DNA from: a virus
Taxonomy: Duplodnaviria; Heunggongvirae; Uroviricota; Caudoviricetes
Length of the DNA stretch: 39,156 nt
Reading direction: 5' to 3' (one strand)
IMG/VR virus record: IMGVR_UViG_2695420487_000015
In this document: positions 1-39,156 of the stretch, in pieces
Layout of the letters: each line of letters begins with the position of its first letter
Position numbering within the stretch: the first letter of the stretch is position 1
Notes under the pieces: generated by a model
Told to the model about the DNA's origin: nothing
Database searches by the model: none
Seen by the model: only the letters and a program-made list of their open reading frames with translations
Made by a program: the position numbers and the translations under genes

Positions 1-1038
1 CTAATAGCCAGGGATACCACCTTCTATATCTTTACTGATCTTCGCTCGTATATCAGCAGAGGGATAATCCAGGTCATTTTTACCACTACCCCCAATTCCC
101 ATAAAGTTAAAGGTATAATCAGGAATGATATCGATACCAAATTTTTTAGCATCTTTAACCAATGCAATAAAATCCTGCAAATCTCCCATTGGATTATGGA
201 TGGTACAAAGATCTTCGGGTTGATAAGCATGAAACCAGTAACCCTTTTCTTCTTCGGGAGTTTCTGGTCCGTCGGCGCGGAAAGTTGTCACTGGAGGGAT
301 TTGTATATACCCATAATGGCAACGTGCAAATTCAGACATATTTTCTCTGATCTGCTGGTAGGTGGCATTAAAAGCATGAAGAATCGCTTCGCCAGGTTTT
401 TTGGGGGTGATGATTTCACATTGTGATTTCTGAACAGCAGTAAGAGATTTACGCTCAAGTGTTTGCCGTAGATGTTCTAGATTGATTAATATTTTAAATG
501 TTTCTTGCTGTCCGGAAGGTGACGTCACGTTAATATTATATACATCGGCTGCCAGCTCATAGTCAGGAATGTTAATAGCATATGCAACATATTTATCTTT
601 TGGGGAAGGTTTGTCAGATATAATGTGGGTGAAATGTTCAGCACGACCATACTGATAAACACCGCTGTTATCACCTCTTTCAATCATTGTATCTCGTTGA
701 TAAACCTATGTTTTTCTTTCTCCTATCCTGTCTGGCGCTGTAATGCTACGCTGTGCTGCTTTATTCAACTCTCGGTAAGTTGTATCTGGAGAAAGGGAAA
801 TTTTATAATCGTTTTTTAACAGATCATTAATAACTTTTTCTGCGTGAAAAGTTGATATAATTTCTCTGTCTTTTAATCCTTGAGGGTAAACTCCACAAGA
901 ATTAATAATATTTGTTATACAGTTTAGATATTCTAATGTATTTAATTTGGAATTTAGATCCCCGTCAGTAATGTTCCATGATAACAATGTGGGGTTGTCG
1001 ATAGGTAAATTTCTGGGTCCTGGTTTTATAGAAAACAT
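1..1038 (-). pseudogene. GH13 alpha-amylase-family gene (ygaQ-like) interrupted by a single in-frame TAG at 706-708; the downstream piece ends at a TAG at 1-3
   Basis: Track ORFs 706..1038 and 1..687 share one frame and are separated only by an amber codon plus 6 sense codons. The downstream piece has an alpha-amylase-like GYW..DLQDFIALVKDAKKFGIDIIPDYTFN motif. Position next to an ileY-type tRNA resembles E. coli ygaQ (recollection). Confidence 0.45.
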
Positions 1039-1597
1039 AATAAAGTTCCTCTAATGGTAGAGTAATATGATGTATACGGAAACATAAAAATGTTTAATTG
1101 TTGTGAAAGTAATTGCAAACAGATGTCCTACTTTTATCCAATATTTATATGGAAAAGGATAATGCTTAAATCTGTTTTATTAATTATCGATGTGGTCTGG
1201 AGAGGCAACTGTCAAAAATCGCTCATACGAAACTAATGATTAGCAGAATAAGATCTATGAAAGAATATATTGCTATACGAAGTTTATTTTTATGGAGTGA
1301 AAAGTAACAGATATCATAATGATGCGAAAACTCTTCAGCTAATGTAATAAAGTTATATTATTAGATACAAAATCATTACAAAGTATCATTGAATCGATGA
1401 TAACTATAGATAGTGCTAATTATTAACATTTGCTTGTTGACTGCGAGTATCGACTTTGCGAATGGAGGCGGTGTCGGGTTTTATGTCGCGTGTAATCACG
1501 ACCCAAGGTGAATGGGAACGCATAAAAATCTGTTATTTACATCATATGATCATCATGTTTATTGCGTGGTTTATAAGTATTGTTATTGCACACTCAA

Positions 1598-1673
1598 GGC
1601 CCTTTAGCTCAGTGGTTAGAGCAGGCGACTCATAATCGCTTGGTCGCTGGTTCAAGTCCAGCAGGGGCCACCA
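1598..1673 (+). tRNA. ileY: tRNA with CAU anticodon, tRNA-Ile2 (lysidine) type, 76 nt with encoded CCA
   Basis: Cloverleaf read by hand: acceptor GGCCCTT/AGGGGCC, D-arm GCTC/GAGC, anticodon loop CTCATAA, T-loop TTCAAGT, 3' ACCA. Near-identical to the E. coli ileX/ileY sequence as I recall it. Confidence 0.85.
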
Positions 1674-1676
1674 AAT
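1628..1676. repeat. attL core: 49-bp direct repeat covering the 3' 46 nt of the tRNA plus 3 nt
   Basis: 48/49 identical to 33529..33577; the single mismatch is at 1664 (G here, A in the attR copy). Confidence 0.85.
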
Positions 1677-1700
1677 TTTAGCTTTATAATCATATAATTA

Positions 1701-1725
1701 AGCCACTCTAGCGAGTGGCTTTTTT
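1701..1725 (+). terminator. Intrinsic terminator downstream of the tRNA
   Basis: Hairpin AGCCACTC-tagc-GAGTGGCT followed by TTTTTT. Confidence 0.6.
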
Positions 1726-1791
1726 GTTATCTTGTTTTCAAGTGGCGATGAAATGGCGGTGGATTTTTTACCACCACTTTCATGAGCACAT

Positions 1792-1818
1792 AAAAAAACC
1801 CGCGCGCGGCGGGTCTTT
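1792..1818 (-). terminator. Intrinsic terminator downstream of ogr
   Basis: GC-rich hairpin CCCGCCGCGCGCGGG followed on the minus strand by a 7-nt T-run. Confidence 0.6.
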
Positions 1819-1830
1819 AGAGAAAATTTA

Positions 1831-2049
1831 TCAGAGCCACAATGGCCGCTGACCACTCACCGACGGGTGAGGTGGCGCCGGAATTATTGTTCCCGGTGTA
1901 ACGATAAAACGTTCTACAGACTCCATCGTTACGAATGTGCAACTGCAATTAATATTCGTACATTGATGGTAACGCTCTTTAGTATTCTCGCTAAGATAGC
2001 GACTGGTACGAGCATGCGCTGCATGCTGGCATTTTGGACAATGGAACAT
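1831..2049 (-). CDS. ogr: Late gene transcriptional activator, Ogr/Delta zinc-finger family
   Basis: 72 aa, MFHCPKCQHAAHARTSRY...CTNINCSCTF, Cys4 pattern and strong similarity to P2 Ogr as recalled. Confidence 0.9.
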   Translation of the reverse strand: MFHCPKCQHAAHARTSRYLSENTKERYHQCTNINCSCTFVTMESVERFIVTPGTIIPAPPHPSVSGQRPLWL

Positions 2050-2088
2050 GCCACCCCCACATATTCACAAAAAGTGAATTAATAATAC

Positions 2089-3282
2089 TCAGTTATTCAC
2101 CATTTGAGAACCACTTTCTTCCGACTCATATTCTATGCCAGAAAGCATAACCTCGAGCTCTACAGCCGTCGTGAAGCCATTCCCGCCTAGATTATGGGTC
2201 ACCTTACTGATTATCCACGACTGGTCGTCTATGACGCTTTTGAAGCCCGAGACCCTGACCGGCATTTCGGGATAAATATCTTCACGGCCGGTCGCCAGCA
2301 TGATCGAGAACTCCGCAACGCCACGCTGCAATTTATCCCACTTAGCCTGAGCCGCGCGCATCGCTTGCGCCTTTGTCGCGTAAATGGTCGTCAGTGCGAA
2401 AACATTGTCAGCCTCACCGGCCATATATTCACCCTCGCGGGCTTCCTGTTCTTTCTGCTTTTTGGCCGTGGTTTTACTGCTCACCGGTTTTGCTTTCGGG
2501 TGCTGTAGCGCCCGGAGGTGTTGCTCTTTGGGCTTACGCTTCAGCTTCACCGCTTGCTTTTGTTTCGCCGGTTTCGGGTCTTTAGTATGCAGCCACTTAG
2601 CGGTTACGCCGGTGTAAGCGCCCCGGTCGGCGATGGCAAACTGATGCCGGTCACCGTCACTGCGCTGGATGGTAATCTGAGGGATAGCTTTTCCGCTGGC
2701 CGTCGTACCACTTCCCGCTTTAAGCATCAGCAATTTACCCGCTTTGACCGATACCGCGCCGCCGTTGCGTTCCGCGAGGCGAGTCAGGAAAACAGCGTCG
2801 GATTCCTGCGACTGGTCGATATGCGGAATTTTTATCCCGGCAAGAGAGTCCGCGACGCTGGCCGTTAATTTATTACGGGCGGCTATCGCGCTGACAATAG
2901 CGCCGAGTGTGGTGTCGTGCCATGATTCCTCGCGGCGTGAATTGAGCGTTCCGCGAAAATCAGCGCTACGGGCGCGAATGGTCACCGTATCTGGCGCCCC
3001 CCGGTGCTCCACCTCATCGACGGTAAATCGCCCCTTACCAACGAGCGCGAAACCTTTCCAGCCGAGGTACAGCGACAACACCGCGCCCCTAATCGGCAGC
3101 GCGACAAGTCCGTCAGAATCATCGAGTTCAATGTCGAGCTGGTCAGCTTCAAAGCCCCGGTTATCCGTCATCGAGAGATTAATCAGCCGGTCGCTGATAT
3201 TGCCGGTGATATCTTTGCTTTCCAGTGTCAGCATAAAATCGGGCGTCAGTGTGGCCCCCGCGCCAGTGATAATATCCAGCAT
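2089..3282 (-). CDS. D: Tail protein D
   Basis: 397 aa; size and position after U/T match P2 gpD. Confidence 0.8.
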   Translation of the reverse strand: MLDIITGAGATLTPDFMLTLESKDITGNISDRLINLSMTDNRGFEADQLDIELDDSDGLVALPIRGAVLSLYLGWKGFALVGKGRFTVDEVEHRGAPDTVTIRARSADFRGTLNSRREESWHDTTLGAIVSAIAARNKLTASVADSLAGIKIPHIDQSQESDAVFLTRLAERNGGAVSVKAGKLLMLKAGSGTTASGKAIPQITIQRSDGDRHQFAIADRGAYTGVTAKWLHTKDPKPAKQKQAVKLKRKPKEQHLRALQHPKAKPVSSKTTAKKQKEQEAREGEYMAGEADNVFALTTIYATKAQAMRAAQAKWDKLQRGVAEFSIMLATGREDIYPEMPVRVSGFKSVIDDQSWIISKVTHNLGGNGFTTAVELEVMLSGIEYESEESGSQMVNN

Positions 3283-3284
3283 GA

Positions 3285-3749
3285 TTAAGCCCCCACCTTA
3301 GACAGCAGATCGCCCGCTTTACCGACCAGACTCTCGGCCTGTTTTCCGATATCGCCATAGACCGCCGCGAGCGATTCATCGACACGGGTCAGTGACAGAG
3401 TAAAGCTGATTTTTCGTGGCGACCCGTCCTCAAAAAATACCGTGCCGGTCTCCGAGACATTGCTGACAATAAACATCCCGTAAATCCAGCCCGAGCCAGA
3501 AATAAGCGGCCATGCTCGCCCCTGCTCGGCCATCGCATAAAGCGTCAGCATCGAAAACTTGCCGCCGGTCAGCTCAGGATACAGGTCACCGCTCAGGGTG
3601 ATTTTGTCCTCCCCTTCACCGAGATACTGAAAAGCATCACGTTTCCCGATGCGGGAGTTTGACGCCCAGCTATAATCCGCGCTGCGCTGCATGCTCTGAT
3701 AGGGCAACGTCTGACGCATAAAAACAAACATACCTAGTGCCAGCATCAT
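3285..3749 (-). CDS. U: Tail protein U
   Basis: 154 aa; position between T and D as in P2. Confidence 0.75.
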   Translation of the reverse strand: MMLALGMFVFMRQTLPYQSMQRSADYSWASNSRIGKRDAFQYLGEGEDKITLSGDLYPELTGGKFSMLTLYAMAEQGRAWPLISGSGWIYGMFIVSNVSETGTVFFEDGSPRKISFTLSLTRVDESLAAVYGDIGKQAESLVGKAGDLLSKVGA

Positions 3750-3760
3750 AATCGGTCTCC

Positions 3761-6190
3761 TTAGTCATGCATCATGCTTGCGCGGGCTTTGGCGCGTTTC
3801 TCACGCTCATATTTTTCTAAGGCATCCTGTAAATCATCACCTAACCGACCGCCTGGTATACCGTTGCCCGGCACGTTGATTTGATAGGTTGGCCGACTCT
3901 GGTCGATGTAGGTTTTACCGGCGGGTGCCGTGACCGGCTGATAGCTGTTGTAAGAGCTGATAGCCGGGCTATAGCCGTTCTGCGTCGCCGCACTGGCTTT
4001 CGCCGCGGTCTGGTCAAGTGAGCTGGACTCTTTGTTGATAATCCCGAGTTTTTCGAGCACCCAATCAATCCCGCTTCGCAGCTTGTTAAAGGCGTTAAGC
4101 GGCATCAGCAGCGCATCGGCCAGCGCCTGACCGAACATAACGCCAACATCACGACAACTGTTAAGCGTGTCCTGAGTCGCTTTTACCGGCGCTATCAGGT
4201 CTTTAAACCACTGCCATACACCGCGAAGTTTCTCGCCGAGGCCGTCAAAGGCGGGTACCAGCGGCGCGAACATTTCCCCGACCGGCGCAAAGGCGCTCAT
4301 CAGCCCCTCGATAACACCACCGAAAAAGGCGCTGACCGGCTCCCAGTATTTGCGAATAAGCAGCGCGCCACCGACAACCGCCGCCGCAACGGCCACGACC
4401 GGCCATGTAATCGCACCGATAGCGGCGATAACCCCGCCACTGATTGTCGTAAAGACAGCACCAAGTGCGCCAGCAGCAGCGATGATGGCGTTAATACCGA
4501 TAATAACCGGCCACGCAACAAGGCCGATTGCCCCTATAACCCCCACAACACCGATAGCCGCCGCTGAAATAACCCCAAGCGTCGTCGCCAGTGATTTATT
4601 TTTTTGTATCCAGCCATCAAGTTTTAAAACATACCCGGTCGCCGTTTGTACCAGCTTACGCAAGGATGACTCTTGCTGGTCAAACAGGTCTGTTCCGACC
4701 GCCTCATAAGCTGACTGGAACTCTTTAAAGTCGCCGCCGAGGTTGTCCTGCATGACCTTGACGAGCTCAGCCGTTTTACCGTCAGATGCTTTAAGTGTGG
4801 CGGTAAGCTGGTCCAGTTTACCGCTTGAGGCTGCAGTCATTAATACAGCAGCAGCTGAGCTTGCCTCTTCACCGAATATGGTTTTCATGTATTCAGCGCG
4901 CTGACCGGTACCGAGATTATTTTTCTCAAAGCTCCGCTGCATTTCTTTCAGGATGTTAAATATTGGGCGCGTGTTCCCCTTACCATCAGCCGTTTTTACG
5001 CCGAGCTCTTTAATAGCGTCATACGCTTTTCCCGTAGGAGCCTGTAGGCGACTTAACACAGCGCGGCTCCCCGTACCCGCCATCGAGCCTGTAATTTTGG
5101 CGTCATGCAGTGCGCCGACCATTGCGGCTGTTTCTTCGATACTGACCCCGGCATTTTTCGCCACCGGTGCGGCATAGGTCAGCGCATCACTCAGGCCGTC
5201 AAAGTCGGCGGCGGTTTTGTTCATCGTCATCGACAGAACATCACCGATATGGGCGACCTTATCGTTTGAGAGCTGGAATGCTGAGCGCATCCCCATCAAT
5301 AACCCGGCGTTCTCTTCCATCGTTCGACGGTTTGCGAGCGCCATATCAAGCGTCACTGGCGTAGCCGCCTGAATAGCAGCGGTATCACCACCGGCTTTTG
5401 CAATAATAATCTGAGCACCGGCAGCATCATCAGCCGACGCGGCTGTGTTATCACCGAGTTGACGCGCCTGTTTGCGAAGAGCCACCATATCAGCTGAATC
5501 TTTTTCAACGCCGAGAACAGCCTGAAGCTCAGAGTTTTTCTGAGCAAAATCATAACCGGGTTTCATTAGTGCAACACCGGCGAGAGTAGCTGTTGTTGCC
5601 ATACCTACCCCGGCAGCGCCCATCGAGGCGGCATTCCCTGCCAGAGCCTTCCCTGCCTGATAGCGTTTTTGTACTGCACTCAGTTTCGCCTGTTGCGCGC
5701 TGACGCGCGCCAGTGCTTCACGCTGGCGGTTAAGCTGTGCGGTCGTTTCGCTGATATTATTTTTCAGGCGATTTTCATCATTCGTCAGGTTGCGGGTATT
5801 AATCCCCGCTTTACCGAGCTCCGCCTGTTGCCGCTTAACAGACTGCGTGAGGCTGTTATATTTCGTCTGCAACCCATCAGCCGCGCGTTTCGCTGACTCC
5901 AGCACTCTGGCCTGTGCCGCTGTTGGCCGTTCCGTGTTTTTAAACTGCACCGCCAGCGCTTCAGCTTCCTGTTTTGCTTTTTCCAGCGACTGGCCGGTTA
6001 CCGCCAGTTGCGCACTGGTTTTACGAAAACCGTCTATTTTCGATGCCTGACCATTCAAATCACGCAGGGATTGCTGAGTCATGCGGATATCACCAGACAG
6101 CGATTTACTCGCCGTCTGGATCGCTTTAAAGGGTCGGGTCGCCTGGTCGACAGCTTTCAGCAGCACTTCGAGTTTGAGGTTATTACTCAT
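3761..6190 (-). CDS. T: Tail tape measure protein
   Basis: About 809 aa with a coiled N-terminus and Gly/Ala-rich hydrophobic centre. Start placed at the ATG at 6190 (MSNNLKLEV); the track's longer form begins at a TTG at 6235. Confidence 0.85.
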   Translation of the reverse strand: MSNNLKLEVLLKAVDQATRPFKAIQTASKSLSGDIRMTQQSLRDLNGQASKIDGFRKTSAQLAVTGQSLEKAKQEAEALAVQFKNTERPTAAQARVLESAKRAADGLQTKYNSLTQSVKRQQAELGKAGINTRNLTNDENRLKNNISETTAQLNRQREALARVSAQQAKLSAVQKRYQAGKALAGNAASMGAAGVGMATTATLAGVALMKPGYDFAQKNSELQAVLGVEKDSADMVALRKQARQLGDNTAASADDAAGAQIIIAKAGGDTAAIQAATPVTLDMALANRRTMEENAGLLMGMRSAFQLSNDKVAHIGDVLSMTMNKTAADFDGLSDALTYAAPVAKNAGVSIEETAAMVGALHDAKITGSMAGTGSRAVLSRLQAPTGKAYDAIKELGVKTADGKGNTRPIFNILKEMQRSFEKNNLGTGQRAEYMKTIFGEEASSAAAVLMTAASSGKLDQLTATLKASDGKTAELVKVMQDNLGGDFKEFQSAYEAVGTDLFDQQESSLRKLVQTATGYVLKLDGWIQKNKSLATTLGVISAAAIGVVGVIGAIGLVAWPVIIGINAIIAAAGALGAVFTTISGGVIAAIGAITWPVVAVAAAVVGGALLIRKYWEPVSAFFGGVIEGLMSAFAPVGEMFAPLVPAFDGLGEKLRGVWQWFKDLIAPVKATQDTLNSCRDVGVMFGQALADALLMPLNAFNKLRSGIDWVLEKLGIINKESSSLDQTAAKASAATQNGYSPAISSYNSYQPVTAPAGKTYIDQSRPTYQINVPGNGIPGGRLGDDLQDALEKYEREKRAKARASMMHD

Positions 6191-6616
6191 TCGTGTTTCC
6201 GCTTCGCTGTAGCGCTTTTTCGCGCCAGTTGACAAGCTCGGTCAGGCTCATGGGATAAAGGTCTGATGGCGACCAGTGGAAAATTACCGCTATGTCAGCC
6301 ATCAGGTCATCGACCGAGAGTTTTTTCGGGAAGGTTACGCCGCCGAACTCGGTGACAAAAAACCGACCACCTTACCGGCAAACGATAACAGGTCGGGCAG
6401 CTCCAGCGCGGCGGCTTCCTGCTCGGTCAGCGACGGCATAGTCATGCGTGGCAGCACTTTAATCAGCGCATCGACGTCAGAATTTGCGACAGATGCCAGG
6501 CTGACGCCGCGAAGGGTTCCGGCACACGGCTTTAACAGGGTGACATCGGAAATTACCTGCTCGCCGCGCTTGATGGGTTTAATCAGAGTGACGATATTTT
6601 CGTTAGATTTTTCCAT
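6183..6616 (-). other. E+E' product made by programmed -1 frameshift at T_TTT_TTG (6362..6356)
   Basis: The heptamer is in the correct phase of the E frame. The -1 frame then stays open for 57 codons (VTEFGGVTFPKK...GNTNE) and stops at 6183-6185, overlapping the T start ATG. Confidence 0.7.
6335..6616 (-). CDS. E: Tail assembly chaperone E (short form)
   Basis: 93 aa, similar to P2 gpE; contains the slippery site near its 3' end. Confidence 0.8.
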   Translation of the reverse strand: MEKSNENIVTLIKPIKRGEQVISDVTLLKPCAGTLRGVSLASVANSDVDALIKVLPRMTMPSLTEQEAAALELPDLLSFAGKVVGFLSPSSAA

Positions 6617-6678
6617 GATATTTCTCGTTAAATTCAGGTTTCAGGATCCCCGGCCAGCCATGCTGACCGGGACAATAA

Positions 6679-7197
6679 TTACAGACCGATATTCTGTCGG
6701 TGTGCCTCAAGCATGTCGGTACCGTTCACCATTTCGACGAGGTTAACGGTGTCGATTTCGACCATATCTTTACCGTTGAGTGTCAGCTTGTAGTACGAGC
6801 ACTCGAGCGAGATTTTCGACTCAGTGTCTTCGCCCTGCTTGGCTTCGCCGAGGTCGATTTCTTTCTGACGGCCACGGAGAACAACCTCAACCGGCACGGT
6901 CTCGCCGGTGTCATCACGCTGGTAAGACCCGGCAAAACGTAGCGGCACAGAGGCCGTACCGATGGCGGCATATAACGACCAGACAGCATCATCAGGAAAA
7001 CCGCCGAGCGAGATTTCAGCTGACAGCGCATCGTCATCGAGGCCAAGGTCAACCGAGGCTGAGCCATTCATCCCGCCGCCGCGATACTTCTCAAGCTTGC
7101 GGGTTAATTTTGGCAACGTGACGGACTGCACGACGCCGAGATAACTCACCCCGTCGATAAACAGGTTCATGAGTTTGAGCTTGCGCGGTAATGCCAT
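6679..7197 (-). CDS. FII: Major tail tube protein
   Basis: 172 aa, MALPRKLKLMNLF..., near-colinear with P2 FII as recalled. Confidence 0.9.
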   Translation of the reverse strand: MALPRKLKLMNLFIDGVSYLGVVQSVTLPKLTRKLEKYRGGGMNGSASVDLGLDDDALSAEISLGGFPDDAVWSLYAAIGTASVPLRFAGSYQRDDTGETVPVEVVLRGRQKEIDLGEAKQGEDTESKISLECSYYKLTLNGKDMVEIDTVNLVEMVNGTDMLEAHRQNIGL

Positions 7198-7209
7198 TTG
7201 TCAGGCTCC

Positions 7210-8397
7210 TTATTTGCTGTTGACGGACGAGATAAGATTCGCCAGATATTTATCGGTGATGCGCTGGCGTAAGGTCAGGTGCTCGAGTGGTGGCACAGGT
7301 GTATAGTCATAATCGATAAAAAGTTTCCCGGCCTTCAGGGTTTCTTTGCTGTTGGCCTCTTCGTCGAACCAGCACGTCGCATCGATGATGTAACCGCCGC
7401 TTTTCAGCTCGCGGAATTTCGCGTTGATGCCGTCGATAATGTCGCGAATCAGCGTCGCGGTGATGGGCTTATCGTTCGCCCACATATGCCCCTCGGCCAT
7501 TGTGTCGGCGATGACCTGTGCCGTGCGGGTGTAGTTCTCAAACTGAAACAGCGGGTCGTCGGAGCAATTACGGTTACCCCAGAAGCGAAAACCATCAGCA
7601 CGAATCAGCGTGGTAACACCGGCCTCATTCAGCAGGTCGGCATCGGTGCCTTTTTCCTGCAAATCCCAGAAGACGGACGCGCTGATACCGGTGACCTCAT
7701 TGACGCCGACGTTTGACAGGGTCTTGTGCCAGCCGGTGTCATTGTCAATTTTGGCGCGCAGACCCAGCGCAATGGCGGTCGCGTAGCTGGTCGTTGTGGC
7801 GCTGGCCGTGGTATCCCATCCGAGGAATTCAGGCCAGATAATCATGAGCTCACGCGCGCTGAAATTCTCACGATAGGCAATGACGTCAGAAATGGTTTTA
7901 CAGCCCCATGCGCTGACATAGGCGAAAGCGCGCAGTTTCTGAGCTACGGAGACAAGCGCGGTCGCCACCTGCTGAGTATCGAGACCCGGCACACCGAGAA
8001 TGCGGGGCTTCACGCCAGTGACCGCTTTCGCCGTTAACAGCGCTTTCAGCCCGGTGTATTTGCCGTTCTCATCCGTGGTGCCGATGATGTTCGAAATGGT
8101 TTGCTTCTGAGCCTCTTCGTCATCGCCGGTACCCTCTGCGACACGCACGACAACAACAACCGGTTTTGACTGGTTAGCGATGAGCTGTAAGGATTTTGCC
8201 AGGGTACCTTTAGTACCGGCTTTTGAGATGGCGCTTTGTGGATTGGTAATCAGCACCGGTTCATTGAGCGGAAATGCCCCGGCGTCAGCATCGCTGGCCG
8301 TGCAGACCATACCAACGACCGCTGTTGATACCGTCGAGATTGTGCGGGTGCCGTCGTTAATTTCGACGACCTCGACACCGTGATGAAAATCACTCAT
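7210..8397 (-). CDS. FI: Tail sheath protein
   Basis: 395 aa; size, position and sequence character match P2 FI. Confidence 0.9.
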   Translation of the reverse strand: MSDFHHGVEVVEINDGTRTISTVSTAVVGMVCTASDADAGAFPLNEPVLITNPQSAISKAGTKGTLAKSLQLIANQSKPVVVVVRVAEGTGDDEEAQKQTISNIIGTTDENGKYTGLKALLTAKAVTGVKPRILGVPGLDTQQVATALVSVAQKLRAFAYVSAWGCKTISDVIAYRENFSARELMIIWPEFLGWDTTASATTTSYATAIALGLRAKIDNDTGWHKTLSNVGVNEVTGISASVFWDLQEKGTDADLLNEAGVTTLIRADGFRFWGNRNCSDDPLFQFENYTRTAQVIADTMAEGHMWANDKPITATLIRDIIDGINAKFRELKSGGYIIDATCWFDEEANSKETLKAGKLFIDYDYTPVPPLEHLTLRQRITDKYLANLISSVNSK

Positions 8398-8528
8398 CCG
8401 TTTAACTCCGTTAGTTGGGGTGAGTGATATTGTCGGGTGTACATTTACAGGAGGCTATTTGTCAGGGTTCTGCGAACGCTGGCACAACAGATGAGAAGAA
8501 TAAAAAGCGAGCTTATGCCCGCCTTGCC

Positions 8529-8942
8529 TTACTCATACTTAACCGGCCACTCGATATCCGGTGCTTTGGAAATGTCAACGCGCATAAGTAATACCCGGTA
8601 TTTTTTCCACTCAGCTAAGGCGTTAATTTCTTCTGCGCTGGCAATTCCAGAATCAACAGCATCCTGTCGCCAGCTAATCTCAGACTCTGCTTCGGTGCGT
8701 AATTCGCGTTGCATTTGCCCAGCCTGAGCGACCAGTTGTTTTGCAGACAGGGCTGGGATATCAACCCATACAGGATAACCATTTTCATCCGTCCCGAGCA
8801 TTTTCTCTTTTGGTGGATACTGGCTATAAACAGCCATGACCTCATCGCTCACACTAGCAGCATTCTCCGGCCACGCTCCGGCAGAAATATATGCTTCTTT
8901 CAGTGCTTCCGGATAAAAAACACCCTGATAAAATTTATTCAT
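8529..8942 (-). CDS. G: Tail fiber assembly protein (Tfa)
   Basis: Start moved to the ATG at 8942 (MNKFYQGVF), which overlaps the H stop as ATGA; C-terminus resembles P2 gpG. Confidence 0.7.
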   Translation of the reverse strand: MNKFYQGVFYPEALKEAYISAGAWPENAASVSDEVMAVYSQYPPKEKMLGTDENGYPVWVDIPALSAKQLVAQAGQMQRELRTEAESEISWRQDAVDSGIASAEEINALAEWKKYRVLLMRVDISKAPDIEWPVKYE

Positions 8943-10114
8943 AAATACCCCACAGCAAAAAAACAACAGTCTTCCAACGAACCGGCTGGGGCCCAGTTTT
9001 GAATACTAATTTGAGAACGATTAGCCAGCCGAACATTCATCGCCTGACTGTAACCCGTTGTTCCCCGACATCCCATTGCCCACAGGCCACCAGTTGGGAA
9101 AGCATAAGGCAGGTTGTAGATAGCATCTTCTCCTCCGCGTGTCTGAATGGTTCCCCATTGCAGCATTATCTTCACTGGGTTATCTGTGGTTGCAAGACAG
9201 GGAATGTATAAATAGCCATTTCCACTGGCGTAAAAAGTGAAATGTGATGCGCTCAATACCTGGTCCTTTCCGGTGCCCATTGACGCCAGTGCGGCCGAGC
9301 CAAGCTGCAGGGCATTCCTGAAAGCAGCCACATTAGAAATATCAGCGCCATTAGCTGATTTCTGCATCGCACCGGCAGCTTTATTTATCGTGTCTAAGAG
9401 ACCGAGATTTTGTAAAAATAACGCCACATTGGGAATATCTGCGCCATTACGTTCTTTCGCCAGACGTGCATTCGCATTATCCATCACTATTTTTACTGCT
9501 TTCAGTGTGGCAGCTATCAGTTCACTTTCGCTTGAAACACTATTACTAAGCCGCACAAATCCCTTTTCATCTAGCGTGGCGTCAGGGTGATTACGTGACC
9601 GCTCATGTGTGCGTAGCAAACTGTCAGCATAGGCTTTTACCTCGATAACCTTGCCGTCGACATACTGGCGCGTTGACAGCACGACCGACGGGTCGATTTT
9701 TAAGGTGATCGCCGACGTGCTCGAGACAACGAGAATCATGCGAATAGTCTGCGTTCGACCGCTACCCTCAGCCAGTAACGGCTTATAGGTTTCCGGGCAG
9801 TTGGCGACAGCAATCAAAATACCAGCGTCATCATAAAGACCAATTTCACGGATGAAGAAACCACCCTCATTTTCAGGAATGATTTGCTCGGCAATAATCT
9901 GACCGGCGTCGTTGGCATCCACGCCCAGTGAGTTAATCGGCGCAATACGGGTCTGGTTAATGAGCTTTGTCTGAGCCGGGTCAGGGGTCGGCAATGTGCC
10001 GTTCCCGTCACCGACGGCCATTTGTGTGATACTCAGTTTGGTACCGAGCGCGGTCGCGTTTGCCAGTCGCGCCGCGCCCTGATTGGTCAAGATGGCAAAA
10101 TATTTTGTTGTCAT
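8939..10114 (-). CDS. H: Tail fiber protein with conserved N-terminal domain and divergent C-terminal receptor-binding region
   Basis: 391 aa, MTTKYFAILTNQGAARLANA... typical of the P2 gpH N-terminus; shorter than P2 H. Confidence 0.8.
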   Translation of the reverse strand: MTTKYFAILTNQGAARLANATALGTKLSITQMAVGDGNGTLPTPDPAQTKLINQTRIAPINSLGVDANDAGQIIAEQIIPENEGGFFIREIGLYDDAGILIAVANCPETYKPLLAEGSGRTQTIRMILVVSSTSAITLKIDPSVVLSTRQYVDGKVIEVKAYADSLLRTHERSRNHPDATLDEKGFVRLSNSVSSESELIAATLKAVKIVMDNANARLAKERNGADIPNVALFLQNLGLLDTINKAAGAMQKSANGADISNVAAFRNALQLGSAALASMGTGKDQVLSASHFTFYASGNGYLYIPCLATTDNPVKIMLQWGTIQTRGGEDAIYNLPYAFPTGGLWAMGCRGTTGYSQAMNVRLANRSQISIQNWAPAGSLEDCCFFAVGYL

Positions 10115-10722
10115 GCGCTAACTCGCAGGTTATCAATCAGATGAATGGCCGAAGCCGGATAAAACTCACCACCGACGACAATTTCCCCGGCGGCATAGGG
10201 ATAAACGGTTAACAGGTCGCCGTCATAGCAGCTTGCGCCCACATAAGCGCGCCCGGCGGTGCTCAGGCTGATAGCGAGCCCGGTCAGGTGTCGGCTGGCC
10301 GGTTTTGCCCCTTCAATCAGTCGCTCGAGCTCGAGGTACATCTCATCGGTGATGCCTGTCTCGAGTACGCCCACCACAAGTCGGAAAGTTCCGGGCTCTT
10401 CGTTGAGCTCCCACCACTCCTTAACCTCAATCAGATAGCCCAGCGGCTCCACCACGCGCCGTAATGCGGCGATAGTGCCTTTATGGGCATGAACGTAAAA
10501 CGCGGAGGCGATAACGCTGCGTTTTGTCGCCTCCGGCCAGCTCTCATCCCACCGGTCAACCGAAAATGCCCACGCCAGATACGGCAGCAGCCGCACCGGG
10601 CAGGTGCGCCAGTTCCACAACGTGCGAAGCGGTACTGGTACACGCTCAATATCTGCGGCCGCGCGGGCGGCGGCGACCTCCAGCAGCGATGAGCCAACGG
10701 GCAACAGTCGGTTATTACTCAT
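10111..10722 (-). CDS. I: Baseplate assembly protein I
   Basis: Start at the internal ATG 10722 (MSNNRLLPVGSS...), matching the P2 gpI N-terminus and overlapping the J stop; the track's longer ORF is rejected. Confidence 0.85.
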   Translation of the reverse strand: MSNNRLLPVGSSLLEVAAARAAADIERVPVPLRTLWNWRTCPVRLLPYLAWAFSVDRWDESWPEATKRSVIASAFYVHAHKGTIAALRRVVEPLGYLIEVKEWWELNEEPGTFRLVVGVLETGITDEMYLELERLIEGAKPASRHLTGLAISLSTAGRAYVGASCYDGDLLTVYPYAAGEIVVGGEFYPASAIHLIDNLRVSA

Positions 10723-11623
10723 CGGCACCCCCGTCAGCGATGCGGTATTCGGTGCAACAGGATGCCTGGTATTTACTGAGCACAATGTCAGCCAGTGGCG
10801 CGGCCAGCTCGACACGCTGCACACCCTCGACATGCAGGGCGGCATAAATCGCCGACTGACGAATGTCGCGGCCCAGTCGCTGTTGTGCGGTGATATACGC
10901 CTTGAGTTTTTCTTCAGCGGCCTGACGGATGGGCTCGGCTTCCGGCCCCGGATAAAAATAAAGGGTCGCGTCAATCTGGTACGGTACGATTTCAGCGCTC
11001 TGCACCGTCACCCGGTCGCCAACGGGGCGCACCTCTTCAGCGTTCAGCGCTTTTTCCACAACGGCCAGCAGGTCATCGGATGCAGTGCCGTCATCCTCGC
11101 GCGAAAGCACAGTGATGGTCACACAGGCCGGTGACGGGCTGACAACCGAGATATCGGCGACACGGCCGTCGGCGCTGCGACCGTGGTATTCATATGCGCC
11201 GATCGGGCCAGCCACGCTGAGCCCTTCATAAGCCTGTTGTGCACGTAACCGTAAATCGGCATCAGATTCCATGACGGCGGGTGTCGGCGGGATTGTGCTG
11301 TCATCGGCGGGTGTCACAATCTGTCGCGCTGTGTTGTTGTTTCCGGCCATCACATCAAGGTCGTTATTACTCGCATAAGCCAGCGTGCAGCCTTTCGCCG
11401 CATCGTTCACACGCTGACGCCAGATAACCTCCCGATAGGCGTTTTCCTCCAGATACTTCACCAGTGGCTCAGACTCAAGGGCGAGAGTCCGCGCAACAGC
11501 GTCCTGTTGCTCTTCAGGGTAAAGCGAGACCAGCGTCGCTTTGCGTTCCGCGAGAATGGTCTCAAAATCCAGCGTTTCCACGACGTCAGGCGCGGGGAGC
11601 TGGCTCAGATCGATGTTTGCCAT
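10715..11623 (-). CDS. J: Baseplate protein J
   Basis: 302 aa, the same length as P2 gpJ. Confidence 0.85.
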   Translation of the reverse strand: MANIDLSQLPAPDVVETLDFETILAERKATLVSLYPEEQQDAVARTLALESEPLVKYLEENAYREVIWRQRVNDAAKGCTLAYASNNDLDVMAGNNNTARQIVTPADDSTIPPTPAVMESDADLRLRAQQAYEGLSVAGPIGAYEYHGRSADGRVADISVVSPSPACVTITVLSREDDGTASDDLLAVVEKALNAEEVRPVGDRVTVQSAEIVPYQIDATLYFYPGPEAEPIRQAAEEKLKAYITAQQRLGRDIRQSAIYAALHVEGVQRVELAAPLADIVLSKYQASCCTEYRIADGGADE

Positions 11624-11627
11624 AAAT

Positions 11628-11975
11628 TCAACTCACAGGAATAGTCAGTGACAGGGTTTTGCCGGTGTCCCGGGCCTCGCCGGTCAGCTCAACAATCATC
11701 TGACCGTTAAACTGACGCTCGACCGTCAGCGAGCTGATGCTGATGCGCGGCTCCCACTTCAGCAGCGCCATATAACAGGCGCACATAATTTGCAGCCTCA
11801 GCGCGTCGGTCTGCGGCATATCAATCAGGGAGAACAGTAGCGAGCCATAATCGCGGCGCATCACGCGAGATCCAACCGGCGTTCGCAAAATATCGCCACA
11901 GCTCTGACGGATGTGATCGGCGTCAGTGATAGCTCGCCCTGTCTCGCGATTCATGCCGATATATCGGGTTGTCAT
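11628..11975 (-). CDS. W: Baseplate protein W
   Basis: 115 aa, the same length as P2 gpW. Confidence 0.85.
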   Translation of the reverse strand: MTTRYIGMNRETGRAITDADHIRQSCGDILRTPVGSRVMRRDYGSLLFSLIDMPQTDALRLQIMCACYMALLKWEPRISISSLTVERQFNGQMIVELTGEARDTGKTLSLTIPVS

Positions 11976-12613
11976 TTCGTCCCCTCCGTCCAGGCTCCAC
12001 CTCTTTGCACACCGCCGTGACCGTGGTCATCCACCACCACGCCATTTGATGAGAGTTTGCCGCCGGTGTGCTCGATATCGCCGCTCATCTTCCCGCCTTT
12101 GGTGACCTCGAGCGTGGCGGTCGTCAGTTTGTTGGTGCAGACAACTTCCGGGGTATCAAGGGTGATGCGGGTCTCGGCTTTCACCGTCACCAGCGGTACC
12201 GTCGCGATGATGGAATCCGACGCCGTAACGTCTGCGGTTTTAATACCGCTCACGGTCAGCGCGCTGGTCTCCGGCTCGTACTCGATAACAGCCCCGTCAG
12301 GAAAGGTGATGTGAAAAGCATCAGCCGACACCGACGGCGCGGGGTGTTCATCCGAAAAAATGCCGGGTAGCACAAAAGCCGTGTCCAGCTCACCACCGAC
12401 GGCCAGCAGTAAAACCTGCTCACCCACAGACGGAGCCCACCAGACACGTGAGCGACCGGCGCGCGCAGTCAGCCACTGAAGCCAGTCGGTAACAATGCCG
12501 CCAGTCTGGACGCGACAGCGCCCGTCATCGAGGCCAACCTCGACAATAACGCCGGTTCGGATCAGATTGCGAAGGAGGCGCTGAATGTCCTGAAGAGTGG
12601 ATTGTGTTTTCAT
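11972..12613 (-). CDS. V: Baseplate spike protein V
   Basis: 213 aa, ...GRCRVQTGG..DWLQWLT..AG.SR.WWAPSVGEQVL motif shared with P2 gpV. Confidence 0.85.
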   Translation of the reverse strand: MKTQSTLQDIQRLLRNLIRTGVIVEVGLDDGRCRVQTGGIVTDWLQWLTARAGRSRVWWAPSVGEQVLLLAVGGELDTAFVLPGIFSDEHPAPSVSADAFHITFPDGAVIEYEPETSALTVSGIKTADVTASDSIIATVPLVTVKAETRITLDTPEVVCTNKLTTATLEVTKGGKMSGDIEHTGGKLSSNGVVVDDHGHGGVQRGGAWTEGTK

Positions 12614-12660
12614 GCTGGGAAGGATGAAGGAAAAACACCTTCAATGTAATTGAGCGGTGT

Positions 12661-12678
12661 TGTATGCTTTTTAGTACA
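12661..12678. promoter_or_regulatory. TGT-N12-ACA dyad, candidate Ogr-type activator site in the divergent V / cargo-gene intergenic region
   Basis: Exact TGTatgctttttagtACA read in sequence; P2-family late promoters use this dyad (recollection). No equivalent exact dyad was found in the P-O or G-FI intergenic regions, so chance occurrence is possible. Confidence 0.3.
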
Positions 12679-12698
12679 ACTTCAAGAGGATAACCAAA

Positions 12699-13412
12699 TT
12701 GGATAACAAGGAATATCAGAGGCACTTTGGAATAATAACTGATGAATTACAAAAGCCTTCCGATAAACATTTGAGAGCATTTACGCAGGTTGCTGACATT
12801 AGAAAGTTTGAAATTGAGATGTATTGGAAAAGAGCTACGTATTTCTGGACCATTATTGCTATTACTTTTACTGGTTATTTTGCTTTAGCCTCCGCAAATA
12901 GCTTTCCGTTCAAAAATGCATTTTCTCTTTTGCTTTCCAGTATGGGATCCGTTTTTACTCTTTCATGGTTTTTGGTAAACAGAGGTAGCAAATACTGGCA
13001 GGAAAACTGGGAAAATCACTTAGACCTGATGGAAAACGGCATAACTGGGCCGCTCTATAAAACTGTACTCTCACGACCGTCAGTCGAAGCCAAAAAAAAC
13101 GCACCTCAACTTGCGAGTACTGATAAAGATTTTATCGACAAACATATCACCGGCCCCAAAAAAATATCAGCATCCAAAATTAACCAATTAGTTGCATTTT
13201 ACTTGCTTGGCATATGGTTAATATTAGTAATGACAACAATTACTAACATCTTAAAACTATCATTCTGGAGTGAATCCACGATAGAAGTAGTGTTGAGCGT
13301 GGGAGTTTTAATTTGGTCAGCAATAGCCACTAGTTTAATGTTTTGTAAGTCAGCCACCTATACAGGAATACAGACTTCAGAGGCAAGAAAACGCTCTTCG
13401 AATTTGTTATAA
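12699..13412 (+). CDS. Cargo gene: predicted four-helix membrane protein of unknown function
   Basis: AT-rich ORF with four hydrophobic segments. Track start is a TTG at 12699 preceded by AAGAGGA; the first ATG is at 12819. Lies between tail genes V and S. Confidence 0.6.
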   Translation: MDNKEYQRHFGIITDELQKPSDKHLRAFTQVADIRKFEIEMYWKRATYFWTIIAITFTGYFALASANSFPFKNAFSLLLSSMGSVFTLSWFLVNRGSKYWQENWENHLDLMENGITGPLYKTVLSRPSVEAKKNAPQLASTDKDFIDKHITGPKKISASKINQLVAFYLLGIWLILVMTTITNILKLSFWSESTIEVVLSVGVLIWSAIATSLMFCKSATYTGIQTSEARKRSSNLL

Positions 13413-13680
13413 CGTTGGTGATACACTAATAAATTCATTTAAAGCCCTCAGTTTTGGGGGCATGTAATCTCTACTTTCTCACGGAAAGAGAGTCCAGGAT
13501 GTACACCAGCGCTTGACGCGGAAAGCTAGTCACTGGTGGCAATACTGCGGGTGCGACATAGACTACGCAGGAAGCGCACAATATCCGGAAAGTAGGTTGT
13601 GTTTTCGTGTGGGAAAGGATGCCGCCTTAGAAGATCGGCGGCAATAGAGGTATGCAGTTCTATCTCTGGTAAAATTTTGT

Positions 13681-14757
13681 TTATTTTCGTTTGCCATAAG
13701 ACTGGGTTAGAATCGGAGTAATATCCTTAGTAAAGATATCTAGTCTTTCTTTTTCGGCTGAGAAAACATACTGTCTGGCTTGAATTACATTTTGCCTACT
13801 AATTAAGTTTGACACCTTTTCTGGTTTGCTTAGTGCAACTTTGGCACCCTTGAATATCAACGCTAAGCCCGGTGATATTGTAAAAATACATCCATTATCA
13901 AATGAAAAATCATTTTTTAAGAAAATAAAAGGAAAATCACTTGAAACAATGGCATATCCCTTAGGTGCTGAGTACAAATATACCCTACAACTACTCTCAT
14001 TGGTGATTGAGGAAAAAGGTAACGCCATAAATCTATGCATCTTTCTAAGTAAGTAAAACATTTCCCTCCGCTGTCCGCTGTCCGCATTAACTAGATACGT
14101 TCCTCCCTCCTTTAGTATAGATAACAAAGACCTCCATTCAGAACGTGGGATTATGCTCGCACCAGAAGGAATGAGATCCTTATTAGTATTCAGTACTTTC
14201 TTGATGGTGGTGTTTATATTTTTTAATTTTGGCATGGAGCCTTTATCAAAAAAATCATCCATACCTTTGTTTCTATAACATAAAAAACGGGCCATGAAAA
14301 TTGCCATGTTTTTTAAATCGTTGAAATCAATCTCATGCAAACCACTACATACTATCGAACGTGCGAATTTTTTTTCCGAAAGCTTGCCAAGCAACCAGTG
14401 TCTACGCACGAAATAATGACTACCTGAAGCATTTTTAAAATGCTCCTTTAATTTATAAAATTGCCACATTGCGTCTACAAAATCAGGGTAACAATCCTCT
14501 AGTATTTTAAAACTGTCCTCAATAAAGTTATCTCTATCCCCATCAATATAAAGAGTATGCCTTCGCTCTTGACCACAAATTTTTGTGGCATTAAGAAAAG
14601 TAATCCTTTCTTTTATTTGCTTTTTGGTGGCATCTGTTTTCACAAAACCATAAACAGTATCTTTCCCAGTCTTTGGGTCTTCAGATGTTATTTTAAAATG
14701 CCTGATATAAGTTGCAGGCAGATAATGCTGATAGTTTTGAAAAGTTCCCTTTGACAT
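13681..14757 (-). CDS. Cargo gene: DUF4238-like protein, candidate single-gene anti-phage defense protein
   Basis: AT-rich, 358 aa from the ATG at 14757, preceded by GGAGG and only 13 nt after the S stop. N-terminal HYLPATYIRHF resembles the DUF4238 signature as I recall it. Confidence 0.6.
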   Translation of the reverse strand: MSKGTFQNYQHYLPATYIRHFKITSEDPKTGKDTVYGFVKTDATKKQIKERITFLNATKICGQERRHTLYIDGDRDNFIEDSFKILEDCYPDFVDAMWQFYKLKEHFKNASGSHYFVRRHWLLGKLSEKKFARSIVCSGLHEIDFNDLKNMAIFMARFLCYRNKGMDDFFDKGSMPKLKNINTTIKKVLNTNKDLIPSGASIIPRSEWRSLLSILKEGGTYLVNADSGQRREMFYLLRKMHRFMALPFSSITNESSCRVYLYSAPKGYAIVSSDFPFIFLKNDFSFDNGCIFTISPGLALIFKGAKVALSKPEKVSNLISRQNVIQARQYVFSAEKERLDIFTKDITPILTQSYGKRK

Positions 14758-14770
14758 AGTAACCTCCAAT

Positions 14771-15223
14771 TTACCAAGTCATAATTTTTTTAATGATAAT
14801 ATATTCAACCTCTTCAGTTAAATCATTATTGAAACCAATGAGTGGTCGAGTGGGGTATTCAATCCGTCTGCTGTTAATGTTTGGGGCATCCTTTAACCCG
14901 TACTGATGCACCTTAGCCATACGCTGTACCTTGCCGGTAAATTCCACGACCGCCGCGTTATTCCCCGCCGTGGCTTTCATAAAGCGACTGGTACGGAGTT
15001 TGGCGAACATTTCCCGCTTAACCCGGCCTTTTTTGGCTTTTACCGGCTGGCGTTTTCGGGCGGCGTAAGGTGTCCCGTCCGGGGCTTTCTGCGTTTTAAT
15101 CCGGCGCTGTTGACGGGCTCGCAGGGTCTTCGCGATATCTGCGGCCATTCTGCGACGGGCGGCAGGTGACAGCGCCGCTATCAGCCCCGCGAGCTTATCG
15201 TCAAAGGGTTTAAAGTCATTCAT
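14771..15223 (-). CDS. S: Tail completion protein S
   Basis: 150 aa; position and size as in P2. Confidence 0.8.
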   Translation of the reverse strand: MNDFKPFDDKLAGLIAALSPAARRRMAADIAKTLRARQQRRIKTQKAPDGTPYAARKRQPVKAKKGRVKREMFAKLRTSRFMKATAGNNAAVVEFTGKVQRMAKVHQYGLKDAPNINSRRIEYPTRPLIGFNNDLTEEVEYIIIKKIMTW

Positions 15224-15683
15224 GCAATCGACTCACAAGCTCACCGTTAACATACAGCTCAACCGGTCGGGTAACGGGTTCCGGCGGCTGCGGCTCTTCT
15301 GCCTGTTCGACGTGGAGCTTATCCCCTGACTCTTTAACGATGGTGCGCTCGGTCAGCATCAGGCTGATACTGACATCAACGCTGTCGTTGTCGTTGATAT
15401 CGGCAAAATAGGTGAATCCCTTTTTACGCCCTTCATCGGTCGTCATAATGTCAGCCTGATGGATGCGCAGCCACGCCTGAATCGGAACAAGTAACAGCTC
15501 GATATCATCCGTGAAATCGGTCACCACCACATTCAGCGTGTACCGGTTCTCAAACGACAGCGACGTCGCCAGCGTCGAGGCCAGATTCCCGTTGTCGATA
15601 AAGACACGCATCATATCGGGGTTTCGCGCCAGCACCGGCACGGCGTCAGTTAAGGCTTTTCGCAGACTCTTCGGCTTGTACAT
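15216..15683 (-). CDS. R: Tail completion protein R
   Basis: 155 aa; position and size as in P2. Confidence 0.8.
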   Translation of the reverse strand: MYKPKSLRKALTDAVPVLARNPDMMRVFIDNGNLASTLATSLSFENRYTLNVVVTDFTDDIELLLVPIQAWLRIHQADIMTTDEGRKKGFTYFADINDNDSVDVSISLMLTERTIVKESGDKLHVEQAEEPQPPEPVTRPVELYVNGELVSRLHE

Positions 15684-15936
15684 CGATTTTATCCTGGCAA
15701 TTTTTTATTGTTCTGACCTGAAGCGCACAGCGCTCGAGGGCGCTTTCGAGCTGACGTATATCCGCGCTCAGGTCACCATTGGTGGACGGATCACTTCCCG
15801 GCATCGGGCAAAGACTGACCCTCGGGCATGCGTTGTAAACAATCACCGGCGTCGGCACAGGTGGCGCGCTGGTGCAACCGACGCACAGCATCAGGTAAAT
15901 CAGCGCTATACCAGCGGCGAAGCTGTTCATTTTCAT
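15646..15936 (-). CDS. lysC: Outer-membrane lipoprotein spanin (Rz1-like), starting inside lysB in another frame
   Basis: Start at ATG 15936 (MKMNSFAAGIALIYLMLCVGC) with a GAGGT RBS; signal peptide with lipobox-like LCVGC and a proline-rich stretch. Confidence 0.6.
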   Translation of the reverse strand: MKMNSFAAGIALIYLMLCVGCTSAPPVPTPVIVYNACPRVSLCPMPGSDPSTNGDLSADIRQLESALERCALQVRTIKNCQDKIDVQAEESAKSLN

Positions 15937-16204
15937 TGAGTAACCTCGTAATGGTCTGTTCCCGGCGTTGCGCCCGCGCTCCGGCATCGATGAGCTCACC
16001 GCGCAGTAAGACCTGAGCAGTCTCATTTTCCCCACGGATACGGGAGGCCGTTTTAAGCTGGCTTTTCAGCATGGTAATCACCGTTTTTTGTTCACCGGCG
16101 ACCTTGTTCGCCCGCTCAAAGGAGCGGGTCAGACTGGTGTTTTCGTGGCGCATCCAGAGCAGCCCGACCACCGCCAGCACTAACAGCACGATCATCGTTT
16201 TCAT
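15791..16204 (-). CDS. lysB: Inner-membrane spanin (Rz-like)
   Basis: 137 aa with an N-terminal TM helix and charged coiled-coil region; ATG overlaps the endolysin stop. Confidence 0.7.
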   Translation of the reverse strand: MKTMIVLLVLAVVGLLWMRHENTSLTRSFERANKVAGEQKTVITMLKSQLKTASRIRGENETAQVLLRGELIDAGARAQRREQTITRLLNENEQLRRWYSADLPDAVRRLHQRATCADAGDCLQRMPEGQSLPDAGK

Positions 16205-16710
16205 TTCGCCCCCTTCAGGCAGTAGGTGCGCTCGCGAAAGCGGCGATTTTCGAGCCCGGTATTACGCTCACCATTCACAAACACCCAGCGGGTGAGCTGG
16301 TCACAGGCTTGCCACCATTGCCGGTGCTTCAGGTGATACACCAGCGTCGAGCGACAGGCCGCGCCGGTGCCGACGTTAAAAGCGAAGCTGACCAGCGCGT
16401 CATAGACGGCGGGTGGCATTTCAACAGGCACACAGACCGCGAGTCGTTTCTCGACGTTCAGCACATCAGCGACCAGATTCGCGGCGGCTTCTTTCTCGGT
16501 GATATCCCGTTTTGGTACCACCCCGGCAGTGTGGCCGATGCCTGACGTCCACACGCCCGCGCTGCACTGGTAAGGGCGCAACCGGCACCCCTCGAGGTCG
16601 GCAATCAGCGCGAGCCCCTCCGGCGAGGTGTGAAGCAAACGAAAATCAGGCACCAGTGCCGCCAGCGCCAGCACGACGGCCACACTGCAACGTTTAACGA
16701 ATGAGCCCAC
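16201..16710 (-). CDS. Endolysin, lysozyme-like with an N-terminal signal-anchor-release (SAR) type hydrophobic segment
   Basis: Catalytic region resembles phage 21 / P1 SAR lysozymes. There is no in-frame ATG; the proposed start is the GTG at 16710, preceded by AAGGGGG. The track's longer ORF would overlap the holin by about 120 nt. Confidence 0.65.
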   Translation of the reverse strand: MGSFVKRCSVAVVLALAALVPDFRLLHTSPEGLALIADLEGCRLRPYQCSAGVWTSGIGHTAGVVPKRDITEKEAAANLVADVLNVEKRLAVCVPVEMPPAVYDALVSFAFNVGTGAACRSTLVYHLKHRQWWQACDQLTRWVFVNGERNTGLENRRFRERTYCLKGAK

Positions 16711-16915
16711 GAATAACCCCCTTATCAATCCCCATCGAGACGAGATAGCGGTATTTCTTTCGCTGGTACCAGAAGTTAACCAGCGCGGTAAAAATGGCGC
16801 AGCTTCCCCCGACATAAAGCGCGAGCCGTTCCGGTGTCTGCGTACCGAAATACGCCAGCACCACTGACAGCCAGTAGGTCAGAAAGGTTGTGATTTTATC
16901 CACAGTCAGTCCCAT
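16694..16915 (-). CDS. Holin
   Basis: 73 aa, two hydrophobic helices and a basic C-terminus, immediately upstream of the endolysin. Confidence 0.7.
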   Translation of the reverse strand: MGLTVDKITTFLTYWLSVVLAYFGTQTPERLALYVGGSCAIFTALVNFWYQRKKYRYLVSMGIDKGVIRGLIR

Positions 16916-17109
16916 AAATTCACGGTCTCCGATACCGGTGCGGCGTCGACTTCAGGCAGACTGACCGCCGTGCCATGTGGCAGGACGACACCCAGCTCAG
17001 CGAGCCCCGGATTAGCCAGCAATACAGCCTCGACCACACCTTCAGTACGCCCGTAATGGCGCTGACATAACGTGTCGAGCGTGTCGCCCTGATGCGCGAT
17101 GACGTTCAT
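16906..17109 (-). CDS. X: Tail protein X
   Basis: 67 aa, ...QGDTLD..C.RYYGRTEGVVE.VL.ANPGLAELG..LPHGTAV.LP, close to P2 gpX. Confidence 0.85.
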   Translation of the reverse strand: MNVIAHQGDTLDTLCQRHYGRTEGVVEAVLLANPGLAELGVVLPHGTAVSLPEVDAAPVSETVNLWD

Positions 17110-17609
17110 CAGATTTGCCCCACGATGCAGCGCGCTTTGTCCTGGATACGGGCAACCGACCAGCGCATGTCACGCCACATTTCATCGATGGTGTCATCGA
17201 TGCTGTCGGCCTTTTTGTCACCTTTGGCGCTGGCATCAACACCCCGGTAACGCTCGTACAGCATCGCGGTCGTCATCGAGCAAACAGCATTGAAGTAGTG
17301 AAAAACCCGCACACTTTCGCCGTCGAGCTCATCCGTCGGCACATCCTCGAGGCGCTGATAACCGGCGGCGAGCTGAAGGTCGCGCCAGTCGGTTAACTCG
17401 GCGTTAGTCTCGGCCATCGCGGTTTTAATCGCCCGGCGCAGACGCACCGGCGTCACTGTCTGCTCGAGGCGCATTTCTTCGCGCATACGCTTCGGATCAA
17501 CATCCGGGAAAAAGGCCGTGTTTTTAATCACCGGCTCGTCGACCGGCACCGGCGGGATGACCATCGGGTCGCGCTGTTGCGCCGGGTTATTCATCACAAT
17601 CATGGTCAT
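17109..17609 (-). CDS. L: Head completion protein L
   Basis: 166 aa; position between M and X as in P2. Confidence 0.8.
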   Translation of the reverse strand: MTMIVMNNPAQQRDPMVIPPVPVDEPVIKNTAFFPDVDPKRMREEMRLEQTVTPVRLRRAIKTAMAETNAELTDWRDLQLAAGYQRLEDVPTDELDGESVRVFHYFNAVCSMTTAMLYERYRGVDASAKGDKKADSIDDTIDEMWRDMRWSVARIQDKARCIVGQI

Positions 17610-17706
17610 GAGTACCTCAGTAAATAGGTGGGCGGTGGACGCCGGTCGCAGTTAGGGTGAATCACCGACATTGACCAGCGTGCCGCCCGGCGCGGGGCGC
17701 GTTCTG

Positions 17707-18465
17707 TTAACCGGCGACTTTCTTCGGGCGTCCGCGCCCCCGTTTCACCGGTGAATCTTGTTTTTTCGCGGGTGCCTTTTTCGCGGCTTTCGGCGCTGTT
17801 TTTTTGACGGCGACCGGTTTCGGGTTCAGCTCACGAGTGAGGGTCTCAATGTCTTTTCTTACCCCGGCGTTGGTGTCGAGCTGTAAGGCGCGTTGCAGGT
17901 GAGAAAGCGCATTCTCAGGCTGACCGGCATCACGCAGGGTCAGACCGGTGACCTTATGCAGCCGGGCGCGTACTTCGTCAGGCATATCGGCCTCAGCAGT
18001 CAGCCCGATGACGTAAAGGAGTTGCTCAGCGTCGACCGGCTCCCCGGCAATTCGGGCGCGGGTTGCCGCGAGTGCGACCTCTTCGGCCAGCATGTAAGGT
18101 GTGGTGCGGGAATGATATTCCGGCATCGACAGGCCGAAACGCAGCGCATAGCGCGCAATCTCAATCGCGCCGGTGATATCCCCCGCATCAAGACGCCAGA
18201 GCATCACCGTCATCAGAATGTCATCCTGTGCGCCGGTGCCGCTTTCCAGTACGCCAGCGACCCACGGCAGGTACAGCGGGAGTAATTCGCGTTTTTTATC
18301 CGCTTTGCGTTCTTTAGAACGAATTGCTGATAGCGTCCGGCGGTCTGCGGCCAGCTTGACGAGCATTTGCTCGTAAGGTGAGGCATGACGCAGCGGGGCG
18401 TTATCCCGCTGCGATGCCCTGATAGCCGAGACCCGCATCGCGTGACGCTGTGCGGGGGTTGCCAT
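17707..18465 (-). CDS. M: Terminase small (endonuclease) subunit M
   Basis: 252 aa; position after N as in P2. Confidence 0.8.
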   Translation of the reverse strand: MATPAQRHAMRVSAIRASQRDNAPLRHASPYEQMLVKLAADRRTLSAIRSKERKADKKRELLPLYLPWVAGVLESGTGAQDDILMTVMLWRLDAGDITGAIEIARYALRFGLSMPEYHSRTTPYMLAEEVALAATRARIAGEPVDAEQLLYVIGLTAEADMPDEVRARLHKVTGLTLRDAGQPENALSHLQRALQLDTNAGVRKDIETLTRELNPKPVAVKKTAPKAAKKAPAKKQDSPVKRGRGRPKKVAG

Positions 18466-18468
18466 CGG

Positions 18469-19629
18469 TTATGCCTCCGTGCCGTCAGTGGTGCTGGCTT
18501 TAGCCGGTGCGTCGCCTGTCAGAGACTGCATCGCTTTGACCATTGCCGCCGCGAAGACTTCCGCGCTCACTGGTTCAGAGGTGGCGGGTTCTTCCGGCTC
18601 GAGGATCTCGATATTTTCAATCAGGCAACCGGCCTCGTAGTCCTCGATAACGAAATCGACTTTGACCTGTTCGTAGTTTTCCACCTGGTCGAGTTTCGGA
18701 TTTTCGATGATGTGGCGGCGGTGGCCGTCCTCGTACAGATAAATCGAAATGTTATCCAGCGTGGTAATGAAAACGCTGTTTGCCGGGAAGAACGGCGCGC
18801 GCACCGCCTGAAGCTGACCGATGGTTTTCTGACTGATAATCAACTCACCGGCGAGCTGTTCGCTGTTCGCCTGGAATTTGTTAATCATCGGGAAGTATTT
18901 ATCGGTCAGGATACGGCGACCACAGATGACCACCATTTCCGGGTTTTCGCGGTGAATTTCCGCGACCAGTGACTCAAACGCATCCATAACCAGTGCGTCG
19001 AGGTTGGCGTAATGCCCACCTTTACCCACTTTGATGGTGTTCGAAATCACAGTACCGTCAGCGGCGGTGATGCTGGACATTACCCGCTCAGGCGCATCGT
19101 TGCGGTATTTCTGCAACCAGCCGACAGCCACGTCCTGAAGTAACGGGTTTTTGCTACGGTCAGACGTCGCCGCCCGGCTCACGCCGTTAAAGCCGATGGT
19201 GATGTAATCCAGCGCCTGACGTTTGATGATGGCGTTACGGATCCGAATCTGGAAATCCTGAAAGCGCGCCCACAGGTCGAGCTTGTTGTACTTCAGGTGA
19301 TAGTCGAAGTTCACCGGATGACAGAAATAGCGGTACGCATCCATTTTCGCGAAATCAGCGGTTTTGCGCTCGACCCCGCCGTCGGTGTCAGCGGTGCTGG
19401 CAATGGAGCCGGTCACATCGATGCCGACCTTCTCTTCGGTCAGCTCGCCAACCGTCACCATGTTGATGAGCTTCAGGAAGCTGGACGACTGCTGGATTTT
19501 GTCAAACAGGGTCTGCGTCACCGACGGCTCGACGGTGAATTTTTTGTCTAGGTCGCTGGTCGCGATGCCGTTCAGTTCGGCGATACGGCTCAGGTACTGA
19601 TTGAATTTAAAACGGGTCTCTTTACGCAT
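18469..19629 (-). CDS. N: Major capsid protein N
   Basis: 386 aa, MRKETRFKFNQYLSRIAELNG... near-colinear with P2 gpN. Confidence 0.9.
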   Translation of the reverse strand: MRKETRFKFNQYLSRIAELNGIATSDLDKKFTVEPSVTQTLFDKIQQSSSFLKLINMVTVGELTEEKVGIDVTGSIASTADTDGGVERKTADFAKMDAYRYFCHPVNFDYHLKYNKLDLWARFQDFQIRIRNAIIKRQALDYITIGFNGVSRAATSDRSKNPLLQDVAVGWLQKYRNDAPERVMSSITAADGTVISNTIKVGKGGHYANLDALVMDAFESLVAEIHRENPEMVVICGRRILTDKYFPMINKFQANSEQLAGELIISQKTIGQLQAVRAPFFPANSVFITTLDNISIYLYEDGHRRHIIENPKLDQVENYEQVKVDFVIEDYEAGCLIENIEILEPEEPATSEPVSAEVFAAAMVKAMQSLTGDAPAKASTTDGTEA

Positions 19630-19650
19630 GAGTTTTGTATTCCTTCGGGG

Positions 19651-20514
19651 TTAGCAGTCGGTCAGGGTGGAGCCCGCCGAATCACCGTCACCACCGGTGC
19701 TTAACTTGCGGCGCGCCTGTGATTTGCTTTCGGTGTTTTCCAGCGTGGTAGTCAGGGTACTGAATTGCTGCGAGGTGGCGTCGGCCTGTTCGGCCAGCGC
19801 TTTTTTGACGTCGGCGAGTTCTGTTTCAATTGCGCTGAAACGCATCTCGGCGCTTTCACCGCCGGTCTGTACCCGCTCAGCGATGGCGGTCACGGCTTCA
19901 TGTACATCACCGAAACGCGCATCGTCGTCAGTCTGTTTACGGCTGAAGATGCCTTTCACGGTGTCACTGAGTTTGCTCAGCAGGGTGTCGGGCAGGTCTT
20001 CGAATTCCAGCTCGGCAGGGGTTGCCACTGAGAACAGGTCGCCCGGCTGGTCTTTCTTCCCGGCCAGTGGGTTTTGTTGTGCGCGGGAACAGAATTGCAG
20101 GTATTCGGTACCGAGGCTCGCCGGGTCGTCGGTTACCGCCAATCCGATGAGGTGACACTTGCCTGTGTTGGCAAAGTTCGGGCGAATTTCCATCGAGGTG
20201 TAAACCTTCTGGCCTTTCGCCAGCATTGCGAGCAGGTTGTCGAGCGGGGCAATTTTGCCGAACAGCGCCAGTTTGCCGTTTAGCGCCGAATCGTCGTCGA
20301 TCACTTCTGCTTTCACTTCCGTGACGTCGCCATAACGGCAAAACTGGCCATCGGGAATAACGCTGCGGATATGCTCGAGGTTAATGCGACAGCCGTAGAC
20401 ACGCGGGTCAAAGCCGTTTGCCATATCCTGAATATCGGTCGCACTGATGACGCGACCGTCGCAGGTGTCCCCCTCTACGCCGATGCGAAACCATTTCGAA
20501 ATTTTTTTAGCCAT
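19651..20514 (-). CDS. O: Capsid scaffolding protein O
   Basis: 287 aa; position and size as in P2. Confidence 0.85.
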   Translation of the reverse strand: MAKKISKWFRIGVEGDTCDGRVISATDIQDMANGFDPRVYGCRINLEHIRSVIPDGQFCRYGDVTEVKAEVIDDDSALNGKLALFGKIAPLDNLLAMLAKGQKVYTSMEIRPNFANTGKCHLIGLAVTDDPASLGTEYLQFCSRAQQNPLAGKKDQPGDLFSVATPAELEFEDLPDTLLSKLSDTVKGIFSRKQTDDDARFGDVHEAVTAIAERVQTGGESAEMRFSAIETELADVKKALAEQADATSQQFSTLTTTLENTESKSQARRKLSTGGDGDSAGSTLTDC

Positions 20515-20678
20515 GAGTCAGGTGTCCTGAGTTGGGTTATCGGGTCGGATGTAGTTTCCCGACTCCCTCCCTCGCCAGCCACCGGTTACAGAAGTGCAAC
20601 CCCTGACACAACAGAGGGTTAGCGATTCCCTCCCCCTGAATCTTTAGCCTTGCCGTGTACTCATCACAGTGAGGTTTT
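20515..20678. promoter_or_regulatory. Divergent late promoter region between O and P
   Basis: 164-bp intergenic region between divergently transcribed O and P operons; individual promoter elements were not resolved. Confidence 0.5.
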
Positions 20679-22448
20679 ATGACTACTACCAATGACACAT
20701 CACTACTCAGCGACCCGCGACGACAGGCCGCGCTTTTGTTCTGGCAGGGCTATTCCGTGCCACAAATCGCGGAGCAGTTACAGGTCAAGCGCCCCACGGT
20801 GCAGAGCTGGAAACAGCGCGATAAATGGGAAGAGACCGCCCCGTTAAACCGGGTTGAATTCACGCTTGAGGCACGGCTGATTCAGCTCTACGCAAAGCCC
20901 GACCTGACGGCTCACGACTTTAAGGTCGCGGATTTTCTGGCGCGCCAGATGGAGCGCCTCGCGCGGGTTAACCGCTACGGCCAGACCGGCAACGAAGCGG
21001 ATTTAAACCCGAACGTGGCCAACCGCAACAAAGGGGAAAAGAAGAAGCCGAAAAAGAATTTTTTCAGCGAAGAGGCTATCGAGAAACTCGAAGAGATTTT
21101 CCTCGAGCAGTCTTTCGACTATCAGCTCGAGTGGTGGCGCGCGGGGCTGGCGCACCGCATCAGGCACATCCTGAAATCGCGACAGATTGGCGCGACGTTC
21201 TATTTTGCGCGTGAGGCACTGTTACAGGCGCTGAAGACAGGCCACAACCAGATATTTTTATCAGCCAGTAAGACACAGGCCTACGTGTTCCGAAAATACA
21301 TCATCGCCTTTGCCCGACAGGCTGGCGTTGAACTCACCGGCGACCCGATTGTGCTCGGCAACAATGGCGCGGAGCTGATGTTTCTCGGTACCAATGCCAA
21401 CACCGCACAGAGCCACAACGGCGACCTGTATGTCGACGAAATTTTCTGGATCCCCAACTTCCAGAAACTGAAGCGTGTCGCCGGGGGTATGTCGTCACAG
21501 GAGCATTTGCGCACGACCTATTTTTCGACCCCCTCATCGCTGGCGCACGGAGCTTACCCGTTCTGGTCGGGTGAGCAGTTCAACAAGGGGCGCTCAGACA
21601 AGAGCGAGCGAGTCGATATCGATATCAGTCACGCCGCACTCGCGAGGGGCGTCGCCTGTCCTGACGGCCAGTGGCGACAGATTGTCACCATCGAGGACGC
21701 ACTCGCCAAAGGGTGCACGCTGTTCAACATCGATACGTTAAAGCGCGAGAACAGTGTCGATGAGTTCCGCAACCTGTTTATGTGCGAGTTCGTCGACGAT
21801 AAAGCGTCGGTATTCCCGTTCGAAGAGCTGCAACGCTGCATGGTCGACAGCCTCGAGAAATGGGAGGACTACGCGCCATTTGCCGACAGGCCATTCACTC
21901 ATCGTCCGGTGTGGATTGGCTACGACCCGTCATTACGTGGCGACAGCGCCGGATGCGTCGTTATCGCGCCGCCAGTCGTTGCCGGTGGCAAATTCCGCAT
22001 CCTCGAGCGCCACCAGTGGAAAGGGATGGACTTCGCCCAACAGGCCGAATCCATTCGCGAGCTCACGCAGAAATACACTGTGGAATATATCGGTATCGAT
22101 GCGACCGGGCTCGGTCAGGGCGTCTTCCAGCTCGTGCGCTCGTTCTACCCGGCCGCGCGTGAAATCCGCTACACGCCAGAAATGAAAACCTCAATGGTGC
22201 TCAAAGCCAAAGACACCATTCGCCGCGGTTGCCTCGAGTACGACGTCAGCGCAACCGATATCACGCAGTCGTTTATGTCTATCCGCAAAACCATGACCAG
22301 CAGCGGGCGCAGCTCGACCTATGAGGCCAGCCGCACCGAGGAAGCCAGTCACGCCGATCTCGCATGGGCAACCATGCACGTATTAATCAATGAGCCGCTG
22401 ACCGCCGCGACCGGTGAGCAGTCATCCAGCATCATGGAGTGGAACTAA
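20679..22448 (+). CDS. P: Terminase large (ATPase) subunit P
   Basis: 589 aa, GAGG RBS 4 nt upstream; size and sequence match P2 gpP. Confidence 0.9.
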   Translation: MTTTNDTSLLSDPRRQAALLFWQGYSVPQIAEQLQVKRPTVQSWKQRDKWEETAPLNRVEFTLEARLIQLYAKPDLTAHDFKVADFLARQMERLARVNRYGQTGNEADLNPNVANRNKGEKKKPKKNFFSEEAIEKLEEIFLEQSFDYQLEWWRAGLAHRIRHILKSRQIGATFYFAREALLQALKTGHNQIFLSASKTQAYVFRKYIIAFARQAGVELTGDPIVLGNNGAELMFLGTNANTAQSHNGDLYVDEIFWIPNFQKLKRVAGGMSSQEHLRTTYFSTPSSLAHGAYPFWSGEQFNKGRSDKSERVDIDISHAALARGVACPDGQWRQIVTIEDALAKGCTLFNIDTLKRENSVDEFRNLFMCEFVDDKASVFPFEELQRCMVDSLEKWEDYAPFADRPFTHRPVWIGYDPSLRGDSAGCVVIAPPVVAGGKFRILERHQWKGMDFAQQAESIRELTQKYTVEYIGIDATGLGQGVFQLVRSFYPAAREIRYTPEMKTSMVLKAKDTIRRGCLEYDVSATDITQSFMSIRKTMTSSGRSSTYEASRTEEASHADLAWATMHVLINEPLTAATGEQSSSIMEWN

Positions 22449-23485
22449 TGAGCAAGAAACGCAACAAGCGCCAGCAGCAGCCGCGCACTCAAAACCACAC
22501 CGCCGCACCGGCGCAGAGCATGGAAGCATTCACTTTTGGTGAGCCGACGCCGGTACTCGACCGCCGCGATATTCTCGACTACGTCGAGTGCATCGACAAC
22601 GGCCAGTGGTACGAGCCGCCGGTGAGCTTTTCCGGGCTGGCGAAGAGCATGCGCGCCGCCGTGCATCACAGCTCGCCGATTTACGTGAAGCGTAATATTC
22701 TGGTATCGACCTACATCCCGCACCCGCTGTTATCCCGTCAGGACTTCACCCGGTTTGCGCTCGACTATCTGGTGTTTGGTAATGCGTTTATCGAAGAGCG
22801 TCGCGGCCTGACCGGCAAGCCGTTAAAACTGGAAACTTCACCGGCGAAATATACCCGCCGTGGCATCGAGGATGACGTGTACTGGTATATTCAGTCCTAC
22901 ACGCAGCCGCACCAGTTCGCGCCCGGCTCCGTCTTCCACCTGCTCGAGCCCGATATTAATCAGGAGCTTTACGGGATGCCGGAATACCTGAGCGCGCTCA
23001 ATTCAGCCTGGCTGAATGAATCGGCGACACTGTTCCGTCGCAAGTATTACCAGAACGGCGCACATGCGGGTTACATCATGTACGTGACCGACGCGGCGCA
23101 AAGCAGCGCTGACGTCGAGGCGCTGCGAAAGGCGATGCGCGACTCAAAAGGGCTCGGCAATTTTAAGAACCTATTTTTCTACGCACCAAACGGTAAAGCC
23201 GACGGGATTAAAATTGTGCCGCTGAGCGAAGTTGCCACGAAGGATGATTTTTTTAATATCAAGAAAGTCAGCGCCGCTGACCTTCTCGACGCGCACCGCA
23301 TCCCATTCCAGCTTATGGGCGGTAAGCCCGAGAACGTCGGCTCAGTGGGTGACGTTGAGAAGGTGGCAAAGGTCTTTGTGCGTAACGAACTGACCCCGCT
23401 ACAGGCGCGGTTTATGGAGCTGAACGAGTGGGCGGGTGAAGAGATTATCCGCTTCGAAAAATATAGCCTCGGCGACGACGAGTAA
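22448..23485 (+). CDS. Q: Portal protein Q
   Basis: Start at ATG 22448 (MSKKRNKRQ), which overlaps the P stop as TAATG; 345 aa, close to P2 gpQ in size. Confidence 0.85.
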   Translation: MSKKRNKRQQQPRTQNHTAAPAQSMEAFTFGEPTPVLDRRDILDYVECIDNGQWYEPPVSFSGLAKSMRAAVHHSSPIYVKRNILVSTYIPHPLLSRQDFTRFALDYLVFGNAFIEERRGLTGKPLKLETSPAKYTRRGIEDDVYWYIQSYTQPHQFAPGSVFHLLEPDINQELYGMPEYLSALNSAWLNESATLFRRKYYQNGAHAGYIMYVTDAAQSSADVEALRKAMRDSKGLGNFKNLFFYAPNGKADGIKIVPLSEVATKDDFFNIKKVSAADLLDAHRIPFQLMGGKPENVGSVGDVEKVAKVFVRNELTPLQARFMELNEWAGEEIIRFEKYSLGDDE

Positions 23486-23661
23486 CCCCACCTACAGCCG
23501 CCCGTCGTGGCGGCTTTACCCCCACCGCACACAACACCCTCAGCGCCACGACACGCCGTCGCCGCTTCGCTTCACCTCGTAACTCACCCACTACAACAAC
23601 AACGCCACAGCGACGCGCCCAGGCGCTGAATAAATAAATTAAATACCACGCTCAGCGCGCA

Positions 23662-23680
23662 ATGCTATCCCCGCCACGCC
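23662..23680. other. Candidate cos site (19-nt cohesive end)
   Basis: Reverse complement reads GGCGTGGCGGGGATAGCAT, resembling P2/186 cohesive ends as recalled; located just downstream of Q as in P2. Confidence 0.45.
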
Positions 23681-23827
23681 TGCCCGCTTTATGGGTCGGT
23701 TTTAATGCAGTTGCATGACCACTCTGGATCTGCGCCAGCTCTGGCATTACACGTCCAGAACTAGCAAGCCTTGCGAATGCAAAACCATGCTTCTTATACA
23801 TGCACAGCTAAAAACAGAAAATAACAT

Positions 23828-23855
23828 AAAAAAACCGGCATCAAGATGCCGGTTT
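23828..23855 (-). terminator. Intrinsic terminator downstream of the acyltransferase gene
   Basis: Hairpin CCGGCATC..GATGCCGG followed on the minus strand by a 7-nt T-run. Confidence 0.6.
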
Positions 23856-23952
23856 AGTTCATATCATATCATGCTTGCACTTGTGGCCTATAAATGTGCT
23901 GAAAATACTATTAAGTAAAACATCCATGATCATCGTTCTGCTGAAGCCCTGT

Positions 23953-25170
23953 TTAATTAGCTTTATCAAGGCGTCCCCCCACCACCATCCGCTTGTAATT
24001 TATTGCGAACAACTTAATTTTTTCAGGGAACTTTGACGCCAAAATTATTGACTTTCTGTCTACATATGAATAAAAGGGCATTGATATCAAAATAGTTATC
24101 ATCGAAGTTAAGATAAATGTAACAAACGCACCAACGGACGGCGACGCAATGTTTTTGTAAACCCAAAAACCAACTATAGATATAACAAATGGATGAAGCA
24201 AGTATATTGAAAATGACAACTTCCCAATAAACAAGACTACATTTTTGCTCATCCCCCTTAAACATCTCCCATTCACAAAGACAGAAGCAATAATCAAAAA
24301 AGAACCAAGCGATATTGTAAACTCTGGCCATTGTATTAATATACCGCATTGAAACTGAAGGTAGAGGTAAAATTCAACCAGATCTTTATACGCAGTGCTC
24401 GCCGGTGCATACCCAACAAGATAAAGGCCAATAAACAACATAAGAAGCGATACAAACTTTCTTAACCGTCCATTATTTTCACTTATCTCGAAAGTTGATA
24501 AAAACACACCAGAAAGGAAAAGCCCATAATAAATTACATTAATACTACCAGACAAAAACATGCAAACAAATGAAATAAACGACAACCAGCGAAGAATGGT
24601 CTTGTTCTCACCAAACAGAGATATAAATCCGTATACCAATATAGAACCAAAAAACTCAATACTAATAGTCCACAGAACATAGTTATACTTTATATTACCA
24701 AAAAGCATAGCGCCAAATGAAGCATCCCATATGGCTGACACTATATTCCCATCAAAACTAAACGCAGTCATTAACGGCATTGATGCAGCGGGGCTATCCT
24801 TATCCGGAAAAAAGCCCAACAACATTATAAAATAGCAAATAATCACAGATGCTGCTACGGGAACCCCAAGCCTAATGTATCTCTTCAATGCTGATGCTTG
24901 TATATAACGTATTTCGTTATTATTTTTTTGGCAACTCAGTGACAAAACCAACCCGCTCAAAACAAAGAATAAGCTAACAGCAGATCCCCCCTTATAGAAA
25001 AAAGTAAAAGGGCTATTAAATAAATTTTCTTGCCACTTGCTATCAAACATACTGCCAGAATGCACCGAAGGTATAAACATTAAAAATGAATGCGATAAAA
25101 CGACAGCCATGGCTGCCACACCTCTTATCCCATCAAAGATTTTTACATTATTTCTCTCATTATCACTCAT
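23953..25170 (-). CDS. Cargo gene: acyltransferase family 3 membrane protein (O-antigen/LPS acetylase type)
   Basis: AT-rich, 405 aa, about 10 hydrophobic segments, N-terminal DGIRGVAAMAVVLSHS motif typical of acyltransferase-3; sits in the cos-to-A interval, the P2 tin/old slot. Confidence 0.75.
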   Translation of the reverse strand: MSDNERNNVKIFDGIRGVAAMAVVLSHSFLMFIPSVHSGSMFDSKWQENLFNSPFTFFYKGGSAVSLFFVLSGLVLSLSCQKNNNEIRYIQASALKRYIRLGVPVAASVIICYFIMLLGFFPDKDSPAASMPLMTAFSFDGNIVSAIWDASFGAMLFGNIKYNYVLWTISIEFFGSILVYGFISLFGENKTILRWLSFISFVCMFLSGSINVIYYGLFLSGVFLSTFEISENNGRLRKFVSLLMLFIGLYLVGYAPASTAYKDLVEFYLYLQFQCGILIQWPEFTISLGSFLIIASVFVNGRCLRGMSKNVVLFIGKLSFSIYLLHPFVISIVGFWVYKNIASPSVGAFVTFILTSMITILISMPFYSYVDRKSIILASKFPEKIKLFAINYKRMVVGGRLDKAN

Positions 25171-25268
25171 GCAAAAAACCTTTTATAATAAAAAATGTCA
25201 TTTCGATTAACGTATTGTATTGGTTATTATTGTGTTATAACTGACAATCAACCTTAAAAAAACGCGGC

Positions 25269-25297
25269 ATTATAGCACCTTAAGCCTGTTGTATGAA
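25269..25297 (-). promoter_or_regulatory. Candidate sigma-70 promoter for the acyltransferase gene
   Basis: Minus-strand TTCATA, 17-bp spacer, TATAAT. Confidence 0.3.
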
Positions 25298-25463
25298 TAT
25301 CATTATTGTTTTGACAGGAAGAGTTCCGTTTACGCCCCACCTAACCTTCGGAGCACTGAGTAGTGCTCCCAATGAGGTTGGAATAAGGGGAGATTCAAAA
25401 AATAGCTGACCATTCTATGCAGGCAACCCAACTACCAGCATACAACTTGTTTTTTCTCGCAAC

Positions 25464-25646
25464 TTACTCAGCCTTTGTTAATCGTTCTTCAGCATGGGTT
25501 GCAGAGAAAACCAGTGAAAAGGAGTTATTTTTCATCAAGTTGCCTCTCACTATTTCTGCAATCAAATTCAATGCGATTTCACGGTCTCTTTCCTTACAAG
25601 TCCCTTCAGCCGTTAGACGCGCAATCATTTCGACTCGCTCAATCAT
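25464..25646 (-). CDS. Small hypothetical protein (60 aa) downstream of a LexA box; candidate SOS-controlled antirepressor-like gene
   Basis: First ATG at 25646 with a weak RBS; charged, helix-like composition. The track's longer ORF starts at a GTG and would contain the LexA box. Confidence 0.3.
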   Translation of the reverse strand: MIERVEMIARLTAEGTCKERDREIALNLIAEIVRGNLMKNNSFSLVFSATHAEERLTKAE

Positions 25647-25691
25647 AACGTGCTCACTTAATTCTCTATCCACACAACCTCCACAACGAGA

Positions 25692-25711
25692 TACTGTATA
25701 AACATACAGTA
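25692..25711 (-). promoter_or_regulatory. LexA box (SOS operator)
   Basis: TACTGTATAAACATACAGTA: exact CTGT-N8-ACAG palindrome with AT-rich spacer, close to the E. coli LexA consensus; 46 nt upstream of the small ORF. Confidence 0.55.
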
Positions 25712-25789
25712 ACACATGTTGATAAAAAATGTGAAGGAAAAAAACCAATAAATACACTGTATGTGCATGATATGGATGAATATTAACGG

Positions 25790-28030
25790 TTATATTTTCA
25801 TTGCCAGTTCAGTTAAAACCGCAACGCGATTGAGGATTTCTGTAGCTTTGGTCTGATGTTCCTTAGCTCTATCTTGATGCGATGGCGCTGCGGAAAATAT
25901 TTCGCCTTTGGCCGTTCCGCGTAACCATTTACCATCAAAACAACTTTTACCACCGACCATCAGGTGCAGGGCTTCGCCCCGGCTGATAACGATGCCAGTT
26001 GTCAGATGTATCTCGTCGATAATTTTCGCTAAAACTGCGTTTTGCTCATTCGTTCCGTGAATGAATTTTCGCCGTATTTGTGGTTTTTGCTTCCTGAGTC
26101 GGTTTGTCAGCTCTCGTCTTTCACGTCGACTCAAGGGTTTTGATAAATCGAGTTCCGGTGGATCGCTTTCGCTTCCCGTATAGTTATTGACAGAACTCCG
26201 AGAGGGCGCAGGAGCGCCCTTAACGTCAACGGCCAAATCAACGGCACGCTTCGGCACAATTTTCCACTGCGTTAACCGGGTTAAAATCGGGGTGCCAGCG
26301 CCGACAGCAGAGTCGTAGACGCCACGAATGCAGACGGTTTCCTCACCATACTGGTTAAACTCGGGGCGCGGCTCATACAGCGTGCGCACCTGTAAATCAT
26401 CGCGACAGACAAACGGACCACCCTGCGCACTAACGTAACCAGCCCAGTCACCGGCGTCAGCGGCATCATGGACGGCAGCAAACTCAACGCTCAGACCGTG
26501 CGCGGTCTCGGTATCAGCGAGACGACGTAATTCACGGTAGACCGTCACCGGCGCACCGCCGATAAACTGGAACTGACGGATGTGCCAGCGCGCCGCCCAT
26601 GCTGATACGGCGGGGGCTGTCTCTTTCAGCAGCTCACCGCTTTCGTCATCGGTTTCACCATCAAGAGCATATCCGTCGATGTTTTTGGAAATGTATTTAG
26701 CGACATAGCCGGTAGCGCTGCCCTTTTCTGGGTCAATGGCTTCGGCATGAAAGCGCGCTTTTTTGGCTTTATCGCTTCTCAGTTCATGGCGGTCTTCCTC
26801 CCACGCATAATCACGGATGATGAGACGCACACTCTCGACGTCTTCCGGCAACATGAACATAAGCATGTGCCAGTGCGGCGTTCCGTCGTGATGAGGCTCA
26901 GCAACACGGATGCCGAAAATGCGGATTTCTTCCCGGTGTAGCTTGGCGCGTATGCGTGCCCAAAGACCGGTTAGATAGCTCTGCGTGTCCGAAGGGCTGG
27001 CACCGTTCCATTTGCTATTACGGTAGCCCGCTTTAGTCGTGGCGTGATATTTAGACGGTGCGGTTAAAGTGTAAAACTCACCGACATAACCGAGCTCATT
27101 GCAGATATTTTCAAACCCACGGATGCGGGTCATCAGCTCGCAGCGACGTATTGCAGGGTTAGCAACCGAACCATCGTATTTTTCAATCAGACTGATGCGG
27201 TTGCCGTCTTCGTCTTCGAGCTCCAGTCCTTTAAGAAATTCGCGCGTGCGGCGTTTCTGCTCGCGCCAGTCAGTCACGCAGTTTTTACTCGCGTAGGCGT
27301 GCTTTTTCTTACTGACGTTGCCAACAGCAATTTGTAGATGTTCGCGCCATGCAGACGCAATGCGACGTAAACGACCACGCCACCAAACCTCATTAAACAT
27401 GCGCATTACTGCCGGTGCGATTTCATCCTCACCAAAATATTTTTTAGTCACACGCTCCCATTTCGGCGGTGTAACGTTGAATTGCAGGGAAATAAAACCG
27501 GCGCGCATGTACCAGGCGTACAGCGTTTTGAGTTCGCTAAATCCGGTGTCATCAATATCAGCCAGTTCAGCACGAATGAAATTAGCGATATCAGCGGCAA
27601 GCAGGTCAATATCAGCGCGCGACATATCCGGGAGGCGGTTAAATCTGGCGACCATATTGACCATGCGTGACGCCAGATATTGCATAAGCTGGGTATCAAA
27701 ATGACCATCGAAAACAGAGGCTGATACATTGCTGTTGATGCCCGAGCACTCATATTTTTTTGCGACGAGTTCAAGACGTGGCAATGCCTTTTTGCAGAAG
27801 CTGATTAAAAAGGCATTGGCTCGTTGACTGCCCTGATTTTGCTCCAGTACCGCAGCGGTACGATAAACATCAAAGCGCACACACTCTGGCTGGAGAGAAA
27901 GCACCGTTCTCGCATGCAGCAAAGCCGCGAACATACGGTCGCGGCGATGCTGTTGGTCATAGGTAAGATATGGGCTGGCTAATGCCGACCGTGGGGCATT
28001 CCACGGAAACGCGTAAACTACACCCGTCAT
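25790..28030 (-). CDS. A: Replication initiation protein A (rolling-circle nickase)
   Basis: 746 aa; size and position match P2 gpA. Confidence 0.85.
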   Translation of the reverse strand: MTGVVYAFPWNAPRSALASPYLTYDQQHRRDRMFAALLHARTVLSLQPECVRFDVYRTAAVLEQNQGSQRANAFLISFCKKALPRLELVAKKYECSGINSNVSASVFDGHFDTQLMQYLASRMVNMVARFNRLPDMSRADIDLLAADIANFIRAELADIDDTGFSELKTLYAWYMRAGFISLQFNVTPPKWERVTKKYFGEDEIAPAVMRMFNEVWWRGRLRRIASAWREHLQIAVGNVSKKKHAYASKNCVTDWREQKRRTREFLKGLELEDEDGNRISLIEKYDGSVANPAIRRCELMTRIRGFENICNELGYVGEFYTLTAPSKYHATTKAGYRNSKWNGASPSDTQSYLTGLWARIRAKLHREEIRIFGIRVAEPHHDGTPHWHMLMFMLPEDVESVRLIIRDYAWEEDRHELRSDKAKKARFHAEAIDPEKGSATGYVAKYISKNIDGYALDGETDDESGELLKETAPAVSAWAARWHIRQFQFIGGAPVTVYRELRRLADTETAHGLSVEFAAVHDAADAGDWAGYVSAQGGPFVCRDDLQVRTLYEPRPEFNQYGEETVCIRGVYDSAVGAGTPILTRLTQWKIVPKRAVDLAVDVKGAPAPSRSSVNNYTGSESDPPELDLSKPLSRRERRELTNRLRKQKPQIRRKFIHGTNEQNAVLAKIIDEIHLTTGIVISRGEALHLMVGGKSCFDGKWLRGTAKGEIFSAAPSHQDRAKEHQTKATEILNRVAVLTELAMKI

Positions 28031-28043
28031 TTATTCTTCCGTG

Positions 28044-28352
28044 TCAGTATGATGCACATAATAGCTCCCTCAGCTTTGCTGCAAGAATTTCAATAGCGTA
28101 TTCATTAGGGAAGAGAGAGATTGAAAGAATTACCCAATTAGTTCCAAATTGGATGTAATCTCTTACTGGTAAAATATGAGTTATTTCGACCAGCACTACT
28201 TTTGAGGTGCATTCATTACGAAACTCATTCAATAAAAGGTAATCACCACAACGGAAATTACGGTCATCTACTCGCAGTTCTGCTTTTTTTGTTCCATCGC
28301 ATACTGCTTCGAAATGTTCAGTAGTTATCTTTAAACAATGAATAGTTCTCAT
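28044..28352 (-). CDS. DUF3850 / ASCH-like small protein
   Basis: Start at ATG 28352 with a GGAGG RBS; MRTIHCLKITTEHFEAVCDGTKKAELRVDDRNF resembles the DUF3850 N-terminus (recollection). Confidence 0.55.
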   Translation of the reverse strand: MRTIHCLKITTEHFEAVCDGTKKAELRVDDRNFRCGDYLLLNEFRNECTSKVVLVEITHILPVRDYIQFGTNWVILSISLFPNEYAIEILAAKLRELLCASY

Positions 28353-36600: not shown

Positions 36601-39156
36601 ATGAAATTTATGAACAGGACCAGTCCCTATTATTGTCGCCGCTCAGTACTTTCCTTATTGATATCTGCCTTGATATATGCCCCGCCCGGGATGGCTGCCT
36701 TCACTACTAATGTTATTGGTGTGGTAAACGATGAGACTGTAGATGGCAACCAAAAAGTGGATGAACGAGGTACAACAAATAACACTCATATTATCAACCA
36801 TGGCCAGCAGAATGTTCATGGCGGGGTATCTAATGGAAGTCTTATTGAATCTGGTGGATATCAAGATATAGGAAGTCATAACAATTTTGTGGGGCAGGCT
36901 AATAATACAACCATTAACGGTGGCAGACAGTCAATTCATGACGGGGGTATTTCCACAGGTACGACAATCGAGAGTGGCAATCAGGACGTTTATAAAGGGG
37001 GTATCAGCAATGGAACGACAATTAAGGGCGGTGCTTCACGCGTAGAGGGAGGGAGTGCGAATGGAATACTCATTGATGGTGGTAGCCAGATAGTAAAAGT
37101 TCAAGGGCATGCTGATGGTACAACGATAAATAAGTCTGGCTCTCAGGACGTAGTACAAGGAAGTCTGGCAACGAACACAACCATAAATGGTGGTCGACAG
37201 TATGTTGAACAGAGCACAGTAGAAACAACAACCATTAAAAATGGCGGTGAGCAAAGAGTATATGAGAGCCGTGCGCTGGACACGACGATTGAAGGCGGAA
37301 CTCAGTCTCTGAATAGTAAGTCAACGGCAAAAAATACGCATATCTATTCTGGTGGCACGCAAATTGTTGATAACACCAGCACCTCGGATGTTATTGAAGT
37401 TTATTCTGGTGGCGTGCTTGATGTTAGTGGTGGTACGGCAACAAATGTTACCCAGCACGATGGTGCAATTTTAAAAACTAACACTAACGGTACGACGGTG
37501 AGCGGTACGAATAGTGAAGGTGCATTCTCCATCCACAATCACGTGGCAGACAATGTGTTGCTGGAAAACGGTGGTCATTTAGACATAAACGCATATGGTT
37601 CGGCAAACAAGACGATTATTAAAGATAAAGGAACAATGTCAGTTTTAACCAATGCTAAAGCTGATGCGACCCGAATAGATAATGGCGGGGTTATGGATGT
37701 TGCAGGAAACGCGACAAATACCATAATTAATGGTGGCACACAGAATATTAATAATTATGGCATAGCCACAGGCACCAATATCAACAGCGGAACGCAAAAT
37801 ATCAAAAGCGGCGGGAAAGCTGACACAACAATTATATCCTCCGGGAGCCGGCAGGTTGTTGAGAAAGATGGTACGGCAATTGGCAGCAATATTAGCGCCG
37901 GAGGCTCGCTGATTGTCTATACCGGCGGTATTGCACATGGGGTTAACCAGGAGACGGGCAGTGCTTTAGTTGCCAACACGGGTGCAGGGACTGATATCGA
38001 AGGATACAACAAGCTCTCTCACTTCACTATTACCGGAGGGGAGGCTAATTATGTTGTGCTGGAAAATACCGGCGAACTGACGGTAGTGGCTAAAACCTCG
38101 GCGAAAAATACTACCATTGATACTGGCGGTAAGCTGATTGTCCAGAAGGAGGCTAAAACAGATAGCACCAGACTTAATAATGGCGGCGTTCTGGAGGTTC
38201 AGGACGGTGGTGAGGCTAAGCATGTTGAGCAACAATCCGGCGGCGCATTAATTGCTTCCACGACCTCCGGAACACTTATCGAAGGAACCAACAGTTATGG
38301 TGATGCTTTCTACATCAGGAATTCAGAAGCTAAAAATGTAGTGCTGGAAAACGCTGGCTCATTAACAGTCGTCACTGGTTCCCGCGCAGTTGACACGATT
38401 ATTAATGCCAACGGCAAAATGGATGTTTATGGAAAAGATGTTGGCACTGTACTCAATAGTGCTGGCACCCAAACAATATATGCCAGTGCCACTTCTGATA
38501 AAGCAAATATCAAAGGTGGCAAGCAAACGGTATATGGTTTAGCCACTGAAGCAAATATCGAAAGTGGTGAACAAATTGTTGATGGTGGGTCAACAGAGAA
38601 AACACACATCAATGGTGGCACGCAAACCGTTCAGAATTATGGTAAGGCAATCAATACCGATATCGTCTCTGGCCTACAACAAATTATGGCAAACGGGACA
38701 GCGGAAGGTTCCATTATTAATGGGGGTTCACAGGTAGTTAATGAGGGCGGTCTGGCTGAAAACTCGGTGCTTAATGACGGCGGCACACTCGATGTGCGGG
38801 AGAAAGGCAGCGCAACGGGGATACAGCAGAGTAGCCAGGGCGCTTTGGTTGCAACCACCAGGGCGACGCGGGTCACAGGAACACGCGCGGATGGCGTCGC
38901 GTTCAGCATCGAGCAGGGTGCGGCGAACAATATCCTGCTGGCAAATGGCGGCGTGTTAACCGTGGAGTCAGACACCTCTTCTGACAAAACACAGGTCAAT
39001 ATGGGCGGACGGGAGATCGTCAAAACAAAAGCCACTGCGACAGGCACGATGAACCGCCCCGGGTTTCCTGGAGAGTGTTTTATCTGTGAACTCAGGCTGC
39101 CAGATCATCGTTTCCGATGGAAGCATAATAAGCTTTTTCTGCTTCTGCCGGAGGAG
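36601..39156 (+). CDS. AIDA-I-type autotransporter adhesin, 5' partial (runs off the window end), ypjA-like
   Basis: Open frame from ATG 36601 to the window end; extended signal peptide (MKFMNRTSPYYCRRSVLSLLISALIYAPPGMAAF) then dozens of about 19-residue repeats of the T.I..GG.Q.V..GG.A type. Confidence 0.75.
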   Translation, partial: MKFMNRTSPYYCRRSVLSLLISALIYAPPGMAAFTTNVIGVVNDETVDGNQKVDERGTTNNTHIINHGQQNVHGGVSNGSLIESGGYQDIGSHNNFVGQANNTTINGGRQSIHDGGISTGTTIESGNQDVYKGGISNGTTIKGGASRVEGGSANGILIDGGSQIVKVQGHADGTTINKSGSQDVVQGSLATNTTINGGRQYVEQSTVETTTIKNGGEQRVYESRALDTTIEGGTQSLNSKSTAKNTHIYSGGTQIVDNTSTSDVIEVYSGGVLDVSGGTATNVTQHDGAILKTNTNGTTVSGTNSEGAFSIHNHVADNVLLENGGHLDINAYGSANKTIIKDKGTMSVLTNAKADATRIDNGGVMDVAGNATNTIINGGTQNINNYGIATGTNINSGTQNIKSGGKADTTIISSGSRQVVEKDGTAIGSNISAGGSLIVYTGGIAHGVNQETGSALVANTGAGTDIEGYNKLSHFTITGGEANYVVLENTGELTVVAKTSAKNTTIDTGGKLIVQKEAKTDSTRLNNGGVLEVQDGGEAKHVEQQSGGALIASTTSGTLIEGTNSYGDAFYIRNSEAKNVVLENAGSLTVVTGSRAVDTIINANGKMDVYGKDVGTVLNSAGTQTIYASATSDKANIKGGKQTVYGLATEANIESGEQIVDGGSTEKTHINGGTQTVQNYGKAINTDIVSGLQQIMANGTAEGSIINGGSQVVNEGGLAENSVLNDGGTLDVREKGSATGIQQSSQGALVATTRATRVTGTRADGVAFSIEQGAANNILLANGGVLTVESDTSSDKTQVNMGGREIVKTKATATGTMNRPGFPGECFICELRLPDHRFRWKHNKLFLLLPEE

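Follow-up and report, generated by a model that had tools for sequence, protein, structure and literature searches.

The locus between the tail tube gene and the tape measure gene of this prophage raises the question of whether gene E encodes one product or two: does a T_TTT_TTG heptamer near its end direct some ribosomes into the -1 frame, so that a longer E+E' protein is made beside E, or is the E' frame a small gene of its own, or open by accident? We conclude that the site is very probably a programmed -1 ribosomal frameshift of the P2 E/E+E' type. The window, by which we mean the whole stretch of DNA that was analysed (39,156 nt; IMG/VR record IMGVR_UViG_2695420487_000015), is a segment of an E. 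coli chromosome carrying a P2/186-like prophage that is new but unremarkable, and five complete genomes are 100% identical over this query. A 49-nt direct repeat, at 1628-1676 and 33529-33577, flanks the prophage and corresponds to the 3' portion of a tRNA with anticodon CAT (1598-1673). The strand read is the minus strand, on which all coordinates of E, E' and T are given. The features needed to follow the argument are these:

30803..31810: integrase.
8397..7210, minus strand: FI, sheath (profile match).
6679..7197, minus strand: FII, major tail tube protein of 172 aa, directly upstream of E (PF04985 Phage_tube, 7.6e-60).
6616..6335, minus strand: E, tail assembly chaperone with a zero-frame product of 93 aa, from ATG 6616 to stop TAA 6337..6335 (PF10109, phrog_103).
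6362..6356, minus strand: slippery heptamer T_TTT_TTG in the X_XXY_YYZ phase of E, with the E stop six codons further on.
6183..6356, minus strand: E' extension, 57 sense codons (6356..6186) followed by TAA 6185..6183 (PF06528, phrog_1756).
3761..6190, minus strand: T, tail tape measure protein of 809 aa (PF10145 PhageMin_Tail, 5.3e-44).
3749..3285, minus strand: U (GpU; profile match).
3282..2089, minus strand: D (GpD; profile match).

The sequence anatomy of the locus, its homologies and the conservation of both the site and the E' frame are direct observations. The gene order FI-FII-E-E'-T-U-D, with E between FII and T and an Ogr/Delta zinc-finger gene after D, is that of the P2 FETUD operon type, and the names E, E' and T, which the initial annotation had given from the letters alone, are confirmed by the flanking P2 FI, FII, tape measure, GpU and GpD. 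E matches PF10109 (Phage_TAC_7, tail assembly chaperone E/41/14) at 6.4e-08, above the curated cut-off, and phrog_103 at 1e-40. The match of the fusion to PF06528 (Phage_P2_GpE; 6.4e-22, 77 bits) is confined to its residues 106-141, which belong to the extension only, and phrog_1756 spans the whole E' extension (7.7e-29). A sequence search of the PDB found no relative of E+E'. The locus holds the sequence features by which a P2-type E/E+E' pair (Peduoviridae) is recognised, namely a gpE homologue, an E' homologue, an in-phase TTTTTTG, an E' frame without a start of its own, and the location between FII and T.

At the slippery site, the T run extends from T6362 to T6357 and is followed by G6356, the zero-frame codons being GGT (6364-6362), TTT (6361-6359) and TTG (6358-6356). 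Since 6616-6361 = 255 = 85x3, T_TTT_TTG stands in the X_XXY_YYZ phase, which permits tandem tRNA slippage. The codon positions on the minus strand therefore agree with the phase first proposed for the heptamer, and the proposed 57-codon extension to the TAA at 6183-6185 holds as well, with 6356..6186 open throughout. The first codon after a -1 slip is GTC (6356-6354), and G6356 is read twice. The predicted E+E' protein has 87+57 = 144 aa, with ...KVVGFL joined to VTEFGG... at the predicted junction, and the predicted tryptic peptide spanning this junction is VVGFLVTEFGGVTFPK. The E' stop had also been placed on the ATG of T. The overlap of the two genes stands, but the TAA lies 2 nt beyond the T ATG (6190..6188) rather than on it, both being contained in ATGAGTAA, giving an 8-nt overlap between the E' frame and T. 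Elsewhere in the window, a second candidate site, T_TTT_TTT at 8963..8957 at the end of the tail-fibre gene H, from which a slip would enter the frame of the following gene, was rejected because that gene, an assembly gene, starts from an ATG of its own at 8942, which overlaps the H TGA as ATGA.

Conservation of the slippery site was followed in reference phages, bacterial genomes and distant phages. GG-TTTTTTG is in phase in 10/10 reference phages, where the extension that follows, 55-58 codons long, runs up to the start of the tape-measure gene, and the identical heptamer is found in P2, L-413C, 186, PsP3 and EtG as well as in Klebsiella, Yersinia, Erwinia and Burkholderia phages. Among the genome loci, taken as the best 80 from 185,579 species genomes, an in-phase T_TTT_TTR is present in 80/80, as TTTTTTG in 78 and as TTTTTTA in 2 (Yersinia alsatica and Y. 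frederiksenii), where Leu is still encoded. ATGAGTAA is the most frequent E'/T junction context in the relatives. In a set of 142 unique sequences, the heptamer is frozen at its synonymous sites (GGT 139:0, TTT 142:0, TTG 137 to TTA 4), in a neighborhood where third positions show diversities of 0.2-0.6. A tblastn search with the fusion matched 417 records among 50,697 phage records; 58 of the 60 records listed were matched by two segments that join, the pattern predicted if the protein is encoded in two frames. Because the IMG/VR scan gave close relatives only, distant relatives were drawn from GenBank phages. T_TTT_TTG is kept in SopEPhi and in Shewanella and Acidovorax phages, T_TTT_TTC occupies the same place in Yersinia YenM_42.18, Vibrio MAR and Aeromonas 32, and Mannheimia 1152AP has the lambda-type G_GGA_AAG at the homologous place. 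To judge from these sequences, the conserved trait is slipperiness in the ribosomal phase and not the homopolymer per se. The proposal that this is the conserved tail-chaperone frameshift is thereby upheld, by the PF06528 and PF10109 matches, by the annotation of P2 and by conservation in every relative examined.

Comparison with known systems leads to the same assignment. In NC_001895, the reference entry for P2, the annotation lists E together with a CDS joining E to E', and it labels the homologous TTTTTTG with the misc_feature 'site of -1 translational frameshift'; L-413C, PsP3, EtG, KS5, Musica and Mannheimia 1152AP carry the same annotation. This prophage shares with P2 the identical heptamer and its phase, the 57-codon extension, the ATGAGTAA junction and the position between FII and T, and the two do not differ at all at the site of the frameshift. 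The fusion shares 80% identity with its P2 counterpart, and the DNA of the region is ~76% identical to P2 and relatives. Both products are slightly longer here than in P2 (93 and 91 aa for E, 144 and 142 aa for the fusion); the P2 E+E' protein as reconstructed here, at 142 aa, agrees with the published size (PMC3091744). The same paper, citing Christie 2002 and Xu 2004, describes the -1 shift at TTTTTTG that yields E of 91 aa and E+E' of 142 aa in P2 (PMC3091744), and according to two papers the fusion product is made in P2 and is essential for tail assembly (PMC3091744, PMC5009743). Unlike P2, the prophage has an immunity/replication region of the 186 type (CI, CII/CP76, A) and other cargo genes. 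Gene H of 186 (orf51/orf52) and orf23/23.5 of PsP3 have the same heptamer, 57-codon extension and tape-measure junction. Their E homologues carry ~20 extra N-terminal residues (111 aa), and the 186 fused protein is 72% identical to the fusion here. Lambda differs in its heptamer, G_GGA_AAG, in its non-contractile tail and in having no detectable sequence similarity to E/E', but the lambda G/GT type is shared, with two overlapping ORFs flanked by the major tail and tape-measure genes, a slippery join and a second ORF without a start. The frameshift is described as conserved among long-tailed phages in PMC5009743 (citing Levin 1993; Xu, Hendrix and Duda 2004).

Among the other explanations, the one that fares best is embodied in current annotation, where E' is an independent small gene translated without a frameshift from an internal start:

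6300..6302, minus strand: internal ATG, codon 19 of the E' extension and the sole ATG in that frame, from which RefSeq begins a 39-aa 'GpE family phage tail protein'.

This arrangement is given by RefSeq and by several phage records. For the 100% identical DNA of E. coli strain 10, the PGAP annotation comprises E and the separate 39-aa protein, without a frameshift, and the 39-aa sequence goes under the 'GpE family' name on at least 1000 contigs; E. coli records list the exact E protein as 'phage tail assembly protein'. Moreover, the portion of E' with the strongest conservation (PF06528) begins near the internal Met. The start itself fits poorly with such a gene: the sequence preceding ATG 6302, TCGGTCGATGACCTG, contains no Shine-Dalgarno-like sequence (FII and U have TAAGGAG), and Mannheimia, Acidovorax and Vibrio relatives have Ile or Trp in place of this Met. 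No earlier ATG, GTG or TTG is available before codon 19 of this E' extension, and 81/130 sequences have no start codon ahead of the internal ATG.

The stretch upstream of the internal ATG also speaks against a gene beginning there. Its ~18 codons display coding periodicity, with diversities by codon position of 0.185/0.129/0.388, and between the heptamer and the internal ATG the E' frame contains a stop in 0/130 unique sequences, compared with 130 and 118 for the other two frames. In 89/130 the E' frame is shut by a stop just three codons 5' of the heptamer. Beyond the E stop, the periodicity of the E' frame (0.144/0.077/0.335) is as clear as that of the E body (0.249/0.111/0.435). A separate gene would, in addition, leave the frozen synonymous sites of the heptamer unexplained. 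The internal ATG 6302..6300 is probably not a real start, the split RefSeq annotation is probably an artefact, and we regard an independent E' gene as very improbable.

Less probable still is a shift at the level of transcription, in which RNA polymerase would slip in the T6 run and add one U, the same fusion then arising by normal translation. An added U does put the downstream sequence in the E' frame, the T6 run is a homopolymer, and a weak hairpin followed by the U-run (6379..6362) was flagged as terminator-like. This upstream hairpin shows no covariation, however, and the runs known to slip efficiently are longer than six T, which counts against the polymerase. The run is never lengthened in the relatives, the X_XXY_YYZ phase is always kept, which polymerase slippage would not need, and the Mannheimia homologue G_GGA_AAG is not a homopolymer. 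As for chance, TTTTTTG is common in the window (31 copies vs 14 expected), mechanically called ORFs of at least 80 aa contain 78 in-phase X_XXY_YYZ heptamers, and 6.3% of the codons in long ORFs are followed by 57 or more open codons in the -1 frame. The pattern of heptamer plus open frame is by itself weak evidence and not significant, and it is homology and conservation that place the site far above chance. The notion that both are accidental and functionless is scarcely credible, and with the site, phase and E' protein kept from enterobacterial to Burkholderia, Ralstonia, Shewanella and Vibrio phages, and the strong Pfam match of the extension, it is for practical purposes already refuted by the comparative sequence data.

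With ribosomal frameshifting as the preferred reading, we looked at the elements that might stimulate it and found no conserved stimulatory RNA structure. For the 60 nt that follow the heptamer, folding is no more stable than in shuffled sequences (z = -0.43). A 10-bp hairpin at 6305..6263, 50 nt downstream, gives z = -3.5 for a 100-nt stretch, and RNAalifold also finds this helix with 29 diverse sequences. It was rejected as a stimulator since it coincides with conserved codons (LMAD / PPSE), shows no covariation and is too distant for a classical stimulator. Two further candidates were discarded for want of covariation, a proximal palindrome CCGAnnTCGG ~4 nt past the heptamer, in dual-coding sequence, and the weak upstream hairpin with its U-run. 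Taken over the three candidate helices, the covariation score is 0.119 vs 0.117 in shuffles, and 203/500 shuffles reach the observed score. In PMC3091744, a downstream hairpin is likewise described as absent in P2 and its Burkholderia relatives.

On the 5' side, one short element is under constraint:

6366..6374, minus strand: TAAGGTGGT, Shine-Dalgarno-like, 3 nt upstream of the heptamer, with near-frozen synonymous sites.

It has one mismatch relative to a perfect Shine-Dalgarno sequence and also contains the TAA that closes the E' frame upstream. Within it, the codons AAG GTG, 5 nt upstream of the heptamer, hardly vary (AAG 127 to AAA 3; GTG 138 to 3 others); Lys is usually encoded by AAA, and a different Lys codon of E is divided 77:63. 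The motif is partly forced by the conserved K/E-V residues. Although the synonymous constraint is real, the spacing of 3 nt is wrong for a Shine-Dalgarno-like stimulator of -1 frameshifting, those known being located 9-14 nt upstream (PMC5009743), and the role of TAAGGTGGT is for this reason only a speculative lead. The dnaX/IS-element type, in which the stem-loop lies 5-9 nt downstream, is unmatched here on each count, in the spacing of the Shine-Dalgarno-like element, in the folding of the downstream 60 nt and in helix covariation. It is conceivable, if rather doubtful, that the AAG GTG constraint marks a non-canonical 5' element, acting by anti-Shine-Dalgarno pairing or through the weak upstream hairpin. 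In the former case, pairing at an initiation-like spacing would hold the ribosome on the slippery codons. PMC5009743 puts the efficiency in P2 at 2-3 times that of lambda, where G:GT is ~30:1, or about 1 in 30. If real, the 5' element might explain how P2-like sites shift 2-3 times as often as lambda without a downstream structure.

The proposed mechanism is as follows. Ribosomes would initiate at the E ATG 6616, and most would stop at 6335 to release E of 93 aa. A minority would slip with tRNA-Phe on UUU in the P site and tRNA-Leu on UUG in the A site, both tRNAs re-pairing one base upstream on UUU_UUU, and would then read the -1 frame for 57 codons, so that E+E' (144 aa) would terminate inside the start of T. 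We infer both that slippage occurs in this prophage and its efficiency. For P2, Christie and colleagues are said to have put the fusion product at about 10% in 2002. If lambda G/GT is taken as a guide, the E part common to both products may bind the tape measure and the E' domain may recruit the tube protein FII, neither E nor E' being expected in virions (PMC5009743), and the frequency of slippage would set the E:E+E' ratio needed in tail assembly.

A collection of 15 billion proteins does not contain the 144-aa fusion. With E+E' missing from that collection and the 39-aa fragment annotated as a stand-alone protein, the true product appears to be systematically missing from databases. As a recoding site, the locus is a textbook case that is already known and adds nothing biologically beyond P2. 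Its importance lies mainly in annotation, in that automatic annotation misses the fusion encoded by a very common prophage gene.

The integrated element in the window is a P2/186-like prophage of about 31.9 kb, delimited by two 98% identical copies of a 49-nt direct repeat (1628-1676 and 33529-33577) that corresponds to the 3' portion of a tRNA at 1598-1673 (+) whose anticodon is CAT. The ogr gene is located at one end of the prophage and int (30803..31810) near the other. Four further genes are found within the element:

31821-33317 (-), 498-aa ORF flanked by the integrase gene and the att repeat
12699-13412 (+), first gene of a two-gene insert between tail genes S and V
13681-14769 (-), second gene of the same insert
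23953-25170 (-), 405-aa Acyl_transf_3 protein, adjoining the portal gene

The 498-aa ORF has a GC content of about 40%, and searches of Pfam and PADLOC returned no match for it. The two genes between S and V are low in GC (about 45%) and encode an 8xMP octameric membrane protein and a DUF4238 protein, at the position that orf30 occupies in P2. Neither gene had a match in PADLOC, and the insert may represent a cargo or defence locus. The Acyl_transf_3 gene lies inside an island of 37.5% GC and is a putative moron, its product being a candidate acyltransferase for surface polysaccharides.

A second slippery-looking sequence, T_TTT_TTT at 8957-8963 (-), is in phase five codons ahead of the stop of H, which encodes the tail fibre; from this point the -1 frame enters the fibre-assembly gene. 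As a frameshift site it was judged coincidental, the fibre-assembly gene having its own ATG (8942) that overlaps the TGA of H.

Analysis of the sequence around the T_TTT_TTG heptamer of the tail chaperone gene E (6362..6356, minus strand) revealed two flanking elements:

6366-6374 (-), Shine-Dalgarno-like TAAGGTGGT, lying 3 nt before the heptamer
6263-6305 (-), 10-bp hairpin (CUGAUGGC..GCCAUCAG), 50 nt downstream of the heptamer

Among 142 sequences, the upstream element hardly varies at its synonymous sites (AAG in 127 versus AAA in 3; GTG in 138 versus 3 others). Its spacing to the heptamer is at odds with known -1 stimulators. The hairpin contributes to the z-score of -3.5 of the 100-nt fold; it is made up of conserved codons, and no covariation was seen in it.

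In identical E. coli DNA, RefSeq/PGAP annotates 6183-6302 (-), within the -1-frame extension E', as an independent gene encoding a 39-aa 'GpE family phage tail protein', and the 144-aa E+E' fusion was not found among the 15 billion proteins of the collection searched. A systematic annotation artefact is the probable explanation.

In one relative, L084 (Erwinia tracheiphila ICMP 5845; around locus positions 1501-1930), the E' frame continues into the tape-measure gene, with 556 open codons. The apparent cause is a 1-nt change close to where E' ends; the prophage could be decaying, or the assembly could be in error.

Other relatives carry a different heptamer at the same position: T_TTT_TTA in L023 (Yersinia alsatica) and L026 (Y. 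frederiksenii), T_TTT_TTC in L171, L177, and L178, and G_GGA_AAG in L175. With these natural variants, frameshift efficiency could be compared across a ready-made set of sites.

Follow-up and report, generated by a model that had tools for sequence, protein, structure and literature searches.

The question raised by the locus considered here is what separates the sheath gene FI of a P2/186-like prophage from its tail-fibre assembly gene (the G-FI junction), where P2 itself carries fun(Z). A sequence-only reading of the 39,156-nucleotide stretch of viral DNA analysed herein (IMG/VR record IMGVR_UViG_2695420487_000015; hereafter the window) had described an interval of about 130 bp without an ORF and had interpreted it as an empty Z/fun cargo slot. 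In the present study, the interval (8398-8528) was measured as exactly 131 bp and contained no credible ORF, and the first part of this description was thus borne out; this length is, by itself, statistically unremarkable. However, the slot is hardly empty. The 131 bp are very probably the boundary between two tail operons, filled by a terminator together with a late promoter of the Ogr/B type, which are orthologous to t45, the B-site and pJ in phage 186 and, for the promoter, to pF in P2.

This junction belongs to a prophage that resembles 186 (Eganvirus-like) and is inserted at ileY. The segment 7900-9300 of the window is 100% identical to Escherichia coli strain 10 (NZ_CP048330.1), and the whole window corresponds to the stretch 1120900-1160055 of that genome. 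The prophage spans 31.9 kb between direct repeats of 49 nt, one at each end, that differ by one mismatch (Table 1), and the attB of 186 is, according to the phage 186 record, the 3' end of ileY. The gene order and content also match those of 186 through CI, Int, Apl-like, CII (Phage_CP76), Fil, A, cos, Q, P / O, N, M, L and X, followed by the lysis genes, R, S, V, W, J, I, H, G, FI, FII, E, E', T, U, D and ogr/B. Phage 186 shares with this element the ileY attachment, the CI/Int/Apl/CII/Fil early region, a LexA-controlled tum and, with one mismatch, cos. A 105-nt "tRNA-OTHER" is annotated by PGAP over the right repeat copy (33470-33577). Several RefSeq pseudogenes are found in the host flanks (1-1038, 34325-35698 and 36035-36202), among them ypjCB and a gene for an alpha-amylase C-terminal domain, each of which has an internal stop. 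In addition, a 53-aa serine-recombinase fragment in the flank is 55% identical to the fibre invertase of one relative (L014), and the right flank may hold the remains of another mobile element.

The genes on either side of the junction are well defined. The FI protein shows 82% amino-acid identity to both 186 J and P2 FI, and the assembly gene is the last gene of the V operon, ending with a TAA stop at 8531-8529. No feature is annotated in the gap in the RefSeq record of E. coli strain 10, and among the matches listed the gap is likewise left unannotated by PGAP in the RefSeq E. coli genomes that carry all 131 bp. The closest known counterpart is found in 186 (U32222 14058-14159), where the 128 bp between a fibre-assembly-like ORF and the sheath gene J consist of t45, the B-site, pJ and the mapped start. 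The two junctions have the same position, the same order of terminator, activator site and promoter, and a leader of 23-24 nt; they align throughout, with a mean column identity of 82% including the flanks. In contrast, the right half of the dyad is CCAGC in 186 and AGAAC in the window, the terminator stem sequences differ, and the assembly gene upstream of the junction in 186 belongs to another allele, with an identity of about 40% that is confined to the C-terminal 65 residues. P2 is homologous from GTTGT to the FI ATG, with equal spacing to the mapped start of pF, whereas its G-FI region extends over 2377 bp, in which fun(Z) (528 aa) is encoded on the opposite strand and a terminator follows G at a distance of about 365 bp. 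No fun(Z) homologue was found anywhere in the window, nor does the junction hold a cargo gene of the Z-region type; only about 40 bp separate the stop codon from the activator site.

Table 1. Coordinates of the junction elements, flanking genes, prophage ends and cargo genes in the window
Feature	Position	Strand	Evidence or remark
tRNA, CAT anticodon	1598-1673	+	ARAGORN: Met; PGAP: Ile (ileY, 186 attachment site)
att direct repeat, 49 nt	1628-1676 and 33529-33577		Left copy is the 3' part of the tRNA with anticodon CAT
Ogr/B-type zinc-finger late activator, 72 aa	1831-2049	-	Pfam Ogr_Delta 8.7e-23; CX2CX22CX4C
Tail sheath gene FI	7210-8397	-	Phage_sheath_1 1.3e-32; first gene of the FI-FII-E-E'-T-U-D operon
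Leader, 23 nt counted from 8420	8398-8419	-	Shine-Dalgarno GGAG 8409-8406; FI ATG at 8397
Putative transcription start, within CACTCAC	8420-8422	-	Alignment to the mapped 186 pJ and P2 pF starts
-10-like hexamer CAATAT	8427-8432	-	7-12 nt upstream of the putative start
Spacer from activator site to -10, with conserved block CCCTGACAAATAGCC	8433-8466	-	Alignments; no -35 consensus
Predicted Ogr/B activator-binding dyad, GTTGTGCCAGCGTTCGCAGAAC	8467-8488	-	TGT-N12-AGA; 186 pJ B-site / P2 pF alignment
T-rich tail of terminator and short spacer to promoter module, TTATTCTTCTCATCT	8489-8503	-	Read from the sequence
Intrinsic terminator hairpin, AAGGCGGGC-ATAA-GCTCGCTTT	8504-8525	-	Terminator scan; 186 t45 alignment
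Tail-fibre assembly gene (P2 G-like)	8529-8942 (alternative 8529-8966)	-	Caudo_TAP 1.5e-35; PHROG 188; RefSeq
8xMP/RipA-like octameric membrane protein gene, S-V slot	12699-13412	+	3.6e-36
DUF4238-like gene, 358 aa, S-V slot	13681-14757	-	Borderline, 27.7 bits against a cut-off of 27
cos site	23661-23680		One mismatch against 186 cos
Acyl_transf_3 / O-acetyltransferase-like gene, cos-A (TO) region	23953-25170	-	Pfam 3.9e-25; PHROG 3333
Truncated tum, cos-A	25464-25757	-	81% identical over Tum residues 1-67, then diverges and stops
487-aa gene between int and the att repeat	31821-33284	-	PHROG 37220 only (unknown function, 1.7e-46)

The upstream part of the junction has the features of a rho-independent terminator, with a G+C-rich hairpin and a T-run located 3' of the last gene of an operon. 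The hairpin begins 3 nt past the TAA of the assembly gene and consists of a 9-pair stem and a 4-nt loop; it is followed by the T-rich tail TTATTCTT, and three T in the stem precede this tail. The 46-nt fold has a predicted energy of -16.9 kcal/mol (z = -4.5), and none of 200 shuffled sequences was as stable. On the basis of its alignment and position, the hairpin is the predicted counterpart of 186 t45, ending the V-W-J-I-H-G transcript, and by analogy it would do so efficiently here. The interval 8489-8503 that follows is the final variable stretch, and homology with all relatives starts after it.

The downstream part corresponds to a late promoter. It abuts the FI ATG, and the genes FI, FII, E, E', T, U, D and ogr were confirmed downstream of it. 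It is homologous to mapped promoters, and a cognate C4 zinc-finger activator is encoded in the same element, with the cysteine arrangement CX2CX22CX4C, which is the Ogr/B Cys motif (PMC3931495). Four Ogr-dependent late promoters of P2 have been summarised together with their consensus, TGT-N12-ACA (PMC3931495). The dyad at 8486-8469 matches this consensus at 5 of 6 positions, and in the extended form, GTTGT/AGAAC, 4 of 5 positions pair; the right half-site is imperfect, being AGA rather than ACA, as it is also in P2 pF and 186 pJ, where it is CCA. The start was placed by using the mapped starts of 186 pJ (record position 14159) and P2 pF (17626-17628 in NC_001895) as anchors, and the activator dependence and the exact start site proposed for this prophage follow from this orthology. 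The centre of the dyad would accordingly lie about 57 nt upstream of the start rather than at about -55, where the activator site of P2-like late promoters is centred; the P2 record coordinates also give -57. A consensus scan for sigma-70 promoters over 8200-8750 returned none, with CAATAT present as a -10-like element; such a result is expected of an activator-dependent promoter and does not count as positive evidence for one.

The dyad motif alone would not have identified this promoter. With one mismatch allowed, TTGT-N12-ACAA was found 20 times in the window compared with 19.5 expected, which is the chance frequency, and the promoter assignment therefore rests on position, on homology to mapped promoters and on conservation. 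Sites for the other late promoters were found at the expected places: a perfect TTGT-N12-ACAA was observed at 12660-12679, 56 nt upstream of V, in the geometry of P2 pV, and a related activator-type site lies between the divergent genes O and P, where in 186 one B site serves both. In P2 the mapped start of pV coincides with the V start codon, and by analogy with this geometry a leaderless V transcript may also be made in this prophage. Only 85 bp (12614-12698) separate the V start codon from the divergent 8xMP cargo gene.

Conservation among relatives was examined in 80 IMG/VR loci, whose sheath proteins are at least 81% identical to that of the window, and the 100 nt upstream of FI yielded 65 distinct sequences from 83 loci. 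In these 65 sequences, conserved blocks are kept at fixed spacing, namely GTTGT, the right half-site (12 nt on), GA(C/A)AAT, CACTCACCC and ACGGAGTTAAACGGATG. The GA(C/A)AAT block at -10 and ACGGAGTTAAACGGATG in the leader are nearly invariant, and the sequence between the blocks is free to vary. This pattern is the signature of a promoter and not that of a coding sequence or an RNA.

Taken together, these elements suggest how the two tail operons would be separated. The V-W-J-I-H-G transcript would stop at the rho-independent terminator, formed by the hairpin at 8525-8504 and its T-run. The Ogr/B activator (gene 1831-2049) would bind the partial dyad at 8488-8467, and the bound activator would recruit RNA polymerase to a promoter with a CAATAT -10 and without a -35. 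Transcription would then begin near 8420, and the FI message would have a leader of 23 nt in which GGAG serves as the ribosome-binding site. Since the terminator, activator site, promoter and leader tile the whole interval, the junction would be of minimal functional size, and it holds no gene.

Two readings in which the gap nevertheless encodes a product were considered, a short gene or RNA being what the sequence-only reading had itself named as its refutation; the outcome was negative. Candidate ORFs are mechanically present: those touching the gap comprise ORFs of 10-24 codons, such as a 16-codon ORF at 8394-8444 (-) and a 24-codon ORF at 8420-8494 (+), and antisense ORFs of 55 and 96 codons that run into the assembly gene and start inside the gap, at 8424 (+) and 8437 (+). 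None of the gap-touching ORFs has a Pfam or PHROG match. The GTG start of the 96-codon ORF is GGG in a relative (L009) with a 98.7% identical sheath protein, and across relatives the equivalent frame is open for 12 to 96 codons and that of the 55-codon ORF for 8 to 92 codons. Thus, the start codons and lengths of the small ORFs are not kept even where the sheath protein is 98-99% identical; the antisense ORFs, moreover, sit opposite a conserved coding gene, and conservation in the gap follows the promoter blocks rather than codons, without 3-nt periodicity. The small and antisense ORFs were therefore rejected as genes for want of family matches and conservation, and a short unannotated protein encoded in the gap is exceedingly improbable. 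A small regulatory RNA, for example a 3'-UTR fragment of the G mRNA with its end at the terminator or an antisense RNA over the promoter, is also highly improbable. The stable terminator hairpin could in principle shield a 3'-end fragment, but no part of the gap is less conserved than the terminator region, which is wholly replaced in relatives. Whole-gap folding showed no excess structure over shuffled sequences (z = 0.45 on the - strand and 0.25 on the + strand), and no sigma-70-like promoter was found on either strand by the consensus scan. At the gathering score, Rfam detected tRNA only in the whole window, and at E <= 10 the matches within 8300-8650 were at chance level, as exemplified by THF-II with 15 bits against a threshold of 41.

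A different kind of explanation is that the compact junction is the scar of a recent deletion, by which cargo or an invertible fibre segment of the ancestor was lost. Relatives with closely similar sheath proteins do carry a DNA invertase with inverted fibre/assembly segments at this place, namely L005 (sheath 99% identical), L014 and L017 (range 92-99%), and an invertase remnant only is left in L013; these modules in close relatives indicate that the fibre module is exchanged often. However, the junction of the window retains no remnant of an invertase. Upstream of GTTGT there is a clean terminator, which can be aligned with 186 t45 and whose sequence is common to L009. The invertase, used as a tblastn query, detected only the 53-aa fragment at 36044-36202, outside the prophage, and no Mu gix-like site with up to 3 mismatches was found. 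The same compact layout is, furthermore, present in 186, of which the sheath is only 82% identical, and this argues for an old and stable state. A recent deletion is therefore conceivable but unsupported, and we consider it unlikely.

The frequency of the compact layout was determined in two surveys, the counts of which are descriptive and not population estimates, given redundant IMG/VR loci and crude ORF calling. Junctions were scored by greedy non-overlapping ORF sets and homology labels, with one locus (L037) reassigned by hand; a simpler rule, by which the closest ORF with 100 aa or more was taken as the junction gene regardless of strand, was dropped owing to spurious antisense ORFs. In the first survey, anchored on FI and covering 72 IMG/VR loci with enough upstream DNA, 109-156 bp separated the last fibre-module gene from FI in 54 loci, and 229-494 bp without a convincing ORF in another 8. 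The junction was occupied in the remaining 10, and in 8 of these by a serine invertase or its remnant together with inverted fibre/assembly-gene segments; the junction ORF of L014, for instance, matched Resolvase (1.6e-51) and HTH_7. The other contents observed were a RelB/ParE pair (L023) and an ORF with a weak resemblance to hexapeptide transferases that does not reach the Pfam cut-off (L072). The second survey was anchored on V and included 77 loci for S-V, 58 for G-FI and 56 scored at both. The S-V distance was bimodal, being 63-66 bp in 34/77 loci and at least 700 bp in 43/77, and the G-FI distance was at most 160 bp in 30/58, 161-500 bp in 19/58 and above 500 bp in 9/58, 4 of these with invertase modules. 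The compact G-FI junction is thus the commonest state, as in 186, the nearest model relative. Where the junction is filled, it mostly contains a DNA invertase, and true cargo, such as fun(Z) of P2 or the RelB/ParE pair, is rare. The start codons of H and FI are 1717 bp apart, and few relatives with an assembly gene have a shorter span; H itself (8939-10114, -) encodes a short protein of 391 aa, of which the C-terminal domain is gp53-like. In about 35 relatives (sheath about 83% identical), no assembly gene is recognisable, and a fibre gene of 356-396 aa stops 109-130 bp short of FI.

Only one finding was mildly unexpected, namely that the module boundary at the activator site is exact to the base and that, in relatives, the 3' end of the invertase gene overlaps this site. 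Homology among the junction types begins exactly at GTTGT (position 41 of the 131-bp query) irrespective of the upstream content, which may be an assembly gene with a terminator, fun(Z) or a DNA invertase. When the query was compared with complete E. coli genomes, matches over 1-131 represented the compact allele with no feature annotated, matches over 6-131 at about 74% represented other 186-like alleles, and matches over 41-131 had a "recombinase family protein" annotated under them. Invertase modules of the Mu gin, P1 cin and e14 pin type, as exemplified by the remnant in E2348/69, occupy the same junction directly upstream of the same late promoter, whereas the window has no invertase, inverted fibre segment or detectable crossover site. 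The serine invertase module (Resolvase/HTH_7 with an inverted fibre C-terminus and an assembly gene) is absent from this prophage and present next to H-G in L005, L014, L017, L026, L068 and E2348/69. A search for crossover sites by means of inverted repeats in L014 and L017 gave nothing clear and was dropped. In three relatives with an invertase (stops at L005:2185, L014:4935 and L017:4936), the ORF enters the late promoter, in the part that maps to 8488-8462 of the window. The Ogr/B dyad is covered by the last codons of this ORF, which terminates at the TGA contained in the conserved CCCTGACAAATAGCC block, 64-65 bp ahead of the FI start codon. The recombinase gene of E2348/69 (L165:3449-4027) likewise ends 64 bp before FI and thus overlaps the activator site. 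No terminator lies between the invertase and the late promoter in the invertase alleles. The GTTGT edge (8488) may be a precise and recurrent module-exchange boundary, with a promoter that would double as invertase coding sequence and Ogr/B binding that could be coupled to invertase expression or to read-through out of the fibre operon, but this proposal is an unlikely one. If such a coupling were functional, FI would be insulated by a terminator in the "empty" allele and by none in the invertase alleles.

The wider claim of the sequence-only reading was that the accessory genes had been placed elsewhere instead of at G-FI, and that cargo slots in this family are therefore not fixed. Accessory genes were indeed found at S-V, cos-A and the int-att position. 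The supposed exchange was not supported, as occupancy of S-V and G-FI showed no negative association (odds ratio 1.9, Fisher p = 0.48, 56 loci); of the comparison that had been suggested across relatives, the compact G-FI junction proved to be common and compensation between the two slots did not appear. S-V and cos-A are, moreover, the other two classical variable regions, which is at odds with slots that are not fixed. The passage of PMC3091744 that cites Nilsson and Haggård-Ljungquist places the non-P2 genes of P2-like phages commonly at three sites, which are the right-end TO region (cos-A), the Z region with Z/fun, and the place of orf30. A cos-proximal hotspot between gpA and gpQ has been reported across 18,150 E. 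coli loci (PMC9122126), and both classical hotspots were recovered elsewhere along with a third between a tail protein and CI (bioRxiv 10.1101/2024.10.15.618418); the Z/fun hotspot was described there as a site of fibre swapping with frequent DNA invertases (bioRxiv 10.1101/2024.10.15.618418). P2 has all three classical slots filled, with orf30 at S-V, fun(Z) at G-FI (2377 bp) and tin and old at cos-A, and 186 leaves S-V (69 bp) and G-FI (128 bp) empty and carries tum and orf97 at cos-A. The positions are thus fixed, and the occupancy varies. The prophage of the window uses these known fixed slots and differs only in their occupancy, and this layout is already known and ordinary.

The cargo genes themselves deserve brief comment. 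The 8xMP and DUF4238-like genes adjoin each other in divergent orientation at the position of P2 orf30, and PADLOC and PHROGs gave no match to this pair. Defence against T7 has been validated for a single DUF4238 protein encoded at the cos-proximal hotspot of P2 (Rousset et al., PMC9122126), and the DUF4238-like S-V protein might, by its similarity, be a relative of that protein in a different slot. The acyltransferase at cos-A is, from its family, likely a lysogenic conversion gene that modifies surface polysaccharide. It lies downstream of the truncated tum and replaces the remainder of tum and orf97. The truncated gene is annotated by PGAP as a DinI-family pseudogene and is preceded, as at p95 of 186, by a LexA-box-like CTGT-N8-ACAG near 25710-25691; owing to this truncation, SOS induction of the prophage may be impaired. 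The 487-aa protein of the int-att position has neither a Pfam nor a PADLOC match, and the corresponding place in 186 is taken by the 83-aa orf69 alone. PADLOC returned no match for any of the four cargo proteins submitted.

Beyond a correct annotation, the significance of these results is small: the G-FI junction of this prophage can be assigned a terminator and a late promoter of the Ogr/B type by orthology to 186 and P2. For defence mining, G-FI is here usually empty or a host-range switch, S-V is filled in about half of the relatives, and for cos-A the role of a major hotspot of cargo has been reported (PMC9122126). Cargo in P2-like phages is therefore better described by fixed boundaries at S-V, G-FI, cos-A and the int/cI side, which are filled independently, than by slots that float.

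What the first reader, a model, noticed from the sequence alone, without database searches (positions are those of the whole stretch)
12614..14770. AT-rich two-gene cargo island between tail genes V and S: DUF4238-like protein convergent with a four-helix membrane protein
Two ORFs with visibly lower GC than the phage backbone sit between tail genes V and S; the known P2 cargo slots are elsewhere (tin/old between A and cos, Z/fun between G and FI), and the Z/fun slot here is empty. The 358-aa protein opens with HYLPATYIRHF, which I recall as the DUF4238 signature; a DUF4238 protein from a P2-like hotspot has been reported as a single-gene anti-phage system. Its ATG lies 13 nt after the S stop behind a GGAGG, so it may be co-transcribed with the late operon. 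The convergent partner has a short cytoplasmic N-terminus and four hydrophobic helices, a topology seen in pore-forming effectors. Whether the two act together is unknown.
Basis: partly seen in the sequence, partly recalled or inferred. Interest (0 to 1): 0.85.

Follow-up and report, generated by a model that had tools for sequence, protein, structure and literature searches.

The report
Two stacked cargo genes, P2 prophage
An AT-rich 2.3-kb insert between tail genes S and V of a P2-like E. coli prophage holds two independently acquired accessory genes, a divergent DUF4238 candidate anti-phage protein and a RipA/8xMP-family membrane protein, in a cargo slot already known as the P2 'orf30' locus, so it is a modest new example rather than a new kind of system.

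Summary
Window 12627-14887 has 33-42% GC against a 55-61% backbone. It carries two intact convergent genes between gpV and gpS. The 358-aa protein reaches Pfam DUF4238 just above threshold and has the family's N- and C-terminal motifs. The 237-aa protein is a clear PF24838 '8xMP' member, which NCBI's annotation pipeline names 'RipA family octameric membrane protein', and it has four hydrophobic helices.

The interpretation needs correcting on two points.

- **The slot is not new.** S-V is the P2 orf30 locus, one of three long-known variable regions. In 77 related viral contigs, 34 are empty and 43 carry diverse cargo, including Pycsar, DRT, a ThsB-type TIR protein and another DUF4238.
- **The genes are not an obligate pair.** A relic of the V start and of the native S-V hairpin lies between them, which marks two separate insertions. 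Each gene occurs without the other elsewhere, and 8xMP has no conserved neighbour in 79 genomes surveyed.

Both genes are under purifying selection (dN/dS 0.05-0.14). The cassette has also moved as a unit to plasmids.

Most likely this is a single-gene DUF4238-type defence candidate next to a stand-alone membrane protein of unknown role. The DUF4238 protein is only remotely related to the validated one, and its mechanism is unknown. Verdict: a new member of a known kind, of low to moderate interest.

The parts
11972..12613 (-). gpV baseplate spike gene. This is the backbone on the left of the slot.
   Evidence: Phage_base_V, Phage_spike and Apex domains. About 90% nt identity to the empty-site E. 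coli prophage, extending to 12626.
12661..12678 (-). TGT-N12-ACA dyad, a candidate Ogr/B activator site of the late promoter P_V. Its centre lies 56.5 nt upstream of the V ATG, in the 85-bp V/8xMP intergenic region.
   Evidence: Read from the sequence. In P2 the annotated pV activator site (TGT-N11-ACA) is centred 57 nt before the V start. The element is conserved in Serratia locus L003. Its function is inferred, not shown.
12699..13412 (+). Gene for a 237-aa RipA/8xMP-family inner-membrane protein with four predicted TM helices. It has a TTG start behind AGAGGA and is transcribed divergently from V.
   Evidence: PF24838 8xMP, E 3.6e-36, 124 bits against a cut-off of 30. The pipeline name is 'RipA family octameric membrane protein'. 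There were 1986 homologue clusters. Hydropathy was computed. dN/dS is 0.05-0.10.
13444..13461 (+). A 7-bp G+C hairpin 32 nt after the 8xMP stop, a possible terminator.
   Evidence: RNA fold, z = -2.66 against shuffles. It has no U-run and the terminator scan did not call it.
13505..13643 (-). Relic of the original junction: the first ~30 codons of a gpV gene (ATG changed to GTG, stop after about 34 codons), the 13 nt upstream of it, and the native S-V hairpin (UGCCGCC-N10-GGCGGCA, 13620-13643). The hairpin now sits 38-61 nt after the DUF4238 stop.
   Evidence: Direct repeat D1 (12596-12626 and 13591-13621, 81%). Alignment to the V start region. The same GCCGCC...GGCGGC-ATCCTT hairpin lies between S and V in the empty-site phage. 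Serratia L003 has a longer relic with an intact ATG.
13681..14757 (-). Gene for a 358-aa cytosolic protein of a small, divergent DUF4238 subfamily. It is a candidate single-gene anti-phage protein.
   Evidence: PF14022, 27.8 bits against a cut-off of 27, full-length match. Only 11-16 homologue clusters exist. Invariant residues include H11, Y12, Y17, F21, R66, T68, E80, E87, D167, D274, P276 and F277. The AF2 model has pLDDT 74 and pTM 0.75. dN/dS is 0.10-0.14.
14763..14767 (-). GGAGG ribosome-binding site for the DUF4238 gene, inside the 13-nt gap after the S stop.
   Evidence: Sequence.
14793..14821 (-). Sigma-70-like promoter match (TTAACT-17-TATCAT) inside the AT-rich 3' end of S, 36 nt upstream of the DUF4238 ATG.
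   Evidence: Consensus scan, 9 of 12 matches. The number of such sites in the region is not above the shuffled expectation, so this is only a candidate.
14771..14887 (-). The last 39 codons of gpS. This part is cassette-borne and AT-rich (GC 0.34 over the last 120 nt, against 0.51 in the empty-site phage).
   Evidence: Backbone homology to the empty-site phage starts only at 14888. The S C-terminus matches that of the Serratia cassette.
14888..15223 (-). The rest of gpS (tail completion and virion morphogenesis). This is the backbone on the right of the slot.
   Evidence: Phage_tail_S, E 1.3e-33. 96% nt identity to the empty-site phage.

Best explanation
The segment is accessory cargo in the S-V ('orf30') variable locus of a P2/186-like E. 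coli prophage. It consists of two single-gene modules that arrived separately.

**Module 1, next to S.** This is a divergent DUF4238-family cytosolic protein. It was inserted between S and the hairpin that natively follows S, and it brought a replacement AT-rich 3' end of S, its own GGAGG and a promoter-like element. It should therefore be read through from the late operon during lytic growth, and may also be expressed at a low level in the lysogen. By analogy with the validated single-gene DUF4238 system from the P2 cos-adjacent hotspot, I infer that it acts alone as an anti-phage protein that both senses and responds, probably as an enzyme. Its chemistry is unknown.

**Module 2, next to V.** This is a RipA/8xMP-family four-helix inner-membrane protein, transcribed away from the V late promoter. 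It recurs on its own in this slot and elsewhere. Its role is unknown. My best guess is a membrane-level exclusion or defence function that works on its own, not as the effector of the DUF4238 protein.

**What is shown and what is inferred.** Shown: the anatomy, the family assignments, the independent distributions, purifying selection, and the hotspot nature of the slot. Inferred: the expression pattern, anti-phage activity and mechanism.
For: **The slot is a hotspot.**
- P2 has the nonessential Orf30 there, and the literature names the locus as variable.
- Of 77 related IMG/VR contigs, 34 have a 66-69-bp junction and 43 carry 0.77-3.9 kb of cargo, falling into about 45 protein clusters.
- That cargo includes Pycsar (PycC and PycTM), DRT (RT_UG17 with SLATT), a ThsB-type TIR protein, Ppl, GmrSD_N, a STAND NTPase, DUF4062 and a canonical DUF4238.
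- E. coli relatives have either DUF4062 or nothing in the slot.

**The island is composite.** A relic of the V start plus the native S-V hairpin lies between the two genes.

**The two genes are independent.**
- The DUF4238 subfamily occurs alone on Escherichia IncFII plasmids, between parM/stbB and pemIK. It also occurs in a Pantoea deleyi defence island.
- 8xMP occurs alone in the S-V slot in Yersinia and other hosts. Elsewhere it sits with Septu PtuA/PtuB or with a DUF5677 protein.
- In 79 species-level genome loci where the 8xMP gene could be called, it has no recurrent neighbour and no DUF4238 neighbour.
- In Serratia the 8xMP gene is frameshifted while the DUF4238 gene is intact.

**Both genes are functional.** dN/dS is 0.05-0.14.

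**There is precedent for DUF4238 in defence.** A single DUF4238 protein gives strong T7 resistance.
Against: - The DUF4238 assignment is borderline (27.8 bits against a cut-off of 27).
- The protein shares only N-terminal similarity with the validated protein and does not hit PADLOC's DUF4238-Pers model. That model is so narrow that it also misses a canonical DUF4238.
- No anti-phage phenotype is known for this subfamily or for any 8xMP protein.
- The fold has no solved relative, so no mechanism can be read from structure.
- The pair has stayed linked and intact over dS of about 0.47 in prophage, remnant and plasmid contexts. This is also what a cooperating pair would show.
- The promoter and terminator assignments rest on weak consensus matches.
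Confidence: 0.6

Rival explanations
1. The two genes form one two-gene defence system. The cytosolic DUF4238 protein senses infection and activates the 8xMP oligomer as a membrane pore, causing abortive infection.
For: The convergent pair, with the same ~270-nt spacer, is intact at 87-90% identity in an E. coli prophage, in Pantoea chromosomal remnants, in metagenome contigs, and on Klebsiella IncFIB and Pantoea plasmids where all phage genes are gone. The two genes have the same dS of about 0.47 and both have low dN/dS. Membrane effectors paired with cytosolic sensors are common in defence systems; this last point is general knowledge.
Against: - A relic of the V start and the native intergenic hairpin lies between the genes, so they were joined by accident of insertion.
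- The genes are convergent and not in an operon.
- At the same divergence, 8xMP is paired with DUF5677 or Septu instead, with breakpoints just after its stop codon.
- 8xMP occurs alone in the slot.
- DUF4238 occurs alone on IncFII plasmids and in a defence island.
- No DUF4238 lies next to 8xMP in any of 79 genomes.
- The Serratia 8xMP gene is decayed while its DUF4238 is intact.
- The validated DUF4238 system is a single gene.
Confidence: 0.12
2. The 8xMP gene is a lysogenic-conversion factor that acts on the envelope, not a defence gene. Like Francisella RipA, which is genetically and physically linked to LpxA, it would modulate lipid A or LPS synthesis and so alter surface properties or the LPS-core receptor used by P2-type phages. 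The DUF4238 gene would be a separate module.
For: The family carries the RipA name. RipA has been reported to interact with LpxA, and suppressors of a ripA deletion map to lpxA (PMC4322802; PMC12444477). Other cargo found in the same slot includes LpxA-like hexapeptide acyltransferases and an Acyl_transf_3 protein. The gene points opposite to the late genes, as expected for a gene expressed in the lysogen.
Against: Homology to Francisella RipA was not tested here; it rests on the annotation name only. The review notes that ripA mutation had no measurable effect on membrane composition. Neighbours of 8xMP in other genomes include many defence or mobile-element genes, such as HEPN, methyltransferases, Abi_alpha, AbiTii, RT and HamB, and no LPS genes stood out.
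Confidence: 0.15
3. The ORFs are ordinary tail or morphogenesis components of this phage lineage, or decaying junk without function.
For: They lie within the late structural gene block, and the DUF4238 gene is positioned as if translationally linked to S.
Against: - 34 of 77 related phages, and a 96%-identical E. coli relative, have S and V only 66-69 bp apart.
- Neither protein matches any of 50,697 sequenced phage records.
- There is no informative PHROG hit.
- GC is about 20 points below the backbone.
- Both genes survive intact on plasmids under purifying selection.
Confidence: 0.02

Closest known systems
Rst_DUF4238 / 'DUF4238-Pers' single-gene anti-phage system (Rousset et al. 2022, plasmid pFR101, from E. 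coli TA007, P2 cos-adjacent hotspot)
   Same: Both belong to the same Pfam family (PF14022). They share the N-terminal H-[HY]-[YF]-L-x-x-x-Y-[LI]-x-x-F motif and the C-terminal [ST]-S-D-x-P motif. Both are stand-alone genes carried in a P2-like prophage hotspot. Both are cytosolic with no TM segment.
   Different: Only 31% identity over about 80 N-terminal residues, and hhalign probability is 60%. This protein has 358 aa against 309, with an extra, poorly modelled middle region. It lies in a different hotspot (S-V, not cos-adjacent). It does not hit the PADLOC model. Its phenotype is untested.
P2 orf30 locus (variable region between S and V of P2-like phages)
   Same: Same position, between the terminator region after S and the V late promoter. 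Low GC. Polymorphic for presence or absence. In both cases a nonessential gene faces away from V (P2 Orf30 and the 8xMP gene here).
   Different: P2 Orf30 is unrelated to either protein: it has no Pfam hit and hhalign probability below 1% against 8xMP. Here two modules are stacked, with a relic of V between them.
RipA / PF24838 8xMP family (Francisella tularensis RipA, a cytoplasmic-membrane protein linked to LpxA)
   Same: Strong HMM membership. A small multi-pass inner-membrane protein with highly conserved cytoplasmic segments: DIRKFEIE-YWKR-YFW and NRGSKYWQENWENH...TGPLYKT.
   Different: It is phage-borne and sporadically distributed, in variable and defence-rich neighbourhoods. The direct relationship to Francisella RipA, and the octameric state, were not tested here.
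Prophage hotspots that stack defence systems (P2 TO-region, P4 hotspot, the P2 'tail gene' hotspot of PMC13586616)
   Same: Small loci between conserved phage genes, with rapid turnover of unrelated cargo exchanged by recombination in the flanks. Here the S 3' end and the V 5' end travel with the cargo.
   Different: This particular cassette has also escaped to plasmids and chromosomal remnants, still carrying stubs of S and V.

Membership tests
Pfam PF14022 DUF4238 | Profile HMM score at or above the gathering threshold over most of the model | tested here: met
   27.8 bits against a cut-off of 27, E 2.1e-6, residues 9-333 on profile positions 1-277 of 281. This is borderline. The pipeline annotation and the precomputed Pfam hits for homologues agree.
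Pfam PF14022 DUF4238 | Conserved N-terminal HH[YF]L..xY[LI]xxF motif and C-terminal [ST/G]-D-x-P motif | tested here: met
   QHYLPATYIRHF and VSSDFPF are invariant in the subfamily. The N-terminal motif aligns with HHHFLSQCYLKGF of the validated protein. The C-terminal motif aligns with the GDTP motif of a canonical DUF4238 protein, though with weak statistics (hhalign probability 5%). The match to ITSDNPV of the validated protein was read by eye from its sequence.
Pfam PF14022 DUF4238 | Fold shared with other DUF4238 proteins | tested here: inconclusive
   The AF2 model has pLDDT 74 and pTM 0.75. The only significant structural match is an uncharacterised protein of the P2-like Stenotrophomonas phage Smp131 (E 1.7e-6, TM 0.36-0.43), and its family was not checked. 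The AFDB libraries were unavailable.
Rst_DUF4238 / DUF4238-Pers anti-phage system | Match to the system's detection model | tested here: not met
   No PADLOC hit at E <= 1. The model scores 718 bits on the validated protein but also misses a canonical DUF4238, so it detects close orthologues only.
Rst_DUF4238 / DUF4238-Pers anti-phage system | Functions as a single stand-alone gene on mobile elements or in defence islands | tested here: met
   Subfamily members occur alone on IncFII plasmids and in a Pantoea island with TIR/SLATT genes and a second DUF4238.
Rst_DUF4238 / DUF4238-Pers anti-phage system | Confers phage resistance (strong against T7) | not testable with these tools
   Needs cloning and plaque assays.
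Pfam PF24838 8xMP / 'RipA family octameric membrane protein' | Profile HMM score above threshold | tested here: met
   124.4 bits against a cut-off of 30, E 3.6e-36, profile positions 2-135 of 136. 46 invariant columns are shared with 35 homologues.
Pfam PF24838 8xMP / 'RipA family octameric membrane protein' | Multi-pass inner-membrane topology | tested here: met
   Four hydrophobic segments, and K/R-rich N-terminus, central loop and C-terminus. The cytoplasmic orientation is inferred from the positive-inside rule.
Pfam PF24838 8xMP / 'RipA family octameric membrane protein' | Homo-octameric assembly | not tested
No solved structure was detectable by sequence, and no paper describing the octamer was found.
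Pfam PF24838 8xMP / 'RipA family octameric membrane protein' | Homology to Francisella RipA itself | not tested
   This rests on the annotation name only.
P2 orf30-locus cargo (S-V variable region) | Located between S and V, absent from close relatives, with deviant composition | tested here: met
Obligate two-gene defence system | Partners co-occur across divergent homologues and are co-transcribed | tested here: not met
   Co-occurrence is confined to one cassette lineage (78-100% nt identity). More distant homologues of each gene lack the other, and an equally close 8xMP copy (L012, about 87% nt) is paired with a DUF5677 protein instead. The genes are convergent, with a relic of V between them.

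The most novel reading that the evidence does not exclude
The RipA/8xMP family has 1986 homologue clusters, relatives at 329 sites in a 185,579-species genome set, a sporadic distribution, no fixed partner, and frequent placement beside defence and mobile-element genes. It could be an unrecognised single-gene membrane-based anti-phage or superinfection-exclusion module that P2-like phages keep next to the V promoter. Less likely, it could be a pore effector that the neighbouring DUF4238 protein has recruited.
Probability: 0.25. Interest if true: 0.6.

Novelty: new member of a known kind. Interest (0 to 1): 0.3.

Why it matters
If the DUF4238 protein protects against phages, the validated DUF4238 defence family would extend to a very divergent, rare subfamily found in prophages and on IncF plasmids. 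That would supply a second, distant sequence for working out a mechanism that is still unknown.

The finding also documents the S-V (orf30) slot as a rich defence hotspot that can be subdivided and stacked, with cargo that travels together with stubs of S and V.

The 8xMP/RipA family is widespread, strongly conserved and has no known function. A phage-borne copy under purifying selection is a convenient way to start testing what it does.

Tried and rejected
- **Structure prediction without an alignment.** Single-sequence AF2 of the DUF4238 protein gave pLDDT 36.7 and was useless. It was redone with a 16-sequence alignment.
- **PDB sequence and profile searches.** Searches with both proteins found only designed repeat proteins, gp41 fragments or similar chance hits.
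- **PADLOC, PHROGs and NCBIfam.** No useful hits for either protein.
- **Is 8xMP related to P2 Orf30 or to SLATT effectors?** Rejected: hhalign probability below 1% for both.
- **RNA elements.** Rfam found nothing in 12300-15300. The terminator scan found none, and promoter-like sites were not above the shuffled expectation.
- **Sequenced phages.** tblastn of both proteins against 50,697 phage records gave no match. Megablast of the island against the same records also gave none.
- **Literature on an octameric RipA structure, or on RipA in phage defence.** Nothing relevant; the hits were RIPA buffer.
- **Literature on a DUF4238 mechanism.** None found.
- **A conserved partner of 8xMP.** All 70 flanking proteins (after removing second halves of split 8xMP genes) were singletons.
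Full report
**Source and observation.** The window is a P2/186-like prophage of E. coli. It is identical to a prophage next to tRNA-Ile in five of 5,426 complete E. coli genomes, for example NZ_OZ501679.1.

GC drops from 0.55-0.61 to 0.33-0.42 between about 12600 and 14800. Two convergent ORFs lie there: 12699-13412 on the + strand (237 aa) and 13681-14757 on the - strand (358 aa). They are flanked by gpV (11972-12613) and gpS (14771-15223).

There are 13 nt between the S stop and the ATG, with GGAGG at 14767-14763. The protein has an N-terminal QHYLPATYIRHF. The partner protein has four hydrophobic helices. The Z/fun position is empty, with a 131-bp gap.

**Family assignments.** The 358-aa protein hits PF14022 DUF4238 at 27.8 bits, against a gathering score of 27, over almost the whole profile.
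- It belongs to a very small subfamily. Two searches of multi-billion-protein collections found only 11-16 clusters.
- Invariant residues include H11, Y12, Y17, F21, R66, T68, E80, E87, D167, D274, P276 and F277.
- Against the experimentally validated DUF4238 protein (Rousset 2022, pFR101; sequence from the supplement), it shares only the N-terminal ~80 residues: 31% identity, E 2e-4, hhalign probability 60%. The [ST]SD-x-P motif is also shared.
- PADLOC's 'DUF4238-Pers' model does not detect it. That model also misses a canonical DUF4238, so this only shows that the protein is not a close orthologue of the validated one.
- An AF2 model built from a 16-sequence alignment reached pLDDT 74 and pTM 0.75. 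It has no solved structural relative. Its only viral match is an uncharacterised protein of the P2-like phage Smp131.
- No paper on a DUF4238 mechanism was found.

The 237-aa protein is a clear PF24838 '8xMP' member (E 3.6e-36), which NCBI's pipeline names 'RipA family octameric membrane protein'.
- The family is large, with 1,986 clusters. Relatives were found at 329 sites in a 185,579-species genome set, across many phyla.
- Its cytoplasmic segments are very strongly conserved.
- I could not verify the octamer or the link to Francisella RipA. What is published on RipA is a genetic and physical link to LpxA.

**The slot.**
- P2 itself carries the nonessential Orf30 between the terminator after S and the V activator site.
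- Lynch et al. 2010 list the TO-region, the Z-region and orf30 as the three loci of horizontally acquired genes in P2-like phages.
- A 2026 survey reports a defence hotspot within the P2 tail genes.

My own survey of the 80 IMG/VR contigs closest in gpV gave 77 in which both S and V could be located. Of these, 34 have a 66-69-bp junction and 43 carry 0.77-3.9 kb of cargo, in about 45 unrelated protein clusters.
- Defence-type cargo: Pycsar PycC and PycTM, DRT RT_UG17 with SLATT, a ThsB-type TIR protein, Ppl, GmrSD_N, a STAND NTPase, DUF4917, DUF4062, several PADLOC candidate systems and a canonical DUF4238.
- Non-defence cargo: GGDEF/MASE4 proteins and acyltransferases.

None of the 43 occupied slots had 8xMP or this DUF4238 subfamily, so both are rare occupants.

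**Anatomy: a composite of two insertions.** Homology to a related E. coli prophage with an empty junction ends at 12626 on the V side and resumes at 14888 on the S side. The last 39 codons of S are therefore part of the AT-rich insert (GC 0.34 against 0.51).

Between the two cargo genes lies a relic of the original junction:
- about 30 codons of a gpV 5' end, with the ATG changed to GTG;
- the 13 nt upstream of it;
- the same GCCGCC...GGCGGC-ATCCTT hairpin that sits between S and V in the empty-site phage.

Serratia has the same arrangement with a longer relic. The history this implies has two steps. First, the DUF4238 gene was inserted between S and its downstream hairpin. Second, a block consisting of 8xMP, the V promoter and V, from another P2-like phage, was joined within the V 5' end. 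The V promoter dyad (TGT-N12-ACA, 12661-12678) is centred 56.5 nt before the V ATG, against 57 nt in P2.

**Are the two genes a system?** The evidence favours independence.
- The DUF4238 subfamily occurs alone between parM/stbB and pemIK on Escherichia IncFII plasmids. It also occurs in a Pantoea deleyi island with TIR/SLATT genes and a second DUF4238.
- The 8xMP gene sits next to V, in the same divergent orientation, as the only cargo in Yersinia enterocolitica, Y. alsatica and another lineage. It sits with a Septu PtuA/PtuB pair in one relative and with a DUF5677 protein in another. In both, homology breaks just after the 8xMP stop.
- The 8xMP gene could be called in 79 of 80 species-level genome loci. 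There its flanking genes are all different and none belongs to this DUF4238 subfamily. The neighbours include HEPN proteins, methyltransferases, integrases, Abi_alpha, AbiTii, a reverse transcriptase and Hachiman HamB. This suggests variable, defence-rich neighbourhoods, but I did not quantify it against controls.
- In Serratia the 8xMP gene is frameshifted while the DUF4238 gene is intact.

One observation points the other way. The whole cassette, with stubs of S and V, persists with both genes intact on Klebsiella and Pantoea plasmids and in chromosomal remnants. Both genes show equal dS of about 0.47 and dN/dS of 0.05-0.14. Tight physical linkage explains this without cooperation, but it keeps the two-gene reading alive at about 0.12.

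**Mechanism.** I commit to the following.
- The DUF4238 gene is a single-gene anti-phage candidate. It is co-transcribed with the late S operon, and possibly also from a weak promoter inside the swapped S 3' end (14793-14821). It acts in the cytosol through a conserved His/Arg/Glu/Asp site whose chemistry is unknown.
- The 8xMP gene is an autonomous inner-membrane protein expressed divergently from the V promoter. Membrane-level exclusion or defence is the likeliest role. LPS or lipid A modulation of the RipA-LpxA type is the main alternative.

All functional steps are inferred. Only the anatomy, the family membership, the distributions and the selection were shown.

**Verdict.** This is a new member of known kinds (DUF4238 cargo in the known orf30 hotspot). 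Its unresolved element is the function of the 8xMP family.

Noticed in passing
window 23953-25673: The canonical cos-adjacent (TO-region) hotspot of this prophage is also AT-rich (GC about 0.36-0.39). It carries an Acyl_transf_3 acyltransferase (405 aa, E 3.9e-25) and a truncated DinI gene, not a recognisable defence system. This looks like possible O-antigen or LPS modification cargo.
   Followed up: partly
window 31821-33284 (- strand): A 487-aa hypothetical protein with no Pfam hit lies just beyond the integrase, in an AT-rich stretch (GC 0.385). It precedes a feature annotated 'tRNA-OTHER' at about 33470-33574. The position matches the integrase-att defence hotspot reported for P2-like phages in PMC13586616.
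   Followed up: partly
window 14771-14887, and S genes of L016, L017, L101, L002: In cargo-bearing P2-like phages the last ~120 nt of gene S are AT-rich (GC 0.34-0.44, against 0.51 in the empty-site phage), although the protein C-terminus is conserved. Cargo exchange therefore seems to cross over inside S and to carry a foreign S 3' end along.
   Followed up: partly
L191 (Klebsiella quasipneumoniae IncFIB plasmid) 5001-7063; L192 (Pantoea ananatis plasmid); L183-L188: The whole DUF4238 / V-relic / 8xMP cassette, still carrying stubs of S and V, has left the phage. It sits among IS elements and plasmid genes with both ORFs intact.
   Followed up: yes
L103-L182 (IMG/VR P2-like contigs), the region between S and V: The S-V slot holds a wide range of known systems (Pycsar, DRT with SLATT, a ThsB-type TIR protein, Ppl, a GmrSD-like protein, a STAND NTPase, PDC candidates) and many proteins with no annotation. 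This is a compact source of candidate defence genes.
   Followed up: partly
window 12605-12700 (- strand); L011 1730-1815: Gene V has no Shine-Dalgarno sequence. As in the P2 record, where the transcription start is annotated at the V start codon, the activator dyad lies about 56 nt upstream of the ATG. This fits a leaderless or nearly leaderless V message.
   Followed up: no
L101 1791-3134 and about 16 other E. coli genomes: The commonest occupant of this slot in related E. coli prophages is a 447-aa protein with an N-terminal DUF4062 domain, on the same strand as S and V. It has no PADLOC match.
   Followed up: partly
L008 339-2990 and 7484-8347 (Pantoea deleyi): A member of the divergent DUF4238 subfamily sits convergent to a canonical 287-aa DUF4238 gene. 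They lie beside genes for a ThsB-like TIR protein, a SLATT protein and a TPR protein, and an integrase. This looks like a small defence island with two different DUF4238 genes.
   Followed up: no

Follow-up and report, generated by a model that had tools for sequence, protein, structure and literature searches.

A palindrome upstream of gene V in a P2-like Escherichia coli prophage is the probable Ogr site of the pV late promoter

The 39,156-nt window analysed here (the whole stretch of DNA) is a P2-like Escherichia coli prophage that carries its own ogr gene. We conclude that a perfect palindrome in the gap between gene V and a divergent membrane-protein gene, ripA, is very probably the site at which Ogr acts on the pV late promoter, with a V start that would be leaderless and with ripA served by an overlapping promoter of its own. 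Every feature of the P2-family late promoter class that can be read from sequence was found here, which would make the dyad the orthologue of the Ogr-dependent pV promoter of phage P2, and thus an element that is already understood; the class was defined decades ago. Transcription from P2-family late promoters depends on Ogr and on the C-terminal domain of the RNA polymerase alpha subunit (the rpoA109 phenotype).

The dyad and its setting

The layout of the prophage is as follows.

1831-2049, minus strand: ogr, the cognate late activator, a 72-aa zinc-finger protein (CX2CX22CX4C; Pfam Ogr_Delta, E = 8.7e-23)
2089-3282, minus strand: D
7210-8397, minus strand: FI
11972-12613, minus strand: V, baseplate spike, first gene of the V-W-J-I-H-G late operon (Pfam Phage_base_V, Phage_spike and Apex), with the late genes H, I, J and W on the same strand
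12699-13412, plus strand: ripA, cargo gene for a RipA family octameric membrane protein (PGAP name; Pfam 8xMP, E = 3.6e-36)
13681-14757, minus strand: second cargo gene, for a DUF4238 protein, starting 14 nt after the S stop codon
14771-15223, minus strand: S, followed by R
19651-20514, minus strand: O
20679-22448, divergent from O: P
30803-31810: integrase

Five complete E. coli genomes share the stretch from 12400 to 13500 at 100% identity. V is closest to the V proteins of PSP3 and 186 (78% identity). The ogr gene is intact, and its product is 65% identical to P2 Ogr, with cysteines at positions 4, 7, 30 and 35; a C4 zinc-finger activator gene in the same element as the dyad is a feature of the promoter class. 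At the A-Q hotspot, the classical P2 old/tin position, the low-GC Acyl_transf_3 gene (23953-25170, minus strand) is a typical O-antigen-modifying conversion gene and not a recognised defence system; PADLOC returned no match for it.

The dyad lies in the 85-bp gap (12614-12698) between the V ATG, whose A is at 12613 on the minus strand, and the TTG start codon of the membrane-protein gene at 12699 on the plus strand. A sequence-only reading of this DNA had reported an exact, palindromic TGT-N12-ACA dyad in this divergent region, and both descriptions hold: TGT at 12661-12663 and ACA at 12676-12678 flank a 12-nt spacer (ATGCTTTTTAGT), and the symmetry extends further, to arms of 6 bp.

12659-12680, no strand: perfect palindrome GTTGTA-N10-TACAAC (arms GTTGTA at 12659-12664 and TACAAC at 12675-12680), proposed Ogr-family activator site for pV

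The motif as such is no rarer or commoner in the 39-kb window than chance predicts, with eight occurrences against 8.54 ± 2.76 expected from shuffled sequences. From the shuffle rate of ~2.2e-4 per position, the chance of a match anywhere in the 85-bp gap is ~1.5%; for the one or two registers that the family uses, it falls to ~4e-4. The dyad is therefore non-random by position, while its count is at chance level. That count is the one point in favour of reading the dyad as a chance palindrome, or as an RNA hairpin or terminator, with no role in activation. We consider such a reading highly improbable: the register relative to V is exact and is kept in at least 80 relatives, and, folded as RNA, the dyad gave no notable hairpin relative to shuffled sequences (z = -0.8 and -0.9), with neither a T-run nor a terminator-like site found near it by scanning. 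A hairpin or terminator was rejected on the basis of this unremarkable folding energy and the lack of a terminator call. In a scan of all contigs in the collection with GTTGTATGMTTTNNNNNACAAC as the query, the matches listed were chance matches only, with 0/120 loci near ripA or V, and the scan is uninformative on the distribution of the site.

The pV promoter and a leaderless V start

TGT-N12-ACA is the consensus for the four P2 late promoters pP, pO, pV and pF (PMC3931495), and the dyad matches this partial-dyad element exactly (12661-12678), directly upstream of V-W-J-I-H-G and in the orthologous position to its counterparts in relatives. In the RefSeq record of P2 (NC_001895), the pV activator site is annotated at 10239-10266, and the V coding sequence and the transcription start of the V operon are both placed at 10308. 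With its annotated transcription start on the first base (A) of the V ATG, the V mRNA of P2 is leaderless; PMC4633059, which deals with leaderless translation, cites Christie and Calendar (1985) for P2 genes of this kind. The P2 TTGT begins at 10242, 66 nt ahead of the V ATG at 10308, and the TTGT on the minus strand of the window begins at 12679, also 66 nt ahead of the V ATG (A at 12613). Measured from the centre of symmetry at 12669.5, the dyad lies 56.5 nt ahead of the first base of the V start codon, and the centre of the P2 site is 55.5 nt upstream of the annotated start, the start in the window being taken from P2. The sequence-only reading had noted a match to the activator site of P2-family late promoters, which the position of the dyad, orthologous to the annotated P2 pV site, supports. 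It had also objected that the geometry fits neither direction cleanly. That difficulty is gone because the P2 V start is leaderless: in the V direction the fit is exact.

Between the dyad and V, we read a core promoter that is poor at both hexamers, as is expected of the class.

12621-12649, minus strand: weak pV core promoter (sequence reading), with a -35-like TTACAT (12649-12644), a 17-nt spacer and a -10-like CATCCT (12626-12621)

A standard scan called no sigma-70 consensus promoter on the minus strand at 12614-12700, which is expected of an activator-dependent promoter. The motif CATCCTT directly upstream of the V ATG is kept across relatives. No purine-rich Shine-Dalgarno sequence precedes the V ATG in the window (CCTTCATCCTTCCCAGC-ATG), and the same is true across the family and in P2. 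Since the V ATG has no Shine-Dalgarno sequence, a leaderless V mRNA is predicted, with the pV start predicted at or near 12613. In late lytic growth, Ogr would bind the site, whose centre lies ~56 nt ahead of the V start codon, and recruit RNA polymerase to the weak TTACAT-17-CATCCT core through the alpha subunit, a mode of recruitment that is established for P2; transcription would begin at, or within 1-2 bases of, the A of the V ATG and yield a leaderless V-W-J-I-H-G mRNA, as in P2.

We aligned on the V ATG the upstream regions of 80 IMG/VR loci with V relatives (75-95% identity); the window, P2 and the IMG/VR relatives together gave 71 unique pV upstream regions. TTGT begins at -66 in 32/71 and at -65 in 38/71 of these (70/71 together), and at any other given position in no more than six. 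The register is also found in 11/11 further ripA-linked P2-like phages (-66 or -65). Beyond about -68, the sequences of different phages are unrelated. In the closest E. coli relative of the backbone, whose V DNA is 89% identical, the cargo is another gene (DUF4062), which is co-directional and ends 8 nt before TGTTGT; the TTGT there is at -66. Because the sequence beyond about -68 is unrelated and the TTGT register is kept next to differing cargo, the site is part of pV, not of the cargo; because conservation stops at about -68, the cargo hotspot begins immediately past the activator site. Also conserved among the relatives are a -35 region resembling AATTGCC and, immediately ahead of the ATG, GGCATCCTT; of these the window retains CAATTAC and CATCCTT. 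Taken with the register relative to P2 and the presence of ogr, this family-wide conservation argues that the dyad serves the V-to-G operon, one of two roles that the sequence-only reading had offered for it. A GC-rich, hairpin-like inverted repeat (TTGCCGCCGG...CCGGCGGCA) lies between the pV -35 and -10 regions in most relatives (L002-L081; -40 to -1 of V), and AT-rich sequence takes its place in the window and in ripA-linked relatives.

The proximal half of the site in the window is atypical for pV. ACA at N12 occurs in 0/70 unique non-ripA pV regions; it occurs at N10 in 23 and at N11 in two (P2 included), and at none of N8-N14 in 43. Among the pV regions compared, only a ripA-linked subclade has the exact GTTGT-N12-ACAAC palindrome. 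A single origin may account for this, as may the need for a stronger Ogr site in the face of a competing second promoter, or a role as an operator.

Two further activator sites in the window were located by homology to P2.

8462-8491, minus strand: pF activator site (cTGTTGTGCCAG...), with TTGT starting at 8487, 66 nt from the pF start (~8421) inferred by P2 homology
20584-20615, minus strand: shared pO/pP activator site (cTGTTGTGTCAG...), with TTGT starting at 20611, 65 nt from the pO start (~20546) inferred by homology

The two regions (cTGTTGTGCCAGCGTTCGCAGAACC for pF and cTGTTGTGTCAGGGGTTGCACTTC for pO/pP) align with the pF and pO/pP sites of P2. Both contain cTGTTGTG, at -66 (pF) and -65 (pO/pP), where the P2 values are 66-68 and 65. 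Their 3' half-sites are degenerate, with AGA (pF) and ACT (pO/pP) in place of ACA; P2 has CCA in both. The earlier statement that no matching dyad was found at the other late promoters is not supported: the cTGTTGTG half-sites are present at the expected distances, and the 3' halves are degenerate as they are in P2.

We also scored both strands of the 39-kb window with a position weight matrix trained solely on the pV sites of other phages. The pF site ranked first, the pV dyad second and the pO/pP site tenth. The score of the pV dyad (15.2) was matched by the best match in 4/20 mononucleotide shuffles, so the sequence of the pV site is not decisive by itself. The third-best match (ATTATTGTGTTATAACTGACAATC; 25226-25255, plus strand; score 10.0) falls in a low-GC stretch between the acyltransferase gene and gene A; its score is within the range of the shuffles, and it is probably a chance match.

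ripA and the cargo side of the site

The ripA gene starts with TTG at 12699, preceded by the Shine-Dalgarno sequence AAGAGGA (12684-12690), and the PGAP annotation uses the same TTG. RipA residues M1, Y6 and F10 do not vary among 23 aligned homologues (down to 43% identity); M41, encoded by the next in-frame ATG, is not conserved and is leucine in many of them. The TTG start, which is conserved, therefore appears to be genuine. An internal start that would give a shorter RipA isoform from a supposed late transcript beginning inside the gene was rejected, M41 not being conserved and TTG 12768 having no Shine-Dalgarno sequence.

The start codon of ripA is +29.5 nt from the centre of the dyad (+33 to +37 in the ripA-linked loci L095 and L093). 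Because the distance is so short, a start of the -55 type would fall at ~12725, ~26 nt inside the ripA reading frame (codon 9). A site of the shared pP/pO type has a transcription start ~55 nt to each side, followed by a leader and a start codon, and no such arrangement is found at ripA. The sequence-only reading had suggested as its other option that the dyad might place the membrane cargo gene under late control; this suggestion is not supported, since a late start would lie within the conserved N-terminus: with the geometry known for Ogr, ripA could not be activated as a late gene.

It is accordingly very unlikely, in our judgement, that the dyad is a bidirectional late promoter at which Ogr, bound to a symmetric site, activates both ripA and V and confines the membrane protein to the late phase. 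One site does serve the divergent pP and pO promoters in the P2 record, with starts 56 and 55 nt to either side; the perfect palindrome is found only in ripA-linked pV regions; and an intact ogr sits beside truncated V (V'), the dyad and ripA in two remnant lineages. Against these points stand the position of the -55-type start inside ripA, in L095 and L093 as in the window, the invariant residues and concordant PGAP start that fix the N-terminus, the lack of conservation of M41, and the ordinary -10 elements (TATAAT, TATACT) that lie between site and gene in distant ripA-linked phages.

By our preferred reading, in which the dyad is the Ogr site of pV, ripA would be transcribed from a constitutive sigma-70 promoter of its own, for which there is one candidate.

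12640-12668, plus strand: candidate sigma-70 ripA promoter, with TTCAAT (12640-12645), a 17-nt spacer and TATGCT (12663-12668); predicted start ~12675
12631-12680, no strand: 50-nt conserved block, 47-49/50 identical (94-98%) between four ripA-linked lineages

In the 200 nt ahead of ripA in the window, no sequence other than this candidate promoter reaches 7/12 matches; at 7/12 the candidate is weak, and a standard promoter scan did not call it. Its -10 element overlaps the V-proximal half of the dyad. The element recurs in 6/6 lineages examined (as TATGAT in L089; L272 also has TATGAT), although these six ripA-linked lineages probably share one junction origin and are hence not independent, and it persists as GTTGTATGCTTT in phages whose RipA is only ~50% identical. 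In ripA-linked phages that are more distant, TATACT or TATAAT abuts the site on the outside, and a -35-like GACACA overlaps the distal half-site. The 50-nt block encloses both the candidate promoter and the palindrome. In this block the locus departs from a simple Ogr site: between the ripA-linked lineages, third codon positions are only ~55-58% identical in ripA for most pairs (68% and 77% for two closer pairs) and 47-67% identical in V, and the pV -10 region (12614-12630) is identical at 10-13/17 positions. A constitutive sigma-70 promoter that overlaps pV is most likely the source of ripA transcription, and the divergent pV and ripA promoters are likely to overlap, to judge from their sequences. 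Ogr bound at the dyad would then occlude ripA, not activate it.

The same arrangement invites the proposal that the dyad is mainly an operator for ripA, with Ogr or another dimeric regulator covering the -10 element and the start and shutting down the membrane protein late in the lytic cycle. The dyad covers both the candidate -10 (12663-12668) and the predicted start (~12675), the spacer as well as the arms is conserved within the 50-nt block, and only ripA-linked regions have the exact N12 palindrome; symmetry of such unusual perfection would serve repression, as a function added to the pV role and not in place of it. The proposal rests wholly on a weak promoter prediction, however; shared ancestry together with the constraints of pV could explain the conservation, and in more distant ripA-linked phages the -10 lies outside the site. 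On balance we regard it as unlikely, if worth entertaining. We are doubtful, too, of an extension in which the block at 12631-12680 acts as a two-way switch: ripA would be expressed from TTCAAT-17-TATGCT in the lysogen, and Ogr, supplied by induction of the prophage itself or by a superinfecting P2-like phage, would bind the palindrome over the ripA -10 and start, turning RipA off and V on. If such a switch were real, remnants that retain only ogr, V', the dyad, ripA and a partner gene would amount to domesticated circuits responsive to P2-type late activators.

The cargo island between S and V is low in GC (~0.38 against ~0.57), and within it (12614-14770) ripA on the plus strand and the DUF4238 gene on the minus strand are convergent. 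A single-gene DUF4238 system from a P2-like hotspot protects against T7 (PMC9122126). We found no function for RipA/8xMP in the searchable literature. PADLOC and NCBIfam gave no match for either S-V cargo protein; a PDB sequence search gave none for the DUF4238 protein and only spurious ones (designed or GPCR helices) for RipA. A megablast search with 11900-14900 found no match in the phage collection. No terminator was predicted between S and the DUF4238 gene (14757-14830), where P2 has one after S, and late transcripts of the pO operon probably extend into the DUF4238 gene. The 3' end of S contains a sigma-70-like promoter (TTAACT-17-TATCAT, 14821..14793, minus strand).

Relatives of ripA (83-90% identity, from Pantoea, Enterobacter and metagenomes) all adjoin V or V', and their partner genes vary. 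The partner is DUF4238, an AAA_15/21 ATPase with a 225-aa protein, or a 179-aa protein, and some lineages have none; intact prophages of the Serratia type carry ripA as their sole cargo. Degraded remnants (L087-L091) have lost their tail genes, and ogr lies close to V', an intact dyad and ripA. The ogr gene in these remnants (L087, 2125-2340; L088, 929-1144; L089, 1469-1687; also L090 and L091) is intact and encodes a 72-aa protein that is 71% identical to that of the window. Its retention may be due to chance or may reflect an Ogr-responsive circuit that has been kept.

A crude ORF test found a divergent ORF upstream of V in 13/68 unique IMG/VR loci. Divergent cargo starts 5-20 nt past the pV activator site in P2 (orf30; 10224-10266) and in unnamed ORFs of L228 and L233 (203-330) and L048. 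Because the cargo starts so close to the site, genes inserted divergently from V, P2 orf30 and ripA among them, must have promoters that overlie the pV control region, and this overlap could couple the expression of a defence or conversion gene to the late switch. For annotation, our analysis fixes pV and a predicted leaderless start in this family of E. coli prophages, places the left edge of the S-V cargo hotspot directly past the activator site, at about -68, and corrects a tempting misreading: RipA is not positioned as a late gene.

Comparison with known late promoters

Late promoters of the same upstream dyad type, served by the same family of zinc-finger activators, are known from 186 (B), PSP3 (Pag), phiR73 and P4 (Delta; psid and pLL). 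The pV regions of the 186 type differ from that of the window in having ATATTGTGTGAGCC... without a recognisable 3' half. At the P2 pP/pO site (3057-3087), whose orthologue in the window is at 20584-20615, a single Ogr site lies between divergent genes, as it does between V and ripA. By contrast, both genes at pP/pO start more than 75 nt from the site, which leaves room for a start at ~55 nt and a leader, whereas only the V side does so at V/ripA. A transcript that starts on the A of its ATG has precedents in lambda cI mRNA made from pRM and in P2 V; the V start in the window is predicted, from P2, at the same place and likewise lacks a Shine-Dalgarno sequence.

The closest parallel is P2 pV itself. 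The two loci share the gene order S, cargo, site, V; the half-site with GTTGT at -67 and TTGT at -66; a V gene with no Shine-Dalgarno sequence; an ogr gene in the same element; and a divergent cargo gene that starts 15-19 nt past the site, which in P2 is the non-essential orf30, 15 nt past it. They differ in the site, which is TGT-N11-ACA in P2 and an exact TGT-N12-ACA with 6-bp arms in the window; in the core, which is AT-rich in P2 and reads TTACAT-17-CATCCT in the window; and in the cargo, since orf30 and ripA are unrelated and a direct comparison of P2 Orf30 with RipA showed that the two proteins are not homologous.

Follow-up and report, generated by a model that had tools for sequence, protein, structure and literature searches.

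A probable recombination scar with a decayed start of gene V between two convergent cargo genes of a P2-like prophage

Two convergent genes in the cargo island of a P2-like prophage are separated by a short spacer that resembles neither of them in base composition, and the question it raises is whether this DNA is a gene, an RNA, or a trace of how the cargo came together. The prophage was analysed as a window of 39,156 nt (the whole stretch of DNA considered here), in which the spacer occupies exactly 268 bp (13413–13680). The initial annotation had offered three readings: a relic of a displaced gene, a small RNA, and a recombination scar left by the acquisition of the cargo. Relic and scar are supported by our analysis and the small RNA is not; the spacer is very probably a scar of recombination at the cargo site between S and V ('orf30') and, read on the minus strand, is made up of a relic of the late-promoter region PV, then a stub of gene V, then the 3′ flank of the RipA-family gene (Table 1).

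The island (approximately 12650–14790) lies between the baseplate-spike gene V and the tail-completion gene S, and has a G+C content of 32–41%, as against 55–62% in the backbone on both sides. The S/V position corresponds to 'orf30' of P2, one of three regions known to bear morons in P2-like phages (PMC6823313, PMC3091744). Around the spacer, the annotation of E. coli strain 10 (NZ_CP048330.1) lists tail, baseplate, and lysis genes of P2 type, and RefSeq gives the first cargo gene the product name 'RipA family octameric membrane protein'. Five complete E. coli chromosomes share the spacer at 100% identity. The spacer is bounded by the stop codon of the RipA/8xMP gene (TAA, 13410–13412) and by that of the DUF4238 gene (TAA, seen as TTA at 13681–13683), which starts 13 nt after gene S. 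PF14022 was also found in homologs of the window's DUF4238 protein, and a DUF4238 system of one gene, taken from another P2 hotspot, protects E. coli against T7 (PMC9122126). Neither cargo protein has a match in PADLOC or NCBIfam, and the literature search on RipA/8xMP returned nothing usable. The DUF4238 subfamily of the window has just 12 cluster representatives in a search of 5.8 billion proteins; several P2-like phages carry it at the S/V site, and it is also present on IncFII plasmids of Escherichia albertii, where it adjoins a PemK/MazE pair.

Table 1. Coordinates of the features in and around the spacer
Feature	Positions	Strand	Description
Baseplate-spike gene V (live)	11972–12613	minus	Pfam Phage_base_V, Phage_spike, Apex
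Live PV region	12614–12698	minus	before functional gene V; dyad TGT-N12-ACA at 12661–12678
Cargo gene 1, RipA-family octameric membrane protein (8xMP), 237 aa	12699–13412	plus	Pfam PF24838, E = 3.6e-36
RipA 3′ flank	13413–13466	plus	border with V stub approximate
Second hairpin, GCCCTCA-GTTT-TGGGGGC	13444–13461	plus	missed in the initial annotation
Gene V pseudogene stub	13467–13608	minus	firm at 13538–13608; probable, with indels, to about 13470
Relic S/V junction copy (PV late-promoter region)	13609–13680	minus	directly downstream of DUF4238
−10-like motif, CATCCTTTCCC	13611–13621	minus	in relic PV region
Hairpin of the initial annotation, TGCCGCC-10-nt loop-GGCGGCA	13620–13643 (arms 13620–13626, 13637–13643)	minus	perfect 7-bp stem
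Degraded activator half-site, TTTTAC for TTGTGC	within 13651–13674	minus	window relic reads TTTTACCAGAGATAGAACTGCATA
Cargo gene 2, DUF4238 protein, 358 aa	13681–14757 (alternative call to 14769)	minus	Pfam PF14022, E = 2.2e-6
Tail-completion gene S	14771–15223	minus	Pfam Phage_tail_S

The description of the spacer as non-coding and less AT-rich than its flanks is borne out. Its open reading frames are of 36–44 aa and were rejected as genes, since none is kept in the orthologous spacers (Pantoea, Klebsiella, one metagenome contig, and Serratia). Its G+C content is 0.47, compared with 0.371 for the RipA gene, 0.352 for the DUF4238 gene, and 0.55–0.62 for the phage backbone. BLASTN against phages, which had been suggested as a check, left the spacer without a match among 50,697 phage records, where tblastn of both cargo proteins likewise found nothing; blastn against the window itself, by contrast, matched gene V.

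That match aligns 13560–13621 with 12564–12626 (48 of 63 positions identical, E = 1e-6, same orientation), a target made up of the first 16 codons of live gene V and the region just upstream. An nhmmer profile of V alone, built from 73 distinct V 5′ ends, hit the window at 13538–13606 (E = 4.3e-5), with a collinear second piece at 13473–13537 that is non-significant alone (E = 0.056). The firm segment (13538–13608) corresponds to V nt 3–72, approximately codons 1–24; the inner part (13467–13537) can be aligned to V in two incompatible ways and has that weak score, so the junction can be placed only approximately. A second profile, made from three intact DUF4238-to-V junctions (L027, L032, and L035) and spanning the DUF4238 stop, the intergenic region, and the first 210 nt of V, recovers the live V of the window (E = 9e-53) and, on the minus strand, the spacer at 13560–13668 (E = 3e-14). 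A better-preserved ortholog is found in a cryptic prophage of Serratia marcescens (L021/L022), where the DUF4238 protein is 77% identical: the junction profile there covers 225 nt (L021 4589–4813, E = 4e-35) comprising the intergenic region and V codons 1–53, the V-only profile reaches E = 2.8e-26, and tblastn with GpV aligns aa 14–54 at 63% identity (E = 8e-10).

The coding capacity of the stub has been lost. The start codon has changed from ATG to ACG (13606–13608), and a 1-nt frameshift and then a stop follow; the conceptual translation, TKTQPTF/PDIVRFLRSLCRTRSIATSD*, still resembles GpV MKTQSTLQDIQRLLRNLIRTGVIVEV. In Serratia the stub is interrupted by a stop at codon 8. At most about 53–67 of the 213 codons of V are represented, and with a G+C content of 0.507 the stub is intermediate between the live V 5′ end (0.593) and the cargo (0.35–0.37), as is expected from decay of a fragment toward the composition of the AT-rich cargo. 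The displaced gene suspected in the initial annotation can thus be named: it is gene V, of which about 70–140 nt of decayed 5′ stub remain beside a copy of the V promoter region. On sequence grounds, most of the spacer is what remains, in decayed form, of the V 5′ end together with its promoter region.

The promoter-region copy shares with the Ogr-dependent late promoter PV of P2 a hairpin, the sequence CATCCTTYCCC, and the spacing to the (former) start codon, and differs from it in having a mutated TGT and a dead downstream gene. The hairpin TTGCCGCC..GGCGGCAT and CCTTYCCC are present at 13611–13644 with the correct spacing to the former V start codon, and the −35-like TTGCCG, the 17-nt spacing, and the −10-like CATCCT are all intact. 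The site of the Ogr/Delta activator, for which TGT-N12-ACA is the P2 late-promoter consensus (PMC3931495), is perfect in the live PV and broken in the relic; the TGT of the half-site is lost in the window and in the Pantoea and Klebsiella copies, which have TTTTAC or TATATC instead of TTGTGC. The hairpin had been described as imperfect and without a U-tract; it exists and lacks the U-tract, although its stem of 7 bp is perfect. Folded as minus-strand RNA it has an energy of −14.0 kcal/mol, and the pattern TGCCGCC-N10-GGCGGCA occurs once in the window (0.01 expected from shuffles). The relic PV region is 0.736 identical to its Serratia counterpart, compared with 0.48 at fourfold sites (p = 4e-4), the hairpin-bearing part being constrained; a retained role as a terminator fits this conservation, and some other function may also be compatible with it.

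The hairpin is not peculiar to the spacer. The pattern TTGCCGCC-N6-10-GGCGGCATCMTY was found in at least 120 viral contigs, and in about 76 of 80 examined matches it ends 5–6 nt before the start codon of V. At most of these loci the hairpin begins 39–50 nt after the stop codon of gene S, an empty hotspot, and at the rest 0.7–2.2 kb of cargo lies between gene S and the hairpin. A search with GpV, independent of the hairpin, gave an unselected set of 65 distinct V upstream sequences, most of which (not all) have the TGT-N12-ACA consensus as a dyad GTTGT...ACAAAAC, then a hairpin, then CATCCTTYCCC and ATG. In an alignment of 56 V upstream sequences the stem is 88.7% paired (slid-partner controls, 27–65%), the inner pairs covary (e.g., GC:32, CG:7, AU:5), and the covariation score was reached by none of 500 shuffles. 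Almost every wobble pair in the unselected alignment has its U in the 5′ arm, indicating a structure that forms in RNA transcribed from S toward V. A hairpin of this kind is absent downstream of DUF4238 on plasmids (L023) and in an integrase island (L033). The GCCGCC hairpin was considered as a terminator belonging to DUF4238 itself and rejected, being absent from these non-phage loci and present before V in empty hotspots; it therefore belongs to the phage backbone and not to the cargo. The hairpin of the spacer is the relic version of a family-wide element. In P2-like phages (V upstream regions L157–L236; window 12611–12680) the PV dyad is centred about 56 nt upstream of the V start codon; these regions have no Shine-Dalgarno sequence, and the −10-like CATCCT ends 6–7 nt before the A of the ATG. 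P2 late promoters have their dyad at −55; if that of PV sits there too, the V mRNA would be leaderless or nearly so. The literature search on PV geometry returned nothing usable.

At the opposite end of the spacer, the 3′ flank of RipA contains a second stem-loop, which folds at −12.1 kcal/mol as plus-strand RNA and at −7.9 kcal/mol as minus-strand RNA. It is kept in 5 of 5 orthologous spacers, with one compensatory change (C-G to U-A) and one change from U.G to C-G; the flank as a whole is 0.63 identical to Serratia, against 0.48 at fourfold sites (p = 0.06). This stem-loop is probably a 3′-end or terminator hairpin of the RipA transcript. A possible derivation of it from V codons 58–67, suggested by MAFFT, was rejected as unsupported; nhmmer places that part of V elsewhere, weakly.

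Like Rho-independent terminators between convergent genes, the spacer has two G+C-rich stem-loops, one per strand, 30–40 nt past the stop codons, and compensatory or wobble changes accompany their conservation between lineages. They differ from such terminators in that no U-tract follows the stems, the tails being AUCCUUUCCC (minus strand) and AUGUAAUCUC (plus strand), and in that a consensus scan of the spacer called no terminator-like site, nor any promoter; the hairpin at 13620–13643 has no T-run after it on either strand. Without a U-tract, neither is a textbook intrinsic terminator. The hairpin of the relic probably still ends the S-DUF4238 transcript, and we infer that the two stem-loops serve as 3′ ends of the convergent transcripts, with the V stub as inert filler between them.

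The stub evolves at the rate of synonymous sites. Its identity between the window and the Pantoea copy (L019) is 0.754, with 0.73–0.75 at fourfold sites (Fisher p = 0.80); for the Serratia copy (L021) the values are 0.547 and 0.48 (Fisher p = 0.30), and several indels separate the lineages. The stub therefore looks neutral, and it combines the marks of a pseudogene: collinear similarity to V, truncation with loss of coding capacity, and a neutral rate. The same rate speaks against the small RNA of the initial annotation, as does the lack of any promoter-like site. Rfam gave no match to the spacer even at E ≤ 10, and at a permissive threshold over 12400–15000 it gave chance-level matches, all outside the spacer. 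Single-sequence folding yields z of about −2.3 on both strands, which says little. A covariance check on orthologs had also been suggested at the outset: in a five-sequence consensus fold (RNAalifold) the hairpins at the two ends of the spacer are the only ones robustly retained, Serratia lacks intact central stems, and covariation contributes just −2.1 of −49.9 kcal/mol. Within the V stub an imperfect hairpin (13495–13547, CACCAG..CTGGTG core) shows one double change, C-G to T-A, in Pantoea and Klebsiella and is not kept in Serratia; the double change is probably due to chance.

How a start of gene V came to lie between the two cargo genes is indicated by the gene orders of other P2-like phages. 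Three independent contigs have DUF4238 without RipA upstream of an intact V, in the order S-DUF4238-V with a DUF4238-to-V gap of 67–71 nt (L032 and L035/L036) or in the order S-DUF4062-DUF4238-67 nt-V (L027/L028). The converse arrangement, S-RipA-V with RipA on the opposite strand, is found in L010. The DUF4238-linked PV regions of L027 and L032 align with the relic PV (0.69–0.76), the live PV aligns only with the sequence between RipA and V in L010 (78% identity), and no alignment of relic with live PV is possible. There are thus two PV alleles, each beside its own cargo, which argues that two cargo-bearing phages were joined and against a local tandem duplication. Both parental arrangements and the presence of two PV alleles give substance to the suggestion that the spacer is a recombination scar from cargo acquisition. 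In L027/L028 (2061–3392) a gene for a 443-aa DUF4062 protein is followed by DUF4238 on the same strand, another two-gene stack at the S/V site.

The joining may be pictured as follows. One ancestor would have had the order S - DUF4238 - PV promoter/hairpin - V, and the other, also a P2-like phage, S - RipA (opposite strand) - its own PV allele - V. One illegitimate junction, between approximately codons 50–67 of V and the 3′ flank of RipA, together with one homologous exchange in the shared backbone, would have yielded a product that kept both cargo genes and, between them, the old PV region and about the first 50 codons of the old V. The V stub would later have lost its start codon and frame and drifted neutrally from a G+C content of about 59% toward that of the AT-rich cargo, a drift that would explain the intermediate composition of the spacer. 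In the product the late minus-strand transcript of S-DUF4238 would be closed by the old PV hairpin, and the plus-strand RipA transcript by the hairpin at 13444–13461. The joining event is old: fourfold sites of the E. coli and Serratia copies are only 0.47–0.50 identical. The analysis turned up no close single-cargo parent; among phages with an intact S-DUF4238-V order, the DUF4238 proteins of the nearest are only 51–57% identical. Scans with the DUF4238 protein of viral contigs, and with the single protein or a 12-sequence alignment of species-representative genomes, gave no relatives, so the 'parent' phages are known from exact-protein look-ups of DUF4238 homologs only.

The RipA-spacer-DUF4238 block is also found on Pantoea and Klebsiella plasmids and in other contexts (L019, L020, and L029–L031). 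In L019 and L020 the block ends in stubs of the live V (aa 1–57) and of S (aa 107–150), so these are excised pieces of the same composite prophage and not independent occurrences. The plasmids are CP020945.2 of Pantoea ananatis (L019 3010–5490) and AP022009.1 of Klebsiella quasipneumoniae (L020), the latter with transposase genes of the IS3, IS30, and IS481 families near the block. In the Serratia marcescens copy RipA is split over three frames (L021 4882–5595, L022 3955–4667) and DUF4238 is intact; the prophage is heavily degraded, with a portal gene adjoining S and V truncated.

Independent second copies of PV and the first V codons occur in three further phage contigs (L129, L183, and L198), and such PV-V′ seams recur at the S/V site. 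In L183 (368–432) and L198 (1240–1305) an apparently intact copy stands right after S and before 1.7–2.5 kb of other cargo; in L129 (1344–1422) a second copy, apparently intact, lies approximately 200 nt upstream of the live one. The cargo in these contigs may be driven by the duplicated late promoter.

The duplicate of PV and the first V codons in L129 looks almost identical to its live counterpart and lends some weight to an origin without two parents, in which PV-V′ was duplicated in tandem and RipA was then inserted between the copies. The coding part of the stub is 0.70–0.72 identical to the live V of the same genome, about as similar as to other V genes. We nevertheless regard a tandem duplication as very unlikely here, given that relic and live PV cannot be aligned and each resembles the PV that accompanies its own cargo in other phages; the hairpins differ as well (GCCGCC..GGCGGC in the relic, TGAAGG..CCTTCA at 12625–12643 in the live region). 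That the relic PV is conserved beyond fourfold sites, with its −35-like and −10-like elements and their spacing preserved, would also suit a relic that still fires: late minus-strand RNA would then run through the stub and antisense to RipA, which would silence a membrane defence protein, potentially a suicidal one, during phage replication. In a mirror version, RipA mRNA reading through would carry the stub, which keeps 76% complementarity over 63 nt to the start region of V, and the stub would regulate that region in antisense. The lost activator TGT, the neutral rate and many indels of the stub that would be transcribed, and the empty promoter scan all count against an active relic, and the conserved hairpin is more simply explained as the end of the S-DUF4238 transcript; the wobble pairs of the family, too, favour RNA read from upstream. 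The two versions are, even taken jointly, highly improbable, and about equally improbable is the wider proposal that the duplicated PV is a live cargo-side promoter or terminator module, copied repeatedly when cargo stacks (as also in L129, L183, and L198) and giving late antisense RNA across RipA in this prophage.

The movement of the RipA-spacer-DUF4238 block as a unit into plasmids and other contexts might instead indicate a three-part defence system, with the spacer contributing an independent structured small RNA or small protein. Apart from this movement, the folding z scores and the single compensatory change in the hairpin at 13495–13547 (in the clade of the window and Pantoea) are in its favour. 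The plasmid copies, however, with their V and S stubs, are pieces of one prophage and not separate assemblies; DUF4238 occurs without RipA and without a long spacer in several phages and plasmids, and RipA also occurs without DUF4238. With no Rfam match, no conserved open reading frame, a neutral rate, little covariation, and central stems that do not survive in Serratia, such a system is extremely unlikely. The two-phage scar remains the preferred reading.

The locus belongs to a known class. As in the S/V ('orf30') moron region of P2, variable AT-rich cargo lies between S and V (PMC6823313, PMC3091744) and is flanked by conserved backbone, the scar being a truncated copy of a neighbouring conserved gene. 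The present case differs in that two cargo genes of separate origin stand side by side with the scar between them, which thus records the order of assembly. The literature that was searched, in searches aimed at other questions, makes no mention of a V′ stub at the S/V site. As a gene remnant where mosaic segments meet at a known moron site, the spacer is ordinary; no new gene, RNA, or mechanism is indicated, and its significance does not extend beyond its value as a record of cargo stacking. It is a small, readable record of defence cargo piling up in a phage hotspot: two single-gene cargos from different P2-like phages have been joined, with the truncated start of the adjacent essential gene and its promoter region as the seam. 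The recurrence of such seams suggests that the PV/V 5′ region is a repeatedly used junction for the exchange of cargo at the S/V site, and a junction of this kind could help to delimit cargo cassettes automatically.

Follow-up and report, generated by a model that had tools for sequence, protein, structure and literature searches.

A probable P2-family prophage lysis cassette with a P1 Lyz-type endolysin, a candidate pinholin and an overlapped spanin pair

The window analysed here, a stretch of DNA of 39,156 nucleotides, carries on its minus strand a four-gene lysis cassette (holin, endolysin, lysB and lysC; Table 1), which we assign with good confidence to the late operon of an intact-looking P2-family (Peduoviridae) prophage of Escherichia coli. 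As judged by sequence comparison, its holin-endolysin pair is a non-homologous replacement of the P2 genes Y and K. A sequence-only reading had proposed a compact lysis cassette made up of a holin, an endolysin and a spanin pair; all of these genes were found where it had placed them, each with a family match, and the limits of the cassette correspond exactly to the stop codon of lysC and the ATG of the holin gene. The family matches indicate that these are genes of a lysis cassette and exclude chance open reading frames. The cassette is a variant of the standard Peduoviridae lysis module and is already known: identical DNA (100%) was found in five RefSeq E. coli genomes, at least 80% of the query was covered in 52, and the cassette DNA in RefSeq E. 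coli chromosomes already carries an equivalent gene annotation.

Table 1. Features of the lysis cassette and its flanking genes, with positions in the window and the basis for each assignment.
Feature	Position	Strand	Basis
Lysis cassette	15646-16915	minus	limits set by lysC stop and holin ATG
Tail/baseplate gene X (context)	16906..17109	minus	PF05489 Phage_tail_X, 6.8e-29
Holin, small class II-type, 73 aa	16694..16915	minus	phrog_20 holin, 3.4e-19
Alternative holin start, GTG codon 5, 69-aa form	16901..16903	minus	relatives; Midge annotation
Endolysin, 169 aa, GTG start, GH24 phage lysozyme, P1 Lyz type	16201..16710	minus	PF00959, 2.4e-37
Endolysin Shine-Dalgarno AAGGGGG	16717..16723	minus	direct sequence reading; 6-nt spacer to GTG
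N-terminal signal-anchor (putative SAR), K6-R7-C8-SVAVVLALAALV-P21	16648..16695	minus	hydropathy, 13-residue uncharged core
Catalytic and caging motif E40-G-C42-x6-C49-x5-T55	16546..16593	minus	alignment to P1 Lyz E42/C44/C51/T57
lysB, i-spanin, 137 aa	15791..16204	minus	TIGR03495 phage_LysB, 141.3 bits vs 92.75 cut-off
lysC, o-spanin lipoprotein, 96 aa	15646..15936	minus	NF038368 P2_Rz1, 121.3 bits vs 27 cut-off
lysC Shine-Dalgarno GAGG	15944..15947	minus	direct sequence reading; 7 nt upstream of ATG 15936
LysC lipobox C18-V-G-C21, Thr at +2	15874..15885	minus	LC[AV]GC kept in relatives and P2
Tail completion gene R (downstream boundary)	15216..15683	minus	PF06891 P2_Phage_GpR, 7.9e-44

The cassette lies between the tail genes X and R, as do the lysis genes of P2 (X-Y-K-lysA-lysB-lysC-R), and its genes are tightly packed: the last 10 nt of X are shared with the start of the holin gene, and the endolysin gene has a 17-nt overlap with the holin gene and one of 4 nt with lysB, whose ATG overlaps the endolysin stop (ATGA). 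Of 80 IMG/VR relatives, 57 showed the order X-holin-lys-lysB-lysC-R, and about 19 more have the same order with the addition of lysA, a gene that P2 possesses and that is missing here. LysB, LysC and the products of X and R are orthologues of the P2 proteins. The P2 holin Y (PF04550, 93 aa), however, shows 18% identity to the cassette holin and is unrelated to it, while the P2 endolysin K has no detectable similarity to the cassette endolysin, lacks an N-terminal hydrophobic segment and gave no match to PF00959. The latter findings agree with the earlier statement that gpK is soluble, in contrast to the cassette endolysin. We also considered the pair to be a diverged form of P2 Y and K and rejected this, since the absence of similarity to either protein argues for a replacement of the module and not for divergence.

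The endolysin belongs to the GH24 phage lysozymes, with PF00959 matching residues 38-160 at 128.5 bits (cut-off 22.3), and the exact protein is present on more than 1000 contigs under the name 'lysozyme'. Among solved structures the best match was P1 Lyz (1XJT, E 4.9e-21), which we regard as decisive for the predicted fold although the identity amounts to only ~40% over the catalytic domain. The two proteins (1XJT/1XJU for P1 Lyz) have in common the E-x8-C-x5-T triad, a caging Cys two residues past the Glu and a Cys within the N-terminal segment, and Cys8, E40, C42, C49 and T55 of the endolysin align with Cys13, E42, C44, C51 and T57 of P1 Lyz, so that all three cysteines of the P1 Lyz type (catalytic C49, caging C42 and anchor C8) are represented. 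P1 Lyz is reportedly controlled by disulfide isomerisation, a mechanism said to have been described by Xu and co-workers in 2005. Among 120 cluster representatives, drawn from a homologue list of close relatives only (at least 77% identity), the motif E-x-C-x6-C-x5-T was found in 119, the catalytic triad motif E-x8-(D/C)-x5-T in all 120 and the motif [KR][KR]C in 109. The endolysin R21 of phage 21 (3HDE) was also matched (E 2.8e-19), but its triad contains Asp and it has no disulfide control, whereas the endolysin described here has Cys.

We consider that the holin most likely acts as a pinholin, and refer to it as a candidate. The label rests on the size of the protein, its topology and its pairing with a membrane-tethered endolysin: residues 8-24 and 31-50 each form a hydrophobic stretch in the hydropathy analysis, the C-terminal tail is basic, and this 73-aa protein with two transmembrane domains (TMD) is encoded beside the putative SAR endolysin, within the 17-nt overlap given above. 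Relatives possess ATG or GTG at holin codon 1 and also at codon 5, and the holin of phage Midge is annotated from codon 5; translation may start at either codon, and a dual start from both is possible, in which case no charged residue would be added. Profile searches placed the protein with holins in general, as RefSeq does ('phage holin family protein'). The generic phrog_20 'holin' profile alone was matched, and neither experimentally defined pinholin family was reached: PF16080, the HP1 holin family, scored 19.8 bits, under its cut-off of 28.8; NCBIfam gave no match; the S21-type models of Pfam and NCBIfam gave none either; and BLASTP against HP1 hol returned a non-significant E of 0.13. 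Assignment of the holin to the HP1 pinholin family was dropped on account of this pairwise value. The lack of significant similarity to both families would also suit a canonical large-hole class II holin for which tethering of the endolysin is incidental, as for LydA and Lyz of P1, whose SAR endolysin works with a canonical holin (PMC9025707). Such a reading is possible but rather doubtful, given that the protein is small (69-73 aa) with two TMD, of which the first is only moderately hydrophobic and the second bears a small-xxx-small ladder (A32, G36, A40 and A44), that SAR endolysin genes usually have a pinholin gene next to them, and that the related holin of SEN8 carries the annotation 'pin holin'.

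The pairing invoked for the candidate pinholin depends on the N-terminal segment of the endolysin, which the sequence-only reading had called SAR-type, like that of P1. The closeness to P1 Lyz and the aligned Cys, Glu and Thr residues uphold this comparison, and we infer a membrane-tethered enzyme of the P1 Lyz type, for which release from the membrane would follow by analogy. The definitive test of a SAR endolysin is release upon depolarisation or by a pinholin with the anchor left uncleaved (PMC9239132). The features expected in the sequence, basic residues followed by an uncharged TMD-like segment, were found as K6R7 and C8-V20 and are kept in relatives; the core comprises 13 hydrophobic, uncharged residues (Ala/Val/Leu, no Gly). 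The P1 Lyz anchor, in contrast, has ~20 residues, is rich in Gly and Ala and carries its Cys in mid-membrane, whereas the activating Cys8 here would sit at the cytoplasmic edge. Residues G, A, S and T make up 33-38% of the anchor as compared with 53-63% in the SAR domains of P1 and phage 21 (the extreme N-termini of the latter being provisional). If the anchor is marginal in the membrane, it would be so by its shortness and not by its composition, and it looks as much like the h-region of a signal peptide as like a classical SAR domain. That this endolysin clade represents a distinct SAR subtype, combining release by hydrophobic mismatch of a too-short anchor in place of weak hydrophobicity, expression kept low by the near-universal GTG codon and perhaps timing by a charge-neutral dual holin start, is an unlikely proposition.

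A cleavable Sec signal peptide, which would make the lysozyme a secreted, soluble enzyme of the periplasm, has in its favour the 13-residue uncharged core, a typical h-region length, as well as the P21-D22 that follows the core, an A-L-A|A motif within it and the fact that SignalP called a signal peptide also for the homologous HP1 enzyme. We hold this to be quite unlikely. Cys8 lies within the segment and is conserved jointly with Cys42 and Cys49, in alignment with Cys13, Cys44 and Cys51 of P1 Lyz, so that cleavage would discard the activating thiol; the core is not followed by a polar c-region with a good -3/-1 site; and a secreted muramidase that is not regulated would render the adjacent holin pointless.

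Turning to the spanins, the features of a P2-type overlapped pair were all found, namely a LysB-family protein with a TMD, a LysC-family protein with a lipobox Cys, and a nested start. LysB matched phrog_89 (1.2e-51) in addition to the model listed in Table 1, and hydropathy analysis placed an N-terminal TMD at residues 4-18. In LysC, NF038368 covers residues 4-87 and PF23793 was matched at 6.6e-16 (58.4 bits, cut-off 27). The lysC ATG at 15936 lies within lysB in the +1 frame; the two genes overlap by 146 nt, the lysB stop is followed by another 145 nt of lysC, and the last 38 nt of lysC are shared with R. This is exactly the lysB/lysC geometry of P2, the reference case for overlapped spanins (PMC6139136), and it is what had been read from the sequence at the outset: a lysC that starts inside lysB in another frame and runs past its end into R. 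P2 LysC is likewise 96 aa long and aligns without gaps at 69% identity; its gene also starts inside lysB in the +1 frame and also overlaps R by 38 nt. The predicted signal peptide of LysC, MKMNSFAAGIALIYLML, consists of MK followed by an h-region and is ended by the lipobox (LCVG-C21-T). Compared with the lipobox consensus [LVI][ASTVI][GAS]C (PMC6139136), the Cys at -3 is non-consensus, and the same residue occurs in P2 LysC.

Comparison with P2 LysC, the conserved start signals and the suppression of wobble variation support a 96-aa LysC that includes the signal peptide and lipobox. A shorter product lacking a lipoprotein signal peptide, either 81 aa from Met16 or 52 aa from Met45, is very unlikely, even though LysC is annotated as 81 aa by RefSeq PGAP and as 52 aa in several phage records. 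Neither form would contain the signal peptide that an o-spanin requires, and gene-calling programs have a known bias against overlaps (PMC6139136). Of 37 relatives, 36 keep the ATG at codon 1 and the Shine-Dalgarno (GAGG within ACGAGG), and two have ACG at codon 16; the curated P2 LysC has 96 aa; and the NCBIfam model begins at residue 4. Furthermore, the wobble diversity of lysB drops from 0.364 to 0.126 inside the lysC overlap, variation being suppressed over all 146 nt, and the part that is lysC only shows periodicity in the lysC phase (0.167/0.08/0.383).

With regard to the endolysin start, the GTG proposed earlier (16710-16708, behind AAGGGGG at 16723-16717) yields a 169-aa product ending at 16201, and comparison with relatives and with RefSeq, where identical DNA carries this 510-nt gene, makes this start well supported. 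Among 64 IMG/VR relatives the start codon was GTG in 58 and ATG in six, and in 47 of the 58 a stop closes the frame 1-10 codons further upstream and no other start is on offer. The sequence A(A/G)GGGG is kept upstream, and the homologous position is occupied by ATG in SEN8, YenM_201.16 and ST13phi12.1 and by TTG in ENT90. The accompanying claim that the endolysin has no in-frame ATG was wrong: ATG 16815 opens the frame (a 204-aa ORF), ATG 16419 is internal, and the frame also holds TTG 16728. This error leaves the conclusion on GTG intact, because ATG 16815 is internal to the holin gene and lacks a Shine-Dalgarno sequence, and because the frames of relatives are closed by stops ahead of the conserved start. 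Initiation elsewhere, at ATG 16815 (204 aa, with a cytoplasmic extension of 35 residues) or at GTG 16683 (160 aa), is hardly credible: in this window the frame does extend uninterrupted to ATG 16815, and forms of 160 aa or 157 aa come from some pipelines, chiefly JGI (one such cluster has 1092 members), but the 204-aa form was not found in a collection of 15 billion proteins, the upstream stops in relatives and the ATG located exactly at the GTG position in more distant relatives both mark the same start, and the 160-aa form would lose K6R7C8 and with it both the basic pair and the conserved Cys. The GTG has probably been kept since it overlaps the codon for holin Arg69 (CGT), where an ATG would force a His into the holin tail.

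From these features we propose the following sequence of events, in which steps iii and iv are modelled on P1 Lyz: (i) the holin with two TMD (73 or 69 aa) would accumulate in the inner membrane and depolarise it at a set time, (ii) translation of the endolysin would begin at GTG 16710 and be coupled to the holin gene's end, (iii) it would be exported by Sec and held in the inner membrane by its anchor (K6R7 and C8-V20), with the catalytic Cys49 caged in a disulfide with Cys42, (iv) depolarisation would free the anchor, upon which Cys8 would attack the caging disulfide and release Cys49, and the E40/C49/T55 muramidase would then degrade the murein, and (v) LysB and LysC, whose family membership is established by the matches above, would act as spanins in the manner of those of P2 and lambda.

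Equivalent cassettes have already been published for Midge, KP12, SEN8 and HP1. The closest counterparts are found in Eganvirus-type and related Peduoviridae (Yersinia vB_YpM phages, Klebsiella RCIP0057, Escherichia phage Midge and Erwinia EtG), which have the same gene order, DNA identities of 76-79% and endolysins that are 83-86% identical, with the GTG start and AAGGGG in common; their cassettes are annotated with 'SAR endolysin' and with 'holin class II' or 'pin holin', and several of the records have LysC cut to 52 aa. A class II holin, a SAR endolysin and spanins are described for Midge (PMC12697156), and for KP12 a P2-type cassette whose SAR endolysin resembles P1 Lyz (PMC9902359); KP12 and the SEN8/Fels-2-like phages are more distant relatives of the cassette. 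Midge, SEN8 and about a quarter of the relatives carry lysA between the endolysin gene and lysB, unlike the cassette described here. In Haemophilus phage HP1, also a member of the P2 family, the combination of a pinholin and a SAR endolysin was shown experimentally (PMC7312051). Its endolysin shares 31% identity (E 3e-25) and the EGC...C motif with ours, and its hol and lys genes overlap as they do here; however, its holin is not significantly similar and its cassette occupies another position relative to the tail genes. Phage 21 likewise has adjacent, overlapping genes for a small holin with two TMD and a GH24 SAR endolysin (S21/R21), but S21 is not detectably related to the holin of the cassette. 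The lysis genes of P1 are organised differently from this cassette.

The scientific value of these results is small, and their practical use lies in the curation of annotations. For the endolysin, annotations that begin at the GTG are right and those of 160 aa and 157 aa are truncated, LysC ought to be entered as 96 aa because the 81-aa and 52-aa forms cut off the lipoprotein signal peptide, some LysC entries are misnamed 'holin', and many records misname the holin 'primosomal protein'. A PADLOC scan of the neighbouring low-GC cargo genes gave no matches. A terminator-like hairpin at 16669-16649, within the region encoding the anchor, was treated as a chance occurrence on the grounds of its weak T-tract and of the hairpin scan, which returned 6 sites as compared with 3.4 ± 2.1 in shuffled sequences. 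Wobble diversity was mildly reduced at the beginning of the holin and endolysin genes (first 20 codons, ~0.2 vs ~0.4-0.45); lowered wobble diversity is common at the 5' ends of genes.

The cassette belongs to a P2-like prophage, whose capsid, terminase, tail and integrase genes are also in the window. All of its genes are on the minus strand, and between the flanking tail genes the order (5' to 3') is X, holin, endolysin, lysB, lysC and R, with an overlap at each junction: 10 nt for X/holin, 17 nt for holin/endolysin, 4 nt (ATGA) for endolysin/lysB, 146 nt for lysB/lysC and 38 nt for lysC/R. This agrees with the sequence-only reading that lysC begins inside lysB in another frame (here +1) and continues into R; the coordinates and descriptions in that reading were right save one statement concerning an in-frame ATG. 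AAGGGGG (16723-16717) lies 6 nt 5' of the endolysin GTG, and GAGG (15947-15944) lies 7 nt 5' of the lysC ATG. Support is good for the identities, the starts and the architecture of the cassette genes.

Genes of the lysis cassette and neighboring tail genes
Gene	Position	Strand	Product	Match
X	16906-17109	-		PF05489, 6.8e-29
holin	16694-16915	-	73 aa	phrog_20 holin, 3.4e-19
endolysin	16201-16710	-	169 aa from GTG	PF00959, 2.4e-37
lysB	15791-16204	-	137 aa	TIGR03495 equivalog, 141 bits (cut-off 92.75)
lysC	15646-15936	-	96 aa	PF23793, 6.6e-16; NF038368 P2_Rz1 equivalog, 121 bits (cut-off 27)
R	15216-15683	-		PF06891, 7.9e-44
S				PF05069, 1.3e-33

The cassette is of an ordinary type, already annotated and already published, and it had been read correctly from the sequence. 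Five complete E. coli genomes carry the 2-kb cassette region with 100% identity, and 52 genomes match it over its full length at 95% identity or more; on identical DNA, RefSeq records genes of 222 nt ('phage holin family protein'), 510 nt ('lysozyme'), 414 nt (lysB) and 246 nt (lysC). The exact 169-aa endolysin occurs on >1000 contigs (Salmonella, Citrobacter, E. coli). At about 76-79% DNA identity, the same cassette is found in sequenced phages, among them the Yersinia vB_YpM phages, Klebsiella RCIP0057, Escherichia phage Midge and Erwinia EtG, where annotations include 'SAR endolysin' (signal-anchor type) and 'holin class II'; the Midge genome announcement is explicit on both (PMC12697156). 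SEN8 and Fels-2-like relatives carry the annotation 'pin holin', and the cassette described for Klebsiella phage KP12 is P2-type, its spanins overlapped and its SAR endolysin similar to P1 Lyz (PMC9902359). The sole residual value of the locus is in fixing start-site and naming errors in databases: the identical holin is labelled 'primosomal protein' in many public records, LysC relatives are mislabelled 'holin', and RefSeq applies 'endolysin' to P2 lysA and to a SEN8 membrane protein.

Contrary to the claim that the endolysin has no in-frame ATG, ATG 16815 is in frame and opens a 204-aa ORF; also in the frame are TTG 16728 and, internally, ATG 16419. ATG 16815 is located within the holin gene, no Shine-Dalgarno sequence precedes it, and the 204-aa form does not occur in a 15-billion-protein collection. 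The proposed start at GTG 16710 behind AAGGGGG, giving 169 aa, was borne out by conservation of this codon as a start among relatives. GTG and AAGGGG are invariant in four close phages, in which a TGA lies in the endolysin frame two codons 5' of the GTG; the homologous codon is ATG in SEN8, YenM_201.16 and ST13phi12.1 (61-64% identity) and TTG in ENT90. Of 64 IMG/VR relatives, 58 have GTG at this codon and six have ATG; in 47 of the 58, the frame is closed by a stop 1-10 codons before the GTG, with no alternative start codon available. Some pipelines call a 160-aa protein from the downstream GTG 16683, a start that would cost the endolysin K6, R7 and the conserved Cys8. On these comparisons the start at GTG 16710 is well supported. 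In the holin frame, the GTG covers part of the Arg69 codon (CGT) and base 1 of codon 70. With ATG in its place, this residue of the basic tail would have to be His, which is probably a simple reason why GTG was kept.

The best solved-structure match of the endolysin is P1 Lyz (1XJT, E 4.9e-21; 1XJU, 4.5e-20), followed by phage 21 R (3HDE) and DLP12 RrrD. The alignment with 1XJT starts at Cys8, facing P1 Cys13, and E40, C42, C49 and T55 align with P1 E42, C44, C51 and T57. According to Xu et al. 2005, the Cys44-Cys51 disulfide reportedly keeps P1 Lyz inactive for as long as the SAR domain stays membrane-embedded, and upon release Cys13 is said to isomerise the disulfide, freeing the catalytic Cys51. 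The endolysin clade conserves all three cysteines; E-x-C-x6-C-x5-T was present in 119/120 cluster representatives and [KR][KR]C in 109/120, the exceptions being mostly N-terminally truncated calls. In silico, this conservation is the best argument for an N-terminal segment that stays on the protein, reaches the periplasm and so would act as a SAR domain. At 13 residues (CSVAVVLALAALV), the uncharged core is short; it lacks Gly and is 33-38% Gly/Ala/Ser/Thr, against about 20 residues and 53-63% Gly/Ala/Ser/Thr for the SAR segments of P1 Lyz and R21. Since the core is short, Gly-free and less rich in these residues, a cleavable signal peptide stays a minor rival to the SAR reading.

LysB, LysC, X and R are orthologues of P2 genes; the cassette differs from that of P2 in the remaining components. 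No similarity was found between the endolysin and P2 K, which has neither a PF00959 match nor an N-terminal hydrophobic segment, in keeping with the sequence-only reading that gpK is soluble. P2 Y is a 93-aa PF04550 holin, just 18% identical to the holin here. P2 lysA is absent, as in 57/80 related loci; it is present in about 19, Midge and SEN8 included.

LysC is 96 aa in the curated P2 entry; RefSeq PGAP cuts it to 81 aa and several phage genomes to 52 aa, so that the signal peptide is lost. Five lines of evidence support the 96-aa form. It aligns with P2 LysC without gaps at 69% identity, with M1, FAAG, L-C-x-G-C-T and a Pro-rich stretch invariant; ATG-1 and an upstream ACGAGG are found in 36/37 relatives, and two relatives have ACG at codon 16; the NCBIfam and PHROG models start at residue 4; and only this form contains the signal peptide and lipobox (MK-h-region-LCVG-C21-T) required of an o-spanin (PMC6139136). 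The Cys at -3 is off consensus, as in P2, and o-spanin lipoboxes are known to deviate (PMC6139136). Lastly, wobble diversity in lysB (16 distinct sequences) is 0.364 outside the lysC overlap and 0.126 within it, and the lysC-only segment displays lysC-phase periodicity (0.167/0.080/0.383), with the same trend in a second analysis; at the sequence level, this pattern bears the hallmark of translation in both frames.

The holin is the weak case among the cassette genes as judged by sequence. It scored only 19.8 bits against PF16080 (HP1 holin family), under the cut-off of 28.8, and NCBIfam models gave no match. Hydrophobic segments at 8-24 and 31-50 are joined by a short polar loop and followed by a tail of net charge about +6, and TMD2 carries a small-residue ladder (A32, G36, A40, A44). 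Its size, its topology and the tethered endolysin with which it is paired suggest that it is probably a pinholin. HP1, a P2-family phage, offers experimental precedent for a pinholin; its endolysin is related to the one here (31% identity, E 3e-25), and no relation between the two holins was detectable. Nearly all relatives have start codons, in ATG/GTG combinations, at both holin codons 1 and 5 (one has GTG/ATC); PGAP chose codon 1 and the Midge annotators codon 5. Because the four extra residues, MGL[ST], are uncharged, this arrangement is unlike the S21/lambda antiholin dual-start motif, and the persistence of codon 1 is partly explained by its embedding in the Leu-Trp codons that end X. 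The two starts (16901-16915) could be a charge-neutral dual start or mere uncertainty on the true start.

Most likely, a timed holin, probably a pinholin, would depolarise the membrane; the Sec-exported, disulfide-caged lysozyme would then be released and activated via Cys8, and LysB and LysC would afterwards disrupt the outer membrane. Membrane release, hole size and lipidation are what we infer in this scheme.

Synonymous-site diversity across 63 relatives was 0.20-0.23 over codons 1-20 of the endolysin (16650-16710) and 0.21-0.22 over those of the holin (16855-16915), with about double that (about 0.40-0.47) in the rest of both genes; the lowered stretch reaches past the short gene overlaps. 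A terminator-like hairpin at 16669-16649 in the endolysin stretch was weak and not above chance.

Elsewhere in the window, a low-GC island (12699-14769; about 38-39% GC vs about 56% for the prophage) separates tail gene S from baseplate gene V, at the site of orf30 in P2. It encodes an 8xMP/'RipA family octameric membrane protein' (12699-13412, plus strand; PF24838, 3.6e-36) and a 362-aa DUF4238 protein (13681-14769, minus strand; PF14022, 27.7 bits). The island is probably prophage cargo and possibly a defence locus; PADLOC gave no match for either gene, nor for a 405-aa ORF of about 36% GC within the prophage (23953-25170; Acyl_transf_3 family, PF01757, 3.9e-25) that resembles a moron encoding an acyltransferase for O-antigen or surface polysaccharide. 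Immediately beyond the tail-gene end of the prophage, low-GC DNA holds a tRNA-Met gene (1598-1673); the integrase gene (30803-31810, plus strand) is at the opposite end.

Follow-up and report, generated by a model that had tools for sequence, protein, structure and literature searches.

We propose that a gene in a prophage of Escherichia coli encodes a membrane-bound acyltransferase that modifies a surface glycan of the host. The gene is on the minus strand at 23953..25170 of the window (the whole stretch of viral DNA that we analysed, 39,156 nucleotides), and it encodes a protein of 405 amino acids with an ATG start. We think it fairly probable that this enzyme is active, that it is carried as a moron by a 186-like prophage, and that it is expressed from its own promoter. 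Acylation of a surface polysaccharide is the best reading of its role because its relatives lie beside tailspike genes or within O-antigen clusters of Pseudomonas, and because dN/dS is around 0.1.

Over 35 kb, the window matches, at 99.994% identity, a prophage of E. coli strain 10 (NZ_CP048330) that is flanked by ypjC/ssrA on one side and by chromosomal genes on the other. By its sequence, the phage is a 186-like member of the P2 family: its genes include those for CI, CII, and Fil, a DinI/Tum-type gene, and replication gene A, and the flanks of the slot that holds the acyltransferase gene are ~84% identical to phage 186. An identical gene is annotated in RefSeq as 'acyltransferase family protein'. 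A preliminary description of this DNA had reported an AT-rich reading frame of 405 amino acids at 23953-25170, and these borders are exact. The gene's GC content is 0.36, versus 0.52-0.56 for its neighbours (0.56 for the portal gene and 0.52 for gene A), and its GC3 is also 0.36. An open reading frame of 405 codons in DNA of 36% GC, together with the E-values of the family matches below, rules out a chance ORF.

It is near certain from the protein sequence that this is a member of the acyltransferase-3 (AT3) family. When we ran the PF01757 search that the preliminary description had proposed, we found a match to this family (Acyl_transf_3) across residues 12-367 (E = 3.9e-25; 89.1 bits, versus a cut-off of 31). 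The match spans positions 4-325 of the 326 positions in the profile. The protein also matches phrog_3333, 'O-acetyltransferase' (6e-28). PF01757 is the only match in Pfam, and there is no SGNH domain.

The three motifs that matter for catalysis in characterized relatives are all present. The R/K-X10-H motif is in the first transmembrane helix (R16-GVAAMAVVLS-H27); the FFXISG-type motif is in the second (FFVLSG at 68-73, which aligns to FFSISG of Oac from phage Sf6); and the RXXR motif follows the second helix (RYIR at 97-100). The residues of these motifs are essential in OafA, Oac, and OafB, with R14 and H25 of OafA as the references for R/K-X10-H, and R73 and R75 of Oac and R69 and R72 of OafA as the references for RXXR (PMC7448272). 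In an alignment of 60 homologous sequences from the subfamily, H27, F68, F69, S72, G73, R97, and R100 are invariant, and R16 is at least 90% conserved. G221 is also invariant in the subfamily and is a candidate counterpart of G202 in the sixth helix of OafA; the alignment with Oac ends near residue 228.

Among characterized proteins, Oac from Shigella phage Sf6, the archetype of such phage enzymes, is similar to the window protein in that it consists of an AT3 domain only, with no SGNH domain, and has the R-X10-H, FFxxSG, and RxxR motifs in register. Also, both genes are AT-rich morons of temperate phages with their own promoter, although the promoter of the window gene is a prediction. Comparing the two with hhalign gave a probability of 97.3% and E = 2.2e-11, but for the N-terminal 195 columns only and at ~25% identity. 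Because this relationship is remote, we place the window protein in a separate subfamily. Oac is also shorter (333 amino acids, versus 405 for the window protein, which has a longer loop between the first two helices and a K/R-rich helix at its C-terminal end), and the two genes have different settings. The gene for Oac is flanked by the tailspike and integrase genes of a P22-like podovirus, while the window gene lies in the cos-proximal hotspot of a myovirus from the P2 family. Oac itself is an AT3-only O-acetyltransferase of O-antigen, and its relatives include OacB, OacC, and OacD.

OafA and OafB from Salmonella (GtrC-family, with fused AT3 and SGNH domains) offer a second comparison. R14, H25, R69, and R72 of OafA correspond to R16, H27, R97, and R100 of the window protein. 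However, OafA and OafB have an 11th helix, a linker, and a periplasmic SGNH domain, and the window protein has none of these. Its AT3 domain must perform the final transfer itself or use a partner (PMC9558356). By analogy to Oac, OafA, and OafB, we suggest that the polytopic AT3 domain would form a pore in the inner membrane. An acyl group (most likely acetyl) would be taken from cytoplasmic acyl-CoA via the Arg-X10-His pair in the first helix and the RxxR motif, and would then be passed to a surface polysaccharide at the periplasmic face, either during assembly or after export.

The predicted structure fits this family. The AlphaFold2 model has a pLDDT of 94.1 and a pTM of 0.91, and it has no globular domain outside of the membrane. 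Given this model, we are confident that the protein has the polytopic, all-helical transmembrane acyltransferase (TmAT) fold. It matches the structures of HGSNAT and GWT1 over 256-270 residues at 11-13% sequence identity; these two proteins with the TmAT superfold have solved structures, but they are eukaryotic and have different acceptors. A sequence search against PDB chains found no relative with a solved structure, and there were no AT3 proteins with solved structures in the copy of PDB that we searched. Among the viral structures in BFVD there was one match, to a protein of 637 amino acids, which was uninformative.

The structural matches also bear on whether the protein acts on carbohydrates at all. 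We consider it very improbable that it instead acylates a small molecule or a lipid, or that it is a transporter. Many MFS-type transporters are found among the weaker fold matches, and the AT3 family does include enzymes that act on antibiotics or other non-glycan acceptors (PMC9558356). But the MFS matches score low by Z or TM and extend over only ~110-150 residues, which is far less than for HGSNAT and GWT1; the catalytic motifs are those of carbohydrate O-acetyltransferases; and the relatives are encoded in polysaccharide loci or near phage receptor-binding genes.

The AT3 gene lies beside cos, between replication gene A (25790-28030), which is upstream of it, and the portal gene (22439-23485). 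The content of this slot varies among related phages. As the preliminary description had it, the gene is between cos and gene A: 273 bp separate its stop codon from the cohesive-end 19-mer GGCGTGGCGGGGATAGCAT (23662..23680, minus strand), which we read from the sequence and which we take to be the 186-type cos sequence. The end of the linear genome of phage 186 aligns up to 23681, adjoining this 19-mer. The counterpart in another 186-like prophage, L003, is GGCGTGGCGGGGAAAGCAT. That description also named this the tin/old slot. It is indeed the gpA-gpQ cos-proximal hotspot, which holds tin and old in P2, but since this phage is 186-like, the reference content of the slot is tum and orf97 rather than tin and old.

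In the record for phage 186, the slot contains the LexA-repressed promoter p95, tum, the partial terminator t95a, orf97, and the terminator t95b. Homology to 186 (by blastn) is found at 25839..25472 and 23814..23681, and between these break-points there is a cargo segment of ~1.6 kb with 36% GC (23856..25471, minus strand). These breaks imply that the segment stands where 186 has the 3' half of tum, t95a, and orf97. In other words, the sequence places the AT3 cargo inside what was the SOS operon of a 186-type phage. Comparing translations to Tum from 186 and from L003 (146 amino acids each, full-length, with a DinI-like domain) identified a truncated tum (tum') at 25464..25673 on the minus strand. 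It encodes ~57 N-terminal residues of Tum and a new tail of 11 residues; the DinI-like C-terminal half is gone. It has no match to DinI in Pfam (PF06183), and in RefSeq it is labelled as a DinI-family pseudogene. The LexA box of the p95 SOS promoter (TACTGTATGTTTATACAGTA; 25692..25711, minus strand) was found by pattern matching and by setting the two phages side by side, and all 20 bp are the same as in the annotated site of 186. So, the window shares with 186 the backbone position, the LexA box, the N-terminal part of tum, and t95b, but the full SOS operon is not present: where 186 has the DinI-like half of Tum, t95a, and orf97, the window has the AT3 cassette.

We propose that the AT3 gene has its own promoter. 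A consensus scan identified a putative sigma-70 promoter with an extended -10 element at 25269..25297 on the minus strand (10/12 matches). Its -35 element is TTCATA (25297-25292), followed by a 17-nt spacer and TG-n-TATAAT, which extends to 25269. In this AT-rich region, the number of promoter-like sites is no higher than expected by chance (7, versus 7.2 in shuffled sequence). The core of the site, TTCAT...AAGGTGCTAT[A/G]AT, is invariant in the cassettes of the window, L003, and L014, while its flanks have drifted; otherwise, these three cassettes are only 71-78% identical in protein. We take the promoter as probably real because the core is invariant across three diverged cassettes, and this supports the promoter-like elements that had been noted before. 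In contrast, the terminator that had been credited to the gene is not its own. The strong intrinsic terminator downstream (23822..23855, or 23855..23832 in the stem scan, minus strand) has a 10-bp stem and a T-run, and in a three-way alignment with 186 and L003 it aligns weakly to t95b of 186. We view it as a diverged homologue of t95b, so it belongs to the slot. In a lysogen, transcription would start at the gene's own extended -10 promoter, independently of the phage's lytic genes, and would stop at the slot's terminator. Comparing the slot to Rfam gave nothing over threshold. Upstream of the gene, we found no GATC pairs, which would suggest phase variation by Dam and OxyR as in gtr operons, and no ops/JUMPStart element.

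The SOS promoter may contribute as well. A scan found no terminator-like site between tum' and the AT3 gene, so read-through from p95 is plausible. As the loss of the 3' half of tum also removed t95a, the LexA-controlled p95 probably reads into the AT3 gene during the SOS response. This might be the gene's main purpose: it would take over the role of orf97, DNA damage would switch it on from p95, and its product would alter the envelope as the phage develops lytically, for instance so that progeny do not re-adsorb to debris or so that superinfecting 186-like phages are excluded. The AT3 gene does take the position of orf97 downstream of p95 and tum, and plasmid-expressed orf97 blocks infection by 186 (according to the 186 record). 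The identical LexA box, the deletion of t95a, and the uninterrupted path from tum' also fit. Nevertheless, we think it quite unlikely that this is its main role, as the gene has its own conserved promoter; the cassette in L003 lies behind a full-length tum with a different junction sequence; the truncation of tum makes it doubtful that the prophage itself is induced by SOS; and the AT3 homologues of other phages are in moron positions that are expressed during lysogeny.

Our preferred reading, an acyltransferase of surface glycans that is expressed in the lysogen, draws on the relatives of the gene. Close relatives are uncommon. A DNA search of 50,697 phage records did not find the AT3 gene, and only its flanks matched. 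With tblastn, the only homologue among phage records is from Pantoea phage PA-1 (39% identity), where the tailspike is on one side of it and the integrase on the other. A homologue of 71% identity is in the same slot in L003, and one of 78% identity is in a decayed 186-like remnant that retains fragments of gpA, the tum'-AT3 module, cos, and an att repeat. Both of these were initially called as proteins of 385 amino acids, but this is an artefact of gene calling: the DNA just upstream encodes the same N-terminus, including the catalytic arginine. More distant homologues are found directly behind a P22-type tailspike at the end of a prophage (43%), near cos in another P2-like prophage (40%), within rmlA/D/B-wbpM-wbpL O-antigen clusters from several species of Pseudomonas (36%), and adjoining rmlADB in Stenotrophomonas (37%); across these polysaccharide loci, identity ranges from 34 to 37%. 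IMG/VR contains 118 relatives. Searching genome contigs with the single protein gave no match, and searching them with an alignment of 16 sequences gave 24 loci, all at 41% identity or less. Classifying neighbourhoods by marker genes was coarse, in that 27 of 104 loci could be classified.

By these comparisons, the cassette family is under strong purifying selection, with dN/dS of 0.08 versus the 71% homologue and 0.13 versus the 78% homologue. Taken together, the sequences point to an active and selected family of enzymes that act on surface polysaccharides used as phage receptors. We describe it as a putative subfamily of AT3-only proteins of ~400 amino acids that is common to 186-like, P22-like, and PA-1-like temperate phages and to O-antigen clusters of Pseudomonas.

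Which glycan is modified depends on what the carriers make. We found the gene in 37 of 5426 complete genomes of E. coli, always as a single chromosomal copy with 99.3-100% identity; there were no diverged alleles. The three carrier prophages that we examined are mosaic. Their early genes and the cargo in the S/V slot differ, and one has an insertion of ISKox3, but they have the integration site and the tum'-AT3 module in common. (This module is also kept in the decayed remnant.) Two carriers, SCEC020023 and MRSN346595, are published ST167 strains of type 'O89b:H9' from clonal complex 10. ST167 is a carbapenem-resistant high-risk clone with 30 group-1 KL types. In all three of the carriers examined (of 37), the his-linked O8/O9 polymannan locus has been destroyed by IS1, and there is a Klebsiella-type group-1 capsule locus, with a different K type in each.

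We had considered that the carriers make no O-antigen at all, but we dropped this idea: lineages from clonal complex 10 have a relocated ABC-transporter-type locus (O89m/Onovel32/O101-like) between nfsB and ybdK, and ST167 strains reportedly still have the relocated O89b locus. In strain 10, which is the window-type host, the relocated O89m locus is cut down to galF, galE, one glycosyltransferase, and IS903B, so this host probably has no complete O-antigen locus. Published NMR data for the Onovel32 O-polysaccharide show an O-methyl cap, and no O-acetyl was reported, for strains that may or may not carry the prophage.

Temperate-phage O-acetyltransferases of the AT3 family are a classic mechanism of lysogenic conversion (PMC9558356), and the preliminary description, which noted that phage enzymes of this family acetylate O-antigen, had suggested that this gene could modify the host surface and exclude superinfecting phages. 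The general idea of a surface-modifying moron holds up, but O-antigen as the acceptor does not fare as well, given the destroyed his-linked locus, the truncated relocated locus, and the NMR data. From what we see in these genomes, O-antigen as the acceptor is unproven, and it is doubtful in the window-type host. An acceptor that is specific to one K type is also awkward, because the capsule loci differ in K type while the AT3 gene is nearly invariant. Candidates for the acceptor are O-antigen (in ST167), the Wzy-dependent group-1 K antigen or K_LPS, or a conserved glycan such as enterobacterial common antigen (ECA). If the enzyme acts on O-antigen or, more plausibly in these hosts, on the group-1 K antigen or K_LPS, then the outcome would be lysogenic conversion of the surface glycan, with altered recognition by antibodies and by phages that depend on glycans.

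Alternatively, an active enzyme might act on a conserved glycan of the envelope and not on the polymers that determine serotype. The acceptor might be ECA, as for WecH; osmoregulated periplasmic glucans, as for OpgC; the LPS core; or peptidoglycan. This is unlikely, but it would have the advantage that a conserved acceptor could explain why the allele is almost the same in hosts with three different capsule loci and damaged O-antigen loci. AT3-only enzymes that act on ECA and on periplasmic glucans are known (PMC9558356). The window protein has a weak partial match to MdoC/OpgC in NCBIfam, but it is far below threshold (26 bits, versus a cut-off of 338) and covers residues 291-362 only, so we rejected the possibility that it is an orthologue of OpgC. 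Also, its relatives cluster with tailspikes and O-antigen genes and not with genes for ECA or periplasmic glucans. Finally, E. coli already has its own wecH and opgC.

Another possibility is that the gene is a hitch-hiking relic, which was adapted to the glycan of an earlier host, has no acceptor in E. coli from clonal complex 10, and is drifting. The degraded O-antigen loci in the window-type host would fit with this. Three of the 37 copies, from NZ_CM136175, NZ_CP183161, and NZ_CP027701, have frameshifts, in three different homopolymer tracts (G6 at codon 60, A7 at codon 81, and T6 at codon 119), which may be real slippage or may be homopolymer errors in long-read sequencing. The two alleles in E. 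coli differ by more non-synonymous changes than synonymous changes (5 versus 3, including G276D). And all 37 copies are in one narrow cluster of alleles, with one chromosomal site shared by the three carriers that we examined, as would be expected if inheritance were mostly vertical. On the other hand, 34 of the 37 copies are intact, the catalytic residues are all preserved, selection across the cassette family is strong, and the module has been retained both in mosaic prophages and in the decayed remnant. We therefore view a drifting relic as improbable.

A more specific version of our preferred reading combines both promoters with an acceptor. In this version, tum'-AT3 would provide glycan acylation under dual control, with constitutive expression from the gene's own promoter and, because t95a is deleted, a boost from p95; the acceptor in ST167 and clonal complex 10 would be the O89m/Onovel32 poly-HexNAc O-antigen or the Klebsiella-type group-1 K antigen. 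This conjunction is improbable. If it were true, then DNA damage would change an epitope that is relevant to phages, to antibodies, and to candidate glycoconjugate vaccines against O101/Onovel32.

As a phenomenon, this is familiar: an ordinary passenger gene of a phage, which was already annotated as an acyltransferase in RefSeq and was listed in a published supplementary table. We add the borders of the cassette within the SOS operon of 186, the truncation of tum, and the conserved promoter. We also add the definition of an AT3-only subfamily that has been picked up by several lineages of temperate phages, and we find that the 'O-antigen' reading fits poorly with the surface loci of the hosts. 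If the enzyme is active, it would place acyl groups on a surface polysaccharide of E. coli from clonal complex 10. In the ST167 clade, both the Klebsiella-type capsules and the O101/Onovel32 antigen are being studied for their part in virulence and as targets for vaccines. The papers on ST167 and O101 that we consulted do not mention this gene or any prophage acyltransferase. An unrecognised modification from a prophage could shift recognition by antibodies and phages and could explain serological heterogeneity. The gene would be of greater importance if the O101/Onovel32 antigen or an ST167 capsule were modified, or if the gene responds to SOS.

The cargo also differs from what is usually described at this locus. 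The validated cargo of the hotspot is mostly intracellular anti-phage defence, while the window's cargo is predicted to be an envelope-modifying enzyme, and PADLOC gave no match for the AT3 protein or for the other ORFs in the cargo. The 'defence hotspot' of the P2 family thus appears to hold envelope-modifying cargo besides systems for intracellular immunity. Rousset et al. 2022 list 'hypothetical + Acyl_transf_3' in their Table S5A, with the proteins WP_087902597 and WP_071940769, and neither test nor discuss this cargo (PMC9122126). These two proteins are the exact alleles that we found in the carrier prophages that we examined.

The junction of the AT3 cargo cuts short tum', the remnant of the SOS antirepressor gene (tum) of phage 186. 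At 25464-25673 on the minus strand, tum' ends after about 57 codons and the DinI-like domain is missing. The same truncation was found in all three prophage variants that we examined and also in L014, a decayed 186-like prophage remnant. Upstream of tum' in the window, the LexA-controlled promoter p95 is intact, as is its LexA box. Despite this, we suspect from the sequence that the prophage may have lost its SOS inducibility. In strain PRO_A-1496, an ISL3-family element (ISKox3) has inserted between tum' and gene A (L020, the locus of that strain, 13816-15036), which splits p95, tum' and the AT3 gene from the replication gene. This insertion probably disabled the PRO_A-1496 prophage.

The remnant (L014 1-5664) retains fragments of gpA, a piece of the portal gene, the terminator/cos region, an att repeat, and the tum'-AT3 module, which is 75% identical to the window at the DNA level, with a match that is unbroken through the junction. 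The AT3 gene of L014 is still intact (an ORF of 407 codons). Between tum' and the AT3 promoter, the window also has a perfect hairpin of 8 bp, without a T-run (GGAGCACT-ACTC-AGTGCTCC, 25350-25370, minus strand); its 3' arm and the sequence that follows recur upstream of the L014 cassette.

L014 also bears on the ends of the prophage: two segments of the window, 33529-33577 and 1598-1881, lie side by side there. RefSeq annotates a 105-bp "tRNA-OTHER" at about 33470-33574. From these sequences, the two segments are probably attachment repeats derived from the 3' end of ssrA, which would put the prophage between about 1.6 and 33.6 kb.

For the two closest homologues of the AT3 protein, P0002 from L014 and P0003 from the 186-like prophage L003, the database gene calls begin at an internal methionine (Met21) and give proteins of 385 amino acids. 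These calls leave out the catalytic arginine of the R-X10-H motif. In both loci, the DNA upstream of the called start encodes the full N-terminus, so the shorter length is an annotation artefact, and one that could misguide motif surveys.

Among the 37 AT3 genes from E. coli, three have single-base indels, each in a separate homopolymer: G6 to G5 at gene position 180 (codon 60, L024), A7 to A8 at position 241 (codon 81, L025), and T6 to T7 at position 357 (codon 119, L026). These could be independent inactivations via slippage, or else they could be errors in long-read assemblies.

We also looked at the surface-polysaccharide loci of the carrier genomes. The his-gnd regions of three carriers (L016, L018, and L021) contain group-1 capsule loci of the Klebsiella type, which represent three K types; IS1 has struck some of these loci. 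In the same regions, IS1 has cut down the O8/O9 polymannan loci, leaving wbdA-C, only wbdC, or a fragment of wbdC. In strain 10, IS903B has cut the relocated O89m locus (nfsB-ybdK, L023) to galF, galE, and one glycosyltransferase gene, so this strain probably makes no O-antigen.

The prophage carries other cargo. A second AT-rich island (12699-14769, GC 0.37-0.41) lies between baseplate gene V and the tail genes S/R, in a P2 orf30-type slot. It encodes an 8xMP/RipA octameric membrane protein (12699-13412, plus strand; PF24838, 124 bits) and a DUF4238 protein (13681-14769, minus strand; PF14022, 27.7 bits against a cut-off of 27). Rousset et al. (PMC9122126) validated strong anti-T7 defence by a single DUF4238 protein; PADLOC gave no match for the genes of this island. 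The SCEC020023 prophage has other content in this slot, and the PRO_A-1496 prophage has none. An AT-rich ORF of 498 amino acids (31821-33317, minus strand, GC 0.36-0.41), with no match in Pfam or PADLOC, immediately follows the integrase at the end of the prophage. This ORF, whose RefSeq version is shorter (1464 bp), is a further uncharacterised moron, and it is conserved in both strain 10 and SCEC020023 (WP_052935640).

Follow-up and report, generated by a model that had tools for sequence, protein, structure and literature searches.

The short open reading frame (ORF) that follows replication gene A, together with the promoter and operator preceding it, probably serves a 186-like (Eganvirus-type) E. 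coli prophage as its SOS-induction module, in a short form: a predicted LexA-controlled antirepressor gene. The window analysed here is the whole 39,156-nucleotide stretch of IMG/VR record IMGVR_UViG_2695420487_000015, and its relevant features are collected in Table 1. The anatomy of the module, its homology, its conservation and its context were observed directly. A preliminary description of this DNA had considered the small ORF a candidate SOS-induced antirepressor. The homology to 186 tum, the conserved p95 promoter with its LexA box and the 186-like immunity region lend support to that reading as a prediction from sequence.

Table 1. Features of the predicted induction module and its surroundings (window coordinates).
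Feature	Position	Strand	Remarks
Cos-proximal segment	23681..23814	-	186 positions 30491-30624 (record end), 84% identity
Cargo: family-3 acyltransferase (O-acetyltransferase-like)	23953..25170	-	405 aa; Pfam Acyl_transf_3, 3.9e-25; PHROG 3333 O-acetyltransferase
Start of replacement DNA	25171..25471	-	blastn alignment to 186 ends at 25472
tumA-type gene (antirepressor half of Tum)	25464..25673	-	GTG 25673 to TAA 25466-25464; 69 aa
Shine-Dalgarno GGAGG	25678..25682	-	4 nt before GTG start; invariant in 6/6 aligned homologues
Predicted LexA (SOS) operator	25692..25711	-	TACTGTATGTTTATACAGTA on the minus strand; 2 mismatches to consensus; identical to 186 site
p95-type promoter	25706..25735	-	-35 TTCACA 25735-25730; -10 TACTGT 25711-25706
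Replication gene A	25790..28030	-	746 aa; ORF list; RefSeq 'replication endonuclease'; 84% DNA identity to 186 A
CI immunity repressor, presumed antirepressor target	30231..30806	+	66% identical to 186 CI

In the lysogen, host LexA would occupy the operator, which overlaps the p95-type -10 element, and keep the promoter shut. Upon DNA damage, RecA would be activated, LexA would cleave itself, and the promoter would fire to yield the 69-aa protein and probably also a 60-aa form. This product, equivalent to PSP3 TumA and predicted to fold as a two-helix hairpin, would bind the 186-type CI, a repressor not cleaved by RecA, and take it off its operators. The early lytic promoter would then open, and the prophage would excise and replicate. 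An O-acetyltransferase-like cargo gene has taken the place of the DinI-like half of Tum and of orf97, both of which merely modulate induction in 186. As no recognisable terminator precedes the acyltransferase gene, the cargo may also receive SOS read-through. LexA binding, SOS dependence, CI binding and the sufficiency of the short form are expected by analogy with relatives.

Operator, promoter and start codons

The 20-mer at 25692-25711 reads TACTGTATAAACATACAGTA. The exact CTGT-N8-ACAG palindrome with an AT-rich spacer that had been reported there is present, and it occurs once in the window. This short pattern by itself is expected 0.42 times per window, and 36 of 100 shuffled sequences contain at least one, which would suit a functionless chance palindrome. 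However, the probability of that explanation is practically nil. The outer 8+8 bases form a perfect palindrome of the TACTGT-N8-ACAGTA type, and 18 of the 20 positions agree with the 20-nt consensus TACTGTATATATATACAGTA. Allowing up to 3 mismatches to this consensus, the site is the sole one in the 39 kb, against an expectation of 0.01 and a single hit in 100 shuffles. Moreover, it is kept base for base, at the same position relative to promoter and gene, in 186, PHB48 and Salmonella prophages.

Read on the minus strand, the 20-mer equals the LexA protein_bind feature of 186 p95 (U32222 29044-29063), which that record labels 'putative'; LexA control of 186 p95 is stated in the literature (PMC7708051). 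The same sequence lies at the equivalent sites of PHB48 and a Salmonella prophage. The earlier designation as a consensus-like LexA box is thus borne out by the two mismatches in 20 and the identity to the annotated 186 site, and 25692-25711 is a predicted LexA operator of the 186 p95 type. Regulation of a plus-strand gene by this box was considered and rejected, as nothing lies on that side but the 3' end of gene A and an ORF of 31 codons.

The promoter elements are separated by an 18-nt spacer, and a TG at 25714-25713, one base upstream of the -10, makes it an extended -10. The -10 hexamer coincides with the left half of the LexA box. In the alignment, the -35, the spacing and the -10 match the annotated 186 p95 column for column. 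A generic promoter scan misses this promoter because its -10 matches only 3 of 6 positions. Two spacer bases, 25718 and 25716, deviate from the remainder of this prophage lineage.

Two start codons in the same frame lie downstream of the operator. GTG 25673 corresponds to the start annotated for 186 Tum. ATG 25646, 46 nt below the box edge on the minus strand, opens the 60-codon ORF ending at TAA 25466-25464 exactly as first described, and its 60-aa product is the equivalent of 186 Tum95.2. The longest ORF in this frame starts farther upstream, at GTG 25757, and gene callers have entered its 97-aa product in public assemblies (P0001). It is very improbable that this is the real product. Its first 28 codons are the -35, the spacer, the LexA box and the Shine-Dalgarno sequence, and it could not be translated from the p95 transcript because GTG 25757 lies upstream of the promoter. 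Homologues begin at the GTG or ATG, not at 25757.

Gene A, whose end lies at 25790, is immediately upstream of the tum ORF, and the homologue of the 186 right cohesive end is at about 23681, so the module is located in the A-to-cos interval, as previously stated. The immunity module had likewise been called 186-like, and it shares 85% DNA identity with 186 over 3468 bp (int, cI, apl, cII, fil, and dhr). Within CI, the N-terminal domain is 64% and residues 128-191 are 86% identical to 186 CI. Pfam identifies Phage_CI_repr and Phage_CI_C in the window CI, with no S24 peptidase domain reported. By sequence type, the predicted partner repressor is of the 186 CI kind, which is not RecA-cleavable. 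Recognition of its own CI by the antirepressor is assumed, because the last 12 residues of the antirepressor depart from 186 Tum, the DNA-binding domain of CI is only 64% identical and the operator repeats differ.

The encoded protein, its truncation and the downstream cargo

An alignment to 186 tum, suggested in the preliminary description as a check, identifies a true homologue: 55 of 67 residues (82%) of the 69-aa protein are identical to 186 Tum residues 1-67 (E 2e-39). In tblastn, the window protein matches tum genes of 186-like phages. Its last 12 residues deviate from 186 Tum. The match to PHROG 189 covers only profile positions 1-67 of 151, the non-DinI part, and the stand-alone PHROGs 1993 and 37919 match the protein over its full length. 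Searches of Pfam and NCBIfam assigned no family to the 69-aa protein, including no match to PF06183 or PRK10597, whereas 186 Tum matched PF06183 at 1.8e-17; the Tum N-terminal domain has no curated model. Among PDB sequences, a profile search turned up no relative of known structure (best E-value 0.14). AlphaFold2 predicts a helical hairpin (residues 7-22 and 28-46; pLDDT 70) followed by a low-confidence tail.

Residues 1-57 are nearly invariant among homologues, and the tails are variable. The dN/dS between the window ORF and 186 tum is 0.06 (codons 2-57), a value that may largely reflect the time before truncation. Between two stand-alone forms, it is 0.04 at a dS of 1.7. In diverged members of this prophage lineage, the protein sequence is unchanged. 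At 69 or 60 aa versus 146 aa, the ORF is much shorter than 186 Tum, as had been noticed, because only the antirepressor half is present, as in PSP3 TumA. By its sequence, the ORF is classified as TumA type, neither full-length Tum nor a member of the DinI family.

The stop codon is still part of the homologous region and precedes by a single codon the internal GTG at which the DinI-like half of Tum starts, so the protein is cut precisely between the two domains. In the alignment with split-tum relatives, homology continues through the stop codon and about 3 further bases.

In RefSeq/PGAP, the ORF is annotated as an incomplete pseudogene ('DinI family protein, missing C-terminus'). The window lacks the DinI half and orf97, and an insertion sequence splits the operator in at least 7 related E. 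coli genomes, which would fit a dispensable locus. Taken together, these observations could describe a dead remnant, in which the cargo insertion destroyed tum and left an inactive or unstable 69-aa stump, a fossil LexA box and a prophage that, P2-like, is not SOS-inducible. We consider this quite improbable, since the break is at the domain boundary and the antirepressor half is complete, with an intact promoter, operator and Shine-Dalgarno sequence and both of its starts. Stand-alone genes of this kind occur widely and experience strong purifying selection, and a short tum is annotated (PSP3) or shown (E. coli HS) to be an induction gene. The insertions are explained by the preference of the element for SOS boxes, not by decay. 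The gene filed as a broken DinI most likely functions, as far as the sequence tells, in the induction of an intact 186-like prophage.

The DinI label, given by RefSeq/PGAP and by PHROG 189, is a carry-over from the fusion protein and is, judged by sequence, wrong for the 69-aa ORF. Of 5426 complete E. coli genomes, 37 have the short tum annotated as a broken DinI gene; a 186-type tum is carried by 42 genomes, so that these 37 mislabelled short forms make up most of them. A corrected annotation matters when one predicts which prophages DNA-damaging antibiotics will release.

Downstream, the acyltransferase cassette (GC 32-38% in the GC profile, a low value) replaces 186 positions 29284-30490, comprising the DinI half of tum, t95a, orf97 and t95b. 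No homologue of the DinI half or of Orf97 was found anywhere in the window (tblastn, E above 0.2). A repeat search across the junction revealed no flanking repeats to explain the cargo swap. An Rfam search of 23400-26000 gave only a sub-threshold rnk_leader at 23823-23926 (26.9 bits versus a gathering score of 50).

The operator might now mainly serve this cargo, with p95 read-through placing a surface modification under SOS control, regardless of any antirepressor activity. The terminator scan called no intrinsic terminator in 25100-25900, and thus none between the stop codon and the acyltransferase gene; the 300-nt spacer folds no more stably than shuffled sequences do (z 0.07). In 186, p95 transcripts ordinarily run past tum into orf97 through the partial terminator t95a. 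However, a T-run at about 25395-25403, after weak pairing, could terminate transcription, and the acyltransferase has a good promoter-like site of its own at 25297-25269 (TTCATA-17-TATAAT with a TG; 10/12 matches in the promoter scan). In relatives, the slot is filled otherwise (methylase, reverse transcriptase, and NTPase), which points to a general cargo site and not to a regulatory design. A mainly cargo-serving operator is therefore unlikely, and it is an addition to the antirepressor explanation, not an exclusive rival of it.

An insertion sequence in the same operator

In sister prophages of E. coli and Klebsiella, an ISKox3-like element of the ISL3 family is located inside this operator. 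The element is about 1315 bp long, and the central 8 bp of TACTGT-N8-ACAGTA are duplicated. Of about 40 insertion sites, the majority are SOS boxes, next to genes that, where identified, belong to the SOS response. Literature searches turned up nothing pertinent on ISKox3 or ISL3 in connection with LexA or SOS boxes.

The preference of the element for SOS boxes is very likely real, and the chances that it was previously undescribed are evenly balanced. That the tum operator is a natural landing site, with a targeting of SOS boxes both real and previously undescribed, comes out just on the doubtful side. Involvement of the LexA protein itself is conceivable, and we regard it as rather doubtful; targeting might in that case follow LexA-bound DNA and not the sequence alone. 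Should the targeting prove real and new, a transposon could switch off or reconnect prophage induction under SOS control, and likewise the SOS regulon of the host, operator by operator, giving bacteria a simple route to lock prophages in or to deregulate SOS genes. An insertion sequence that prefers LexA operators would represent a new kind of target choice, and would explain why ISKox3 adjoins umuD on widespread IncX3 blaNDM plasmids.

Comparison with known induction systems

The closest counterpart is the 186 p95 operon, which is located after gene A and before cos and has an identical LexA box, the same -35, -10 and Shine-Dalgarno sequence, the same two starts and the same CI-based immunity type. 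However, 186 Tum contains 146 residues with a C-terminal DinI-like domain (PF06183, residues 87-145), whereas the window protein ends at residue 69. In 186, tum is followed by t95a, orf97 and t95b, in place of which the window carries the acyltransferase cassette. A lineage without the DinI half and orf97 provides a natural experiment on what both contribute.

Tum has been described as resembling an antirepressor-DinI fusion that is split in Fels-2 and PSP3, and in PSP3 the antirepressor activity was assigned to the upstream gene (Lemire et al. 2011). PSP3 tumA is a short stand-alone gene (60 aa) after gene A, with a consensus-like LexA box (TACTGTATAAATATACAGTA) in front of it. Its record annotates tumA with 'UV induction of prophage' and tumB as DinI-like; the PSP3 evidence consists of this note and a personal communication cited second-hand. 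PSP3 TumA shows a weak but detectable profile similarity to the window protein over the helical core (hhalign probability 83%). The sequence is otherwise very divergent, presumably suited to another CI, and the separate DinI-like tumB directly downstream has no equivalent in the window.

Fels-2 STM2728 and the Tum of the E. coli HS prophage DuoHS are also short, 62-aa ORFs after gene A behind a LexA-box-like sequence, but they are followed by a DinI-like gene and an orf97-like gene. Homology between the window protein and this Fels-2-type Tum was not established (hhalign probability 9%). The primers used for the E. coli HS tum deletion take out the 62-aa ORF alone and leave the DinI-like gene downstream of it in place, and this deletion abolishes induction by mitomycin C, so a protein of this size can act as the induction gene of a P2-like prophage. 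Taken together, the literature and database records on which the domain assignment is based (Lemire et al. 2011, GenBank notes and the E. coli HS work) indicate, by analogy, that SOS induction requires the short half.

The Gifsy antirepressors GfoA and GftA and AntC of N15 are likewise small, LexA-controlled and directed against a non-cleavable repressor. This resemblance is functional only: the proteins, the phage type and the gene order are unrelated or different. In Gifsy, the antirepressors are co-transcribed with a dinI homologue that comes first.

Among the best 120 of 259 database homologues, lengths range from 63 to 117 aa, and several, from Salmonella, Klebsiella, Enterobacter, Kluyvera and Edwardsiella, are named 'Tum protein'. 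Many such genes encode 63-78 aa and are under strong purifying selection. The stand-alone homologues lie right after gene A behind the same promoter and box, and are followed by unrelated cargo without a DinI gene. The tum gene of the window is an ordinary further case of the already known 186/PSP3 induction system.

LexA box and promoter

The preliminary description had proposed a LexA box upstream of a 60-aa ORF just behind replication gene A, in the interval between A and cos. This arrangement was confirmed: gene A (746 aa), the 20-mer TACTGTATAAACATACAGTA and the 60-codon ORF follow one another ahead of the segment homologous to the cohesive end of phage 186 (see table). The CTGT-N8-ACAG core by itself is unremarkable and would suit the rival reading of a chance palindrome, occurring once in the window with 0.42 copies expected and at least once in 36 of 100 shuffles. 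The full 20-mer differs from the enterobacterial LexA consensus TACTGTATATATATACAGTA by 2 mismatches, and it is the only site in the 39 kb within 3 mismatches of that consensus (0.01 expected). On the relevant minus strand the box reads TACTGTATGTTTATACAGTA, and the alignment shows it unchanged in 186. Judged from the sequence, this LexA-type operator overlaps the -10 element of a conserved promoter corresponding to p95, the LexA-controlled promoter of 186 tum.

Two spacer bases of this promoter, 25716 and 25718, are peculiar to the window, which has AACATG where 186 and all other members of the lineage have AATACG; they fall outside the hexamers and the box. Past the end of gene A, 16 nt ahead of the -35 element, ATACAGTGTAT forms a perfect palindrome that is invariant in 186, PHB48 and the Salmonella and Klebsiella homologues. 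It is perhaps a regulator site or part of a gene A terminator. Gene A itself is 694 aa in the 186 record and ends roughly 150 nt before the ends in the window and PHB48. DNA homology persists past that end (186 record, L001:1290-1460, vs window 25790-25960), and the discrepancy may be genuine or may stem from a frameshift in the old 186 sequence.

Coordinates of features in the window
Feature	Position	Strand	Remark
LexA box	25692-25711		
p95 -35, TTCACA	25735-25730	minus	conserved in 186 alignment
p95 spacer, 18 nt		minus	conserved in 186 alignment
p95 -10, TACTGT	25711-25706	minus	left half of box; conserved in 186 alignment
TG one base upstream of -10 (extended -10)		minus	conserved in 186 alignment
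Ribosome site GGAGG		minus	conserved in 186 alignment
Perfect palindrome	25752-25762		
Gene A, end	25790	minus	
GTG, start annotated for 186 Tum	25673	minus	
ATG, 186 'Tum95.2' internal start	25646	minus	nine codons downstream of GTG
Stop of short tum	25466-25464	minus	
Family-3 acyltransferase (O-acetyltransferase-like)	23953-25170	minus	own promoter-like site
186 cohesive-end homology	23814-23681		last 134 bp of 186 genome
'RipA family octameric membrane protein' gene, among tail genes	12699-13412	plus	RefSeq annotation of identical E. coli locus
Hypothetical gene, among tail genes	13681-14757	minus	RefSeq annotation of identical E. coli locus
487-aa hypothetical gene between int and att site	31821-33284	minus	RefSeq annotation of identical E. 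coli locus

An ISKox3-like element in SOS boxes

An ISL3-family element, assigned by PGAP to the ISKox3 family, interrupts the tum operator in at least 7 of the 37 E. coli genomes that carry the short tum. The element is about 1315 bp long. A copy in an E. coli prophage of the same lineage (L013:1184-2500) corresponds to window 25698-25705, and a further copy lies in another comparison locus (L009:1653-2968). At the junctions the sequence is TACTGTATGTTTAT / IS / ATGTTTATACAGTA; the 8 duplicated bp are thus precisely the LexA-box spacer. The insertion point is identical in a Klebsiella prophage that carries a distinct copy of the element. In a second Klebsiella genome, the copy beside tum is flanked on its other side, by uvrA, with half of what we take to be the uvrA/ssb SOS box. 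Klebsiella CP032833 (L008:1540-6195) has tumA and methylase genes between two copies beside uvrA. The first copy has half a uvrA/ssb SOS box on one side and half a tum SOS box on the other, with no duplication in common, which implies recombination between copies that had landed in different SOS boxes.

The left end of the element was scanned in one genome per species (loci L019-L061). CTG stood exactly 12-10 nt before the element in 31 of 42 distinct left flanks (mean 0.58 at other offsets), CAG stood at +10 to +12 in 20 of 27 distinct right flanks (mean 0.42 at other offsets), and the flank consensus, TACTGT-ATATATAT / IS / ATATATAT-ACAGTA, is the LexA consensus. Pfam identified the neighbours as uvrA, ssb, polB, ydjM, sulA and four umuD-like genes, all members of the SOS regulon, and phage tum is a further neighbour; a fifth umuD-like flank (L051) is near-identical in sequence to one of the four. 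The spacers vary and each matches the duplication on the other side of the element, which makes the motif a property of the target rather than of the element. The ISKox3-like element sits mostly in SOS-box sequences and duplicates their central 8 bp, and IncX3 blaNDM plasmids, with their conserved 'ISKox3-umuD' context, agree with this pattern. The transposase may read the target sequence or recognise LexA-bound DNA. Our literature search found no link of ISKox3-like elements or the ISL3 family to LexA sites; an earlier description may exist.

The short tum gene and its cargo

In blastn against phage records, window 25830-25472 aligned with phage 186 (84% identity) across its annotated 'promoter p95', 'LexA' and 'tum'. 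A 97-aa ORF called by gene finders was weighed as a rival product. GTG and ATG codons of the window match both starts of 186 Tum, the antirepressor of that phage, which predicts a 69-aa product and probably also one of 60 aa. The suspected kinship with tum was borne out by alignment, with 55 of 67 residues identical to 186 Tum residues 1-67, and the ORF is indeed much shorter than 186 Tum (146 aa), whose C-terminal DinI-like domain (PF06183) occupies residues 87-145. Pfam and NCBIfam searches with the short protein gave no match, and its match to PHROG 189 covers only profile positions 1-67 of 151. AlphaFold2, supplied with a homologue alignment, predicts that helices 7-22 and 28-46 form a hairpin (pLDDT about 85), followed by a tail of low confidence; the 12 divergent C-terminal residues correspond to the linker region of fused Tum.

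All tested sequence-level defining features of the 186 Tum / PSP3 TumA antirepressor module were found, and membership of the short tum in this module is, on sequence grounds, nearly certain. Full-length Tum and a DinI-family protein were rejected as assignments, because the defining features tested for each were absent. The DinI label in RefSeq comes from the fused form of the protein and is unsuited to the short ORF. Neither Pfam nor NCBIfam models the Tum antirepressor domain, and no structure of it has been solved; stand-alone copies are spread over the 'unknown function' PHROGs 1993, 37919, 8554 and 698, and the fused PHROG 189 is named solely after its DinI half.

Homology to 186 extends from gene A as far as 25472 and is found again only at the cohesive end. 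Positions 29284-30490 of 186, holding the DinI half of tum, terminator t95a, orf97 and terminator t95b, are replaced by 1657 bp (23815-25471) with a GC content of 32-38%, and no homologue of the DinI half or Orf97 was found anywhere in the window. We aligned the junction with split-tum relatives, in which a separate 69-70-aa gene precedes a 72-76-aa DinI gene. Homology extends through the window stop codon, and the TAA occupies the codon that, in fused forms, immediately precedes the DinI half's internal GTG start, which on this alignment places the truncation exactly at the domain boundary and makes the stop native rather than foreign.

The acyltransferase encoded in the replacement is likely an O-antigen or surface-sugar acetylase. 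No terminator is evident between the short tum stop and this gene, and the 186 record has the p95 transcript continuing into orf97, so SOS-coupled read-through into the cargo is possible. Regulation of the cargo only was considered as a rival reading of the operator. The window has both a constrained antirepressor-half ORF behind the operator and a 186-type CI repressor.

Lineage member 675SK2 is annotated differently at the cassette position. Immediately downstream of the acyltransferase gene, at the cassette edge, the enterobacterial rnk leader of Rfam gave a sub-threshold match (23823-23926, minus strand; 26.9 bits vs a gathering score of 50, E 0.09), probably chance or a terminator-like structure. 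The slot between tum and cos holds differing cargo in different prophages (L005-L007, L010, L012, L017, L018), namely DNA methylase with ParB_N-like, STAND NTPase, HTH protein with reverse transcriptase, WapI-like and orf97-like genes, and looks like a cargo or defence hot spot. This fits the layout of P2-like phages; P2 carries tin and old in the A-to-cos interval.

Function of the short form and comparison with known systems

Tum resembles a fusion of an antirepressor with DinI, the two halves of which are separated by a stop codon in Fels-2 and PSP3 (Lemire et al. 2011, PMC3121763). The PSP3 antirepressor activity was attributed to the upstream gene (PMC3121763; personal communication cited via Bunny et al. 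2002). In the PSP3 GenBank record, the note on tumA (60 aa) is 'similar to 5' end 186 tum; UV induction of prophage', while tumB is labelled DinI-like, and a near-consensus LexA box lies upstream of tumA. Fels-2 has a 62-aa ORF at the same place, followed by a DinI-family gene. In E. coli HS, mitomycin-C-induced lysis was abolished by deletion of tum and likewise in lexA(Ind-); the published deletion primers match the flanks of exactly the 62-aa ORF and leave the start of the DinI-like gene intact.

In a large protein search, 259 homologues were retrieved; the best 120 of the 259 are 63-117 aa long, and many of these carry the name 'Tum protein', in Salmonella, Klebsiella, Enterobacter, Kluyvera and Edwardsiella. 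The loci examined, all directly after gene A and preceded by this promoter with an identical or almost identical box, show three arrangements: split with a separate DinI gene, alone with methylase/ParB_N-like genes, and alone with a STAND NTPase. A dead remnant of tum was considered, and RefSeq does label the gene a pseudogene ('DinI family protein, missing C-terminus'). Among 40 stand-alone proteins, residues 1-57 are nearly invariant and the tails freely variable. Over codons 2-57, dN/dS is 0.06 between the window and 186, and 0.04 at a dS of 1.7 between Salmonella and Klebsiella stand-alone forms, so the gene is still constrained when it stands alone.

The window represents an E. coli prophage that is all but identical to one in E. 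coli strain 10 and others. It adjoins a tRNA-like gene, and the window includes the two att regions. RefSeq's annotation of the identical locus shows further non-core genes, among the tail genes and between int and the att site (see table). Its immunity module had been called 186-like, and the int-cI-apl-cII-fil-dhr block is 85% identical to 186 over 3468 bp. CI shares 66% identity with 186 CI overall, 64% in the DNA-binding domain and 86% at residues 128-191. The operator repeats differ from those of 186, so the phage is probably heteroimmune to 186, with a nearly identical antirepressor core. Pfam reported no S24 peptidase domain in CI, which fits antirepressor-based rather than cleavage-based induction. 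A 186-type tum occurs in 42 of 5426 complete E. coli genomes, 37 of them with the short form.

By analogy with 186 (PMC7708051), PSP3, Fels-2 and E. coli HS, LexA would repress the promoter, the SOS response would lift this repression, the small protein would sequester CI and the lytic promoter would then open. An SOS-induction module in short form is the best explanation overall and a highly probable one, and the module probably functions in the window allele. The DinI-like products, said in the 186 record to 'modulate SOS induction', are missing, so induction kinetics may differ from those of 186.

Compared with 186, the window shows a 'TumA only' arrangement, with cargo in place of the DinI partner and orf97; the LexA box is identical, the p95 elements are conserved and the start codons equivalent. 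PSP3 and Fels-2 both keep a DinI-like gene downstream, whereas the window lacks the DinI half. The 'TumA only' arrangement with cargo is not unique and is also seen in other genera, so it represents an already-known kind and not a new variant.

Follow-up and report, generated by a model that had tools for sequence, protein, structure and literature searches.

Autotransporters of type Va are exported by the Sec pathway, after which BAM inserts the C-terminal barrel in the outer membrane and the beta-helical passenger is threaded out, and the passenger folds from the end at which the autochaperone is located. The rung of the beta-helix in the AIDA/Ag43-type proteins is a repeat of 17–19 residues. 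YpjA of E. coli, also called EhaD, would be organized in this way when intact, with a Sec signal peptide, a right-handed beta-helix passenger, a pertactin-like autochaperone, a proline-rich linker, and a C-terminal 12-stranded beta-barrel, where the barrel would display the passenger on the outer membrane and thereby promote adhesion and biofilm formation. The intact allele of E. coli strain 10 contains AIDA repeats, a Pertactin domain at residues 1057–1179, a Pro-rich segment at residues 1179–1240, and an Autotransporter beta-domain (PF03797) at residues 1265–1504. When expressed, YpjA is reported to promote initial adhesion and biofilm formation (PMC3796261; PMC9289746; PMC12547504), and a published phylogeny groups it with the self-associating autotransporters Ag43, TibA, and AIDA-I (PMC9289746). 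The gene and its repeat architecture are already known, and the insertion of an IS element is a common kind of inactivating lesion.

The window, which is the whole stretch of 39,156 nucleotides analysed here, ends in an uninterrupted open reading frame on the plus strand, which runs from an ATG at 36601 to the last base at 39156 with no stop codon and contains a further ATG in the same frame at 36610. The product is identical to K-12 YpjA (b2647; 1526 aa; adhesin-like autotransporter YpjA/EhaD) at 811 of 812 residues in an ungapped alignment over residues 1–812 (99.9% aa), and the corresponding nucleotide sequence matches the intact ypjA of strain 10 at 2439 of 2440 positions. The Pfam AIDA model (PF16168) covers 10 stretches of the product with E = 1.7e-122, and the NCBIfam Ag43/AIDA-I models and the strand-loop-strand repeat model TIGR04415 also match it. 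Relatives with solved structures of the beta-helix passenger were found in the AidA-I-family adhesin (7ko9), Ag43 (7koh, 7kob, and 4kh3), and TibA (4q1q), with E values of 1e-25 to 1e-34; the protein shares with Ag43, AIDA-I, and TibA the Pfam AIDA repeat type, a beta-helix rung of about 19 residues, and the homology to 7koh, 4kh3, 4q1q, and 7ko9. The near-identity to K-12 YpjA, together with the conserved chromosomal position, places the gene among the YpjA/EhaD orthologues. Judged from these similarities, the product is the passenger of the chromosomal ypjA (ehaD) of E. coli, an AIDA-I/Ag43-type autotransporter, and the sequence-only reading of this region as an autotransporter adhesin is upheld for the passenger part. 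Ag43 or AIDA-I proper was considered and rejected, where the equivalog scores of 315 and 236 bits are far below the cut-offs of 1200 bits; the protein is therefore a paralogous member of the family and not Ag43 or AIDA-I itself.

The surroundings of the gene agree with those of K-12 YpjA and of EhaD in EHEC, as the position downstream of an ileY-type tRNA, ypjCB, and a recombinase fragment is shared, and synteny with the K-12 locus extends over ypjCB, the recombinase fragment, and a 39-aa open reading frame upstream of the gene. However, the tRNA and ypjCB are separated in the window by a P2-family prophage, about 32 kb long, that is missing from K-12. The 5' fragment of ypjA/ehaD occupies 36610–39049 on the plus strand and consists of codons 1–813 and the first base of codon 814, whereas the intact gene has 1526 codons. 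The start codon is most likely the ATG at 36610, and not the ATG at 36601 with which the frame had previously been taken to begin, because a probable Shine-Dalgarno motif, GAGG, read from the sequence at 36597–36600 on the plus strand, lies 9 nt upstream of the former and directly abuts the latter, and because the RefSeq annotations of the orthologues begin at MNRTSPYY, which corresponds to the ATG at 36610. The first codons, at 36610–36696 on the plus strand, encode a probable Sec signal peptide, MNRTSPYYCRRSVLSLLISALIYAPPGMA, followed by A; its translation, read by eye, has an n/h/c layout in which the N-region is basic, the core is hydrophobic, and a G-M-A motif is present. The sequence is identical in K-12 YpjA, so that the probable signal peptide and the repeat array are common to the window allele and K-12 YpjA/EhaD.

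The repeat array of the passenger consists of degenerate rung repeats of 16–19 residues at 36778–39039 on the plus strand (aa 57–810), which were recognized by autocorrelation, by a profile parse, by the Pfam AIDA and TIGR04415 models, and by sequence homology to beta-helices of solved structure. The BLOSUM62 autocorrelation of the mature part, with z-scores taken against 500 shuffles, has peaks at a lag of 18 (z = 9.9) and a lag of 19 (z = 6.9) and a shoulder at 17, and the harmonics appear at lags of 35–37 and 53–55. The repeat profile was seeded with 15 hand-picked units and rebuilt iteratively, and it detected about 33 units between residues 46 and 810, where the start-to-start spacings were 18 (eight times), 19 (six times), and 17 (four times), with a few of 14–23. 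Between the runs of units lie four segments of 50–57 residues, with the longer conserved form ...GGALxxxTxxGTxIxGTNxxGxAFxIxxxxAxNVVLENxGxLTV. The array of degenerate repeats described in the sequence-only reading is thus real, although its period is 17–19 residues and not strictly 19, and 18 is slightly commoner than 19. The AIDA stretches, the solved homologues, and the periodicity of 17–19 residues all indicate the beta-helix passenger of a type Va autotransporter.

The reading frame does not continue in ypjA to the end of the window. In every genome aligned, including K-12 ypjA and the O157:H7 locus, the homology to ypjA ends at 39049. Up to this position the window reads ...ACAGGCACGA, and from 39050 it reads TGAACCGCCCCGGGTTTCCTGGAGAG..., which is the terminal inverted repeat of IS1203/IS629; an uninterrupted ypjA across position 39049 would read ...ACAGGCACGACGCTCACCGGCGG... 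The last 107 nt, at 39050–39156 on the minus strand, are the transposase-distal end, starting with TGAACCGCCCCGGG, of this IS3-family element, which lies in the orientation opposite to that of ypjA. They match, at all 107 positions, the end of the IS1203 copy of 1310 bp which interrupts ypjA in O157 strain 272 and is annotated as an IS3-like element IS1203 family transposase. The 3' end of the transposase gene, encoding ...PPAEAEKAYYASIGNDDLAA before the stop codon, lies at 39092–39156 on the minus strand and runs off the end of the window; its translation is identical to the C-terminal end of the transposase annotated in O157, and its stop codon is 42 nt from the end of the element. The inverted repeat beginning with TG and the adjoining C-terminus of the transposase (OrfB), ...YYASIGNDDLAA followed by a stop, identify the element as an IS629/IS1203 isoform of the IS3 family. 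The 4581-nt ypjA breaks off after nt 2440, the base with which codon 814 begins. The gene had been described as truncated by the window and as continuing beyond it; however, ypjA itself stops inside the window, where the end of IS1203/IS629 interrupts the frame.

The best explanation of these observations is that IS1203/IS629 transposed into ypjA after nt 2440, in codon 814 of the 1526, and lies in the reverse direction relative to the gene. The remainder of the element and, beyond it, the 3' half of ypjA would then follow past the end of the window. The allele, ypjA::IS1203/IS629, is probably a null allele, a pseudogene that would have arisen from a recent IS hop, and we give this reading a probability of about 85%. 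Only one end of the element (107 nt) is visible, and the window ends inside a repeat element, which is a reservation on the null allele.

The consequence of such an insertion for the gene product can be described from the domain order of the intact protein. In the window, the C-terminal beta-barrel (PF03797) does not occur in frame with the passenger, and Pfam detects no pertactin-like autochaperone in the 813 encoded residues. Because the frame passes from ypjA into the element after 39049, the passenger is severed from the autochaperone and the barrel; compared with K-12 YpjA, the window allele is interrupted at codon 814, and the autochaperone, linker, and beta-barrel (residues 1057–1504) are not contiguous with the rest. 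Read-through into the element would add 78 IS-encoded residues before a stop codon, if the element matches the O157 copy along its length. It had been expected that a beta-domain would be found downstream, with no early stops in between; this is contradicted in part, as IS sequence follows ypjA in the window and a stop is predicted after 78 codons. The product of the allele would consist of the signal peptide and about half of the passenger, fused to the IS-derived codons. If made, it would be exported to the periplasm and stranded there, being neither translocated nor anchored, and the downstream fragment of ypjA would lack a signal peptide.

The age of the insertion was considered from the closest relatives. 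Between 23000 and 39049 the window runs collinear to E. coli strain 10 (NZ_CP048330) and to a small number of others, with 2 differences from strain 10 in 16,050 positions. These collinear relatives carry an intact 4581-nt ypjA, which is followed directly by ssrA and smpB. Among 5,426 complete E. coli genomes, not one has the exact junction of ypjA and the IS. A search of the GTDB representative genomes and the JGI metagenome contigs likewise returned neither the exact left junction nor the predicted right junction, which was taken as the IS end, 0–8 nt, and ypjA from nt 2441 onward. The insertion is evidently a recent, lineage-private event, because ypjA is intact in genomes that differ from the window by as little as 2 SNPs in 16 kb and the junction is absent from the collections searched. 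The junction itself rests on one sequence.

The closest described counterpart is the ypjA::IS1203 pseudogene allele of O157:H7 (e.g., strain 272, NZ_CP018239), which agrees with the window allele in the gene, the IS type, the opposite orientation, and the 107 visible nucleotides. However, in O157:H7 the IS1203 has entered the proline-rich PKPD linker at nt 3633 and is accompanied by a GAC duplication, whereas in the window allele the element lies at nt 2440 in the beta-helix repeats, and the ypjA backbones of the two are 98.6–98.8% identical. The two insertions are independent events. Among the 5,426 genomes, ypjA sequence is present in 3,099, and in 2,754 of them at a coverage of at least 80%. 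In PCN061 and 2018-11-3CC, an IS1 lies within the first 2440 nt of ypjA, and at the fragmentary (36%) ypjA match of STEC17-183 the annotation lists an IS3-family transposase. In many E. coli genomes the gene is reduced to its first ~439 nt or to some other fragment. The disruption of ypjA by IS elements is recurrent in E. coli.

Instead of marking a simple insertion, the element may border a larger deletion or inversion which removed the 3' half of ypjA and possibly DNA on the ssrA side, and the visibility of only one IS end, the lack of 3' ypjA sequence elsewhere in the window, as well as the many E. coli genomes with partial ypjA, are in line with such an IS-mediated rearrangement. However, nothing in the window points to a deletion, and the closest relatives have the simple order of ypjA and ssrA with smpB adjoining. 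Neither another IS1203 copy in the remaining window nor the displaced 3' ypjA sequence that an IS-mediated inversion would leave was found. We consider the rearrangement unlikely, and ypjA would be inactivated alike whether a simple insertion or an IS-mediated deletion or rearrangement took place.

The possibility that the junction is an assembly artefact, by which the source strain would have an intact ypjA and the end of the IS would have been attached to it in error where the contig stops, was considered because the last 107 nt of the window belong to a multicopy element and the junction is unique among all the collections searched. However, ypjA gives way to the IS precisely at the base where the terminal inverted repeat of the element begins (TGAACCGCCCCGGG), as transposition predicts, and a chimeric join needs shared sequence, of which ypjA and the IS have none. 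For these two reasons the artefact is very unlikely. In short-read assemblies, a genuine insertion normally shows itself as a contig that stops inside an IS. The end of the window inside a repeat element is typical of the end of a short-read contig, and a small chance of an assembly join goes with it.

The sequence-only reading had further proposed that the repeat array is prone to expansion and contraction by recombination and can mediate phase or antigenic variation. At the DNA level, Tandem Repeats Finder detected no tandem array in the repeat-coding region, and its only item was one of 24 nt in the signal-peptide region. The direct repeats in the ypjA segment form families of 16–54 nt that are 63–88% identical, the longest exact direct repeat in an exact k-mer search is 14 nt, and blastn of the 3' half of ypjA against the 5' half gave no match. 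The segment contains no simple-sequence repeats and no homopolymers of at least 7 nt, and there is no cluster of GATC sites upstream of ypjA, where a single GATC occurs in 600 nt. Slipped-strand switching is thus unsupported in the visible sequence, as is phase variation of the Dam/OxyR type known from Ag43, from which ypjA differs by the lack of such a cluster.

The comparison of repeat numbers between strains, which had been suggested as a check, was carried out on 60 records spread evenly down the ranking from 100% to 93% nucleotide identity. Where the segment is uninterrupted, its length is 2440 or 2434 nt, with a few records of 2438–2439 nt owing to deletions of 1–2 nt, and no difference of the size of a repeat unit (about 54–57 nt) was found among the 60 sampled records. 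The variation between strains consists of point divergence and of inactivation by IS elements, small frameshifts, and deletion. Tandem or simple repeats with copy-number polymorphism, by which a contingency locus is recognized, were not observed. The repeats are unfit as a substrate for recombination because they are too degenerate at the DNA level, and neither recombination nor slippage has a substrate here, so that the proposed repeat-driven expansion, contraction, and phase or antigenic variation are not borne out. That ypjA is an intact adhesin gene cut by the edge of the window alone, whose repeat array recombines to produce such variation, is scarcely credible, since the frame without a stop up to the end of the window, the passenger that is visibly repetitive at the protein level, and the polymorphism of ypjA alleles (93–100% nucleotide identity across E. 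coli) are outweighed by the IS sequence in the last 107 nt, the absence of tandem and simple DNA repeats, and the near-constant length of the segment in the sampled genomes.

A different kind of switching may be imagined for the insertion itself. IS629 excision promoted by IEE, the IS-excision enhancer, is reported to have restored lacZ in O121:H19 (PMC9397093). The IS629/IS1203 insertion in ypjA could act as a reversible OFF switch, where precise excision in IEE-carrying lineages could restore the adhesin at a useful frequency; this idea is highly improbable. If it were true, the independent IS hits in ypjA, at the window site, in the O157 linker, and at the IS1 sites, would be due to selection that favours the switching or the loss of a surface antigen, and not to neutral decay. 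Nothing in the window bears on such a switch.

The preferred reading, a simple insertion of IS1203/IS629, implies that the proper label for this gene is ypjA::IS1203/IS629 (pseudogene), and not an intact or phase-variable adhesin. Beyond the annotation the finding has little import, as it concerns a defective copy of an E. coli adhesin gene that has been characterised but is still little understood. A very recent, lineage-specific insertion of this kind may be used as a marker for strain typing. The allele would also be one more independent instance of ypjA being inactivated by IS elements, a recurrent pattern which fits a gene that is dispensable or counter-selected in many E. coli lineages.

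The interval from the CAT-anticodon tRNA at the ileY position (1598-1673 of the window) to ypjCB is occupied by a P2-family prophage (~1700-33570), whereas the equivalent interval in K-12 spans only ~750 nt. The gene content of this prophage comprises capsid, terminase, portal and tail genes, replication gene A and CI/CII-type regulators, and its integrase lies at 30803-31810. In E. coli strain 10 (NZ_CP048330), which carries an intact ypjA, a partial "tRNA-OTHER" is annotated by RefSeq at the far prophage end, corresponding to ~33470-33574 of the window.

The slot between the integrase and the prophage end is a typical position for cargo, and it is filled here by an ORF of 498 aa on the minus strand (31821-33317). 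Neither the Pfam search nor the PADLOC scan gave a match to this ORF, and its counterpart in strain 10 is annotated as "hypothetical protein"; it may represent an accessory or defence gene of the phage that is as yet uncharacterised. An acyltransferase gene of the Acyl_transf_3 family (23953-25170, minus strand, E=3.9e-25) lies within the prophage, with the portal gene on one side and the gene for the replication endonuclease on the other, and in the annotation of strain 10 it is adjoined by a truncated DinI gene. This acyltransferase may have a role in lysogenic conversion through acylation of surface polysaccharide. Embedded among the structural genes are two genes that are possible further cargo, one encoding an 8xMP octameric membrane protein (PF24838; 12699-13412, plus strand, E=3.6e-36), for which the PADLOC scan returned no match, and the other a DUF4238 protein (13681-14769, minus strand), whose match (E=2.2e-6) is just above the cut-off.

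Beyond the prophage, ypjCB (34325-35698, plus strand) is parted by an internal stop into two ORFs, with DUF5507 at 34325-34807 and DUF5508 at 34907-35698, both on the plus strand. The same split is found in K-12 and strain 10; in O157:H7 strain 272, ypjCB is annotated as a single intact gene of 1350 nt. Its surroundings are AT-rich, with a GC content of 37.4% in the region 33600-36600 compared with 48.9% for the whole window. With coordinates transferred from strain 10, a recombinase pseudogene fragment (36035-36202) and a conserved hypothetical ORF of 39 aa (36426-36545), both on the plus strand, lie immediately upstream of the autotransporter gene ypjA, which suggests that ypjA is located at what remains of an ancient element integrated beside the tRNA.

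Outside the window, the ypjA gene of strain 272 carries its IS1203 insertion inside a proline-rich linker of PKPD-type tandem repeats between the passenger and the barrel (coordinates 11780-11843 and 13154-13200 of the strain 272 locus, L001). Among the parts of ypjA seen, only the PKPD-type linker is a true tandem repeat at the DNA level. If the copy number of any part of ypjA does vary, it would be in this linker, beyond the window.
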